Positions 1 through 41,457 of a stretch of 41,457 bases of DNA are shown piece by piece (the first letter of the stretch is position 1; every line of letters begins with the position of its first letter). The position numbers were made by a program, and so were the translations under genes. Location: the NCBI GenBank assembly GCA_048885865.1, contig JBHLLF010000024.1:1-41457 (forward strand), in the 5' to 3' direction. The notes under the pieces were generated by a model. It did not search any database and was not told where the DNA came from. It saw nothing but the letters and a program-made list of their open reading frames with translations. This DNA is from Candidatus Hermodarchaeota archaeon. Its GTDB lineage: Archaea; Asgardarchaeota; Thorarchaeia; Thorarchaeales; Thorarchaeaceae.

Positions 1-153
1 GAGATTTCCAATAGGATGGTGAGAAAAGGAATTGGTCCGGGAGATGTCTTCAGAAGAATGTTCATCCATAGCATTCTTAGACATCTAATGGAAACAGGGA
101 AGGTGTCTAGACAAACCAAGACAAGAAGGAAGACAGTGTTCTCTCTCCAATGA
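1..153 (+). CDS. 3' end of a gene truncated by the window edge (C-terminal winged-helix-like segment, possibly of an MBL-fold hydrolase)
   Basis: Frame 1 is open from base 1 to TGA at 151-153 (EISNRMV...MFIHSILRHLMETGKVSRQ...VFSLQ*); it converges on the next gene with a 2-bp gap. Confidence 0.5.
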   Translation, partial: EISNRMVRKGIGPGDVFRRMFIHSILRHLMETGKVSRQTKTRRKTVFSLQ

Positions 154-155
154 AA

Positions 156-1775
156 CTAGGAGTCTGTCTCTTTAAGCGCAGACCGCAGGATTTTGCCATC
201 TTCAGCAATAGGCAGTGATGCTCGGATGATTACCTCTTTTGGTTTCTTGTATGAGGCCATCTTTCCTGTACACCATTCGAGAATCTCATTCTCAGTTATA
301 TCTGATCCTGGCTTGGGTACAACAAATGCACGCACCACTTCTCCCCATGTTCTATCCGGAATGCCTAAAATCACTGCAGATTCAACATTTGGATGCTGAG
401 AGATCAACTCCTCAACCTCTGCTGGGAAGACTTTCTCACCTCCAGAGAAGATCACCTCACTCTTCCGTTCCACATAATAGTAATTGCCCTCCTCATCAGT
501 TCTGAATAAGTCTCCAGTCCGAAACCACTCACCCTCAAAGGAGTCTTTGGTCATGGCTTCATCATCATGGTAGCCGCTCATGAGAGAGGGGCTTCGATAT
601 ATTGCCTCGCCCACCTCTCCAGGTTTCACATCGTCACCCATTTCGTTGACTACTCTCATCTCAACGCCGCTGATTGGCTTTCCAATGTACCCCTCTGTGA
701 TTCTGGGAATGTCATCAACAGTGAGGAAAGAATAGATGGCTGCGCCTATATTCTCAGTCTGACCGTAACCATCGACCAATACGGTATCCGGGAATCGTGC
801 TAGAATCTCCTTCTTCATAGAAGCTGGCATTTTCGATCCTCCTGAAGAAAGCAATGTTACGGAGGTCATGTCATGAGATTCCAAATCTGGGTAGTCCAGG
901 AGCATTCTAAACTGGGTGGGCACCATGAATACTGCAGTTATCTTCTCCCGTTCAATGATTTCAAGAATTTCCAGAGGTGAGAAGCTCAGAGATTTTGGAA
1001 AGACAACTGGTCGCTTCATTGCAGCCATGATAATAGCTGGCATGAATCCTGACAAGTGGTACAATGGTGTCGGAACAAGAAACTTGAGCTCGTGTTCTAT
1101 AGGAAGAAGTGCAGATTCTGGAACCTTGCCTTCGAAAATGAGACTCAGACCATGATCGGGTATCAGCGTACAGGCATCAAGCAGAGCTTGATGGGAAAAG
1201 TTCGTTCCTTTCGGAAGACCTGTAGTGCCCCCAGTAAAAAGTTGGACGCTCAAATCCTCATTCGAAACTGAAATGGACGGCGGGTCCTGAGAAACTCCAG
1301 CTTCGAAATCATCCCAAGATTTGATATTTCTGGCCATATCAGTGCAGCCCTCGACTACGACGAGGCGGGGTCTCTCTTCTACATCAGGAAAAGCATCGAG
1401 GACTTGTGTCATATAATGGACACTAGTGATGCAGACAGAGGGCTTGCCAGTATCAAACACGTGTCGTATCTCTCTTCCAACAAATCTTGTACTGATTGGA
1501 GCGGGCACCATGCCAGCACGTTGAGTCCCATATAGAGCCGCAAGGTATTCAGGGCGGTTCTCCATTATGATGGCAACTCTCATTCCTTTTGAAGATGGGT
1601 GCTCTCTCAGTAGAGAATTCGCTAAAACCGAGATACTGGTATCAACATCTGACCATGTGAGGTGGTCATCGCCATAGACGACGGCTAGCATGTCGCCATA
1701 GTGCTGCGCATTTCTGCTTAGAAGATCACAAAATGCCCCAAGCGGGACATCCTCGCCTACATCAGGAGGGCTCAT
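156..1775 (-). CDS. AMP-forming acyl-CoA synthetase (fatty-acid-CoA ligase family)
   Basis: Motifs LFTGGTTGLPKG, DGYGQTE, WFRTGD, SGGEKVFPAEVE and the C-terminal GKILR lysine. Confidence 0.93.
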   Translation of the reverse strand: MSPPDVGEDVPLGAFCDLLSRNAQHYGDMLAVVYGDDHLTWSDVDTSISVLANSLLREHPSSKGMRVAIIMENRPEYLAALYGTQRAGMVPAPISTRFVGREIRHVFDTGKPSVCITSVHYMTQVLDAFPDVEERPRLVVVEGCTDMARNIKSWDDFEAGVSQDPPSISVSNEDLSVQLFTGGTTGLPKGTNFSHQALLDACTLIPDHGLSLIFEGKVPESALLPIEHELKFLVPTPLYHLSGFMPAIIMAAMKRPVVFPKSLSFSPLEILEIIEREKITAVFMVPTQFRMLLDYPDLESHDMTSVTLLSSGGSKMPASMKKEILARFPDTVLVDGYGQTENIGAAIYSFLTVDDIPRITEGYIGKPISGVEMRVVNEMGDDVKPGEVGEAIYRSPSLMSGYHDDEAMTKDSFEGEWFRTGDLFRTDEEGNYYYVERKSEVIFSGGEKVFPAEVEELISQHPNVESAVILGIPDRTWGEVVRAFVVPKPGSDITENEILEWCTGKMASYKKPKEVIIRASLPIAEDGKILRSALKETDS

Positions 1776-2128
1776 TTCATCAATGCCTGAAGTTTGATCA
1801 GATCGTTCATGGGCCCCTTGGCCTTTATCTTCCCACCCATGAAGGCCCGGGTTGGACTCAGAGACCCATCCATAATTGCCATGATGGATTCTGTGGTAGT
1901 CGTTATCACTAGTTCAGCACTGTCATCAACACCATCGGTGATTGCGGCAGCCCCTCCCTGGAACACAATATGGCAGGTTGCTTCTTCGTTGTCAGTGAAG
2001 TAGAACTGAAGGACCTTGTTGAAGTCCGCAAAACGCGACTGATATTTAGGATCCTCCATCTTGCCCACCATCTTCTCTAATGAGGACATTACCTCGTCTT
2101 TTGTTGGCATTTCTTTCACATCCTTCAT
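1772..2128 (-). CDS. SCP2 (sterol-carrier-protein-2-like) lipid-binding protein
   Basis: AELVITT...IMDGSLSPTRAFMGGKIKAKGPMNDLIKL signature; 4-bp overlap with the ligase. Confidence 0.9.
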   Translation of the reverse strand: MKDVKEMPTKDEVMSSLEKMVGKMEDPKYQSRFADFNKVLQFYFTDNEEATCHIVFQGGAAAITDGVDDSAELVITTTTESIMAIMDGSLSPTRAFMGGKIKAKGPMNDLIKLQALMK

Positions 2129-2142
2129 TCAGATTGAGTCAC

Positions 2143-2901
2143 TTATTTTCCCTTCCATTCTGCGGGACGTTTCTCCATCCAAGCTTCAAAACCTTCGATA
2201 ACATCCTCGGAACGGAAGAGCTCATTGAATGGCTCCCACAGAGCTCCAATTTCCCTAATTCCTCTTCTGAGAAACTCCTTGGTTAGCTTCTGTGATAACG
2301 GAGCCACAAGTTTGATCTCTTCACAAAGCTCGGTCACTTCTTTCACTAGGTCATCGTGAGGCACAACCTTGTTCACTAGGCCCATTCGATAGGCTTCCTG
2401 TGCATCAATGGATCGACCAGTGAAGGTGAGCTCTTTGATATAACGCATATTGTACTCGTGCGCTCTAATGATTAGCAGGCCAGACATCAATCCTCGACGA
2501 TTTTCTCGAAATGCAAATACTGCCTTGTCAGAAGCAATCACGAGGTCACAAAACAATGTGAGCTCAAATCCTCCTGCATAAGCATGGCCATTGACGGCTG
2601 CGATGACCGGTTTTGGATATCTCTGAAGCAGCTCTATTGGATCGAGAATGACACTCAGAAACTCGCCAAGTCCTTGAAAGCCTACAGTACTCATTTCTTT
2701 GATGTCTAGCCCAGCACTAAACGCTGTGCCTTCTCCAGTAATAACCAATGCCCTCACAGTATAGTCATCATAGGTGTCCTGCAAGACTTGCATTAGCTCC
2801 ATCCATGTCTGACGAGATAGAGCATTTCTTACTTCAGGCCGATTGAAGGTTATCCATCCAATGCCATCCTTAACCTCGTATTTTATGCATTCGAAAGTCA
2901 T
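2143..2901 (-). CDS. Enoyl-CoA hydratase/isomerase (crotonase family)
   Basis: FNRPEVRNAL, AFSAGLDI, PKPVIAAVNGHAYAGGFEL; second catalytic Glu in FAFRE. Confidence 0.93.
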   Translation of the reverse strand: MTFECIKYEVKDGIGWITFNRPEVRNALSRQTWMELMQVLQDTYDDYTVRALVITGEGTAFSAGLDIKEMSTVGFQGLGEFLSVILDPIELLQRYPKPVIAAVNGHAYAGGFELTLFCDLVIASDKAVFAFRENRRGLMSGLLIIRAHEYNMRYIKELTFTGRSIDAQEAYRMGLVNKVVPHDDLVKEVTELCEEIKLVAPLSQKLTKEFLRRGIREIGALWEPFNELFRSEDVIEGFEAWMEKRPAEWKGK

Positions 2902-2915
2902 TTTTCATGTTCCTC

Positions 2916-4148
2916 CTATAGATCCTCTGGGTCAACTCCTCTAAGCACCCTTGGTAGTATCATTGGGTCAGGATTTCTCTTGAACTCTTGTCTTCCAACA
3001 AATAGCTTTAGGATGTCGTTTCCTCCACCTGTCACCTTAGTAAGTAGAGCATTCTTCAGAATTGATGCAGCCAAGAACTCCTCGGTATATCCATCACCTG
3101 AGAGAATGACTAGCGCATCCTCTGCTATTTCAATCAGTGCATCAGTTGAATATATCTTGCAGATTGCAGCATCAACTCCGAATTGAAACATGTCTGCAGT
3201 CCCACTATCAAGTTGAGCTGCCAGTGCGTAGAGGTATGTTCGCGCTAGTTTCAGTCTAATTGCCATGTCAGCCATTCTAGTCTGAACAGTCTGATAGCGT
3301 GATATCGGCGCACCAAATTGTACTCGCCTTCGACCATAAGACCTAGCTGTCTCCATAAGCATCCTAGCTTGACCGACTGTTGCAGCAATTCCAAGACGCT
3401 CAATGTTAAGCCCTGACGTCATCACCGTCCAGCCATCGCCCTCAAAGAGTATCATGTTGTCTTCAGAAACTCTCACATCTCGAAAGCGAATGACGCTATT
3501 GAACATCTCCACGTTTCCAGTCAGCTCATTGATTTTCTCGATTGTAATGCCAGATGATTCCCTGGGCACGAGAAAAGCTGAGAGATGGGTATGGGTGGCC
3601 TGTGCTTCAGGTGAAGAATCAGTGACTGTATATGTCATCAGGTAGTCAGCCTTTGCGCCCAGTGTGATGAAGCGTTTCCAACCGTTGAGGACATACTCAT
3701 CACCATCTTTCTCGGCAAAGAGCTGGACATTAGCTGCGTCATTGCCCACGTCTGGCTCAGTGACGCAGATTGCGGTCCACTTCTCACCCTTCAGCATTGG
3801 AGTCAGAAACTTCTCCTTTTGCTCGGGAGAACCGAATAGATGCACAGGCCCTCCGCCGAAGACTGTTGTGAGTAGTGGATTGATGTTTAGATAGCAGCGA
3901 CCAAACTCCTCATTCAGAATTGTATATCCAGTGTATCCCTCATCCCTACCCCCATGCTCTTCTTCCACTAGCACTGCAAGAGGATGGAATCCCTTGTCAA
4001 CAACAAACTTGCTGATTTCCCACTGGACCTTCATTGCTTCATTGTGGTCAATCTTATCAGCCAGAGGGCGCAGCTCGGAGTTTACGAACTCCTCAACATC
4101 TGTAGCGAACTTCCTATTCTTTTCAGTCCACCAAGGCAATACTTCCAT
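2916..4148 (-). CDS. Acyl-CoA dehydrogenase
   Basis: VTEPDVGND, LNGWKRFIT, RVQFGAPI and GDGYTEE motifs. Confidence 0.93.
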   Translation of the reverse strand: MEVLPWWTEKNRKFATDVEEFVNSELRPLADKIDHNEAMKVQWEISKFVVDKGFHPLAVLVEEEHGGRDEGYTGYTILNEEFGRCYLNINPLLTTVFGGGPVHLFGSPEQKEKFLTPMLKGEKWTAICVTEPDVGNDAANVQLFAEKDGDEYVLNGWKRFITLGAKADYLMTYTVTDSSPEAQATHTHLSAFLVPRESSGITIEKINELTGNVEMFNSVIRFRDVRVSEDNMILFEGDGWTVMTSGLNIERLGIAATVGQARMLMETARSYGRRRVQFGAPISRYQTVQTRMADMAIRLKLARTYLYALAAQLDSGTADMFQFGVDAAICKIYSTDALIEIAEDALVILSGDGYTEEFLAASILKNALLTKVTGGGNDILKLFVGRQEFKRNPDPMILPRVLRGVDPEDL

Positions 4149-4161
4149 TCTTCAAGCACCT

Positions 4162-4440
4162 CTAGAATCCTGATTTGTCCAGTCCATAGCGCAGGTTTAC
4201 ATCTCCCACTCTATTCAGCCCACGCCAAGTTATTTTGGCAAGCTTAATCTTACCTCTTGGATCAATCCAAATGTTGACCAGCCCTTCCTTCTCTAATGCC
4301 AACAGAGCCTCATCGAAAGCTGGTACATCATCCACTCCGAGTTTGCTCATCATATCCTCTTTTTCACAATGGAGGGATTGTGTATATTCAAACTCCTTGG
4401 CAAGCAAAGTTAGAATGCTACCATTCAGGTCTTTAGACAT
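4162..4440 (-). CDS. Small winged-helix-like hypothetical protein heading the acyl-CoA operon
   Basis: ATG at 4440 follows GGAGGA; FDEALLALEKEGLV followed by a beta-hairpin (KLAKITWRG) fits a wH fold. Confidence 0.6.
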   Translation of the reverse strand: MSKDLNGSILTLLAKEFEYTQSLHCEKEDMMSKLGVDDVPAFDEALLALEKEGLVNIWIDPRGKIKLAKITWRGLNRVGDVNLRYGLDKSGF

Positions 4441-4652
4441 ATGGCCAGTCCTCCTTTCAGGAAACGCGCGCACGCTGACTTAAATAATCTGTCAGAATTG
4501 CCCTCTAAAACCCCAAACCGCAGTTGCATGTTACAGTCTGTAATTGTAATTTCAGCTTCGGCATATAACTAGGGAACATTCGACATTAGTTTATTAGCTA
4601 GGCTACCGACCGAAAATTGACTACATTCGCGATGTAGTTGGAGGAAAGACAT

Positions 4653-5024
4653 ATGTCCGATAAACCAATGGGCGTCTTGATACTTGCAATACTACAGCTT
4701 ATTGGAGCCTTGCTTTACCTTTGGGCAGGCGCAGTCCTGCTAATGATAGCAATGGAAGCGGGATTATTTGCAATATTGTTCGCTTTTCCAGCTCTGATAT
4801 ATACTATTGTAGGTATAATTGGACTCATTCTCTTCTACGGTCTTTATACCACGAAGGGATGGGCATGGCTATGGACTTTGATCATCAACCTGCTTGGTCT
4901 CGTAGGAGGAGCCTTGCGCATCGGTGAGCTATTAGCAGACTTTGTTGGGCTAGGTAGCTTTGTAGTCAGCTTGATCATTGTAATCTACCTGCTATTGCCC
5001 TCGACCAGAGCACACTTCAGGTGA
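4653..5024 (+). CDS. Small 4-TM membrane protein
   Basis: Four hydrophobic segments; PMGVLILA, WAW and IYLLLP motifs; ATG at 4653 after GGAGG. Confidence 0.75.
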   Translation: MSDKPMGVLILAILQLIGALLYLWAGAVLLMIAMEAGLFAILFAFPALIYTIVGIIGLILFYGLYTTKGWAWLWTLIINLLGLVGGALRIGELLADFVGLGSFVVSLIIVIYLLLPSTRAHFR

Positions 5025-5053
5025 ACCTGAAGAAAGTCTAGTCATTAGTTCAA

Positions 5054-5092
5054 GGGAGTCCCATCACGTGGACTCCCCTTCTCCTTCTTTTT
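5054..5092 (+). terminator. Stem-loop followed by a pyrimidine/U-rich tract
   Basis: GGGAGTCC (5054-5061) and GGACTCCC (5070-5077) are inverted repeats, followed by CTTCTCCTTCTTTTT, 30 bp after the stop codon. Confidence 0.55.
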
Positions 5093-5199
5093 CGGGATGC
5101 TGGCTGCTGGACCAAGGTGTGGTGTGAATTAGCCTAAATCCGTTGGAAGAATAGAGTCCAAAGCGAATCTTTTCAGACTCAGATTACGGATTTCATATA

Positions 5200-6435
5200 T
5201 CAAACGAGTTCGTCTGCAAGAAACCTACCCCATTTCTCAGCACATCTCTTCTTCGCCAAAGCCAGGGCAGATCCTATATGATCCACACTTGATTTCTTGG
5301 ACATCCGCTCAGTTAAATTCTCAATCAAGAATTCGATAGCGGTATACATGTAGTCTAGATCCATTGTTGACATACTATCATTGATTTCGCATCGAATCAA
5401 GAGGGGCTCAGGATTCCTTACTGCCACCGTCCACGGATGGGCTTCAACTCCTGCCTCCAAAGTGGATGCAAAGAACTCGTTCATTCTTGCAGATCCCAAG
5501 ATGGACTTGCCAAGTTGTAGTAATTCATTTAGAACACATTCGTTTGCCAATATCAGTCGTCGCTCGGTGGATATCCTCTGAACATATCCTCTGTTCACGA
5601 GATCGCCGAGTTCAAGAGGCAACGGTCCTTTATGCTTCAACTTGAACATGTCCAGATAATGTGATAGAGGACTACGCCCATCCAGAGCACCGATGACTTT
5701 CTTAGTCTGAGGCGATATCCCCAAGGGATTGCCTCGACTCAACAGAGTTGACAGAGCCCCCTCAGAAAGACACAGCATGTCATCCTCGGTGGGAACGTAA
5801 ATAATTCGAATAGCATTATGCCAATAAGCGAGCGCAACAACATCCTTGGTCTCAGTCAAGTTCATGCTTTGTCTTTTGGTTATCTCTTCAATAGTCTGAC
5901 CACTCTTGATCCTCATTAGAAACTTCATTACATTCATCAGTACTTTGGATGACTCAATGGGTAGCATCACTGACTCCCAGTCTGCATTTCTAATCACAAC
6001 AGACTTCTCAGACAATCGATCCAACACAATGCTGCGCATCACAAATTTGTCAAAGTCGGATAGCACCTCAACGTCGATGCGATCTAGTCTTCTGAAGCTT
6101 CGATAGTTCTCCTCAAACTCACGTACTATGCGACGGAGCTTGCTCCTGACCTCATTGGTTTCTCTGGATATCGCCATGACGCCTAAGGCCCATTCGCCAC
6201 CCTCAACTAGAAGGACAATGTCTTCACCATACTCAGTCTTCCATTGGGTCTGTTCGCCTCCCGCCAGGGTTCCAATGAAGCTTGTCATTGCTGAAACAAA
6301 ACCCGATAAGAGCTGGGGATCCAACCCTCCTGGAATGAACTCGTGAGAATAAAGGGCTGCACCTGATTCCCGATGAAGAATGAATAGGACCTTCTCATTG
6401 GAGAGCTCCTCATCGTATGTCATAGGGGAGGTCAT
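5200..6435 (-). CDS. Longin-like N-terminal domain plus two winged-helix-like repeats
   Basis: LFILHRESGAALYSHEF...LDPQLLSGFVSAMTSF fits Asgard longin-like domains; wH-like segments IKSGQTIEEI...AIRI and LDGRSPL...LVNRGYVQRI. Confidence 0.7.
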   Translation of the reverse strand: MTSPMTYDEELSNEKVLFILHRESGAALYSHEFIPGGLDPQLLSGFVSAMTSFIGTLAGGEQTQWKTEYGEDIVLLVEGGEWALGVMAISRETNEVRSKLRRIVREFEENYRSFRRLDRIDVEVLSDFDKFVMRSIVLDRLSEKSVVIRNADWESVMLPIESSKVLMNVMKFLMRIKSGQTIEEITKRQSMNLTETKDVVALAYWHNAIRIIYVPTEDDMLCLSEGALSTLLSRGNPLGISPQTKKVIGALDGRSPLSHYLDMFKLKHKGPLPLELGDLVNRGYVQRISTERRLILANECVLNELLQLGKSILGSARMNEFFASTLEAGVEAHPWTVAVRNPEPLLIRCEINDSMSTMDLDYMYTAIEFLIENLTERMSKKSSVDHIGSALALAKKRCAEKWGRFLADELV

Positions 6436-6523
6436 GTCATGAAACGGTCTGATATTACTGTTTATACTTGTTGTTCATACTAATCTCTAAATTCGGCATA
6501 TTGCGACAGATTGAACTGTCTTA

Positions 6524-7363
6524 TTGACTGAGATGAAACGAAGACACATGAGGGTCAAGTCAGTCCGAGCCAAGAACATCATTACAAAGAGCAATATTCC
6601 TGGAATAGACTATGTGATTAACCCCTATGTTGGCTGCCAGCATGCATGCATCTATTGTTATGCTGAGTTCATGAAACGTTTCACGGGTCATGGCAGAGAA
6701 AAATGGGGAGAGTTCTTGGATGTCAAGCAGTTTGGTCTTGATAAGATCAAGCCGGAGAAGTATAATGGCAGTACAATTCTTCTAAGTTCCGTGACCGACC
6801 CATATACCCCTTTAGAGGCGAAATATGAGAACACTAGAAGGGTTCTTGAAAGACTCGTCAGTACCAAGGCGAGTGTTCAGATTTTGACCAAGTCACGCCT
6901 TGTAGAACGTGACATCGACCTGTTTCAGCAGTTCAAGAACATCCAGGTCGGCGTTTCTATGAATACACTGGATGACGAGTTTGCTAGGACCATTGAACCG
7001 CGCGCATCAAAACCCAAAGACCGATTGAAAGCGCTTCAGCAAGTCGCAGAGATGGGGATATCCACATACGTGTTCGTGTCACCAATTTTCCCCAAGATCA
7101 CTGATTGGATGGCAATAATCGAAGCTGCACGCAACTTCACAAATGAGTTTCATTTCGAAAACCTAAATTTCAGGAGCCATAATGTTACACGCATATTGAG
7201 ATTAATTGCAGAGAACCATCCTGATTTGCTGAGTTATTTCGATCAGATAAGAAAAGACCCAACAATGTGGGATGCAATGGAAGAGGAAATCGAAGAGTAT
7301 TGCAGAGCCATGAAACTGGACTATAAAATCGAGTTCCATCATGGGGGATTTACCAAGAATTAG
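6524..7363 (+). CDS. Radical SAM protein, spore-photoproduct-lyase-like family
   Basis: INPYVGCQHACIYCYA (CxxxCxxC), SSVTDPY, LTKS and RDIDL motifs. The start may be ATG 6533 or 6548. Confidence 0.88.
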   Translation: MTEMKRRHMRVKSVRAKNIITKSNIPGIDYVINPYVGCQHACIYCYAEFMKRFTGHGREKWGEFLDVKQFGLDKIKPEKYNGSTILLSSVTDPYTPLEAKYENTRRVLERLVSTKASVQILTKSRLVERDIDLFQQFKNIQVGVSMNTLDDEFARTIEPRASKPKDRLKALQQVAEMGISTYVFVSPIFPKITDWMAIIEAARNFTNEFHFENLNFRSHNVTRILRLIAENHPDLLSYFDQIRKDPTMWDAMEEEIEEYCRAMKLDYKIEFHHGGFTKN

Positions 7364-7385
7364 TGCTCAATCTTTATGAGGCATT

Positions 7386-7760
7386 ATGATTGCAGAAGGA
7401 AGTGAGTTAGGTGAGATTCGGTTGTCAAAGTGGTATTCATCAAGTTCGCCACGAGGCGTAAGAATCCTTGCAGACTTTGAGATTCTCATAGGTGTTGCTT
7501 ATATTCTATTGGGCACATTCCTGCTCTACTTCCTTCTACTCTCAGGTGTAAGCGCTATTGCTTTTGGCCTCGCTCTGATATACATGGGATGGGCATTAGA
7601 CAAGCTAGAGATTTGGGCATGGCGAGGGAGCCTATTGGTGAATGGTGCGATTTGTGTTAGTAATATTATATTTGGCGGTGACTATCTTTCCTTTATCCTA
7701 TCCTTCGCGATTATCATCTATTTATTGACTCCTGGTGTTCGAAGCCGGTTCTTTCAATGA
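7386..7760 (+). CDS. Small 4-TM membrane protein, apparent paralogue of 4653-5024
   Basis: PRGVRILA, WAW and IIIYLLTPGVRSRF align with the earlier protein. Start codon uncertain. Confidence 0.7.
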   Translation: MIAEGSELGEIRLSKWYSSSSPRGVRILADFEILIGVAYILLGTFLLYFLLLSGVSAIAFGLALIYMGWALDKLEIWAWRGSLLVNGAICVSNIIFGGDYLSFILSFAIIIYLLTPGVRSRFFQ

Positions 7761-7810
7761 AGTGGGTTCGCATGCCCCGCGGTGTTTCTCAGCCAATCAT
7801 ATTGAACCAT

Positions 7811-8680
7811 CTACTTGAATGAAGGCATCACTTCCATCGCGAATTTGCGAATCGTTTCAATGCCGGTTTCATCTCGAGGTAATGAAACTAGATAATAGCT
7901 GTCTCCTGCATCGTCTGCGGCTTCAACCAACTTCATGAACTCACTGATGTCAGTGATTCTTCTTTGCATCATGCCACCAGTCATGAACCCAATCTTGTCT
8001 GCTCTATTTGCATCTTGGGCGGCATTCAGCACCCTTTCCCTCGCTGCCAATGGATCATATTCTCCAAATGGTGGAAGGTAGATGATATCGCCATATTTCC
8101 CAGATAGCGAGAGCATCCGGTTTCCTCTGCTCCCAAAGAGTAGTTGTGGGTAGGGCTTCTGGACAGGCTTGGGCTCAAGGACTGCACCCCTTGCCCGATA
8201 GAATTTACCGTTGAAATCCACCTTATCCTTCGTCCATAATTCAAGGATAAGCTCAAGCCCCTCGTGTGTCTTGTCCACCCTCATCTTTGATTTATTCCAC
8301 ACACTGTATCCTTCGAACTCAGTTTGGGACCAACCAGCTCCAACTCCAGCAATGACTCTACCGTTTGACAAAATGTCCAAAGTAGAAATCATCTTTGCCA
8401 AAAGACCAGGCGGCCTGAAGGGGATAGGTGTGACCATCGTGCCAAGACGGATTTGCTCAGTCTTTGCAGCGAGATAGGACAGAGTAATCCAGGTTTCCAC
8501 AGTCACATTTGAATCAGGACGTGACATTGGGCCGCCGCCCATTTCTCCCCACATATAGTGGTCAGGCATGAGTGCCCCGTCATAGCCAAGTTTGTCGGCT
8601 TCAAGTATTGCATTCTTAACAAGTTCAAAATCATTGAACCAATTTCCAAGTCCGCCCAACATGAATTTCATAGCATTCAT
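7811..8680 (-). CDS. LLM-class (luciferase-like, probably F420-dependent) oxidoreductase
   Basis: ADKLGYD...PDH, TEQIRLGTMVT, LDILSNGR, GVGAGW and PKPVQKPYP motifs. Start at ATG 8680 or 8671. Confidence 0.9.
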   Translation of the reverse strand: MNAMKFMLGGLGNWFNDFELVKNAILEADKLGYDGALMPDHYMWGEMGGGPMSRPDSNVTVETWITLSYLAAKTEQIRLGTMVTPIPFRPPGLLAKMISTLDILSNGRVIAGVGAGWSQTEFEGYSVWNKSKMRVDKTHEGLELILELWTKDKVDFNGKFYRARGAVLEPKPVQKPYPQLLFGSRGNRMLSLSGKYGDIIYLPPFGEYDPLAARERVLNAAQDANRADKIGFMTGGMMQRRITDISEFMKLVEAADDAGDSYYLVSLPRDETGIETIRKFAMEVMPSFK

Positions 8681-8778
8681 GTCAATCCAAATTCCGTTAT
8701 TTGAACCCACTGGAACCGCAGAAGAGAGTGACAATCTGGTGAGAATGCTTTTAGCAAGCGGATTGGACTAGTGCAATC

Positions 8779-9816
8779 ATGGTAACCCAACATCGAATCA
8801 CACAACCCACCGAATTGCTGGATGAGAGCGGTTATCTGGTGAATCCGGGATATGCCACCCAGCTGCTTTGGCGATACGATCGGAGTAAGATAAAGGCGGG
8901 ATGGCATCGAATCAAGGAATGGGATTACTATTACATTTTGAATGAGGACTATGGAATCACCTTTACAATGTCAGACCTTGGTTATGCAGGACTCATGGCT
9001 GTTGTATGGCTTGATTTTAGAAGAGGCACCTGCACACAAGAGGAAACACTTGCGCTACTCCCGAGGGGAAGGACCAATTTTCCCTCAACATCCAGGGAAG
9101 GAAATGTGGAATATCAGGACAAGAAATTAACACTTGGCTATTATGTCAAGCATGGAGAAAGGACCATTAGGGTCGATTGTCCTGAATTCACCAACAAACT
9201 GGGAGAGAAGGGACTTTCAGGCGAGCTAGTGCTTCATCAAGACCCAGAAATGGACACAATGGTCATTGCAACATCATGGAAAGAGAATAGAAAGAAGTTT
9301 TACTATAATCAGAAAATAAACTGCATGCCAGCGGAGGGCACCATTCGAATTGGAGATACCGAATACAGCTTCACTCCAGAGAGTAGCTTTGGCGGACTAG
9401 ACTGGGGTAGAGGCAACTGGACCTACAGGAATCGATGGTACTGGGGTTCTGCATCGGGATTACTGAATGGCGAGCCCTTTGGATGGAATATTGGCTATGG
9501 ATTCAGCGATCGCTCATCAGCATCTGAGAACATGGTTTTTTACAAAGGGAAAGCCCACAAGTTGGATCAAATCACCTTCCATATGGATGTGAATGACTAC
9601 ATGAAACCTTGGAAGTTCACAAGCAATGATGGCCGGTTTGAGATAGACTTTGAACCTATATTGGATCGGTATGGGAAGTTCAATTTGCTTCTTATCAAGT
9701 CGGTGCAACATCAAGTATTCGGGCATTTCACAGGAAAAGTGATTCTCGATGATGGTGAAAAACTAAACGTAGACCGCTTTCTTGGGTTTGCTGAAGATGT
9801 ATACAATCGATGGTAA
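8779..9816 (+). CDS. DUF2804-family protein
   Basis: RIKEWDYY, FYYNQKINCMPA, LDWGRG and VQHQVFG motifs. Confidence 0.8.
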   Translation: MVTQHRITQPTELLDESGYLVNPGYATQLLWRYDRSKIKAGWHRIKEWDYYYILNEDYGITFTMSDLGYAGLMAVVWLDFRRGTCTQEETLALLPRGRTNFPSTSREGNVEYQDKKLTLGYYVKHGERTIRVDCPEFTNKLGEKGLSGELVLHQDPEMDTMVIATSWKENRKKFYYNQKINCMPAEGTIRIGDTEYSFTPESSFGGLDWGRGNWTYRNRWYWGSASGLLNGEPFGWNIGYGFSDRSSASENMVFYKGKAHKLDQITFHMDVNDYMKPWKFTSNDGRFEIDFEPILDRYGKFNLLLIKSVQHQVFGHFTGKVILDDGEKLNVDRFLGFAEDVYNRW

Positions 9817-9829
9817 AAGAAATGGGGCC
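9817..9829 (+). repeat. 13-bp direct repeat copy 1 (AAGAAATGGGGCC); copy 2 at 10694-10706 overlaps the tRNA-His 3' end
   Basis: Exact match read directly from the sequence. Confidence 0.7.
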
Positions 9830-9900
9830 AAGCAATCCAAAGCACTAGTGTCGCTAGAGATTTATGTTAGAAGTCGTAGGTTGTCGTCAGGTGAGAATCC

Positions 9901-10695
9901 GTGGAAAGCGGGGTTTCCAGTAATTATGCTGAGGTCAATGGAATCCGAATGCATTACTATGAGGTTGGTAAGGGGACACCAGTCATACTGATTCATGGAG
10001 GTGTTCTCGATGCCAAATTTGCCTGGCAATCATTCTATCCTATCTTGTCCCAACACTTCAGAGTGATTGCTACAGACTCTAGAGGTCATGGGAAGTCAGA
10101 CAATCCATCAAAGGAGTTTGGCTACAAACTGATGTGTGATGACATTGCAGCTCTGATCAAAGAACTAAACTTGGACAGACCATTTTTAGTTGGATACAGC
10201 GATGGTGGTCAAATCGCACTGGAGATTGGTATCAACTATCCTGAATTGATTCGTGCAATTATTGCTGGAGGAGTTCTAGCTGAGATGTCAGAACACTACT
10301 CCAACTGCGTGCATTCATGGGGATTCAGCGGTCCTGGAGAATTCAACATTGAGAAGTTCCGCAAAGCATTTCCTGAATTTGCTGATATTCTGAGTGAAAT
10401 ACATGCCTCAGTATATGGCAAGGAGTATTGGAAAGAGCTTTTTGTCAACATTTCCCACATGTGGTTGGACCCCGATGGATTTCCAAAAGAGAGAGTAAGT
10501 GAAATCTCAGTCCCAACATTGGTTCTACATGGCGACCGCGACGAAGTTATTCCTCTTGAAGACCCACTGCGTATCTATAGGACAGTACCGAACGCAGAGC
10601 TATCGATTATCCCTAATGCAGACCATATGGCTGCTAGCTCACAAGTAGATACAGTCGCACCGATTATGGTTGATTTCTTGAAGAGGCACGAATAA
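9901..10695 (+). CDS. Alpha/beta hydrolase
   Basis: ILIHGG, DSRGHGKS, nucleophile elbow GYSDGG, acid in GDRD, His in NADH. Confidence 0.92.
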   Translation: MESGVSSNYAEVNGIRMHYYEVGKGTPVILIHGGVLDAKFAWQSFYPILSQHFRVIATDSRGHGKSDNPSKEFGYKLMCDDIAALIKELNLDRPFLVGYSDGGQIALEIGINYPELIRAIIAGGVLAEMSEHYSNCVHSWGFSGPGEFNIEKFRKAFPEFADILSEIHASVYGKEYWKELFVNISHMWLDPDGFPKERVSEISVPTLVLHGDRDEVIPLEDPLRIYRTVPNAELSIIPNADHMAASSQVDTVAPIMVDFLKRHE

Positions 10696-10699
10696 GAAA

Positions 10700-10774
10700 T
10701 GGGGCCCGAAGGGGGAATCGAACCCCCGTCAGGGGAGCCACAATCCCCTATGCTACCATTACACCACTCGGGCC
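10700..10774 (-). tRNA. tRNA-His (GTG), no intron, genomically encoded G-1 and CCA
   Basis: Minus strand reads G-GCCCGAG-TG-GTGTAATGGTAGCAT-A-GGGGA-TT-GTG-GC-TCCCC-TGAC-GGGGG-TTCGATT-CCCCC-TTCGGGC-C-CCA. Confidence 0.96.
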
Positions 10775-11319
10775 ATTGATTGCTGGGGGGCCAGCATTGA
10801 CTCGCTGAAGGATTTTGGCTTATTAGGTTTCCCGTGAGTCCCCAAAGCTCAGCTGATTGAGTGCAGAGAAACAATCTCCAATCTACCAATATGATTCTCC
10901 ATAATCAGTGATGGTGGGTGGCCTGCTTGGGATATCCAATATCCTTCTCATGACCCTATACGCAGCAAGAAGCATCGATCCGCCTATGAAGAAGAAACCA
11001 GCCTTAAGCAAGCATCGTGGTCAGGAGTTATCTGTCGAATCGAGAAGGATACGCCTTATGCTGTGATTTCTTGTAATAGCGGATTTCAGCATGATAGGAA
11101 CGAGCTGGCTTCTCCTCAGCTGCATTTGCTTTTCGTTTTCGTAGAGAGAACATATTTCTTCAACTTTTTCTTGTATAATTTGAATATCAAATGCTGGCCA
11201 AATGCACCTGCAGAAATGGGCAACTCCGGCATCTTTGCGCTCTCTAAAACTGCAGATGCGGCAACAGAAACTGGGACAAGGTAGGAGTAGTAATCCCAAA
11301 AAACGATAGACCTAGTTCA

Positions 11320-12267
11320 TTATTCTACTTCAACCATTTCTCTTAGTATTGTCTCAGCTAGATAGGGGAATTTTGTGCTTGAATATGACACAAGAGTTGT
11401 ACTCGACTTAACATGAGGCAGCTCTCTGACGCGTTTTGAGATTAACTCGGCGTCATGAAGGTCGTCTACCATGAACTCTGCAAAGACAATAGGTTCAAGA
11501 GCAGAAACCCACGGGTCCCAGAACTCGATTGGATACTCCTCCATAAGCCATTTCACTAGGTCCTCAATGGAATACCGCTTCTCATCCCATGCAATACGAA
11601 TGTTGAGATTCACCAAGCCTCCTGCTGCTAGATCGGGGCGAACGACAAACTTGACAAAGCCGGCCTCGTTTATTTCGCGAAGTGCTCTTCGAACTGTTTT
11701 TGGAGATAACCCTGTTTCCTGTGCAATGTCACTCATCGGCATCCGAGGGTCCTTCACAAGAACACGGAGTACTCTGCGATGCAGTTTTGGGATGCGTATT
11801 TTGGAAGGCGTGTCCAATGGATTTAACCTTCGGAGTGGATGAAGCTCGACATCCTCTACCTCCTTGAGACTTCTGAGAAATCCACCTAAATCTGACAGCA
11901 TCTCAATCCTGGAATATTGCCCCCACACTAGGTATGCTCCGCCATTCACACTAGCCACTGTGCTGATATGACCCACCATAGGACTTTCCCCGATGCTGTT
12001 CACAAAATCCTCTATGTTCTCAGTGCCATCTGTGATCACGACTGCTTGGAAAGTGTCAGCATCCATCATCTTATGATTCAGAATCACCTTAAACTGCGAA
12101 ACAAAGCCGTTCTCTATGAGGTTGCTCACTCTGTTCTTAACAGCATTGGGGCTTAGTCCTGTTTCTCTTGCCAAGCTTTCGTAGCTCACTCTGCAATCAT
12201 TGCATAGTTTTACGAAAATGGTCCTATCGTGTTGGTCCACTGTTATCAGCACCTGACAGCATGGCAT
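11320..12267 (-). CDS. Tandem (double) Lrp/AsnC-family transcriptional regulator
   Basis: Two HTH units (DCRVSYESLARETGLSPNAVKNRV; DPRMPMSDIAQETGLSPKTVRRAL), each followed by a RAM-like domain. Confidence 0.85.
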   Translation of the reverse strand: MPCCQVLITVDQHDRTIFVKLCNDCRVSYESLARETGLSPNAVKNRVSNLIENGFVSQFKVILNHKMMDADTFQAVVITDGTENIEDFVNSIGESPMVGHISTVASVNGGAYLVWGQYSRIEMLSDLGGFLRSLKEVEDVELHPLRRLNPLDTPSKIRIPKLHRRVLRVLVKDPRMPMSDIAQETGLSPKTVRRALREINEAGFVKFVVRPDLAAGGLVNLNIRIAWDEKRYSIEDLVKWLMEEYPIEFWDPWVSALEPIVFAEFMVDDLHDAELISKRVRELPHVKSSTTLVSYSSTKFPYLAETILREMVEVE

Positions 12268-12446
12268 ACTATCCCATGGTTTGTTAGAACAAGATGAGTC
12301 ATGTAGATGTTTCTAAATTGAGTTTCGACTATGGCATTTCTGCAAGGGGTGCTTGCCCTTGAGAAAAATGTCTATGATCATGAATTCTTGCATATTCATA
12401 AAGCTCAATATAGAGAAACCAGTCCTACTAGGATGGAGGCTCAGAA

Positions 12447-13007
12447 TTGGAAAGGATTGCTGCATTCATTAACAATCATTCGACTATGCGTAATCTCATA
12501 CTGGCCATAATATCAAGCGCAGTTGTGGTGGCAGTAATGGGAATGGCCACTCAATCTCTGGTTTATGACATCTATGGAGATGTCACAATGCCTGATACTA
12601 GATTCATCTATTCTTACAATGAAATCTTAGACGTGTTCAATACACTTGGATTCGAGGGATTACAGATCTGGCTTCTGGTGCATTCTCTTGACTTCCTGTT
12701 CCCACTCACTTATTCATTTGCAATTGCTTTTGGAATCGCGATGCTTGTGAGGAAACTTCCTCCAGAAAGAAGAGGATTAGGGAATTTGAGTGTCGTGGGT
12801 CTACTTGGAGGCTTATTGGACTATATCGAAAATGTCCTCATTGCATCACAAGTTCTCGCGTATCCAAATCTGTCTCAGCCAATCATTCAAATCGCTAGTG
12901 CTGTAACAGCTTTGAAGTGGATTGCAATCATGATAGGATTTGGCCTTGTTATTGTATTTCTCATAGCTCTAATTTTGATGAGAGCGAGTTCGCGATTTAG
13001 CTCTTGA
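12447..13007 (+). CDS. Hypothetical 4-TM membrane protein
   Basis: Hydrophobic helices with PDTRF, LDFLFPLTY, LDYIEN and TALKW motifs. Confidence 0.75.
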   Translation: MERIAAFINNHSTMRNLILAIISSAVVVAVMGMATQSLVYDIYGDVTMPDTRFIYSYNEILDVFNTLGFEGLQIWLLVHSLDFLFPLTYSFAIAFGIAMLVRKLPPERRGLGNLSVVGLLGGLLDYIENVLIASQVLAYPNLSQPIIQIASAVTALKWIAIMIGFGLVIVFLIALILMRASSRFSS

Positions 13008-13833
13008 AGGCCAGGACACCCAGGACCTCCTCTTTCCGTGAAACTGTGTTAAATCCAGCATCACGAAGGCGCTTCATGATCCCCTTCTGAAGGTCTATTT
13101 TTCGATGCCTAGATCCGGGGGATCCCACATAATGGAGGAGTTTGCCTTTGTGTCGCAACACCCTATACAAATGGCTGTAGAATTCTTCTGTATAAAGCTC
13201 GGGAGCCAATGAGAAACGGGGAGGGTCATGCATCACTGTGTGAAAAGATTTTTCGTCAATCTTCTCAATCTCCAGAGATGCATCTGCATTGATGACTGTG
13301 ATTCTGTCATCCGTGAAGAGTCTACGGGACCAAGGGTTCAGGCTGGCAAGCTCCAGAACATTCTCATCTTTCTCAATTGTAACAATGCTACGGACACCCT
13401 TCTGGAGACACGCAATACTTGCGTAACCAAGACCTGTACAGATCTCCAGCATGTCTATGCCCTTTCGGGCACAGAGTTCGGCCTTCATAAAGGCATCCTC
13501 CATGGGTGTGGTCTCTTTAACTCGATGCATTAGAATGCCATCAATCAGTAGTGCAGGTGCTTGGTTCCTGGCAACAGGCATCAGTTTGTAGAAGTGCTTG
13601 CCACTTAATGCCGCTTTGAATATACCTTTGTCATTCACGAAATAGACTGACTCTTCATCCTGAGATATTTTCTCGAGCTGATCTCTATTCCATGGTTGAT
13701 TAGCAAGTCTGATTCGTCTAGTCGTTACTCCAAGGTCTAGAGAAACCTCAACCTCGGTTGAGCCTTTATCATATGCAGATAGTATACGTCCTGCAGCGTG
13801 GGAATCGAGAAACGATAGCTCTTCTGGCGACAT
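12997..13833 (-). CDS. SAM-dependent methyltransferase (archaeal COG2521-like)
   Basis: EVSLDLG, LEICTGLGY, NPWS and HDPPRFSLAPELYTEEFY motifs. Confidence 0.85.
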   Translation of the reverse strand: MSPEELSFLDSHAAGRILSAYDKGSTEVEVSLDLGVTTRRIRLANQPWNRDQLEKISQDEESVYFVNDKGIFKAALSGKHFYKLMPVARNQAPALLIDGILMHRVKETTPMEDAFMKAELCARKGIDMLEICTGLGYASIACLQKGVRSIVTIEKDENVLELASLNPWSRRLFTDDRITVINADASLEIEKIDEKSFHTVMHDPPRFSLAPELYTEEFYSHLYRVLRHKGKLLHYVGSPGSRHRKIDLQKGIMKRLRDAGFNTVSRKEEVLGVLAFKS

Positions 13834-13934
13834 CAGACGTGAGATAATAGCAGGATGTCAAAAGGCTGTCGACATATACATCGCAACTGTTATGGTCTTG
13901 CAGGACAATTGAAATCCACACAGGAGGAGCACAG

Positions 13935-15116
13935 ATGATTCTGGAAGAGCATGGATTAGACAAGGAAACAGTTGTTGGAAGGCTGGACTCGCTTCTTGAA
14001 GGGGATGCCACGTACTTTTCTGGTCATCCGATTGCTTCAATGTCCACCATCCCCCATCAACTTGGGACTGATGTGTTTCTCAGAACTATGGAACGAAATG
14101 CAGGTAGACTCCATACGTTCAAGGGCTCTGCAAGGGTTGAGCAAGAAGTGATTGAGATGATCGCAGATCTCTTGCATCTTGAAACACCGCATGGAACGAC
14201 AACATCAGGGGGGACAGAGTCCAACATACTTGCGATGCTGGCAATGCGTGAAACCCAGAAGAGAGTCAAGAGGCCCGAGGTCATTGCTCCAAAAACAGTA
14301 CACTCTTCCATTGATAAGGCGGCCTGGATTCTTGGTATCAACCTCATCAAGACCGGAGTAGACAAGCAGTTCAAGGCGATCAGTCGAAGTATTGAGAAGA
14401 AGATTTCCGAGAACACGATAGGAATTGTTGCGACGGCCGGCACAACGTATCTTGGACAGATAGATCCGATTGATGAGATAGGCGGAGTCGCCGCTGAACA
14501 TCGAATCCCTCTTCACATCGATGCTGCATTTGGCGGCTTTGTGATTCCTTTCTTGAACGACCTTGGGCTGGGAGATTATTCCTATGACTTTGAGGTAAAT
14601 GGAGTTACTAGCGTCAGCGTTGATCCTCACAAGATGGGCCTTGCGCCAATACCTGCAGGTTGCCTAATCTTCAAATCAGGTCGCCATCTCAGAGCGATAA
14701 CCAAAAAGATACCATATCTTCCAGGAGCTAGCTCCAAGCAATCGTCCATGTTGGGAACTCGACCCGCGGCGTCAATCTTAGCCACATGGGCGATAATGAA
14801 GCATCTTGGCCGGTCTGGGTACAGAGAGATAGTTAGAGGTTGCATGGCACAGACTCATCTAGGAAAGGAGAGAGTTGAGGACAATCCTCTATTGGAGATT
14901 GCTATTGAGCCGGTGATGAACATTCTTGGAATTAGGAGTAAAGAGGTGCCTCTCGAAACGATTATTATGAAGATGGAAAAACGGGGATGGCGGATGGCAG
15001 CATCCCCATTGCCACCCTCATTGAGGCTAGTTGTTATGCCTCACATCACTACAGGGGCCTTGAACGCATTCTTCAACGACTTGAATAAAGTTTCCACAAC
15101 TATACCCGCAGACTAG
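13935..15116 (+). CDS. mfnA: PLP-dependent tyrosine/aspartate decarboxylase
   Basis: TSGGTESN, HIDAAFGGF, SVDPHKMGLAPIPAG (PLP lysine) and GTRP motifs. Confidence 0.85.
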   Translation: MILEEHGLDKETVVGRLDSLLEGDATYFSGHPIASMSTIPHQLGTDVFLRTMERNAGRLHTFKGSARVEQEVIEMIADLLHLETPHGTTTSGGTESNILAMLAMRETQKRVKRPEVIAPKTVHSSIDKAAWILGINLIKTGVDKQFKAISRSIEKKISENTIGIVATAGTTYLGQIDPIDEIGGVAAEHRIPLHIDAAFGGFVIPFLNDLGLGDYSYDFEVNGVTSVSVDPHKMGLAPIPAGCLIFKSGRHLRAITKKIPYLPGASSKQSSMLGTRPAASILATWAIMKHLGRSGYREIVRGCMAQTHLGKERVEDNPLLEIAIEPVMNILGIRSKEVPLETIIMKMEKRGWRMAASPLPPSLRLVVMPHITTGALNAFFNDLNKVSTTIPAD

Positions 15117-15469
15117 GCTGAAGGGCTTAATAGATCCTTTAAGTTCAGAAGCTCTTCCTCTAGATCATTCATACGCTTTGACATCTCTATCATCTTATGC
15201 AGCAACATGGATATGAGATATCCATAGTTGACCGAATAGCCCTTAGTCCGCTCTATGATATTAGATGCTTCCAGTCGTCCAGCAACATTCGATATAGATT
15301 GCTTGGAAACTTCTCGTTCTTTTACAATTCTATCCACATTCTCTCGTACAGCACTTGGTTCGACTGGAGTCCCTTGCAAGGGAGCCAGAAGAGTGTGAAG
15401 CATGACAAGTCCAGCATTCATTCGTGGATTCATTAGTTTTGCAAATGTTTGGTTTAGTTCCGCCTTCAA
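15113..15469 (-). CDS. Hypothetical winged-helix plus C-terminal coiled-coil protein
   Basis: SKQSISNVAGRLEASNIIER is wH-like; heptad-like tail; 4-bp convergent overlap with mfnA. Confidence 0.6.
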   Translation of the reverse strand: MKAELNQTFAKLMNPRMNAGLVMLHTLLAPLQGTPVEPSAVRENVDRIVKEREVSKQSISNVAGRLEASNIIERTKGYSVNYGYLISMLLHKMIEMSKRMNDLEEELLNLKDLLSPSA

Positions 15470-15664
15470 CCTGTGTGCCCCCGTAGTGTTGATGACTGTC
15501 TGCAGTAAACGCTTTGCGTGAGAAAAATCTTCTGGCTATTCCAAATAGTTTATTGACAACAGAAAGTACAGAGAAGTGTAGATTAACGTGTACTATATTG
15601 CGGTTCGCAAATACGCACAATTATGTTACGTTCAAAACAGTGAAAAGACTCGCATCTTCTGAGC

Positions 15665-16369
15665 ATGGCAAGTGAATTCATCTTGAGCAATGAGGTCGAC
15701 CGAGTGGTCTTTGTGGCAGTAATTCATACTGATATAGAAAGTGTTGAACGTGCAAGAGAAACAGTTAAAGATGTTCAACCTGATGTCGTTGCTGTTGAGT
15801 TGGACCATCAGAGATACCAACAACTTATGGATCCTGACAAGACAATGGCGAACTGGGAGCCCGCATCATCAGGGGATGCCGCACAAGATCTGATACAACA
15901 CATGGCAACGCTTGAGAAGAGCCTGGGGGAGATGACTGGGTCCAATGTCGGTGAAGAGATGCTTGCAGCCATCGAGGAGGGCCGAAAGATTGGTGCAAAG
16001 ATAGCTCTCGTAGACAGACCAATCCATGTCACAATGCAAGCTATAGCTAGAGTGCCCCTGGACGAGATTTATCGCCTAATGGGAGTGGTGCCTGATGCAC
16101 AAAAGGACCTTCAAGAAGGTGATGCCACGGATATCTTGGGAATGCTAAAGGAGGAAGGGGCAATTGAGAATCTGATGAAGGATTTTAATTCAGAATATCC
16201 CAACCTTGCTGATGCCCTAATACATCAGAGAGATTTCTACGTGGCAAATGCGCTTAGAAGTATCATGAAAGATGTAGAAGGCAAAATTGTAGCAGTCCTG
16301 GGCGCAGGGCATATCGAGGGCGTTAGAAAGGCCCTTTTAGACCTACTTGAAACCGAGGCCGCCTCTTAG
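15665..16369 (+). CDS. TraB/GumN-family protein
   Basis: PDVVAVELD, GEEMLAAI, LVDRPI, LIHQRD and VAVLGAGHIEG motifs. Confidence 0.88.
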   Translation: MASEFILSNEVDRVVFVAVIHTDIESVERARETVKDVQPDVVAVELDHQRYQQLMDPDKTMANWEPASSGDAAQDLIQHMATLEKSLGEMTGSNVGEEMLAAIEEGRKIGAKIALVDRPIHVTMQAIARVPLDEIYRLMGVVPDAQKDLQEGDATDILGMLKEEGAIENLMKDFNSEYPNLADALIHQRDFYVANALRSIMKDVEGKIVAVLGAGHIEGVRKALLDLLETEAAS

Positions 16370-17016
16370 AAACCTAGGGATTCTATAAGGGCATCTATTC
16401 CCTCACCAGTCACTGAGCTGACCCGTAGGACCGGGATGTTTGCGTCAACCTCCCGTACATCATCTTCGAGGGCACCGAGATCGAAACCTACGGCTTTGGC
16501 GAGGTCGACCTTGTTGATGACAACCAAATCAGCTCGTTTTATTGTGAGGGGATGCTTCTTTATCATATAGGGACCTTCAGTCACACTTACAACAACAATC
16601 TTCTTGTCTACTCCCAAGGAATATCCTGCAGGACAGATGAGGTTTCCAACATTCTCTATGAATATGAGCTCGTAATTGGACAGATCGATGTCATTCAAAG
16701 CGACTCGGAGCATTCTTGCATCCAAGTGGCATGCGGTTCCTGTGTTTATCTGAACCGTATCAACTCCATGGGAGGCTACACGATCCGCATCAATTGTTGT
16801 TGCAAGGTCACCGGCTACCATCAGGATACGGTACTTATCACGTAATCTCTCGCAGAGAGCCTCGATGAGCTGAGTTTTGCCTGTACCAACGGATCCCATA
16901 ATGTCAATGGATCTAATTCCATTTTTTCTGAATAGCTCGGCGTTATGGGACGCAGCTTCCTCATTTGCCCCAAAAAGGTCGGTTCCGATATCTATTGTAA
17001 TCGTGCGGTCCGTCAT
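16366..17016 (-). CDS. hypB: Hydrogenase nickel-incorporation GTPase
   Basis: P-loop GSVGTGKT, INTGTACHLD, ENVGNLICP and NKVD motifs. Confidence 0.93.
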   Translation of the reverse strand: MTDRTITIDIGTDLFGANEEAASHNAELFRKNGIRSIDIMGSVGTGKTQLIEALCERLRDKYRILMVAGDLATTIDADRVASHGVDTVQINTGTACHLDARMLRVALNDIDLSNYELIFIENVGNLICPAGYSLGVDKKIVVVSVTEGPYMIKKHPLTIKRADLVVINKVDLAKAVGFDLGALEDDVREVDANIPVLRVSSVTGEGIDALIESLGF

Positions 17017-17028
17017 TGCCTCTCCTTC

Positions 17029-17583
17029 CTATTGGGCAAGCTCTTGGAATTCATCATCCGGATATAGATATTGACCAATAGTAGGTCTGATCACAATCCT
17101 TTCCAGCAACAGCGCAACAAATGCCCATAGAAATGCCTGAAGCATATCAATTGTAGCATAGAGAACCGTGAGTTCTATTGATTCGGTAAATGCTGCGAAA
17201 ATGGTCATGCTAGGGATGAAGCCTCCTATGATCCCTCCTCCGATGATGACCATTGCAATATAGAGCAGGCTGTTTCTATCTGCCTTTACATGAATAGCAT
17301 ATCCAGTTCCTATTCCCAAGCAGATATTGCCAATCATGGGCAGCAGCGGCGGCTCTCCTCCAGCTATTGCACCTCCAAGACCGACTATTGCGCCGACCAA
17401 TGCCCCGCCCGGCAAACCACCAATGACTCCCCCAATTTCTGAGAACAGGAATCCAGGCGTTAAATCAAGTAGGCCAGGTATCACTGGAATTCGCACAAAC
17501 ATGCGAACCACAATGCCCATCGCTGCTAGCATGGCAAGAGTTGTCAAGGCTACCGTGTTCTTTTGGAGAGGAATCGTGCCCAT
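17029..17583 (-). CDS. ECF transporter S-component-like membrane protein
   Basis: LTTLAMLAAMGIVV...RIP, Gly-rich TM helices; ATG 17583 after GAGGT. Confidence 0.7.
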   Translation of the reverse strand: MGTIPLQKNTVALTTLAMLAAMGIVVRMFVRIPVIPGLLDLTPGFLFSEIGGVIGGLPGGALVGAIVGLGGAIAGGEPPLLPMIGNICLGIGTGYAIHVKADRNSLLYIAMVIIGGGIIGGFIPSMTIFAAFTESIELTVLYATIDMLQAFLWAFVALLLERIVIRPTIGQYLYPDDEFQELAQ

Positions 17584-17609
17584 ATCGCTATACCTCAAGA
17601 CACCATGGC

Positions 17610-17987
17610 TCAGGTAAGCTGGTCGCCCCATGGTTCCAACAAGAATCTTCTGGTTTCCTCATACCATCGGTCAAGTCGAGCAAGAATCTCTCCCCTCACT
17701 GACTCTGTAGAAATTGCCCTGTACACATGATAGAACCCCCCACGCTCAAAGGTTTCTTCATTCATCTCCACCAGACCCTTATCCTTAAGGCTGGTCAGCA
17801 CACGTTGAACAGTACTACGATCTCTATCAATTCGCGCTGCAATCTCTTTGACAGTCTTTGGCCCCGTGATTAAAGAGAAGTATACATCTATCTCTGTGTC
17901 CCTCAATCCAAAAGCACAGCATAGAAGATCCGACGGTTTTTCGAAGCTTTTACTGAATAAGTCTGCTAGGGGGGCCTTGGAAGTCAT
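17610..17987 (-). CDS. TrmB-like HTH transcriptional regulator (COG3355-like)
   Basis: DLLCCAFGL...TVKEIAARIDRDRSTVQRVLTSLKDKGLV...GGFYHVY. Confidence 0.85.
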   Translation of the reverse strand: MTSKAPLADLFSKSFEKPSDLLCCAFGLRDTEIDVYFSLITGPKTVKEIAARIDRDRSTVQRVLTSLKDKGLVEMNEETFERGGFYHVYRAISTESVRGEILARLDRWYEETRRFLLEPWGDQLT

Positions 17988-18126
17988 TTCTTTTCCTCAT
18001 TTCTTTTTCTAAGTTCTTTTCTTTAAAGAGTTGTGCAATGACGCGCACAATCGCTTAGCGGATAATCGAGATAATACTTCGGTTCAAAAGAATCAGATAT
18101 CTCATACTAGTTGGAGTTGACAGACA

Positions 18127-18600
18127 ATGGACTTCAGGACACTAAAAGAAGACCGAAACTCAGACCCATGGAGAAGCAATGAGTCAGAAACACGACATCT
18201 CCAATCCATAAATCTGGCTCCGCTAAAGGGAATCATTGAGTCAGATGCGGTGAGGTCCAAGGTGCTGAGAGTCTTGATTGAGGATGGCACTTGGGTGACC
18301 ACTGCAGATTTGCTGAGGGCGGCAAGACAAGAAAGAGCGATTGTCGGGGCAGTCACAATCGGAACGATATTGAAGGGAATGAATGATCTGGTCAGCTCAA
18401 AGCTTATTCTTAGTAGAACTTCCTTGTCATCAGGTATCGATTGGGCCGAATGGAGAATAAACCCTGATTGGCTTAGGCCCACCAGGAAGCTGCTCCAGAT
18501 GCTCAGCAGGCCGAAGTTCGAGAGGGCTCTTCAAAAAGCACCAGTTGAGGAGAGACAATCAAGTCTAGACGAGTTTTCTACCGATATTACTCAAGATTGA
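18127..18600 (+). CDS. Hypothetical protein, possible winged helix
   Basis: 157-aa ORF filling the gap; VRSKVLRVL...WVTTADL...EWRINP pattern. Confidence 0.6.
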   Translation: MDFRTLKEDRNSDPWRSNESETRHLQSINLAPLKGIIESDAVRSKVLRVLIEDGTWVTTADLLRAARQERAIVGAVTIGTILKGMNDLVSSKLILSRTSLSSGIDWAEWRINPDWLRPTRKLLQMLSRPKFERALQKAPVEERQSSLDEFSTDITQD

Positions 18601-18689
18601 GTAACTTGTGCTTATTGAGTAGACTTATTAGGAGCTCAGGTACGCAGGAGCCCATGCAAGACCCATCAGGAAAGGAGGCAGATGCTGCT

Positions 18690-19310
18690 ATGGCTTCTCC
18701 CGAGCGTGCACATGATGATCAGGACTGGCAGCTCTCTGAAGTTTCACCAACTAGTGAAAATGTCAAGAAGGTAGCGGTAGCAGGAATCATGGCTTCTCTC
18801 TCACTGGCTGCATCTCCCATTGCCTCAGTGATTCCTAGGATTCCCGTATGGGATATTGCACTTTTTGACCCCGTTTCGTTCTTCTGGATTATAGCATTCC
18901 TTGTAGGTGGAATCTGGGTCGGCATGATCAGTGTGATTGCTGGAACCTTTGGATTGTTCTTCTTTGATCCTTCAGGCGTTGGACCCATATTCAAGTTAAT
19001 GGCTACTCTGCCTATGATTGTCATTCCTTGGCTATTTGTTAGGTTTCGGGGGCAAGGCCAAGGAGGAATACGTCTAGCTGTTCCGACGCTATTCATTAGT
19101 GCAATGGTCATTGCCACTCTCGTAAGACTACTCATAATGGTCCCGACAAATCTGGTCATGGTGCCAATTCTATATGGACCATCATGGACGGCTGAGTTTA
19201 TAGTCACATATGCTCTAATTCTCAACCTCTCACAGAGCCTATGGGATAGTTTGATTCCATATGTGACAGTTCATCTCAGCCCGATCTTCGAGCGGTTTGG
19301 TATGTGGTAA
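18690..19310 (+). CDS. ECF transporter S-component-like membrane protein
   Basis: KKVAVAGIMASLSL...PRIP, FDP, GPIFKLMAT; five to six TM helices. ATG 18690 follows AGGAGG (alternative start 18654). Confidence 0.75.
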   Translation: MASPERAHDDQDWQLSEVSPTSENVKKVAVAGIMASLSLAASPIASVIPRIPVWDIALFDPVSFFWIIAFLVGGIWVGMISVIAGTFGLFFFDPSGVGPIFKLMATLPMIVIPWLFVRFRGQGQGGIRLAVPTLFISAMVIATLVRLLIMVPTNLVMVPILYGPSWTAEFIVTYALILNLSQSLWDSLIPYVTVHLSPIFERFGMW

Positions 19311-19409
19311 GTCCCTATGGGTGAAGTCGTGGCACGGAGGGGACCCTAGAAACCGCTATATGCGGTGGTCCGTAGAATAGTCAGACCAGCCACCATAGGA
19401 TGATTCACA

Positions 19410-20222
19410 ATGCGGCGATGCGAGTTCTGTGACAGTCCTGTCCCAGCCGATGCTACTATTTGCCCAGTATGCAATGAGGAGATTGCTGAGGAAACCCTTG
19501 AGAGAATTCTACCCATGCTCAAGAGACCTGATGCGCCAGATGTAAGGGAGATGGGTATTAGGGACAGACTATGGGGAGTAATTCGACGCCCTGCTGCGGC
19601 TTACCGGGATATCGGAAGAAGACCAGACGCCGCTGGACCGATGTTGGTCATAATTGCCAATGCTCTGGTCTTGTTTGGATTCTTCTTGGCAATATCATCC
19701 AAGTTCACTGTCACAGTCACAGTCAACGTGACCTCGGGACAGACTGCAGACGTGAGTATATTGAGCAGTCAATGGGCGCCCCAGGTCATCCTTGCTGGAG
19801 TGGCCACCATTGTTCCCTACATGATGCTTGGTATGTTCTACCTAATTATCGGTGGAGCCTTCGCTCATTTAGCCTTCAGAATTACTGGAGGTACTGGAAA
19901 CAAGCGGAAATCCGTAGCAATCGTTGGTTATAGCATGCTTCCTGTCGTGCTCATTCGAATAGCTGCAATCTTTGTCATAATGACAACTCTGCCCACATTT
20001 CCTGCAAATCTGGCTTCACAGTACGGGAGCATTGTTGACTCAGTATTCTCGTCGCCTAGTTGGGAAATCATAGATCTAATGACGGTAGGAGCGTTCTTCT
20101 GGACAGGATTCTTACTGATATTTGGGATAAGGGAGGCACATGACACCTCCACGAGGTGGGCAACACTTGTGTCCCTAGCTTGTATGATAGTCCTGATCTG
20201 GACCTTCTTGCAAGTTCACTAG
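19410..20222 (+). CDS. Zinc-ribbon plus Yip1-domain membrane protein
   Basis: CEFC...CPVC, then GVIRRPAAAYRDI, HLAFRITGGTG, VGYSMLP and GIREAH, typical of Yip1. Confidence 0.8.
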   Translation: MRRCEFCDSPVPADATICPVCNEEIAEETLERILPMLKRPDAPDVREMGIRDRLWGVIRRPAAAYRDIGRRPDAAGPMLVIIANALVLFGFFLAISSKFTVTVTVNVTSGQTADVSILSSQWAPQVILAGVATIVPYMMLGMFYLIIGGAFAHLAFRITGGTGNKRKSVAIVGYSMLPVVLIRIAAIFVIMTTLPTFPANLASQYGSIVDSVFSSPSWEIIDLMTVGAFFWTGFLLIFGIREAHDTSTRWATLVSLACMIVLIWTFLQVH

Positions 20223-21157
20223 AGTGGCAGGCCATACAGGGGAATGATTACAAAGGCTATAAGGCCCACAAGAGCACCAATCTTATCGAGTGTGCTTCCT
20301 ATCAAGAGGCGTTTCTTGTCATCAGGACCGGTCAGTGGCGCAATAGCAGCACCCAAAACAATGCCTGAGCCAAGTATGAGAAGAGGCCAGAGTTCCCAGC
20401 TAGCGAAGTTTAGAATCCAGACTAGGGAATAGCACGCCACACCAATGAGATTCAGAAGCGCAGCAACTCCAGCTGCTGCGTTGTATCCATATACTCTAGC
20501 AATTGTCCTTACGTCCCTGATTCGGTCACCTTCAACATCCTCAGCGCCCTTGATTGTTTCCCGGGCTTGAAGAATCATGAACGCGGTAAGGAAGAATAGC
20601 CATGAAGGAATCGGAATCATATAGCTCATGGTCTGCTCTGCATAGACGAAAGACCCGTATAATACACCAAACGCAAATGAAAACGCAACCATGAAATTAC
20701 CAGCTAGACCCCAGGTCTTGACTTTCGCTGCATATGCATATCCTATGGCGATAAAGACCAATACAATCAAGGTACTCCATGGACCAGTCAGAAGACCAAA
20801 GATTAGGCCAATTGCACTAAGAACTGCAACGTAAATCCATGCCTGCCTGATGGTCATCCTACCGCTGGGGAGAGCACGATGCGGACGATTAATCTTATCG
20901 ATCTCAATGTCGTAAATATCGTTGACAACATTGGATCCAGCAGCAATTGTGAAGTATGTGATATATGCAAATGCAAGAATATAGAGAGTATTGAACAAGT
21001 TGAGGACAGGGTCTTGCCTGTAGCTCATTAGGAAGCCAGCAATTACTGTAAGCGATCCAATGAAGCAGTTCTGCGGCCGAATGATTGAAAGGAATGCAAC
21101 TGGGTCAATCTTCTGATTTGAGGATGGCGGTTCTGATTCAATAGGACCTTCCGTCAT
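20219..21157 (-). CDS. UbiA-family prenyltransferase, likely digeranylgeranylglyceryl-phosphate synthase
   Basis: IRPQN, NDIYDIEIDKINRPHRALPSG and RETIKGAEDVEGD motifs. Confidence 0.88.
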   Translation of the reverse strand: MTEGPIESEPPSSNQKIDPVAFLSIIRPQNCFIGSLTVIAGFLMSYRQDPVLNLFNTLYILAFAYITYFTIAAGSNVVNDIYDIEIDKINRPHRALPSGRMTIRQAWIYVAVLSAIGLIFGLLTGPWSTLIVLVFIAIGYAYAAKVKTWGLAGNFMVAFSFAFGVLYGSFVYAEQTMSYMIPIPSWLFFLTAFMILQARETIKGAEDVEGDRIRDVRTIARVYGYNAAAGVAALLNLIGVACYSLVWILNFASWELWPLLILGSGIVLGAAIAPLTGPDDKKRLLIGSTLDKIGALVGLIAFVIIPLYGLPL

Positions 21158-21297
21158 TTTTATCCTCCCTCTCAAAGGTCCGGGGAGGTTTCGGGATTAA
21201 AGACTTCCGCTGAGTCCAATGTCGACCCAATCACTCATATGAGGAGATGTCAAAGCGACCGTGGTAGTCCATCACCTTGATCCATAAGTGTGGAGGA

Positions 21298-22140
21298 ATG
21301 ACGTCCCTGGCAGATATCAGATTCGGTCCAGCAGGCTATCCTTCTGCTGCCAAGGGAAGCGTGTCACGCGTTTTCTCTCTCTTGAACGAGGTCAACCTGA
21401 ACGCGTTGGAATATGCAGCTGTTTACGGTCTGCGTATGGGCCCAGAAAAAGCTGAGATTGTTGGTCACCTTTCTAAAGAGTCTGGAATCTCAATGAGCAT
21501 GCATGCAGCGTATTACATCAGTCTGCTTTCCAGGCAGCAAGACGTCCGAGAAAGGTCAAAGGGTAGGCTAGCGAAGGCACTTCAATTCGCACCTCTAATG
21601 CACGTAAAGAGAATCGTCTTTCATCCTGGGGGCTATAGCGGACTTTCTCAACAAGAAGCCTATGCTGTTGTTAGGGATGCGGTGGAAGAGGTCTGGGAGA
21701 AAGCGGGACACCTAGGAGATGGGGCTATTCTCATGGTCGAAACCGCAGGCAAGAAGGGTGCATTTGGCTCCGTCGATGAGCTGATTGGATTATGCCAAGA
21801 TGTGGATGGTTGTCTTCCTGCAATCGATTGGGCACATCTATATGCGCGGAGCATGGGCCAAATCAACGATAAGGAAAGCTACCTTGAGATAATTGGTAGA
21901 TTCGAGGACCAGCTGGGAAATCGTTTTGTTGATAACATGCACTTCCACGTAAGCGGAATCACCTACACAAAGAGAGGAGAGAAGTCTCATAGACCACTGG
22001 GCGGAGAGTGGGGACCTGATATTCTCCCTCTAATGCAGATAGTGAAAGAAGTGGGCTATACCCCCACCTTCATATCGGAAACACCTAATTCTCTCGAAGG
22101 CGCTCTGTATACAAAACATCTCTATGAAGCTCTGGAGTAA
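21298..22140 (+). CDS. nfo: Endonuclease IV (archaeal type)
   Basis: FGPAG, HAAYYISL, FHPG, ETAGK, DWAHLYAR, HFH and ISETP metal-ligand motifs. Confidence 0.88.
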   Translation: MTSLADIRFGPAGYPSAAKGSVSRVFSLLNEVNLNALEYAAVYGLRMGPEKAEIVGHLSKESGISMSMHAAYYISLLSRQQDVRERSKGRLAKALQFAPLMHVKRIVFHPGGYSGLSQQEAYAVVRDAVEEVWEKAGHLGDGAILMVETAGKKGAFGSVDELIGLCQDVDGCLPAIDWAHLYARSMGQINDKESYLEIIGRFEDQLGNRFVDNMHFHVSGITYTKRGEKSHRPLGGEWGPDILPLMQIVKEVGYTPTFISETPNSLEGALYTKHLYEALE

Positions 22141-22147
22141 TTCATCA

Positions 22148-23491
22148 ATGACTGATTATGCATTTGTCCTTGGGAAGAATTGGCTGCTTAGCCTTGCTGA
22201 GCTAGTCGTCTATATCCGAGATAGAGGTCTTGCTGATGGCGTGAAGGACTACTCGAGGACAGCAGCTATTGTGGAGATTGAGGAAAAGCTAGATGATGAG
22301 CAGTTAGTCGAGATTCAGAGCGCACTTGGTGGTTGCTTCAAAGTTGGCAGAGTTGTGTCTGCATATGACAGGTCACTTGTGGAGGGTGCTTTTCCAGCAA
22401 GAGGGAAAGTAGACAAACAGGCACGAATAGCGTTTCAAGAGGCTCCGTGGACTGACCGCATCTGGAACAAGTTGAAGGGAGGCAAGGTCAAATTTGGAGT
22501 CAGCACATACCCAATGTTGGGAAAACAGACTACTATTGATCTTAGAAAATTCACTCTTGGACTTGATGAGTGGACCAAGAAACGCATTCTGGAACTTGGT
22601 GCGAAGAAAGCCGTGTACTATGTCTATGACGGCCCTGATAAGAGAGATGCACGTCGACCAAATGTAGCACTTTGGCCTCAGAGCATCGGTCGACACGGCC
22701 TTTTGAGTCCCCCAAATGCCGAGTTGCTAGCTCTTCTAATGGAGGATACACTGCATATTGCTAAGACAGTAGCAGTCTATGACTCAACGCTCCAGAGGTA
22801 CAGAGACGAAACTAGACCCTTCATGTCAGCAGAGATTAGCACTAGTCCCAAAATCTGTAGAACTCTCCTCACATTATCCGGTGCGAGACCCGGAGACACT
22901 GTGCTTGATCCATTCTGCGGCACTGGAACACTACTGATGGAAGCTGCAATGCTTGGCATGAAATGCGTGGGCATTGATATCGAGCAATCAATGATTAAGG
23001 GAGCAGGCCAGAATCTTAAATGGGTGGGGTCGGGCCTTGGTGAATGGTTGGATTTCAAGCTCATCAAAGGCGATGCACGCTACGCGGCTAAGCTCATTGA
23101 TGGTGAAGTAGATGCTGTGGCGTTTGAGCCACATCTTGGTCCCACGTACTCTGAACCTCCTTCTTATGGAGAAGCGGTAAGCAGTATAGAGGAGCTCACT
23201 GTGCTGTATCGTGAGGTGCTCCAGAGTCTTGAGTCCTGTCTCAGACCGGGAGGCAGAATTGCAATGACCCTGCCTGTTGTAAACACAACTGAGAAGCAGG
23301 TTTCCATAGATCTTGCACCTATGACGGAAGGTACTGGATTCATGGTCTTTAAGCTCCTTCCCAAAGATGCATTTGCAGAGGCAGCGCCAAAACACAAACA
23401 GCTTCAGGTAATCCCTGAACGCAGTACTCTCCCTGAGAGGAAAAGAGGTCAGATTGTAGAACGAGATGTTGTGATGTTGGGTAAAGCCTAG
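22148..23491 (+). CDS. Trm11-like SAM-dependent RNA methyltransferase
   Basis: STSPKICR and VLDPFCGTGTLLMEA motifs; long N-terminal region; motif IV diverged (FEPHLG). Confidence 0.7.
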   Translation: MTDYAFVLGKNWLLSLAELVVYIRDRGLADGVKDYSRTAAIVEIEEKLDDEQLVEIQSALGGCFKVGRVVSAYDRSLVEGAFPARGKVDKQARIAFQEAPWTDRIWNKLKGGKVKFGVSTYPMLGKQTTIDLRKFTLGLDEWTKKRILELGAKKAVYYVYDGPDKRDARRPNVALWPQSIGRHGLLSPPNAELLALLMEDTLHIAKTVAVYDSTLQRYRDETRPFMSAEISTSPKICRTLLTLSGARPGDTVLDPFCGTGTLLMEAAMLGMKCVGIDIEQSMIKGAGQNLKWVGSGLGEWLDFKLIKGDARYAAKLIDGEVDAVAFEPHLGPTYSEPPSYGEAVSSIEELTVLYREVLQSLESCLRPGGRIAMTLPVVNTTEKQVSIDLAPMTEGTGFMVFKLLPKDAFAEAAPKHKQLQVIPERSTLPERKRGQIVERDVVMLGKA

Positions 23492-24321
23492 AAAAGATGC
23501 CGAATTACATCATCCAGAATAGCATATGTTTGAAGACGCTCGACATCTGACTTTACATATGGCATTGCATGCTTGAATAGCATTGTCTGGTAGACTTTCT
23601 TCGAAACGGTTGACTGGATTATTTTACTCAATATCTTCAATATTTCTTCCAACGCGACTCTGAGCTCCTTATAGTGAGCGATATTGACATCAATATTCAA
23701 GACATCAATACCACCAGAGTCAACAGTGACAACATCGAGGAAACTGTAGAATTCCTTGATGGGTTTCAGCGACTTCTTGATTTCTCTCACAAGTTTCCTC
23801 CGTGTGTCCGTGTCAGTCTTGACTTTCATAAGAGCTTTGAAGAGATGGCTGTAAACAGCCAAACAGTCCATCGATTTTCCAGCTACAAGGCTTTCGTCTG
23901 TAACCTCATATTGACTTACAAGTTCATCAACGAAAGTCCCAAATTTCTTGAACTGGCCAGGGCGTCCATGCCATTGCTTCAGCATCATTTCAATGTCATT
24001 GTCTGGAGGTATCTCATTCTTCATGAATTCGTTCATAGCATATTCAAGGATGAAGCGCATATGACTGACTCGCGCACTTTTGGAAACAACCATTACAAAG
24101 AGAAGATAATCATTCGCCTCCCAGATGTAGCGATTTGTGTCCGTATCAATAGTCTTGAGACTCTCTTGTGCTGCTTTGTCTATGAAGGTGTGAGTCGCTG
24201 AAAGAAAAGGAGCAATCAAATCCATATCAATCTCGATATTGGCATAGGCTCTACTAACGAGATTTCTACCGCTACCACGCTCAATCAGCCATATACCTTG
24301 GACCGATCTCTTGTTGGACAT
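23488..24321 (-). CDS. Longin-like N-terminal domain protein with helical C-terminus
   Basis: GIWLIERGSGRNLVSRAY...IDMDLIAPFLSATHTF, same pattern as the N-terminus of 5200-6435. Confidence 0.7.
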   Translation of the reverse strand: MSNKRSVQGIWLIERGSGRNLVSRAYANIEIDMDLIAPFLSATHTFIDKAAQESLKTIDTDTNRYIWEANDYLLFVMVVSKSARVSHMRFILEYAMNEFMKNEIPPDNDIEMMLKQWHGRPGQFKKFGTFVDELVSQYEVTDESLVAGKSMDCLAVYSHLFKALMKVKTDTDTRRKLVREIKKSLKPIKEFYSFLDVVTVDSGGIDVLNIDVNIAHYKELRVALEEILKILSKIIQSTVSKKVYQTMLFKHAMPYVKSDVERLQTYAILDDVIRHLF

Positions 24322-24391
24322 TGTCGGTCAAGCTCCTAGGATGCCATTGGTAGAGCTTAGAAATAAGACTATGTCGGACGTGAATAATACA

Positions 24392-24429
24392 GGAAAAAGA
24401 ACAAAAGGACAGGGTTTTGGACCCTGTCC
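24392..24429 (-). terminator. 9-bp stem-loop plus U-tract downstream of tfb
   Basis: GGACAGGGT (24407-24415) and ACCCTGTCC (24421-24429); the minus strand continues TTTTGTTCTTTTTCC. Confidence 0.65.
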
Positions 24430-24466
24430 ATTCCTCTGCCTTCCAACTCTTTGACTGCGTTCTCCG

Positions 24467-25438
24467 TTAGGTTGTGGAAATCCCCAGCTTCTCAACCATT
24501 TCCTTGTATCTGTTTCGAACCGTTACTTCAGTCACTCGCGCAGTGCGAGCGATTTCAAGTTGGGTCCGGCGTTGACCCGTGAGAATACTTGCAACGTAAA
24601 TCGCTGCAGCAGCCATTCCCTTTGGATCTTTGCCAATCGTAAGTCGTTCCTCTCGAGCCATCTCAAGAATGTCTATAGCTTTCTTCTTGGCATCGCCTTC
24701 AAGTCCCAACTCAGTTCCGAATCGATGCACAAACTCCACAGGATTACTGTGAGGAATCTTGAGATTCAGATACCTTAGAATCAGTCTGACACACAGACTG
24801 AGTTCCTTTCTAGTGATGTGTATCTGATCACAGACTTCCTCCAGAGGTCTAGGAACTTGGTGCACCCTGCATGCAAGGTATAATGAAGCTGCAATCATCC
24901 CCAAGATCGTACGCCCTCTCGTGAGACGCTTACGCAGTGCTTTTCGGTAAATCACTGCAGATGTCTCTCGTATCGAATAGGGGATGCTCAACTGAGAGCT
25001 GATTCTATGAAGTTCTGTCATAGCAACCGCAAGGTTACGTTTGTCAGAAGAGTGCACTTTGGTGCGTATTTGCCATTTACGTAGTCTATGTATTTGAGCC
25101 CGTCTGGTAGAAGTCAATTTCCTTCCTGAGGCGTCCACATTCTGGCGACCAATTATTGTGGTAAGCCCTTGATCGAACTTACTCCAGTCTGTTGGTCCGC
25201 CGACGCGCTGACGAGCATTCTGCTCATCTGCAGTGAATGCACGCCATTCTGGACCCATATCAATGGATCTATCAGAAAGAACTAGTCCACAATTAGAACA
25301 GGTTACCTCTCCCCTCGTACTATCAATATAGACTTCATCAGAAGTGCACGTAGAACAGACGTATCTAGCCGCACCAGCTTTGCTTTCTCCGGATTTCTTG
25401 GTCTTCGCGTGTTTGCTGGCCAGTGCAATCATCTCCAT
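24467..25438 (-). CDS. tfb: Transcription initiation factor IIB
   Basis: Zinc ribbon CSTC...CSNCG, B-reader GPEWRAF, RLRKWQ, two cyclin repeats, TEVTVRNRYKE. Confidence 0.96.
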   Translation of the reverse strand: MEMIALASKHAKTKKSGESKAGAARYVCSTCTSDEVYIDSTRGEVTCSNCGLVLSDRSIDMGPEWRAFTADEQNARQRVGGPTDWSKFDQGLTTIIGRQNVDASGRKLTSTRRAQIHRLRKWQIRTKVHSSDKRNLAVAMTELHRISSQLSIPYSIRETSAVIYRKALRKRLTRGRTILGMIAASLYLACRVHQVPRPLEEVCDQIHITRKELSLCVRLILRYLNLKIPHSNPVEFVHRFGTELGLEGDAKKKAIDILEMAREERLTIGKDPKGMAAAAIYVASILTGQRRTQLEIARTARVTEVTVRNRYKEMVEKLGISTT

Positions 25439-25579
25439 GCAAACCCTATCGGGGGAGTAGGGTTGCCGTCAGAGTAATTGTTGATACCTGTGCGGTGTGC
25501 CCCAATCATGGCGGTGAAGGAGCACATTTGCGGGACGCGGGTATTCTCAGAGAGAACACCTATGCGCAGATATTAAATC

Positions 25580-25594
25580 ATTATAAACTCTTTG
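25580..25594 (-). promoter_or_regulatory. Candidate BRE/TATA for tfb
   Basis: Minus strand CAAAGAG-TTTATAAT in the AT-rich divergent tfb/argS spacer. Confidence 0.35.
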
Positions 25595-25713
25595 TAGGTT
25601 TTCTTTGATGTTCAGTTATATAATTGAATAAATTAAAGACCAGTCTGGGCGCTAAAACATTCAATGGCGAATCATTATTCAGCCTGAAACAATTGTGAAG
25701 TAGCGCTTAGTTT

Positions 25714-27675
25714 ATGAGTCAACACCGGGTAGCTATGACCCACCCAACGAGGAAACCAGCTGTGAAGACTGACAAGACGACAGATAATCCATGGAGTCAT
25801 GTGATGGACATAGCCGCAAGAGTTCTAGCTGAGTCTGCGTCTGTCTCTCTTGTGACAGCTCACGAGAACCTTGAGATTCCTCCAGACGCGAAGCTAGGAG
25901 ATATTGCAACCACCATAGCTTTTCGCCTTGCAAAGGAAAGAAAGGAGAGTCCAGCTAAGATTGCTGCGGAAATATCGCAGAAGATTGATAGTGCTGTCAA
26001 GAAGGAGCCCCTGATAGATAGGGTGGACACAAAGGGGCCATATATCAATCTCTTTCTGTCAAGAGGCCATCTTGCTGATATTGTCATCAGAACGGTTGGT
26101 CGATCATATCAGGACTATGGTAAGTCTGACGAATTTCAGGGCAATCGAGCTTTAATGGAGTACCCGGCGGTAAATCCATCCAAGCCGTGGCACATTGGCC
26201 ATACCAGAAATGCTGTTCTTGGGGACACCTTAGGCAATGTCCTTGAGGCAGCAGGATACGACGTGATTAGAACTGACTACATCAATAACCTTGGATTGCA
26301 GATTGCCCAGCTCGTTTGGAAGCTGATGAAGGACAAACCCTCCCCTGGAGATGAGAAATATGATCACTTTCTTGGGCACCTATATGTTGGTGTGCATGAA
26401 GCCTTTGAGAAGGACAAGAAAGTAGAAACCGAGATTCGGGCGGTTGCTCGTGACCTCGAGAGCTTGGAGAGCGAGGCGGCCAGAGTCAGCGAAGAGATGG
26501 TCACCAAATGCGTGAGAGCACAATGTCAGACTGCATATCGACTCGGAATCTTTCATGATTACCAGATATGGGAGAGTGCGATTGCTCACAGTGGATTGCT
26601 GGATCAAGCCCGAAAGATGATGCTAGAAACTGAGAACATCTTCATCCCTGAAAACGGTGAGAAGGCAGGATGTATAGTAGCCGACCTCAGGACAATTGAA
26701 GAGTTCAAGGATATGAAGGATCCATTGAAGGTCCTCTTCAGGTCAGACGGGACTAGGACTTACACTGGCGCAGATGTAGCCACACAGATGTGGAAATTTG
26801 GGATAATAGAAGACCCATTCCTATACAAAGAGTTTGAGCGGCAGCCAAACGGCAAAACCGTGTATAGAACTGCTGTCGATGGAGCCGAGAGAGCCCTTGG
26901 GTCTGTTGACCTTGTTTTCAACATAATTGGATCTGAGCAATCTCAGCCGCAACGGCTGGTCTACACGGTGCTTGGACTCCTAGGATATAATGAACAGAGT
27001 AGTGACTCACATCATATCGCGTACGAATTTGTTGGACTTGAAGATGAGGACTTCTCAGGCAGGGAGGGCACGTGGATAGGGTATTCATGCGACGAGGTGC
27101 TTGATAAGGCAGAGGCTCTAGCCAGAAAGGAGGTTGAAAAACGAAATCCTGAGGAGTCTGAGGATTTCAAAAATGATGTGGCTGCTAGGGTAGGAACAGG
27201 TGCTGTTCGATACTTGCTGTTGAAATCATCACCAGACAGAAAAATCACATTTAGATGGGACGATGCATTAGACTTCAACGGAGATGCAGCTCCATATCTG
27301 CAGTACTCTATTGCGAGAGCGCAGAGAATATTAGAGAGGGTAGATGAAACGGATTCTTCAAAAGCCGATCTAAAACTGTTGGTAGAGGAGGCGGAATTTG
27401 CGCTCATCAAAGCCATCTCCCGCTTCCCAGATATGATTATTGAAGTAGTGAGGAGTCTGAAGAAAGAAACCTGGGGAACAGGGTTTAGTTCCAACAGAAT
27501 TGCTGCATACTGCTATGAGTTGGCAACGCTCTTCAGCAGATTCTATGATTCTTGCCCAGTGCTTAAAGCGGAGCCAGATTTCAAAAATGCCAGGCTCGAA
27601 CTGGTGAAGGCATTCAAGATTACGATGGTGAATTGCCTAAGGATTCTTGGAATTCCTGTGGTCGAACGAATGTAG
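25714..27675 (+). CDS. argS: Arginyl-tRNA synthetase
   Basis: VNPSKPWHIGHTRNAVLGD (HIGH), RSDGT, FSGREG and PYLQYSIARA motifs. Confidence 0.96.
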   Translation: MSQHRVAMTHPTRKPAVKTDKTTDNPWSHVMDIAARVLAESASVSLVTAHENLEIPPDAKLGDIATTIAFRLAKERKESPAKIAAEISQKIDSAVKKEPLIDRVDTKGPYINLFLSRGHLADIVIRTVGRSYQDYGKSDEFQGNRALMEYPAVNPSKPWHIGHTRNAVLGDTLGNVLEAAGYDVIRTDYINNLGLQIAQLVWKLMKDKPSPGDEKYDHFLGHLYVGVHEAFEKDKKVETEIRAVARDLESLESEAARVSEEMVTKCVRAQCQTAYRLGIFHDYQIWESAIAHSGLLDQARKMMLETENIFIPENGEKAGCIVADLRTIEEFKDMKDPLKVLFRSDGTRTYTGADVATQMWKFGIIEDPFLYKEFERQPNGKTVYRTAVDGAERALGSVDLVFNIIGSEQSQPQRLVYTVLGLLGYNEQSSDSHHIAYEFVGLEDEDFSGREGTWIGYSCDEVLDKAEALARKEVEKRNPEESEDFKNDVAARVGTGAVRYLLLKSSPDRKITFRWDDALDFNGDAAPYLQYSIARAQRILERVDETDSSKADLKLLVEEAEFALIKAISRFPDMIIEVVRSLKKETWGTGFSSNRIAAYCYELATLFSRFYDSCPVLKAEPDFKNARLELVKAFKITMVNCLRILGIPVVERM

Positions 27676-29025
27676 TCAGCCAGAGGTAACCTGTGCAGAG
27701 CTAATGACGATTGATGGACTTATAATCGAGAACGCAACTCGAGTATCTGCAGCCACCATCTCAATACGTTTCAGCAGATCGCGCATGTTGATCCCGATGA
27801 GCGTGTTTTGGACAGGATGCTGAATCTCTCCATTCTCGAAATATGACCCTTCCATAATCATTGCACTGAGGTCACCGGTTGTCATGTTTGGTCGGTCCCC
27901 AGTGAAGCGGCATAGAACTCCCTTGCCAACTTCTTCGATGAGATCATCCAATGTGCCTTTTCCAGATGCAACTACAAAGTTTGACGAGGATATCGAGGGC
28001 ACTCCTGCATATCCTGCGCGGCTGGCATTTCCAGTGTTGTCGACGCCATCCTTGTTGGCAGTATAGGAGTTGTGCAATAGGCTCATTAGGACGCCATCAT
28101 CAATAATCTCAGTACGTTGAGATGGATGGCCTTCGGCATCAAATGATCTAGACGCGACGCCGGACTTCATAAGACCATCATCAATAATTCGAAGCTGTGA
28201 AGTCGATACCTCTTCGCCCAATGCATCTGCAATGTATGAGCGGCCATATTGGACTTCCTCAGCGTTCACTGCTCCAGCGAACCCTCCCCCTAGGATAGTA
28301 TCTACGGCAAATGGAGCAAGAACAAGAGGCATCTCACCACCTTCAATAACTTTGGCGCCCAGATTGCTCAACGCATTCTCTGCAGATGTCTTGCCTATCC
28401 ACTCGGGGTCGATCCCTTTGAGGTTGCGAGAGAGCTGGACTTCATAGCTGGATGTTTGATCACCGTCTTCTTTGATAATGGGCTCGGTATACATCAATAC
28501 AGATGTCGTTTCGCCAGAACCCTTGATTCCAAGCGAATTGACAATAACCTTAGTGCCATATGATGAACTCATTTTAGCTTGAACTGCAACATTCATGCCA
28601 TCCAGCCTGGATCGAGTGGCGTCAACTCCACGGATGATCAGTTCAGCGAAATGCTCGGAATCCAACGCGACTATTTCAGGATCGTAGAGTCCTTGTACAT
28701 CAGGGTAACTGCCATCGAATGATGGAAGGCTAACAAAGTCCGGGTCAGGAAGAGAGGCTTTGGCGAGTCTAACAGACATCTCAGCAGCCTCCAGAAGGTC
28801 AGCTTCCAAAACAGTTGTAGCATATGCAAATCCCACCCCTTTTCCAACAACTGACCGAATTCCGCAACCCGTGTCTCGTTGCTCTGAGGCACTCTTGATT
28901 GAATTGTTCTCTACATCAATGGAGAAAGTACGGGATGACGACGTGTAGACTTCCACTTGGTCGGCACCAAATGATTCAGCTTTCTTAGCTGCCTTTTCTG
29001 CTATATCTAGAAGCTTCTCCTTCAC
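27676..29025 (-). CDS. pmbA: TldE/PmbA-family protein
   Basis: SFDAEG and TGNASR motifs; no HExxGH; paired with tldD. Confidence 0.88.
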   Translation of the reverse strand: MKEKLLDIAEKAAKKAESFGADQVEVYTSSSRTFSIDVENNSIKSASEQRDTGCGIRSVVGKGVGFAYATTVLEADLLEAAEMSVRLAKASLPDPDFVSLPSFDGSYPDVQGLYDPEIVALDSEHFAELIIRGVDATRSRLDGMNVAVQAKMSSSYGTKVIVNSLGIKGSGETTSVLMYTEPIIKEDGDQTSSYEVQLSRNLKGIDPEWIGKTSAENALSNLGAKVIEGGEMPLVLAPFAVDTILGGGFAGAVNAEEVQYGRSYIADALGEEVSTSQLRIIDDGLMKSGVASRSFDAEGHPSQRTEIIDDGVLMSLLHNSYTANKDGVDNTGNASRAGYAGVPSISSSNFVVASGKGTLDDLIEEVGKGVLCRFTGDRPNMTTGDLSAMIMEGSYFENGEIQHPVQNTLIGINMRDLLKRIEMVAADTRVAFSIISPSIVISSAQVTSG

Positions 29026-29026
29026 T

Positions 29027-30418
29027 CTACATGCCTCCTACGGGAATACTACGAATTCTGGCATGAGGGCCTCCACTCATGTCAGGTATCATCTGCCCGT
29101 TCTTCCCGCAAGACCCTGCATCCATGTAGAAGTCATTGCCGACTGCATCTATCTTTGCCAATACATCAAGAATCTGCCCAGCAAGAGAAACATCGCGGAC
29201 CATTTGGCCAAGCTCTCCATTCTCAATCAGATAGCCATGACTGGCTTGAAACATGAATTGCCCTTTTGAGGGCTCTGTATATCCATAGTTGAAGCTACAG
29301 AGCAACACACCTTCCTTTGTTTCTGAAATCATCTCGTTGACGTCCCAGTCACCTGGCTCCATGATTGTGTTTGACATCCTGGCCAACGGAGCGTACATGA
29401 ATGACTGTGCTCTTGCAGAGCCATTTGGTTGCATGTCTAGACGGACTGCCGTTTCAAGGGTATGCAGAAGCTCGGTGAGAACGCCATCCTTGACAAGAGT
29501 TCGCTTCTTCGTCTTTGTACCCTCCCAGTCATATTCGAACGACCCCCGCTCTCCGGGCATAGTAGGGTCGTCGCTCAGATTGAGGTGATCAGGGCCAACA
29601 CAATCTCCGACCATGTCCTCGAGAACGGTTGTGTGAGCTGGCCAGTTGTCTGCTTCACAGGCATGACCAAATGCCTCATGGACCATTACGCCGTTCAGCA
29701 CTGGGTCCATGATGACATCGTAGGTGCCTCCCTTTGCAGCTACGGATGAGAGTAGATCGATTGCCATTTTTGCAGATTCTTCGCCGATGGTCTGCGGCCG
29801 TTCTATCTCCATCATTTCAAAACCACCCTTGACCCCGTAGGACTTGAACGCCCGTTGTCTGTTAGCACCATCTTTGGCAGTTGAGACAGAGATTACTCGA
29901 GGAAGTGCATTCTCCTCGCTCACTGTTGTCCCCAGGGAATTTGCGACATATAGCTCGGTCCAGAGGTCACCATATACAGAGCGGGTGTTGACTATCCTCT
30001 TGTCATAGGCACGAGGCTGCTCATCAATTCTCTTGATATACTCAATCTTGTCCTCAACCGGAATGTCCTTGAAGGGCTTCTTCAGCTTGACTCTAACCTT
30101 GTCATTGAAGGTAGGCCCATCCATCTCAAACTTCTCATTGACCTTTGTCTTGGTAGCTATTGCTAGCTTTGCCACTGATTCACCTGTTTCACGCATACCG
30201 TTAACGGTAAGGTCAGTTGTTTGAGCAAAGGCCCAAGCACCATCAATGAACGCTCGAATCCCAGCCCCCTTCAGTCGTGAAGCAATGGACCTCTTTGTAA
30301 CACCATCCGTCATCTCAATGATTGTGGTGACGGTGTTCTCTATTCGCACATCAGCAAATGTTGCGCCAGTGTTGATAGCCGCCTCAATTGCAGCCTGAGC
30401 TATGTCTTCCATAGGCAT
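29027..30418 (-). CDS. tldD: TldD metalloprotease
   Basis: VHEAFGHACEAD, ARMSNT and CGKNGQ...GGPH motifs. Confidence 0.92.
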   Translation of the reverse strand: MPMEDIAQAAIEAAINTGATFADVRIENTVTTIIEMTDGVTKRSIASRLKGAGIRAFIDGAWAFAQTTDLTVNGMRETGESVAKLAIATKTKVNEKFEMDGPTFNDKVRVKLKKPFKDIPVEDKIEYIKRIDEQPRAYDKRIVNTRSVYGDLWTELYVANSLGTTVSEENALPRVISVSTAKDGANRQRAFKSYGVKGGFEMMEIERPQTIGEESAKMAIDLLSSVAAKGGTYDVIMDPVLNGVMVHEAFGHACEADNWPAHTTVLEDMVGDCVGPDHLNLSDDPTMPGERGSFEYDWEGTKTKKRTLVKDGVLTELLHTLETAVRLDMQPNGSARAQSFMYAPLARMSNTIMEPGDWDVNEMISETKEGVLLCSFNYGYTEPSKGQFMFQASHGYLIENGELGQMVRDVSLAGQILDVLAKIDAVGNDFYMDAGSCGKNGQMIPDMSGGPHARIRSIPVGGM

Positions 30419-30571
30419 CTCCTGACAGGTTTTTGCTGATGTTCAATCTATTATAACTGATATGGACTGGTCAAATCCTCTCGGTGAAACTCTATGTAAC
30501 TAATACCCGAGTGATACACGGGTTATTCTTGGATTCCTCATGTTACTTCATAGTCTGCAGGAGGTATACAC

Positions 30572-32143
30572 TTGACTCTAGACTCCTCATCTCATCGCTG
30601 TCCTGTCTGTCAAAGAAACAGAGCCAGTCACTTGTGTGAAGATTGTGGGACGGTGCTTTGCTCAGAGTGCCTTGACTCAAGAACCAAAGAGTATCATATG
30701 TGCCGTGACTGTCACGCAACGTTGACCACGTTGCAAGGCGAAGAGATAGAAAGCTGTCCTGAGTGCGAATCTGAGAACATTGACGCAGGTAGACGCACAG
30801 CTGACATTTGTCCTCGATGCCACTCAAGTCACATAATCCTATTGGAGGAAAGACGACGAACTCTGGCGCAAGAGCTTAGGCAAGCCATCATGAGCATTCA
30901 GTACGGTCATACCAAATTGCGAGAGTTCATGACCAAGCTTGATAATGCCAAAAGAACGCTTGTATCCCTCAGGATGGCTAACTTCTTACATTATCATTGG
31001 ATAGAGGAGAAAGTCGAGTCAGTGCAGGATGAGATGCCAGCAATCAAGAGCCGAATTGGAAACCAAGCAGAGATAGTAGCAAAGCAAATCGCTGCTGAAA
31101 CAAAAGGCCTCATTGACTATAGCAAGTGGACTCCTGCTCAGTTCCCGTTCATTGAAGGTGTCAGAAATAGAGTATCAGAGCTCGGGACATACTACAAGCA
31201 ACACGTCGACGATAGCCTTGATGAGGTCAGACCAAGACTGAAGGAAGTAATGGCTCAGCTCGATGGTCTGAGCTATCATAGGAAGGAATTCGCAGAGTTC
31301 TATGAACATGGTGAACTCTCTGTCAATGAATTGCCTGTAGCTGCTCTGCCGGACATCAAGGTTGTAGGTAGCAACTTCTTGAAAAATGACAAAGCCTACG
31401 GTACACTCTTCATCACTAACAAGAGGCTATTCCTAGTGGCTGAAACGGGATTACTACGCAAGAAGACTGAGATTGTATTTCAGTTCCCACTGATGTATTT
31501 GAAAGATATCGAAGAAGATGGCCGACTTCGCAAGAGAATTGTGTTGCGACTCAAACAAGGCGATTTGAAGATCTCCTGCAGCGAGGAAACAAAGAAGGTC
31601 ATGCCAGATTACTTTGAGATTGCGAGGAAGTTTGAGAAGTATATGCAGAGTGATCTTCAGAGAGTTCGAAAAATAGAACAGAAGAACCTCAATATTAGCG
31701 ATGTTAGACTCAAGATAGAGGGATTGGTATACTCATTGCTCTCCGCAACTGGCAATGCCTCAGAAGTGCAGCAAAGATATCCTGGGAGAACTGATTTCTA
31801 TCAACCACGACCAGTTCCATCAAGATATGGGCGAATTGAGAATCCCTATAACCATCCTAAAGCGTTCAAGGAGCATCTTGAGGACACTCTTGGACGGGCG
31901 GATTATGGACGAGGATACTATCGAGACCCTTCATATCCAACTCCCGAATCTGATATAGAATGTCTCAGGAGAAACGCAATAGAGATTCAGAATGCGATTA
32001 ACGAAACTCTACATCTAATGAGAAACGGGCATTTGGTCCCTGAAGACTTCATCAGAAGATATCGGGGTCTCATGCGGGACTCATATCAGACCAATCGTGA
32101 AATCGAGAGAGCAACAAGGCATGGTCATGGGTACGGATGGTAG
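30572..32143 (+). CDS. Multi-zinc-finger / helical stalk / GLUE-GRAM-like PH / steadiness-box-like protein (putative ESCRT-I adaptor)
   Basis: TTG start after GGAGGT; six CxxC pairs in aa 10-83; GTLFITNKRL; C-terminal NAIEIQNAINETLHLMRNGHLVPEDFIRRYRGL. Confidence 0.7.
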   Translation: MTLDSSSHRCPVCQRNRASHLCEDCGTVLCSECLDSRTKEYHMCRDCHATLTTLQGEEIESCPECESENIDAGRRTADICPRCHSSHIILLEERRRTLAQELRQAIMSIQYGHTKLREFMTKLDNAKRTLVSLRMANFLHYHWIEEKVESVQDEMPAIKSRIGNQAEIVAKQIAAETKGLIDYSKWTPAQFPFIEGVRNRVSELGTYYKQHVDDSLDEVRPRLKEVMAQLDGLSYHRKEFAEFYEHGELSVNELPVAALPDIKVVGSNFLKNDKAYGTLFITNKRLFLVAETGLLRKKTEIVFQFPLMYLKDIEEDGRLRKRIVLRLKQGDLKISCSEETKKVMPDYFEIARKFEKYMQSDLQRVRKIEQKNLNISDVRLKIEGLVYSLLSATGNASEVQQRYPGRTDFYQPRPVPSRYGRIENPYNHPKAFKEHLEDTLGRADYGRGYYRDPSYPTPESDIECLRRNAIEIQNAINETLHLMRNGHLVPEDFIRRYRGLMRDSYQTNREIERATRHGHGYGW

Positions 32144-32767
32144 CTAGATGCCCAGTTCGCGCTCTAGGTCCTTGATGTCTTTCTCAAGGGTTTCCGATTC
32201 AGAGGCAGGCCTAGCTGCCACGGATGCCGCATCAGCTAATCCGACTTCCACATCGATCTCCTGCATGGCTGCAGCTAAATCATCTGAACTGACTTCCATG
32301 CTTGCATCAAGTGCCTCTGCAGATATAGCGCTCTCAATCTCAAATTCGTCTAGTCGACGAGTAATCTCATCAACATTCTCAACGAGCTTTCGGGTGTCAC
32401 TTGTATCGCCAAGCATTCCGAGAATCTTTGCAACCTCCTCGAGTGCGCGGCCTGTTCTTGCCGATGTCTGTGCACGATTGAGATGAGTAAGGATCTTGAG
32501 AATCTGAAGCCTTGCCTTGTCTGTAGAGAGCGCATATCTTCTGAAACGTACCATCTCAGTTGCATAGGTCTTGAAGGCATCCATTTGTCCAGCTTGCCGG
32601 GCTTTGATAGCTCGCGCTCTTGTGTCACGTTCTTCTTTCTCAAGCTTGTTTCGTTCACGAGCAAGTTGCTTCGTTAGAATCCTGAGTTGGCTGGAAACCT
32701 CTCCAATGTCGGGTTTTTTCCGACCCCATCTGAATGCCTTTCTGAGTGAATCCAAAAGTCTCACCAC
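32144..32767 (-). CDS. ESCRT-III subunit, Vps2/Vps24/Vps46 (CHMP1-3) class
   Basis: Basic helical N-half (QLARERNKLEKEE...AIKARQAGQMDAFKTYATEMVRFRR), acidic C-half, MIM1-like tail LEKDIKDLERELG; lies next to vps4. Confidence 0.88.
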   Translation of the reverse strand: MVRLLDSLRKAFRWGRKKPDIGEVSSQLRILTKQLARERNKLEKEERDTRARAIKARQAGQMDAFKTYATEMVRFRRYALSTDKARLQILKILTHLNRAQTSARTGRALEEVAKILGMLGDTSDTRKLVENVDEITRRLDEFEIESAISAEALDASMEVSSDDLAAAMQEIDVEVGLADAASVAARPASESETLEKDIKDLERELGI

Positions 32768-32928
32768 TTAGCTAGGGACTTCGCCCCACAACACTAGGAT
32801 GAATGCTCAGCGTTTAAACCTTCGTAGAGCTGGTGTACTGCATCTATTAATCCCAGTATTAGCGGGCATATAGTGATAGTCACACAGAACTTATTATCAT
32901 CACTGGTCCCAGTTAGACCTGAACAGGG

Positions 32929-34152
32929 ATGTCTGATAGATTAGACCAAGGCCTGAAGAACCTACTTGACAAGGCCATAGAGCTTGACCAGAGAGGAATG
33001 AAGAAGGAAGCTGCTCAGTACTATCTGAAAGCAAGCAAAATTCTGATCAAACTGTCAAATGCAGCATCTCTGCCCTCAGTCCAGAAACATTACCTTGACA
33101 GGGCACAAGAGTGTGTTGACAGAGTCCGCTATATCTCTGGAATAAAGAAGAAGGCGAGAGGCCCTCCAGATGGTTTGACAACTCCGCCAGTGTTTTCTCC
33201 TGCTGAAGCAGAGCCAACAGCGGAAAAGTCTACGGAAGCAACAGCATCTGAGGCTGAGGTTGACGAGGATACCCGAAGACTGCAGGAGATGATAGCTGAC
33301 ACAATCATCACTGAGAGACCCAAAGTCAAGATGAGCGACGTTGCAGGCTTGGAGAATGCCAAGCAGGCAATTCATGATGCGATTATTGCGCCAATGAAGC
33401 ATCCAGAGCTATTCAAAGGGAAGTCTCGTCAGCCTTGGAGAGGAATATTGTTCTACGGTCCTGCGGGATGTGGAAAGACATTGATTGCAAAAGCGGTGGC
33501 ATCCGAGGTGAATGCCACTTTCTTCAACGTTTCAGCAGGCAACATTGTAAGCAAGTGGCTTGGTGAGTCTGAGAAACTAGTCATGAATCTCTTCACGTTG
33601 GCCAGACGAAATCAGCCGGCCATAGTCTTCATGGATGAGCTGGATTCTGTCGGAGTCTCTAGATCTGGTGATGACGTTGGAGGAGAAAGAAGACTCAAGA
33701 CTCAGCTTCTAACAGAACTGCAGGGACTCGCCAGTGATCTTGAAGATAGGGTCACAGTTATTGGCGCAACGAATCTCCCATGGGAATTGGATTTCGCTCT
33801 TCGGTCAAGGTTTGAGAAGAAGATTCACGTGCCGCTCCCAGACAAGCCAGCTAGAAAGCGAATCTTCGAGATCCACATGGAAGAGATAGATGTCGCTCCC
33901 GAAGTCAACTATGAGGAGCTTGCGGACCTCAGTGAGGGCTACAGTGGACGCGATATCAGTGTTGTCTGTAGAGAAGCAGCCATGGAGCCAATAAGGGACC
34001 TACAGCGTATTGGAAGAATGGATGATGAAGAAGAGATCATAGATATTCGACCTGTATCCAGAGAGGATTTCCTGCAGGCGATTGAGAACATAAGGCCAGC
34101 AACTTCTCCAGAGGATGTTAAGAGGTATATCGATTGGGCGGAGGGTTCCTAG
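32929..34152 (+). CDS. vps4: Vps4 AAA+ ATPase with N-terminal MIT domain
   Basis: MIT (KAIELD...EAAQYY...YLDRAQE), DVAGLENAK, PWRGILFYGPAGCGKT, SKWLGESEK, FMDE, ATNLPWELD. Confidence 0.93.
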   Translation: MSDRLDQGLKNLLDKAIELDQRGMKKEAAQYYLKASKILIKLSNAASLPSVQKHYLDRAQECVDRVRYISGIKKKARGPPDGLTTPPVFSPAEAEPTAEKSTEATASEAEVDEDTRRLQEMIADTIITERPKVKMSDVAGLENAKQAIHDAIIAPMKHPELFKGKSRQPWRGILFYGPAGCGKTLIAKAVASEVNATFFNVSAGNIVSKWLGESEKLVMNLFTLARRNQPAIVFMDELDSVGVSRSGDDVGGERRLKTQLLTELQGLASDLEDRVTVIGATNLPWELDFALRSRFEKKIHVPLPDKPARKRIFEIHMEEIDVAPEVNYEELADLSEGYSGRDISVVCREAAMEPIRDLQRIGRMDDEEEIIDIRPVSREDFLQAIENIRPATSPEDVKRYIDWAEGS

Positions 34153-34155
34153 GTA

Positions 34156-34878
34156 GTGGGCGTCAGAGAACGACGTAGGGAGAAGGAGAAGGAAAAGACT
34201 ACGTCAGAAACCTCAACAACAGAACCCACACTAGATGAAGTAATTCCTGTCGAAGAGATTGAAGAAGTAGAGGAAATCCACAAGCCAGAAGTTGTTGCTA
34301 CGCAAGTGGAAACAGATACTGCTGTCGAAGATACTGTAGAAGCCGAGGAGGTTCTAGTCGAAACGGAAGAAGTTGTAATCATGCCTCCCTGGGGAGATCT
34401 TACACAGACAGAGTGGATGTATGGTATACCTCCTCGAGAAGAAGACAGAAACATGTGGGCTGAAGAGTGGTCTGATTTCGTTCTTAGATGGATGGAAGCC
34501 CATGATGTCCATGTCCTATCTGTGACCGCCTTCATCAAGGAGCCCCCCTTCAATGATATCACGAATAAGATTGATTCTTTCAAGTTAATTGGCAATGTGC
34601 TTGTTGAGAAGGAAATTGCAGAATGGTTGGATAGAAACCAAAGACAATTGCGAGTCTACTGGAGATTCCTTGAGGAATGGGCGGACATTATCTATGAATG
34701 GGCTTTGAAGTCAGGAAAGGTCAGACTAGATGTGAAATCAATAGTCATTCAGGAAGAGGAGTATAGCTTCGCTAGACTGCCAGAGAAGGACCTTCATCAG
34801 ATACTCCTAATAATGGTAGAGAAAGGACTTGCAGACTGGGTGGACAAGAAGAGAGGGGCAATCAAAATCATCGTTTAA
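34156..34878 (+). CDS. vps25: ESCRT-II Vps25-like protein with acidic N-terminal extension
   Basis: WAEEWSDFVLRW and VYWRFLEEWADIIYEWA match Vps25 motifs; two wH domains; begins 3 bp after the vps4 stop. Confidence 0.85.
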   Translation: MGVRERRREKEKEKTTSETSTTEPTLDEVIPVEEIEEVEEIHKPEVVATQVETDTAVEDTVEAEEVLVETEEVVIMPPWGDLTQTEWMYGIPPREEDRNMWAEEWSDFVLRWMEAHDVHVLSVTAFIKEPPFNDITNKIDSFKLIGNVLVEKEIAEWLDRNQRQLRVYWRFLEEWADIIYEWALKSGKVRLDVKSIVIQEEEYSFARLPEKDLHQILLIMVEKGLADWVDKKRGAIKIIV

Positions 34879-34879
34879 C

Positions 34880-35653
34880 TCAACGTCGTGAAATAGATCC
34901 ACCATCGTCATGTTCCCTGGCACGCAGACCTGGGAAGTAGTATCTGCCCCCAGTTGAGAATCGAATGTCTGCAACAGCCATGCCGGCATCTACTAGACTG
35001 GAAAGAACTTGCCTTGCATGATCCTCGGACCATTTCATGAGCATCATTACTTCTTCAACGGAAACATAGCCCTTTGATGCAGCGAGGTTGACTACATCCG
35101 CCTGATCCCTCCTGAGCTCAAGCGGTCTAAGCTCTACTACCTTCACACCTCCGCGCAGCGTTCGAATACCAGGGATTAATCCGTGCTCAGCTACACGGTT
35201 GACAGCCTCGATTACATCACTGTAGCTTATTGCCTTTAGCTCAGGCATACGCTTCACAACTTCAACAATCAGCTCAGCCAGTCCCATAAGCCCCTTGGAA
35301 GCATGTACCGTTGCAACATCAAGGATTGCGAGACCAATGTGATCATAGTATTCATCCGTTGTCATGCCGTCGCCACGGAAACGGTTCTCACGACGGGATA
35401 GGTCCAGTAGCATTATAGCATCGGGGAATCTTTCTGCAACACGTTCAGTCTGAATGAAAGTGCCGAAATCTAGACCGATGCGCTTCAGGTCTGCAATGTT
35501 CGCCTTTACCTCACTGGCCAATGCTTCCGACTCCCTCTGATATGATCTGATGTCGACTATACCCAAGTCGAACATCTTCTTCAGCTGGTCAAGTGTCGCT
35601 ATTGAGGCGAAGAGTTCAGATTGGAGACGTTCTTGCATCGCAGAGACCTTCAC
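34880..35653 (-). CDS. Vps28-N-terminal-like domain fused to Vps22/Vps36 (EAP30) tandem winged helices
   Basis: aa 10-85 SELFASIATLDQLKKMFDLGIVDIRSYQRESEAL...FPDA; aa 100-245 DEYYDHIG...ISYSDVIEAV...PLELRRDQ...KGYVS...WSEDHA...YYFPGL. Confidence 0.8.
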   Translation of the reverse strand: MKVSAMQERLQSELFASIATLDQLKKMFDLGIVDIRSYQRESEALASEVKANIADLKRIGLDFGTFIQTERVAERFPDAIMLLDLSRRENRFRGDGMTTDEYYDHIGLAILDVATVHASKGLMGLAELIVEVVKRMPELKAISYSDVIEAVNRVAEHGLIPGIRTLRGGVKVVELRPLELRRDQADVVNLAASKGYVSVEEVMMLMKWSEDHARQVLSSLVDAGMAVADIRFSTGGRYYFPGLRAREHDDGGSISRR

Positions 35654-35733
35654 TCAAGTGTTTGGTCCAGAATGGACTATTGATTGAGAATGGTCTACTG
35701 CTACTATAAGAGAGAGTATTATCAGGTATGTTT

Positions 35734-35763
35734 GAGAAAGAATAGGGAGGGCACACTGCCCTC
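35734..35763 (-). terminator. 7-bp stem-loop followed by a pyrimidine-rich tract
   Basis: GAGGGCA-CAC-TGCCCTC (35747-35763); the minus strand continues CCTATTCTTTCTC. Confidence 0.4.
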
Positions 35764-35782
35764 TGAATTGATTCGTGGGATC

Positions 35783-36001
35783 TCAGCTCTGCTTACTCGC
35801 TGCTATCTCTGATAAGAGATAGAATCCAATGAATCCACATACCAATGCTATGCCCAAGAAGAATGCAATTATGGTAGGTAGTCCCGGCATTGATGATGTA
35901 GTTGTATTGAGGTATGCAATTATCTCCGATGCAGCTACGCCAATGAAAATCGACAACAGAACCAAAGTTCCGCCCAATGATATCTTCAATCTTGTTTGCA
36001 T
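35783..36001 (-). CDS. Small 2-TM membrane protein
   Basis: ATG 36001 (MQTRLKISLGG...); two hydrophobic helices. Confidence 0.6.
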   Translation of the reverse strand: MQTRLKISLGGTLVLLSIFIGVAASEIIAYLNTTTSSMPGLPTIIAFFLGIALVCGFIGFYLLSEIAASKQS

Positions 36002-36124
36002 TAGCAATTTCACCTTACCCTGCGCGGGCTTGAATGCAGAATTTATAGCTTTGAATTGACGCAAGTAGCTGCATGTATAGTATGATTCTTTTAAGCACCG
36101 CAAATCAAGAATGTATTCTGTCAA

Positions 36125-37483
36125 TCAAGGCGTGATTCGGTCTCGGTCTCGAGGAAGAAGAGTAGCCTCGCGAACATTTTCAATCCCCAACAACTGCATA
36201 GTGAGTCGTTCAACACCGAGGCCCAATCCTCCATGTGGGGGTGCACCATACTTGAATGGGTCTAGGTAGAAAGCAAACGCGTCAGGATTGAAACCTTTGG
36301 CCCTGAATCGCTCAACCAAAAGGTCATAGATATGAATTCGCTGACCTCCCGTTGTAATCTCCATGCCTTTGTACGTCAGGTCGAAACTCTCAGTCATCCC
36401 CTCATCTGTCATACTCGGCATTGTGTATGCAGGCCTAAGCTCCAATGGGTAATGTGTCAAGAAAACCATATCAGTCCCAAATTTCTCGGGGAATATCTTT
36501 CCTAGTAGTCGCTCAGCCTCTGGGTCAATGTCATCAGTGACTGCCAGTTCTTTGCCTTCACTGTTGAGAAGGTCAATCGCTTCAGCATATTTGATTCTCT
36601 TGAAGGGCACCTTTGGTACAACCAACTCGATATCAAGAAGTTCTAGTTCGTCTGCTGCAGCCTTGGTGGTCTTCTTGAAGGAATGATTGAGCATCCTCTC
36701 TTCCATCTTCATGACATCATCCACATCGGTTATCCATGCCATCTCAAAGTCGAACGATGTATACTCATTCACATGACGTCTTGTGTTGTGTTTCTCAGCT
36801 CGAAACACTGGGGCGATTTCAAAGACCCTTCCGAATCCAGCCAGCAGCATCAGCTGTTTATAGAACTGTGGACTCTGGGCCAGGTATGCCTTCTTATCGA
36901 AGTATTTGATCTCGAACAGGTTTGCTCCTCCCTCTGTGGCTTCGGCTACAATTTTCGGAGTGTGAATCTCTACAAACCCATTTGACTCAAGATATTCCCG
37001 TGCAAATCGCACCAATGAGTGTTGAATCCGAAAGATAGCGTTGATTGAAGGCTTCCGAAGATCGAGAATTCTGTAGTTGAGACGCGTATCCAGATCAATA
37101 TCCACCTTCCCCTCTACAACATCGATTGGAAGACGCTGAGCTGTATTGATGATTCGAATCTTAGTGGGAATAATCTCAGCACCTGAAGCGACTTGCTTGG
37201 CGGCTACAACTTTGCCTGTCACAGCCACTGCAAACTCTGGTTTTAGTTGTCCAGAAACCTCAAAGACTTCCTCAGAAACCTTCGCCTGAGGAATAGTGAC
37301 TTGGCACTGGCCTTGTTCATCTCGAAGGACGAGGAACTTTATCTTCCCCTTATCACGCAGAATATGAACCCAGCCCATAACGATGACTTCCGCATCTGCA
37401 ATCTCTGCTGAAATCTCAGTGCAGAAGTGAGTACGGATTTCTTCGCCTATCGGCTCGACACCTGCATCGCTGTAGAAGTCCAT
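36125..37483 (-). CDS. aspS: Aspartyl-tRNA synthetase (archaeal type, possibly non-discriminating)
   Basis: [48 protein letters not shown] motifs. Confidence 0.95.
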
Positions 37484-37627
37484 CTGATATCGCCTCAGTA
37501 TTCCAGAACAGAATCCTCCATGATTTCATTATGAGGCTTTTGGCACAAGTGTCGGAAAGCAGTTCAAGAAATCCGAAACGACATCTCCGAGCAAGCCTCA
37601 GAGATATCGTTCCTTTTACATACTAGC

Positions 37628-37861
37628 TCACATCGGCGCCGAAATTAGCTCATAGACCGCCATCCGCTTGTCCGTTCCATGTTCATGCTCCTGGATAAGA
37701 CCTAGGTCCTTCAATCGACTTAGGCCATAGTTCACTGTCCTGGGAGGCAAGAAGGTGTTGCTGATCAGGTCTTGCCGGGACATCCGGCGCCTGTTCTTAA
37801 GCAGCACGTACAAGAACTTCGCAGACGGAGGTAGAGCTAAGAATGAGCGCTGTGCAAACAC
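37628..37861 (-). CDS. Small MarR-like HTH protein
   Basis: LPPSAKFLY...LPPRTVNYGLSRLKDLGLI...DKRMAVYEL. Confidence 0.75.
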   Translation of the reverse strand: MFAQRSFLALPPSAKFLYVLLKNRRRMSRQDLISNTFLPPRTVNYGLSRLKDLGLIQEHEHGTDKRMAVYELISAPM

Positions 37862-38010
37862 GATCCCACCTGAAAGTAGTCACCATGTTCTATCATACCT
37901 CCTGATTGTGCTGAGTTTCTCCTGTGACTTTGACAAATAAGGATTCGTATTCCATCATCTTCCGGGGAACCTCCACAGTTCTTATCTACAAGAGAGAAGA
38001 GATATATCTC

Positions 38011-38679
38011 ATGTATTCGTTTGAGAGCATCGAGATCACAGGATACGATGGAAAGCAGATACCAAACACCTATCTCAAACTCAAAGGATTTAGTGATAAA
38101 ACTGCTTTAGTCCTCCCTGGAAGAGGCTATACGTCGCAAGGCCCACTACTTCACTACACAATTAACCTGTTGCTTGAGAATCGAGTTAGTGTGCTCAGTG
38201 TTGACTATGCCTATTGGAATAATCAGGATTTTAATAGTCTAGAATGGGAGGACAAGCAAAGGTGGCTCTACGCTGATGTTGAGGAAGCTTACAAGGCTGC
38301 TGTAGATCAGATAGATGCTGAAGTCAGAGTTCTTGTTGGGAAGTCCCTTGGTACTCTTGCTATTGGTCACCTCCTAGATACATTCTCTGAAACTAGAAAA
38401 TGCAGAGTGATATGGCATACTCCACTCATCAAGATGCCACATCTTGTGACGCAGATTACTAGGCACCATCCGCATTCTATATTCATCATTGGCACATCCG
38501 ACCCCCATTATGATAAGGAGATCCTCGAACAGCTAAAGAGTGCAACAGGCGGAAGTCTAGTTGTTGTCGATAATGCAAATCATAGTATGGAGGTGCCAGG
38601 AGGCGTTATAGATTCTCTAGATGTGATGAATGAGATTATCGAAGGTGTCCGACAATTCATGTGGCCAGTTGACAAGTAG
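38011..38679 (+). CDS. Alpha/beta hydrolase
   Basis: LPGRGY, GKSLG elbow, GTSD and NANHS motifs; ATG 38011. Confidence 0.85.
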   Translation: MYSFESIEITGYDGKQIPNTYLKLKGFSDKTALVLPGRGYTSQGPLLHYTINLLLENRVSVLSVDYAYWNNQDFNSLEWEDKQRWLYADVEEAYKAAVDQIDAEVRVLVGKSLGTLAIGHLLDTFSETRKCRVIWHTPLIKMPHLVTQITRHHPHSIFIIGTSDPHYDKEILEQLKSATGGSLVVVDNANHSMEVPGGVIDSLDVMNEIIEGVRQFMWPVDK

Positions 38680-38686
38680 AGCAATC

Positions 38687-40024
38687 CTAGATCTTCCTCA
38701 AGACCAAAATCCATTCTCCAGCCATGCGCTCCTTTCGCGGAATCTTGATGAAATGGCGGATTACACCTGAAAAGAACGTCTTCTCAATCATAAATCCCAC
38801 ATCATCAGAAGTTGCAATCTCCTCCAGTATCCTGTGCGACTCAACTAAATTGCCTCGGATAACGTTATTGCCAATAGCCACACAGTAGTAACCCCCAGGA
38901 TGAAGGACACGGAAGGTCTCTTTGAGCTGTCCTTTCATATCCTCAAAGAACTTGAAGACAATGAAGGACCGACGCGGGTCCCTATCAAAGATTCTCTCAA
39001 GAAGTGGGTCCAGTGATTCGAATCCTGAAACCCTTAGTCGCGCATATTCATCCTTGTAGACAGTTTCAGTACCGATATACTTCCGTTTCATATTCGAGAG
39101 TGGCCCATCCTCCACAAGATCCAGCCAATACATCTCAAGTTGGTGAGTGCGAGGATAATCAACTGCGTTAATGTAGGGCGGCGAGGTCACAGCCAAATCA
39201 ATAGAATCATCTTCAAGGCCAGTCTGTGTGGCTATGCCATCAGGAATCTGTACATCGCCAACATTCATAGACTTGCACACATCTGAGAAATCATGCATGG
39301 CACGGACTTGCTTTGAAAGCACATTGGCAAACCTTGTAATGACCTCACCTGGCGATATCTTCTTTTCCAAATTCTTTCTGATGACAGTTCGAGTGCAGTG
39401 AGGATCAGCATTTGACACATCACGAATTATGGATGAAAAAACAACTCTCATGAAATCCCGAAGGTTGCTCCCCTTGGATAACTTCAGATCACTAATTGAT
39501 TCACGAATGATGGCAAGTTCTCGCAGCACGAAGTCTTTGAACCATGTATCCCTGTAATTGAATTGGGGAATGGATGGAATGAAATAACCTGATGTATTCC
39601 TCTGATGGACTAGTTGCATCAGGTTATTTGCAGCAGAGTGCAGAATATCATGTTCAATTGGAGTTGTCTTTACTTTTGTTATGAGACGCGCCATGGGATC
39701 AATATCAATACCAACTCCGGTTCTGTCAGACAGCATAGCCTCCAAAATAACGGTCCCGCTGCCACACATTGGATCAAGCACGATCTGACCTGGCTCCGAA
39801 TATCGCTTAATCAGATATCTCGGAAGTTCGGGAAAGAATTTCGCTGGAAATTTGTGAATACCATGCGTCAGAAAGGTTTGGTCTTGGCTGATAATCAGAA
39901 TCCTAGCGTCATTTGGAATTGAGAAATCAGGATCGATGTCACCCTCAATCTCCAACACGCCATCGTGGTCAGCTGTAATGTTTTGTGGTTGTGATTGGCT
40001 TGAAGGCGTATCCATTCGTTTCAT
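38687..40024 (-). CDS. DNA amino-methyltransferase, alpha-order, SPPY (m4C type)
   Basis: THGIHKFPAKF, then DPMCGSGT (motif I) preceding VTSPPY (motif IV). Confidence 0.85.
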   Translation of the reverse strand: MKRMDTPSSQSQPQNITADHDGVLEIEGDIDPDFSIPNDARILIISQDQTFLTHGIHKFPAKFFPELPRYLIKRYSEPGQIVLDPMCGSGTVILEAMLSDRTGVGIDIDPMARLITKVKTTPIEHDILHSAANNLMQLVHQRNTSGYFIPSIPQFNYRDTWFKDFVLRELAIIRESISDLKLSKGSNLRDFMRVVFSSIIRDVSNADPHCTRTVIRKNLEKKISPGEVITRFANVLSKQVRAMHDFSDVCKSMNVGDVQIPDGIATQTGLEDDSIDLAVTSPPYINAVDYPRTHQLEMYWLDLVEDGPLSNMKRKYIGTETVYKDEYARLRVSGFESLDPLLERIFDRDPRRSFIVFKFFEDMKGQLKETFRVLHPGGYYCVAIGNNVIRGNLVESHRILEEIATSDDVGFMIEKTFFSGVIRHFIKIPRKERMAGEWILVLRKI

Positions 40025-40105
40025 TTCCCAGCTATCTATAGGTCACACTACAGTAAACCTAGAATCAAATGATAAGGTTGCCGCTGCCAGCGCAATTTTG
40101 GCGGA

Positions 40106-41455
40106 TTAGCTCTCCTCGGTAATTGCCTTATCAAGTCGCTCTACAGCATCATCGATATTTTCCTTGGTAATCACATAACTAGGTGTGATCCGTATGACGT
40201 TTTGTCCACAGCCCAACACCCATAGCTTCTGTTTCTGGACCAAGTTCTTGAGAAGCTTATCACGGAGTTTGGGGGCCTTCTCCTTTGACTTCTTGTCCTT
40301 CACAAACTCAATTCCAGCCATAAGCCCAATTCCGCGGGCATCGCCAGCAACCTCATGTTTATCAACAAGCTCCTTGAGCTGCTTCAAGAGGTATGCACCT
40401 TTCTCTGCGTTCTTCCTCAAATGGTCGCCGTCTTCTATATGCTTCAATATCCAGAGGGATAACAAGGACATCTTAGGCTCAGCAGAGAAAGTTTCAGAAT
40501 GTCTTGCACCGCTAGTGTACATTGGAACTGGACCAATGGATGCACCCATAGGATAGCCACCGCCTAGGGCCTTTGCCATGGAGATGAAATCAGGAACCAC
40601 TCCATGATTTTCTACTGCACACCACTTTCCTGTACGACCCATTCCAGCTTGGACCTCATCGGACATGAAATATGCGCCAAACTCCTTAGTGACCTCATAG
40701 ATGCCTTTGACAGCTTTGGCTGGCGGAACTATCAGCCCTCCTTCTCCCGCAATTGGCTCCATGACAGTTGCCGCAATATCATCACCTTCGACTTGGAGAG
40801 CATAGCGAAGAGCCTCTACACACTCAAGATTGCAGTCCTCTACATTTTGACCGTACGGACATCGGTAACAGTAGGGATAGAAAACTCGAATCACATCAAC
40901 TCCTTGCGGGAAACCCGACTTGTGTTTGGAGTTTGTTGAAGTCAGCGCGAGAGCGTACCCTGTTCGGCCATGAAAAGCTGGCCTGAAAGTGACAAATCTT
41001 CGCTTCCCGGAAATATCCATAGCCGATTTCATACATCCCTCCACAGCACGACTTCCGGATGTGGTGAATGCAACACGCTTTTTATGGTCCCCAGGTGTAA
41101 TCTTGGCTAGCTTCTCGGCAAGAAGCGTCTGAGGAATCGCATCAAAATCCATTCCAGGAAATTCATGCACAACATCTACTATGCGATTCTGGAAGTCTAG
41201 ATAGGGTTTATACCTTAGGCCAAAAGCACGGACAGCAACTCCTCCTGTTATATCCAGGTACTCTGTACCTTCAATATCATAGATTAATACGCCATCACCA
41301 ACAGTGTGATCAAGGCAGCCGTATACATCTCTGTCCTGAGTTGTGATAGCCAGAGCATCTGCGCCTCTCTGCTTCCAATAATCATTTGTCATTTTAGCTG
41401 AATCGATATCTTCGAAACCAAGTTCTTTGAGAATTCCAATATGCTTCTCATCCAT
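40106..41455 (-). CDS. Class III PLP aminotransferase (GABA/ornithine-AT-like)
   Basis: TSGSRAVE, AFHGRT, EPIAGEGG, DEVQAGMGRTG and MAKALGGG motifs. The start lies at the window edge, so it cannot be verified. Confidence 0.92.
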   Translation of the reverse strand: MDEKHIGILKELGFEDIDSAKMTNDYWKQRGADALAITTQDRDVYGCLDHTVGDGVLIYDIEGTEYLDITGGVAVRAFGLRYKPYLDFQNRIVDVVHEFPGMDFDAIPQTLLAEKLAKITPGDHKKRVAFTTSGSRAVEGCMKSAMDISGKRRFVTFRPAFHGRTGYALALTSTNSKHKSGFPQGVDVIRVFYPYCYRCPYGQNVEDCNLECVEALRYALQVEGDDIAATVMEPIAGEGGLIVPPAKAVKGIYEVTKEFGAYFMSDEVQAGMGRTGKWCAVENHGVVPDFISMAKALGGGYPMGASIGPVPMYTSGARHSETFSAEPKMSLLSLWILKHIEDGDHLRKNAEKGAYLLKQLKELVDKHEVAGDARGIGLMAGIEFVKDKKSKEKAPKLRDKLLKNLVQKQKLWVLGCGQNVIRITPSYVITKENIDDAVERLDKAITEES

Positions 41456-41457
41456 CG

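Follow-up and report, generated by a model that had tools for sequence, protein, structure and literature searches.

[quoted passage not shown] It lies in a stretch of 41,457 nucleotides (the window; GCA_048885865.1 JBHLLF010000024.1:1-41457), of which positions 30572-35653 hold the conserved cluster of ESCRT (membrane-remodelling) genes of a Thorarchaeote, a member of the Asgard archaea. An earlier note on this DNA had read the cluster as a rewired ESCRT-I/II system, with domains swapped between subcomplexes and no ubiquitin module in view. That reading is partly supported. The architecture and the lineage's lack of ubiquitin are already described in work of 2022-2024; what we add beyond the published architecture is only a lineage map of one gene fusion, a likely origin for it by deletion, and a concrete, testable predicted interface.

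A conserved five-gene ESCRT locus

The five ORFs at 30572-35653 are contiguous and, on checking their coordinates, all real (Table 1). As the earlier note had it, they are ESCRT genes set among unrelated housekeeping genes, namely ArgRS and two TldD/PmbA genes upstream and AspRS downstream. Gene order and flanks are kept across Thorarchaeota MAGs, even where the 523-aa protein is only 50% identical, and this conservation argues that the locus is real and selected rather than a chance arrangement.

Table 1. Genes and domains of the ESCRT locus, in positions of the window.
Feature	Position	Strand	Size or basis
Znr_CC_PH_SB protein, presumed ESCRT-I-like adaptor (P0001)	30572..32143	+	523 aa
Zinc module (aa 1-90): B-box/RING-like cross-brace, then zinc ribbon	30572..30841	+	Cys pairs, Pfam
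Adaptor helical / coiled-coil region (aa 91-246)	30842..31309	+	AF2 helices
PH domain, GRAM/GLUE type (aa 255-352)	31334..31627	+	VIA-align, Pfam on relatives
C-terminal helical hairpin, steadiness-box-like (aa 459-518)	31946..32125	+	AF2, family profile
ESCRT-III subunit, Vps2/24/46-like	32144..32767	-	207 aa; Pfam Snf7 E 6e-12
Vps4 AAA ATPase	32929..34152	+	407 aa; MIT + AAA + Vps4_C
Vps25	34156..34878	+	240 aa; Pfam ESCRT-II E 1e-15, aa 88-188
Vps28N::Vps22 chimera	34880..35653	-	257 aa listed; EAP30 E 9e-14, aa 82-229
Vps28 N-terminal domain (aa 1-86)	35396..35653	-	VIA-align, Pfam on relatives
Tandem winged-helix core of Vps22 (aa 93-246)	34916..35377	-	SNF8 profile, 2zme_A fold

Three of the genes are of familiar type. 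The closest solved relatives of the ESCRT-III subunit are CHMP2A (E 1.9e-6) and CHMP1B, and the ATPase matches the Pfam families MIT, AAA (E 4.7e-39), AAA_lid_3 and Vps4_C, with AAA and Vps4_C above the Pfam cut-off and MIT just under it (24.4 vs 30 bits); its best NCBIfam match is CdvC (E 3e-80). Vps25 carries an acidic N-terminal extension of ~80 aa. An ESCRT-IIIB gene is found elsewhere in the source genome; the ESCRT-III of the locus is of CHMP2/1 type, whereas the published Vps25 contacts, including two-hybrid Vps25/ESCRT-IIIB interactions in Hatano et al. (2022, PMC9192718), involve ESCRT-IIIB, a point that counts against the explanation preferred below.

A Vps28 N-domain fused to Vps22

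Fold and profile searches support the domain calls of the earlier note, including the claim that a Vps28N-like hairpin is covalently joined to the ESCRT-II winged helices. In the AF2 model of the chimera (pLDDT 80.8), VIA-align superposes the N-terminal domain on human and yeast Vps28 N-domains (6vme_U, Z 12.2, rmsd 2.3 A over 84 residues; 2f6m_D, Z 10.8, rmsd 2.0 over 83; 2caz_B, Z 9.6), and the domain matches the N-termini of Vps28 proteins from Asgard archaea with E values of 1e-14 to 1e-19. Pfam VPS28 is recognized in 18/31 members of the chimera family (best E 0.0016), and a profile built on the N-domain gives 44-61 bits with the Vps28 proteins of other Asgard genomes vs at most 6 bits with their Vps22. 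The winged-helix core matches human SNF8 (E 6.5e-20, profile search) and 2zme_A (VIA-align Z 14.1 over 152 residues). [quoted passage not shown] Most homologues are 252 aa long and start at the Met corresponding to residue 6 of the listed protein, and translation probably begins at the ATG at 35638, giving 252 aa. The fusion itself is published: residues 1-70 of Thor Vps22 match the PF03997 VPS28 N-domain with an HHpred probability of 99 (Makarova 2024 Table S3, PMC10936438).

Its lineage range is narrow. Among the sampled genomes the chimera is confined to the Thor order, full-length matches of its profile to a single ORF coming only from the Thor family and one sister family. Vps22 of other Asgard archaea matches the EAP30 profile along its whole length (4/5 proteins from position 1-6), with a separate, full vps28 directly upstream. 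This adjacency of a full vps28 and a full-length vps22 elsewhere suggests that the fusion arose by deletion; neither the restriction to the Thor order nor a deletion origin is described in the literature that we found on the fusion. The domain swap proposed by the earlier note stands as a lineage-specific event for the fusion, and falls for the PH/steadiness-box protein.

The 523-aa adaptor

That protein belongs to a family published as Znr_CC_PH_SB (asCOG cog.011556; Makarova et al., mBio 2024, PMC10936438) and is the orthologue of ThorAB25_08990 'SB' of Hatano et al. (2022, PMC9192718); the locus is linked to the published families through the Thor Vps22 row of Table S3, the cog.011556 annotation and the Hatano sequences. 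Its homologues form >120 clusters, Thorarchaeota nearly throughout. Scanned alone by Pfam, P0001 yields sub-threshold matches only, and its steadiness-box and GLUE signals emerge only when many relatives are scanned. In the zinc module the Cys pairs 22/25, 30/33, 44/47, 62/65 and 80/83 are invariant or nearly so, and matches include Pfam DZR (E 0.0012), zf-B_box in 19/33 family members (best E 7.9e-6) and the RNF4 RING in a PDB profile search (E 0.0037).

The AF2 model (pLDDT 72.8) places helices at 91-135, 142-176, 188-217 and 220-246, followed by a beta-sandwich at aa 255-352 that superposes (VIA-align) on MTMR2 (Z 12.7, rmsd 2.8 over 107), Lam6 (Z 12.1) and the EAP45 GLUE domain 2hth_B (Z 11.9, rmsd 3.2 over 104); in this region relatives match Pfam GRAM (11/33), Vps36_ESCRT-II (6/33) and bPH_3 (22/33). 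GLUE and GRAM domains bind phosphoinositides, from which archaeal lipids differ, and lipid binding by the adaptor is putative. Despite the PH fold, neither the model nor VIA-align revealed winged helices, and Pfam found no UEV or UQ_con in the 523 aa, so that the GLUE-like domain which the earlier note had placed on a UEV-less protein is indeed there, as a PH domain of GRAM/GLUE type. A Foldseek search with the whole model ranked DH-PH RhoGEFs first, at TM ~0.2 and rmsd ~20 A; since only the PH part superposes well in VIA-align, we do not read the adaptor as a GEF.

The Vps23 steadiness box claimed for the C-terminus holds as a predicted hairpin (AF2 helices 459-484 and 490-518, pLDDT 85-93), and less well as sequence: a profile of the family finds the yeast Vps23 core only at E 0.18, a weak match, Pfam Vps23_core appears, again weakly, in 4/33 relatives (best E 0.0019) with no match in P0001 itself, and Mod_r in 4/33. 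The PH/steadiness-box family is present in 78/121 sampled Asgard genomes, mostly ubiquitin-bearing ones. Because it is Asgard-wide and elsewhere stands alongside ubiquitin, it is not a Thor-specific swap or a product of rewiring, as had been supposed, and Makarova et al. 2024 (PMC10936438) regard it as probably ancestral.

A predicted interface between adaptor and ESCRT-II

In eukaryotic ESCRT-I the Vps28 N-domain binds the Vps23 steadiness box, and by that role the adaptor hairpin is predicted to dock on ESCRT-II. The complex prediction for adaptor aa 440-523 with chimera aa 1-95 scored 0.81 vs 0.01 for the best of 3 controls, with contact agreement of at least 97% between runs and partner pLDDT of at least 82, so the hairpin-hairpin complex envisaged in the earlier note passes its controls; 58/80 solved complexes reached that mark, as did 2/110 mismatched pairs, a calibration that is only rough here as our own alignments were used. 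Residues in columns at least 90% conserved are concentrated at the predicted contact, both in the adaptor hairpin (7/17 interface vs 4/52 other residues, p 0.003) and in the Vps28N domain (10/20 vs 17/72, p 0.024), and the model would pair the adaptor's C-terminal hairpin with the Vps28N domain of the chimera, the predicted contact taking in F493, Y497 and M501 of the former and A16, A19 and T20 of the latter. Profile-profile comparison detected no homology between these two partners (hhalign probability 2%), which by sequence are different hairpin subtypes, as in eukaryotes. The predicted complex resembles the solved Vps23-Vps28 cores 2F66, 2CAZ, 2P22 and 6VME, and its high score may reflect likeness to these cores rather than binding by the present copies.

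We consider it probable that this is the core Thorarchaeote ESCRT locus, with an adaptor docking on a Vps28N-bearing ESCRT-II and recruitment free of ubiquitin. Vps25 and the Vps22-type tandem winged-helix protein would form ESCRT-II, and the zinc-finger/coiled-coil/PH/steadiness-box protein would act upstream as an ESCRT-I-like adaptor; with the Vps22 N-terminal helical region swapped for a Vps28 N-domain in the Thor lineage, the adaptor hairpin is predicted to contact ESCRT-II directly, needing neither a free Vps28 nor a bridge through a Vps28 C-domain. The Vps28N-like hairpin might instead mainly dimerise Vps22, replacing the missing Vps36 arm and leaving the adaptor separate or in some other contact. 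Steadiness-box hairpins do homo- and hetero-oligomerise in ESCRT-I, and Hatano 2022 (PMC9192718) reports both that Thor Vps22 interacts with itself in two-hybrid assays and that a Heimdall Vps22 forms a dimer; however, the Vps22 of that dimer is of the canonical non-Thor type, lacking a Vps28N domain, the prediction for the heteromer stands far above its controls, and on both proteins no surface is more conserved than the predicted hetero-interface, all of which makes dimerisation as the main role unlikely. Dimerisation and docking are in any case compatible, since ESCRT-I headpieces hold three hairpins. [quoted passage not shown]

Recruitment and origin in a lineage without detectable ubiquitin

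Among the 121 sampled Asgard genomes ubiquitin occurs in 88, E2/UEV in 88 and VPS28 in 83, against 0/17 for each in the sampled genomes of the source genome's family, tallied separately (ubiquitin-system searches used PF00240, PF00179 and PF05743 only). E2 or UEV was likewise found in none of the 18 genomes sampled from the Thor order, of which many are 95-99% complete, and no true ubiquitin was found in 30 Thorarchaeota genomes by the study that placed orthologues of the locus genes in yeast two-hybrid assays (Hatano 2022, PMC9192718). The source genome agrees, a whole-genome search finding no ubiquitin, E2/UEV or canonical Vps28, as expected from the earlier note's claim; at 87% completeness and 5.3% contamination its absences alone are no proof, and the family-wide absence carries the argument. 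The search for further Vps28 and Vps22 copies returned no canonical Vps28, yet did return, away from the locus, a gene for a second Vps22-like protein, 779 aa long. A 411-aa coiled-coil ORF with a weak VPS28 match (E 4.4e-4), and no match in Pfam, the PDB sequence search or the Atlas feature search, offers a weak candidate Vps28 C-domain and is a lead only; with these two proteins to account for, the 'three-protein' ESCRT-I/II of the earlier note may be incomplete.

Given no detectable ubiquitin, E2/UEV or canonical Vps28, we infer that recruitment would run through the adaptor, its GRAM/GLUE-like PH domain meeting the membrane and its zinc and coiled-coil modules meeting protein ligands. The PH or zinc module could be reading some other tag, of the SAMP/Urm1/ThiS ubiquitin-like type or a very divergent ubiquitin missed by PF00240: ubiquitin is a ligand of the GLUE domain of mammalian EAP45, the adaptor's fold matches include 2dx5 and 2hth, the zinc module resembles RING/B-box fingers, and the three Pfam profiles set the reach of our searches. 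We think this improbable, as no E2/UEV was found in the 18 sampled Thor-order genomes, no true ubiquitin was found in the 30 published genomes and the conserved ESCRT locus holds no tag gene.

As to origin, the evidence seems to us evenly balanced on a fuller scenario in which the Thor order derived the chimera by an in-frame vps28-vps22 deletion, alongside loss of ubiquitin, E2, UEV-Vps23 and free Vps28, to yield a minimal ubiquitin-independent ESCRT-I/II supercomplex. We propose, as parts of it, that the deletion took the C-domain of Vps28 and the N-terminal helices of Vps22 out of an ancestral adjacent gene pair, and that the adaptor is now tied straight to ESCRT-II through the former steadiness-box/Vps28N interface.

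Downstream of such an assembly, Vps4 and the ESCRT-III subunit would supply the membrane-scission engine, for vesicle budding or sorting and possibly division. A locus mainly for cell division or membrane repair (Cdv-like), whose adaptor marks a division site rather than cargo, would draw on the power that ESCRT-III/Vps4 provide for division in TACK archaea, on the CdvC match of the ATPase and on the similarity of steadiness-box hairpins to CdvA (Makarova 2024, PMC10936438), but has little probability, as ESCRT-I/II-type components are read as sorting machinery (Makarova 2024, PMC10936438; Hatano 2022, PMC9192718) and no CdvA is seen in the locus. Thorarchaeota are a natural case of ESCRT-I/II-like parts kept without ubiquitin, and the compact five-gene locus suits both testing ubiquitin-free recruitment of early ESCRT parts and asking whether the Vps23/Vps28 headpiece interface predates its present wiring.

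Comparison with known systems

The adaptor shares with Znr_CC_PH_SB (cog.011556) its domain order (zinc fingers, coiled coil and PH, then a predicted C-terminal hairpin with weak sequence likeness to a steadiness box), its lineage and its position beside ESCRT-III, Vps4, Vps25 and Vps22; no difference is essential, the zinc module here reading as a B-box/RING-like cross-brace plus one ribbon, not 'three ribbons'. The chimera likewise resembles Thor Vps22 (KXH75178.1 / ThorAB25_09030) in carrying a Vps28 N-domain on Vps22 tandem winged helices in the same neighbourhood. Makarova 2024 states a steadiness-box fusion for Asgard Vps22 generally, whereas the Vps28N type seen here is, among sampled genomes, confined to the Thor order.

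With the eukaryotic ESCRT-I headpiece (2F66, 2CAZ, 2P22, 6VME) the Thor system shares the Vps28 N-domain fold (Z 9.6-12.2) and, by prediction, a hairpin-on-hairpin interface, but it is without UEV, Vps37, Mvb12 and the Vps28 C-domain, and its Vps28N domain is covalently part of ESCRT-II. The adaptor also resembles eukaryotic Vps36/EAP45, in its GRAM-like PH fold, which superposes on the EAP45 GLUE domain at Z 11.9, and in joining zinc fingers and a PH domain in one polypeptide; unlike Vps36/EAP45, the Thor protein has its zinc fingers ahead of the PH domain rather than inserted in it, lacks winged helices and ends in a putative steadiness-box hairpin.

The ESCRT locus

All five ORFs of the ESCRT locus lie where the earlier note had placed them, on contig 24 of a Thorarchaeota MAG of 3.58 Mb (completeness 87%, contamination 5.3%), and Pfam names four of them outright: ESCRT-III (Snf7, E 6e-12; nearest relatives CHMP2A and CHMP1B), Vps4 (MIT, AAA and Vps4_C), Vps25 (E 1e-15) and EAP30/Vps22 (E 9e-14), this last match being limited to aa 82-229 of the 257-aa chimera and to profile positions 65-218. 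The neighbouring genes encode ArgRS, two TldD/PmbA proteins and AspRS. The same locus with the same flanks occurs in Thorarchaeota contigs whose orthologue of the 523-aa steadiness-box-like protein (the 'adaptor') is just 50-53% identical, and adaptor and chimera each have more than 120 homologue clusters, almost all labelled Thorarchaeota. The winged helices of Vps25 are preceded by an acidic N-terminal extension of about 80 aa, rich in Glu, Thr and Val. The interval between the chimera gene and AspRS contains a 113-aa ORF that has a pair of hydrophobic segments and no Pfam match; no such gene is called at the equivalent spot of two other Thorarchaeota loci, so the ORF is probably outside the system and possibly no gene at all.

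Features of the ESCRT locus and of related genes elsewhere in the source genome (G000)
Feature	Location	Nucleotides (strand)	Residues
Adaptor, 523 aa	window	30572-32143 (+)	
Adaptor zinc module	window	30572-30841 (+)	1-90
Adaptor helices	window		91-246
Adaptor PH sandwich, seven strands	window		255-352
Adaptor disordered linker, Pro/Tyr/Arg-rich	window		394-457
Adaptor hairpin, confidently modelled	window		459-518
Adaptor C-terminal tail and Trp	window	32126-32143 (+)	
Vps25 N-terminal extension	window	34156-34395 (+)	
Chimera, 257 aa	window	34880-35653 (-)	
113-aa ORF	window	35783-36124 (-)	
411-aa coiled-coil ORF	contig 3, locus L001	838-2073 (-)	
Second ESCRT-III, 257 aa	contig 3, locus L010	1384-2157 (-)	
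Second Vps22-like protein, 779 aa	contig 52 (locus L009, 1-2064)	about 9560-11897 (+)	

Domain architecture and predicted pairing

Structural comparison bears out the claim that a Vps28N-like hairpin is joined to ESCRT-II winged helices. The AlphaFold model of the chimera (alignment of 31 relatives; pLDDT 80.8) opens with a long two-helix hairpin (residues 2-29 and 35-58) and short helices up to residue 86; after a linker of poor order (87-93) comes a tandem winged helix. In VIA-align, residues 88-246 superpose on human Vps22 (Z 14.1) and residues 1-86 on the Vps28 N-domains 6vme_U (Z 12.2; rmsd 2.3 A over 84 residues), 2f6m_D (Z 10.8; 2.0 A over 83 residues) and 2caz_B (Z 9.6). Pfam VPS28 matches 18 of the 31 relatives (best E 0.0016), and the yeast Vps28 core is a weak match to the family profile (E 0.14).

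The adaptor model (pLDDT 72.8) has five regions, and Pfam gives weak zinc-ribbon and PH matches to the protein itself and nothing more. Its PH part ties among GRAM/GLUE-type domains (MTMR2, Z 12.7; Lam6, Z 12.1; EAP45 GLUE, Z 11.9) and UEV is absent, which sustains the view of a GLUE-like domain on a steadiness-box-like protein lacking UEV. Pfam matches across 33 family members, namely GRAM (11 members, best E 6.9e-4), Vps36_ESCRT-II (six, 0.028), Vps23_core (four, 0.0019), Mod_r (four, 0.032) and zf-B_box (19, 7.9e-6), support this assignment; in the family profile, residues 468-515 align with the yeast Vps23 core at E 0.18. The zinc module resembles a B-box/RING-like cross-brace with weak matches to the RNF4 RING (E 0.0037) and ZFYVE19 (E 0.016), and 8/33 relatives match the 'ANCHR-like B-box' family; ANCHR/ZFYVE19 is an abscission regulator that binds Vps4, for this module a lead only. 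A conserved Trp ends the protein after a short Gly/His/Tyr-rich tail, and Trp is also the family consensus at that position.

A Vps23-SB/Vps28N-type pairing of the two proteins, as the earlier note proposed, is also predicted: adaptor 440-523 with chimera 1-95 scored 0.81 versus 0.01 for the best of three controls, with at least 97% contact agreement between runs and partner pLDDT of at least 82. Residues at the predicted interface include A16, A19 and T20 of the chimera and F493, Y497 and M501 of the adaptor. Of 80 solved complexes 58 attain this mark, as do 2 of 110 mismatched pairs, counts that are only approximate here because custom alignments were used. Structures of Vps23-Vps28 cores have already been solved, and resemblance to them may account for part of the high score. 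Conservation offers evidence independently of the complex score: columns conserved at 90% or more make up 7/17 predicted contacts versus 4/52 other positions in the adaptor hairpin (p 0.003), and 10/20 versus 17/72 in the Vps28N domain (p 0.024), p-values that are generous because the aligned sequences are related to one another.

Absence of ubiquitin; ESCRT-related genes elsewhere in the genome

In six-frame searches of the source genome, ubiquitin, UEV, E2 and Vps23_core gave no match, and VPS28 gave a single weak one, in a 411-aa coiled-coil ORF. As positive controls, identical searches over 121 Asgard genomes (17 from the window's family, one from its sister family) found ubiquitin in 88, E2/UEV in 88 and VPS28 in 83; all three were missing from the 17, and the sister family lacked the first two and yielded a lone VPS28 match (1/1), its own fused gene. 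The absence of a ubiquitin module, first suggested from the window, thus extends to the genome and the sampled family. Completeness reaches 95-99% in many of the genomes that gave no match, so the absence is a clade trait and not an assembly gap.

The C-terminal ~130 residues of the 411-aa protein weakly resemble Pfam VPS28 positions 53-185 (E 4.4e-4); it is possibly a Thor 'BAR/coiled-coil + Vps28 C-domain' protein, but further searches with it gave no supporting match. In yeast, the Vps28 C-domain binds the zinc finger of Vps36. A second ESCRT-III gene, whose nearest relative is Heimdall ESCRT-IIIB (E 1.9e-9), lies apart from the main locus, with HAD hydrolase and inositol monophosphatase genes on either side. 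The C-terminal tandem winged helix of a second Vps22-like protein matches chimera profile positions 93-247 (E 6e-21); its orthologues span 777-878 aa in most sampled family genomes and 810 aa in the sister family, and it could be a Vps36-like second ESCRT-II arm.

Distribution and probable origin of the fusion

The adaptor family occurs in 78 of the 121 Asgard genomes, including every genome sampled from several ubiquitin-bearing families; judged from this distribution, the adaptor is neither a Thor invention nor a ubiquitin replacement, and the idea that it arose by local rewiring falls. The chimera profile is full-length within one ORF only in the window's family (16/17 sampled genomes and the source genome) and the sister family, both of the Thor order. 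Elsewhere it splits, its N part falling in a canonical Vps28 ORF (204-314 aa) and its C part in a Vps22 ORF (~250 aa). Four genomes of other families have vps28 immediately upstream of vps22, with a 4-nt overlap or gaps of 13, 22 and 417 nt. Against the Thor N-domain profile, the Vps28 proteins of those genomes reach 44-61 bits and their Vps22 N-termini at most 6 bits; of five such Vps22 proteins, four align to the EAP30 profile from its position 1-6 onward. The simplest origin would be an in-frame deletion that brought the Vps28 N-domain and the winged helices of Vps22 into one protein. Several sampled genomes outside the Thor order have a UEV-like gene upstream of vps28, in a tight co-directional row of a UEV-like gene, full vps28 and full vps22, as at loci L017 (genome G006; vps28/vps22 overlap 4 nt) and L018 (G038).

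Comparison with described Asgard systems

The adaptor type, Znr_CC_PH_SB (cog.011556), has been considered a likely ancestral Asgard ESCRT-I component, and Asgard Vps22 has been described as fused to a steadiness box, residues 1-70 of a Thorarchaeota Vps22 (KXH75178.1) matching PF03997, 'VPS28 N-terminal domain - SB', with HHpred probability 99 (Makarova et al., 2024, PMC10936438, Table S3). True ubiquitin is seemingly missing from Thorarchaeota, and the ESCRT-I schematic of the same study includes RING, CC and PH domains (Hatano et al., 2022, PMC9192718). Its two-hybrid assays used ThorAB25_08990 'SB', _09020 'Vps25' and _09030 'Vps22', which the printed sequences mark as orthologues of the window's adaptor, Vps25 and chimera; it reported self-interaction of Thor Vps22 and, in Lokiarchaeota, interaction of the steadiness-box protein with Vps22 (Hatano et al., 2022, PMC9192718). 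In Thorarchaeia the Vps5-BAR domain is frequently fused to Vps28 (Eme et al., 2023).

The finding is thus correct and already known, the architecture from Makarova et al. (2024) and the lack of ubiquitin from Hatano et al. (2022); the earlier note read the locus largely rightly and overstated the 'rewiring'. We did not find the restriction of the Vps28N-type fusion to the Thor order, or its origin by deletion, stated in these two papers or in Eme et al. (2023), and this restriction and the probable deletion origin are small additions to the published picture.

Follow-up and report, generated by a model that had tools for sequence, protein, structure and literature searches.

Asgard ESCRT systems serve as models for the modular assembly of the eukaryotic ubiquitin-ESCRT pathway, and the locus studied here raises a question about two of those modules: can the N-terminal domain of Vps28, an ESCRT-I subunit, and the core of Vps22, an ESCRT-II subunit, belong to a single polypeptide? 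Eukaryotic Vps28-N is part of the ESCRT-I headpiece, where it packs with C-terminal hairpins supplied by Vps23 and Vps37, and the Vps28 C-terminal domain (CTD) reaches ESCRT-II via Vps36 (PMC10936438). The window, by which we mean the whole stretch of DNA analysed, is a contig of 41,457 nucleotides (JBHLLF010000024.1, assembly GCA_048885865.1) whose genome is placed in the Thorarchaeaceae; we refer to its family and order as the Thor family and the Thor order. The original prediction, made from the letters of the window, was that one of its open reading frames is an in-frame fusion of Vps28N to Vps22 or Vps36. This frame and its parts are as follows.

34880..35653, minus strand: whole open reading frame of the Vps28N-Vps22 chimera, 257 aa counted from the GTG at 35653

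35390..35638, minus strand: Vps28 N-terminal (steadiness-box) domain, aa 6-88, as assigned by hhalign, PDB profile, Pfam and fold

35363..35389, minus strand: variable linker and fusion junction, aa 89-97, including Met97, as seen in pLDDT, dN/dS and the Met97 codon

34922..35362, minus strand: Vps22 (EAP30/SNF8)-type tandem winged-helix (wH-wH) core, aa 98-244, as assigned by Pfam, SNF8, HMM and Foldseek

The stop codon of the chimera lies at 34880-34882. Its start is best judged from an alignment of 22 homologues, which are 56-82% identical to the chimera and come from Thorarchaeota wherever the source names the organism. Conservation begins at the methionine aligned to residue 6; since the 22 homologues start there, the real start of the chimera is likely the ATG at 35638, giving a coding sequence of 34880-35638 and 252 aa. 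Full-length matches, covering profile positions 1-247, were found in every Thor-order genome searched, 26 of 26 from the window's family and 1 of 1 from its sister family, and the same uninterrupted frame recurs in more than 100 metagenomic proteins. The chimera is under purifying selection across the Thor order, with dN/dS over 26 orthologous genes of about 0.15 in the Vps28N part, 0.81 in the linker and 0.07 in the wH-wH core. There is no stop codon at the junction between the two parts. In the AlphaFold model the pLDDT of the linker falls below 50 at aa 87-93. The stretch that is both poorly conserved and modelled with low confidence spans aa 87-97.

The C-terminal part is, by its sequence and its predicted fold, an ordinary Vps22 core. 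An EAP30-type wH-wH had been proposed here, with no intervening stop, and it is plainly present: Pfam EAP30 (PF04157) matches aa 82-229 with 52.1 bits against a cut-off of 26.8 (E 9e-14), and in a single-sequence phmmer search of the PDB human SNF8/Vps22 is matched over aa 95-243 with E 1e-16. Vps22 is closer than Vps36, for the Thor profile finds SNF8 with E 4e-20 and Vps36 with E 0.5. The core aligns to positions 93-240 of an HMM built from canonical Asgard Vps22, so that what remains of Vps22 starts at the conserved '...GKG.FY..LG' segment. An AlphaFold model of the chimera (pLDDT 77) contains two winged helices, and the best PDB matches given by Foldseek are the Vps22 chains 2zme_A, 3cuq_A and 1u5t_A, followed by Vps36.

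The N-terminal part is the more surprising of the two claims, and it was examined in five ways: by a profile search of the PDB, a search of a protein library, hhalign, BLASTP and comparison of folds. A profile of the N-terminal 85 residues, built from 23 sequences, has as its four best PDB matches yeast Vps28-N chains (E 0.007-0.014), with human VPS28 ranked lower and no Vps22 chain among the matches. Run against 1.84 billion representative proteins, the N-terminal profile gives 55 matches at E <= 1e-3. Pfam VPS28 is present in 32 of the 48 that were scanned for Pfam domains (best E 3.7e-19), alongside Vps23_core in 6, UQ_con or UEV in 6, and EAP30 in only 3. Outside Thor, most of the proteins so found are 200-235 aa long and align at about positions 10-95; the longer ones are matched internally. 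When compared with 17 full-length Asgard Vps28 proteins, the Thor N-terminus is matched by hhalign with a probability of 99.2% (E 1.3e-19) over 80 columns, at Vps28 positions 13-92, and the corresponding multiple alignment is practically gapless over about 80 residues. The likeness is visible in a pair of sequences as well: BLASTP aligns aa 10-91 of the chimera with P0129, a protein that carries Pfam VPS28, at 33% identity over 82 residues, with no gaps and E 6e-12. The chimera sequence alone, whether as the whole protein or as aa 1-96, has no Pfam VPS28 match at E <= 1, and it is profiles, pairwise BLAST and fold that carry the assignment. The orthologue from the sister family passes both Pfam cut-offs, with 55.4 bits for EAP30 and 26.9 bits, against 24.5, for VPS28. 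Matches to Creatinase_N and DUF7709 in the single-sequence Pfam scans are noise.

In its AF2 model, which has a pLDDT of 89.9, the domain forms a long hairpin of two helices (about aa 7-29 and 35-58), after which come three short ones. All of the top 10 PDB matches given by Foldseek are VPS28-N chains (6VME, 2F6M, 2CAZ), with TMq of 0.72-0.80 over 81-86 columns, after which TMq falls to about 0.36; because the E-values for a domain of 85 residues are only 0.045-0.17, and not 1e-3, we rely here on the ranking and the TM-scores instead. The chains so matched come from structures of the ESCRT-I headpiece. By profile and by predicted fold, aa 6-88 is homologous to the Vps28 N-terminal domain, with a likeness far beyond chance. 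The motifs on which the fusion had been proposed, a Vps28-N pattern at aa 12-50 and a later F...FPDA segment, are both present and together form the most conserved stretch, within which ASIATLDQLKK is near-invariant in the 22 homologues.

In eukaryotes, the C-terminal four-helix bundle of Vps28 contacts Vps36 and Vps20. This bundle is not in the chimera, where the wH-wH follows aa 97 and leaves no room for it, and an HMM of the Asgard Vps28-CTD finds nothing significant in six frames of the window's genome (best E 0.085). Since the CTD is absent, as had been anticipated, the chimera carries only the N-domain and not a full Vps28.

If the N-terminus comes from Vps28, it is natural to ask what has become of the usual N-terminus of Vps22. 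For comparison, we use 20 Vps22 genes drawn from some 15 Asgard families outside Thor. Their products begin MGLxEIExK... and, as a profile, align to residues 10-240 of human SNF8 with E 2e-37; since the alignment begins at residue 10, the eukaryote-type N-terminal helices are present in these proteins. With the Thor profile, the alignment to SNF8 does not begin until residue 88, and hhalign sees no relation between the Thor N-terminus and that of canonical Asgard Vps22 (probability 0.2%). The idea that the canonical Vps22 N-terminus is itself similar to a steadiness box (SB) or to Vps28 is rejected at the level of sequence, hhalign giving a probability of 0.15% for any likeness to Vps28. Vps22 proteins of 330-350 aa in another Asgard family (f22) were considered as further fusions and set aside, having no Vps28N match and keeping a helical region of the canonical type. 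The canonical helical domain is also kept by an EAP30 paralogue of 767 aa. These profile comparisons show that the chimera lacks the canonical N-terminal helices of Vps22 (H0 and the helical domain), an absence that the original prediction had also suspected. The fusion consists roughly of Vps28 residues 1 to ~95 and Vps22 from residue ~90 to the end, joined by a short, poorly conserved linker.

The same frame might nevertheless arise in other ways. It could be a misassembly, or a small Vps28N-like frame read through into a Vps22 that starts at Met97, and it is true that Met97, which had been named as a possible internal start, stands just before the wH core and that the linker is poorly conserved. 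Yet the fusion is kept, as predicted, in homologues from other genomes, being full-length in 27 of 27 independently assembled genomes of the Thor order and present in the metagenomic proteins as well; given also the constraint on its N-terminal part, misassembly is excluded. Nor do homologues begin near Met97 with an unconserved frame upstream. Among 26 orthologues the Met97 codon is ATG in only 16, nine have a non-start codon there, and it is not a conserved start; since, in addition, the N-terminal part evolves in the same frame with dN/dS of about 0.15 and the junction has no stop, an internal start of that kind is excluded too, and we regard an origin from two genes or from an artefact as exceedingly improbable. 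It would be no more credible to read aa 1-90 as the ordinary helices of Vps22, superficially similar to Vps28. In favour of doing so, the region preceding the wH core has almost the length that it has in human SNF8 (about 94 aa here, 88 aa there), and the Thor orthologue goes by the plain name 'Vps22' in Hatano et al. 2022 (PMC9192718). But the N-terminus is matched at 0.2% to canonical Vps22 and at 99.2% to Vps28, the Thor profile meets SNF8 at residue 88 and that of other Asgards at residue 10, and the canonical N-terminus does not itself resemble Vps28. Thus aa 1-90 do not match ordinary Vps22 helices, and that interpretation is already refuted at the level of sequence and predicted fold.

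A subtler objection is that the N-terminus may be a generic steadiness-box or coiled-coil hairpin, of the kind seen in Vps23, Vps37 or CdvA, which has converged upon Vps28 without sharing its ancestry. Helical hairpins are simple structures; Table S3 of Makarova et al. (PMC10936438) gives the same residues a weaker CdvA/SB match (probability 85) as well; and the orthologue from the sister family has a weak match to Vps23_core (E 0.005). Against this, the near-gapless alignment of about 80 residues extends beyond the hairpin to take in the three helices that follow it and the FP.A motif, the ten best folds are all VPS28-N over 81-86 columns while Vps23-C is matched over only about 54, and hhalign gives the Vps23-like steadiness box encoded nearby a probability of only 13%. 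Convergence is thus very unlikely. In sum, the in-frame fusion of Vps28N to a Vps22-type core stands as it was first proposed, with the choice between Vps22 and Vps36 now falling on Vps22.

The neighbourhood of the chimera suggests what its N-terminal domain may bind. The genes concerned, together with one domain, are as follows.

30572..32143, plus strand: Znr_PH_CC_SB protein, orthologue of ThorAB25_08990 ('SB'), belonging to the Znr_PH_CC_SB family of Makarova 2024

31919-32140, plus strand: steadiness box of the Znr_PH_CC_SB protein, aa 450-523, the C-terminal 74 aa, kept in 21 homologues

32144..32767, minus strand: ESCRT-III (Snf7 family) subunit (Pfam Snf7, 6e-12)

32929..34152, plus strand: vps4, with MIT, AAA and Vps4_C domains (Pfam AAA 5e-39, Vps4_C, MIT)

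34156..34878, plus strand: vps25, an ESCRT-II subunit (Pfam ESCRT-II PF05871, 1e-15)

The chimera and vps25 are convergent, with stop codons 1 nt apart, and the genes for Znr_PH_CC_SB, ESCRT-III, Vps4, Vps25 and the chimera lie together in one 5-kb cluster, flanked by housekeeping genes (TldD/PmbA and ArgRS on one side, AspRS and others on the opposite side). Their order matches that of ThorAB25_08990 to 09030 (Hatano et al. 2022, PMC9192718, Suppl. Data 1). The Znr_PH_CC_SB protein is composed of zinc ribbons, a PH-like domain, a coiled coil and a C-terminal Vps23-like steadiness box, and this C-terminus is the only other steadiness box in the cluster.

Prediction of a complex between Vps28N (aa 6-90) and aa 450-523 of the Znr_PH_CC_SB protein, with alignments of 59 and 21 rows respectively, gives a score of 0.69, compared with 0.01 for the best of three controls. 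That mark is attained by 58 of 80 solved complexes and by 2 of 110 mismatched pairs, counts which hold only roughly here because custom alignments were used. Three runs agree in 100% of contacts, the pLDDT of the partner is at least 76, and the predicted interface is formed by the near-invariant ASIATLDQLKK helix and a conserved 'G.LV.EDFIRRYR.LMRDSY' segment. Since structures of Vps23-C with Vps28-N have been solved (2F6M, 6VME), the score of 0.69 may reflect likeness or memory rather than binding. The modelling supports a putative docking of the Vps28N module on the steadiness box that Znr_PH_CC_SB carries.

It is important to consider whether the hairpin might serve mainly for self-association, as a replacement for the lost helical interface between Vps22 and Vps36, and not for docking on a partner. 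The Thor Vps22 is reported to interact with itself in Y2H (Hatano 2022, PMC9192718), the chimera has lost the canonical helical domain, which has a part in the Vps22-Vps36 interface, and the ESCRT-I headpiece is known to be built from steadiness-box hairpins packed on one another. However, what the model of the complex predicts, confidently and with clean controls, is a heterotypic pairing with the steadiness box encoded next door; Vps28-N pairs with Vps23-C in the solved structures 2F6M and 6VME; and the wH core could equally supply the self-association. As the main function of the hairpin, then, self-association seems rather unlikely, but the two roles are not exclusive, and it stays a live alternative or addition to the docking of Vps28N on its neighbour.

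If the N-domain of Vps28 now resides in Vps22, does a free Vps28 persist beside it? Pfam VPS28 (PF03997) is found above its cut-off in 101 of 151 Asgard genomes searched, and in none of the 26 genomes of the Thor family. The weak matches to it in this family fall only in the Vps22 gene (model positions 2-60) or in a BAR-like coiled-coil protein. One such protein in the window's genome, of 411 aa (contig C3, locus L001; PF03997 E 4e-4), was considered as a free Vps28 and rejected, with an hhalign probability of 1%; it belongs to a conserved Thor family of BAR-like coiled-coil proteins. A six-frame search of the window's genome finds one Vps28N and one Vps23-like steadiness box. Because this genome is 87% complete, a missing free Vps28 there is weak evidence by itself, and the absence across the 26 genomes of the family is stronger evidence than that from one genome. 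In the Thor-family genomes searched, the fusion thus goes together with a lack of free Vps28.

Among the genomes and libraries covered, sequence searches found the fusion nowhere outside the Thor order except in one Ranarchaeia protein. The latter (P0174, from 'Candidatus Ranarchaeia' MAGs) is 315 aa long, has a longer linker and is more divergent; its gene lies in the same vps22/vps25/vps4/Snf7 arrangement. The likely origin of the fusion is suggested by gene order elsewhere. According to their coordinates, vps28 and vps22 share a strand in 13 other sampled Asgard families, with vps28 as the next gene upstream, and at three such loci that we read closely the two frames overlap by 4 nt, abut exactly, or overlap. 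The fact that vps28 abuts vps22 in most other Asgards points to a fusion by deletion in situ: an in-frame deletion of about 600-700 nt between the two genes would remove both the Vps28-CTD and the N-terminal helices of Vps22, and the synteny in other lineages suggests that the chimera was born in this way. No intermediate that fuses a full-length Vps28 to a full-length Vps22 occurs among the 55 library matches of the N-terminal profile. In-frame deletion is, we infer, the simplest origin of the chimera.

Taken together, these results allow a mechanism to be proposed. The wH-wH core would work as it does in ESCRT-II, binding the Vps25 encoded next door, and Vps25 would in turn recruit ESCRT-III and Vps4. 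At the other end, the Vps28N hairpin would pair with the Vps23-like steadiness box of Znr_PH_CC_SB in a joint resembling the ESCRT-I headpiece, so that the N-terminus of the chimera plugs straight into an ESCRT-I-like membrane adaptor. The link between ESCRT-I and ESCRT-II, which in eukaryotes is non-covalent and made via Vps28-CTD and Vps36, would thereby be built into one polypeptide. We consider it highly probable that the chimera is the Thorarchaeial Vps22 with its canonical N-terminal helices replaced by Vps28-N, although its origin and mechanism are deduced indirectly.

How does the chimera compare with systems already described? The fusion has been known since 2024: Table S3 of Makarova et al. 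2024 (mBio, PMC10936438) lists aa 1-70 of KXH75178.1, a Thorarchaeota Vps22, under PF03997 as 'VPS28 protein (N-terminal domain - SB)' with an HHpred probability of 99, and KXH75178.1 is an orthologue of the chimera. KXH75178.1 / ThorAB25_09030 agrees with the chimera in architecture and in N-terminal sequence (ThorAB25_09030 begins MHERLHSELFASIATLDQLKK...), and its locus shares with the window the order SB protein, ESCRT-IIIA, Vps4, Vps25, Vps22; the difference is one of sequence divergence only, with about 70-84% identity to the Thor homologues found. The text of Makarova 2024 (PMC10936438) presents the SB fusion as a property of the entire Vps22 asCOG, cog.002769. Since the other sampled Asgard Vps22 proteins keep the eukaryote-type helices, this generalisation seems too broad. 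With eukaryotic and canonical Asgard Vps22 (SNF8/EAP30; 2ZME, 3CUQ, 1U5T) the chimera has in common the wH-wH core and the linkage of vps22 to vps25 and vps4, but where canonical Vps22 has an N-terminal basic helix and a helical domain that packs against Vps36, the chimera has Vps28-N. With Vps28 (PF03997; 2F6M, 2CAZ, 2P22, 6VME) it shares the fold of the N-domain and a detectable sequence homology, and a pairing of its Vps28N with a Vps23-type steadiness box, like that of the ESCRT-I headpiece, is predicted; unlike Vps28, it is without the C-terminal four-helix bundle, the link to ESCRT-II being covalent instead. A Vps28 module is also fused to a neighbouring ESCRT product in the Heimdallarchaeial UEV-Vps23-Vps28 protein HeimAB125_14070 (Hatano 2022), whose Vps28N segment (…ADLFASIATLDNL…) is clearly alignable to the chimera. 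That fusion stays within ESCRT-I and keeps the Vps28-CTD, whereas the chimera crosses the boundary between ESCRT-I and ESCRT-II and drops the CTD.

Thus, we conclude that the fusion is real, that its interpretation is supported and that it was already published, the analysis confirming it with a modest refinement. What is added here is its restriction by lineage, the coincident loss of free Vps28 and a specific predicted partner. In published accounts, the Thor lineage is also without UEV-Vps23 and ubiquitin. A wider reading, which we hold to be evenly balanced between right and wrong, is that the boundary between ESCRT-I and ESCRT-II has collapsed in Thorarchaeia, and probably in Ranarchaeia: one deletion would have produced a chimera that replaced both of its parents, the free Vps28 and the CTD bridge would then have been lost, a ubiquitin-independent supercomplex would bring the membrane-binding Znr_PH_CC_SB protein into ESCRT-II, and the statement about SB in all Asgard Vps22 would be over-generalised from Thor. 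The chimera suggests that the link between ESCRT-I and ESCRT-II can be covalent, without either the Vps28-CTD or Vps36, and its five-gene cluster offers a minimal natural system for the formation of the headpiece and the recruitment of ESCRT-II.

The genes for vps25 (+) and for the chimera (-), in which a Vps28 N-terminal domain (Vps28N) is joined to a Vps22 wH-wH core, are convergent, and because only a single base separates their stop codons there is no intergenic room for separate terminators. Features of the window near this junction are as follows.

Window 30572-32143, +: Znr_PH_CC_SB protein, 523 aa
Window 34156-34400, +: N-terminal extension of Vps25, ~85 aa
Window 34876-34882: stop-codon junction of vps25 (+) and the chimera (-)
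Window 35783-36124, -: ORF of 113 aa in which two hydrophobic segments are predicted

The Vps25 extension, which precedes the Pfam ESCRT-II match (aa 88-188), is of low complexity, acidic, and rich in Thr, Glu and Val; extra N-terminal subdomains of Asgard Vps25 are mentioned by Makarova 2024 (PMC10936438). The 113-aa ORF is flanked by the AspRS gene and the chimera, has the same orientation as both, and begins immediately behind the AspRS stop codon; no Pfam match to it was found.

The Znr_PH_CC_SB protein has several CxxC zinc ribbons and matches bPH_3 weakly; it further contains a coiled coil and a linker rich in Pro, Tyr, Gly and Arg, and it terminates in a conserved, Vps23-like steadiness box. 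The protein is orthologous to ThorAB25_08990, labelled ‘SB’ by Hatano 2022. In the window's own genome, the only steadiness boxes found are this C-terminus and the Vps28N module.

Elsewhere in that genome and in other Asgard lineages, the following loci bear on Vps28 and Vps22.

L001:838-2073 (G000:C3:132398-133633), -: Thor coiled-coil protein, 411 aa, with weak Pfam BAR matches
L088:6001-6948: P0174, a Vps28N-Vps22 fusion of 315 aa from ‘Candidatus Ranarchaeia’
L084-L087, e.g. L084:270-1319 (-): open frames holding Vps22 in Asgard family f22
L083:2095-4398 (G000:C52:9594-11897), +: second EAP30 paralogue, 767 aa, with a C-terminal match to the canonical Asgard Vps22 profile
L083:2-2027 (G000:C52:7501-9526), -: three genes upstream of that paralogue

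In several Thor genomes, PF03997 (VPS28) gives weak, spurious matches to the conserved 411-aa protein; since hhalign against Asgard Vps28 gives it a probability of 1%, we rule it out as a Vps28.

In P0174 the linker spans ~60 aa, and the wH core is closer to canonical Asgard Vps22 than the Thor core is. Its gene adjoins vps25, vps4 and a Snf7 gene, with a zinc-ribbon+Yip1 protein upstream; vps22 and vps25 are likewise convergent there, with a short gap of ~30 nt. The open frames of family f22 (329-350 aa) carry an extra helical N-terminal extension of ~100 aa, in which no Vps28N match was found, and vps28 in this family lies on contigs other than that of Vps22.

Aligned with the canonical Asgard Vps22 profile, the C-terminal ~220 aa of the 767-aa EAP30 paralogue score E 7e-40, and the match begins at profile position 18. 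The paralogue therefore retains the canonical helical domain together with the wH-wH, whereas the chimera lacks that helical domain. The region ahead of the Vps22-like part holds an N-terminal domain and a coiled coil, as well as a CarboxypepD_reg/Ig-like domain. Most Thor-family genomes have comparable open frames, 777-857 aa long. The three upstream genes encode a B-box/zinc-ribbon protein (128 aa), a 367-aa protein with a weak match to a wH (Cmi2_C), and a protein whose roadblock/longin-like N-terminus is followed by a small-GTPase P-loop. Together these three genes may form another trafficking-related cluster, and the long paralogue could be a Vps36-like partner of the chimera.
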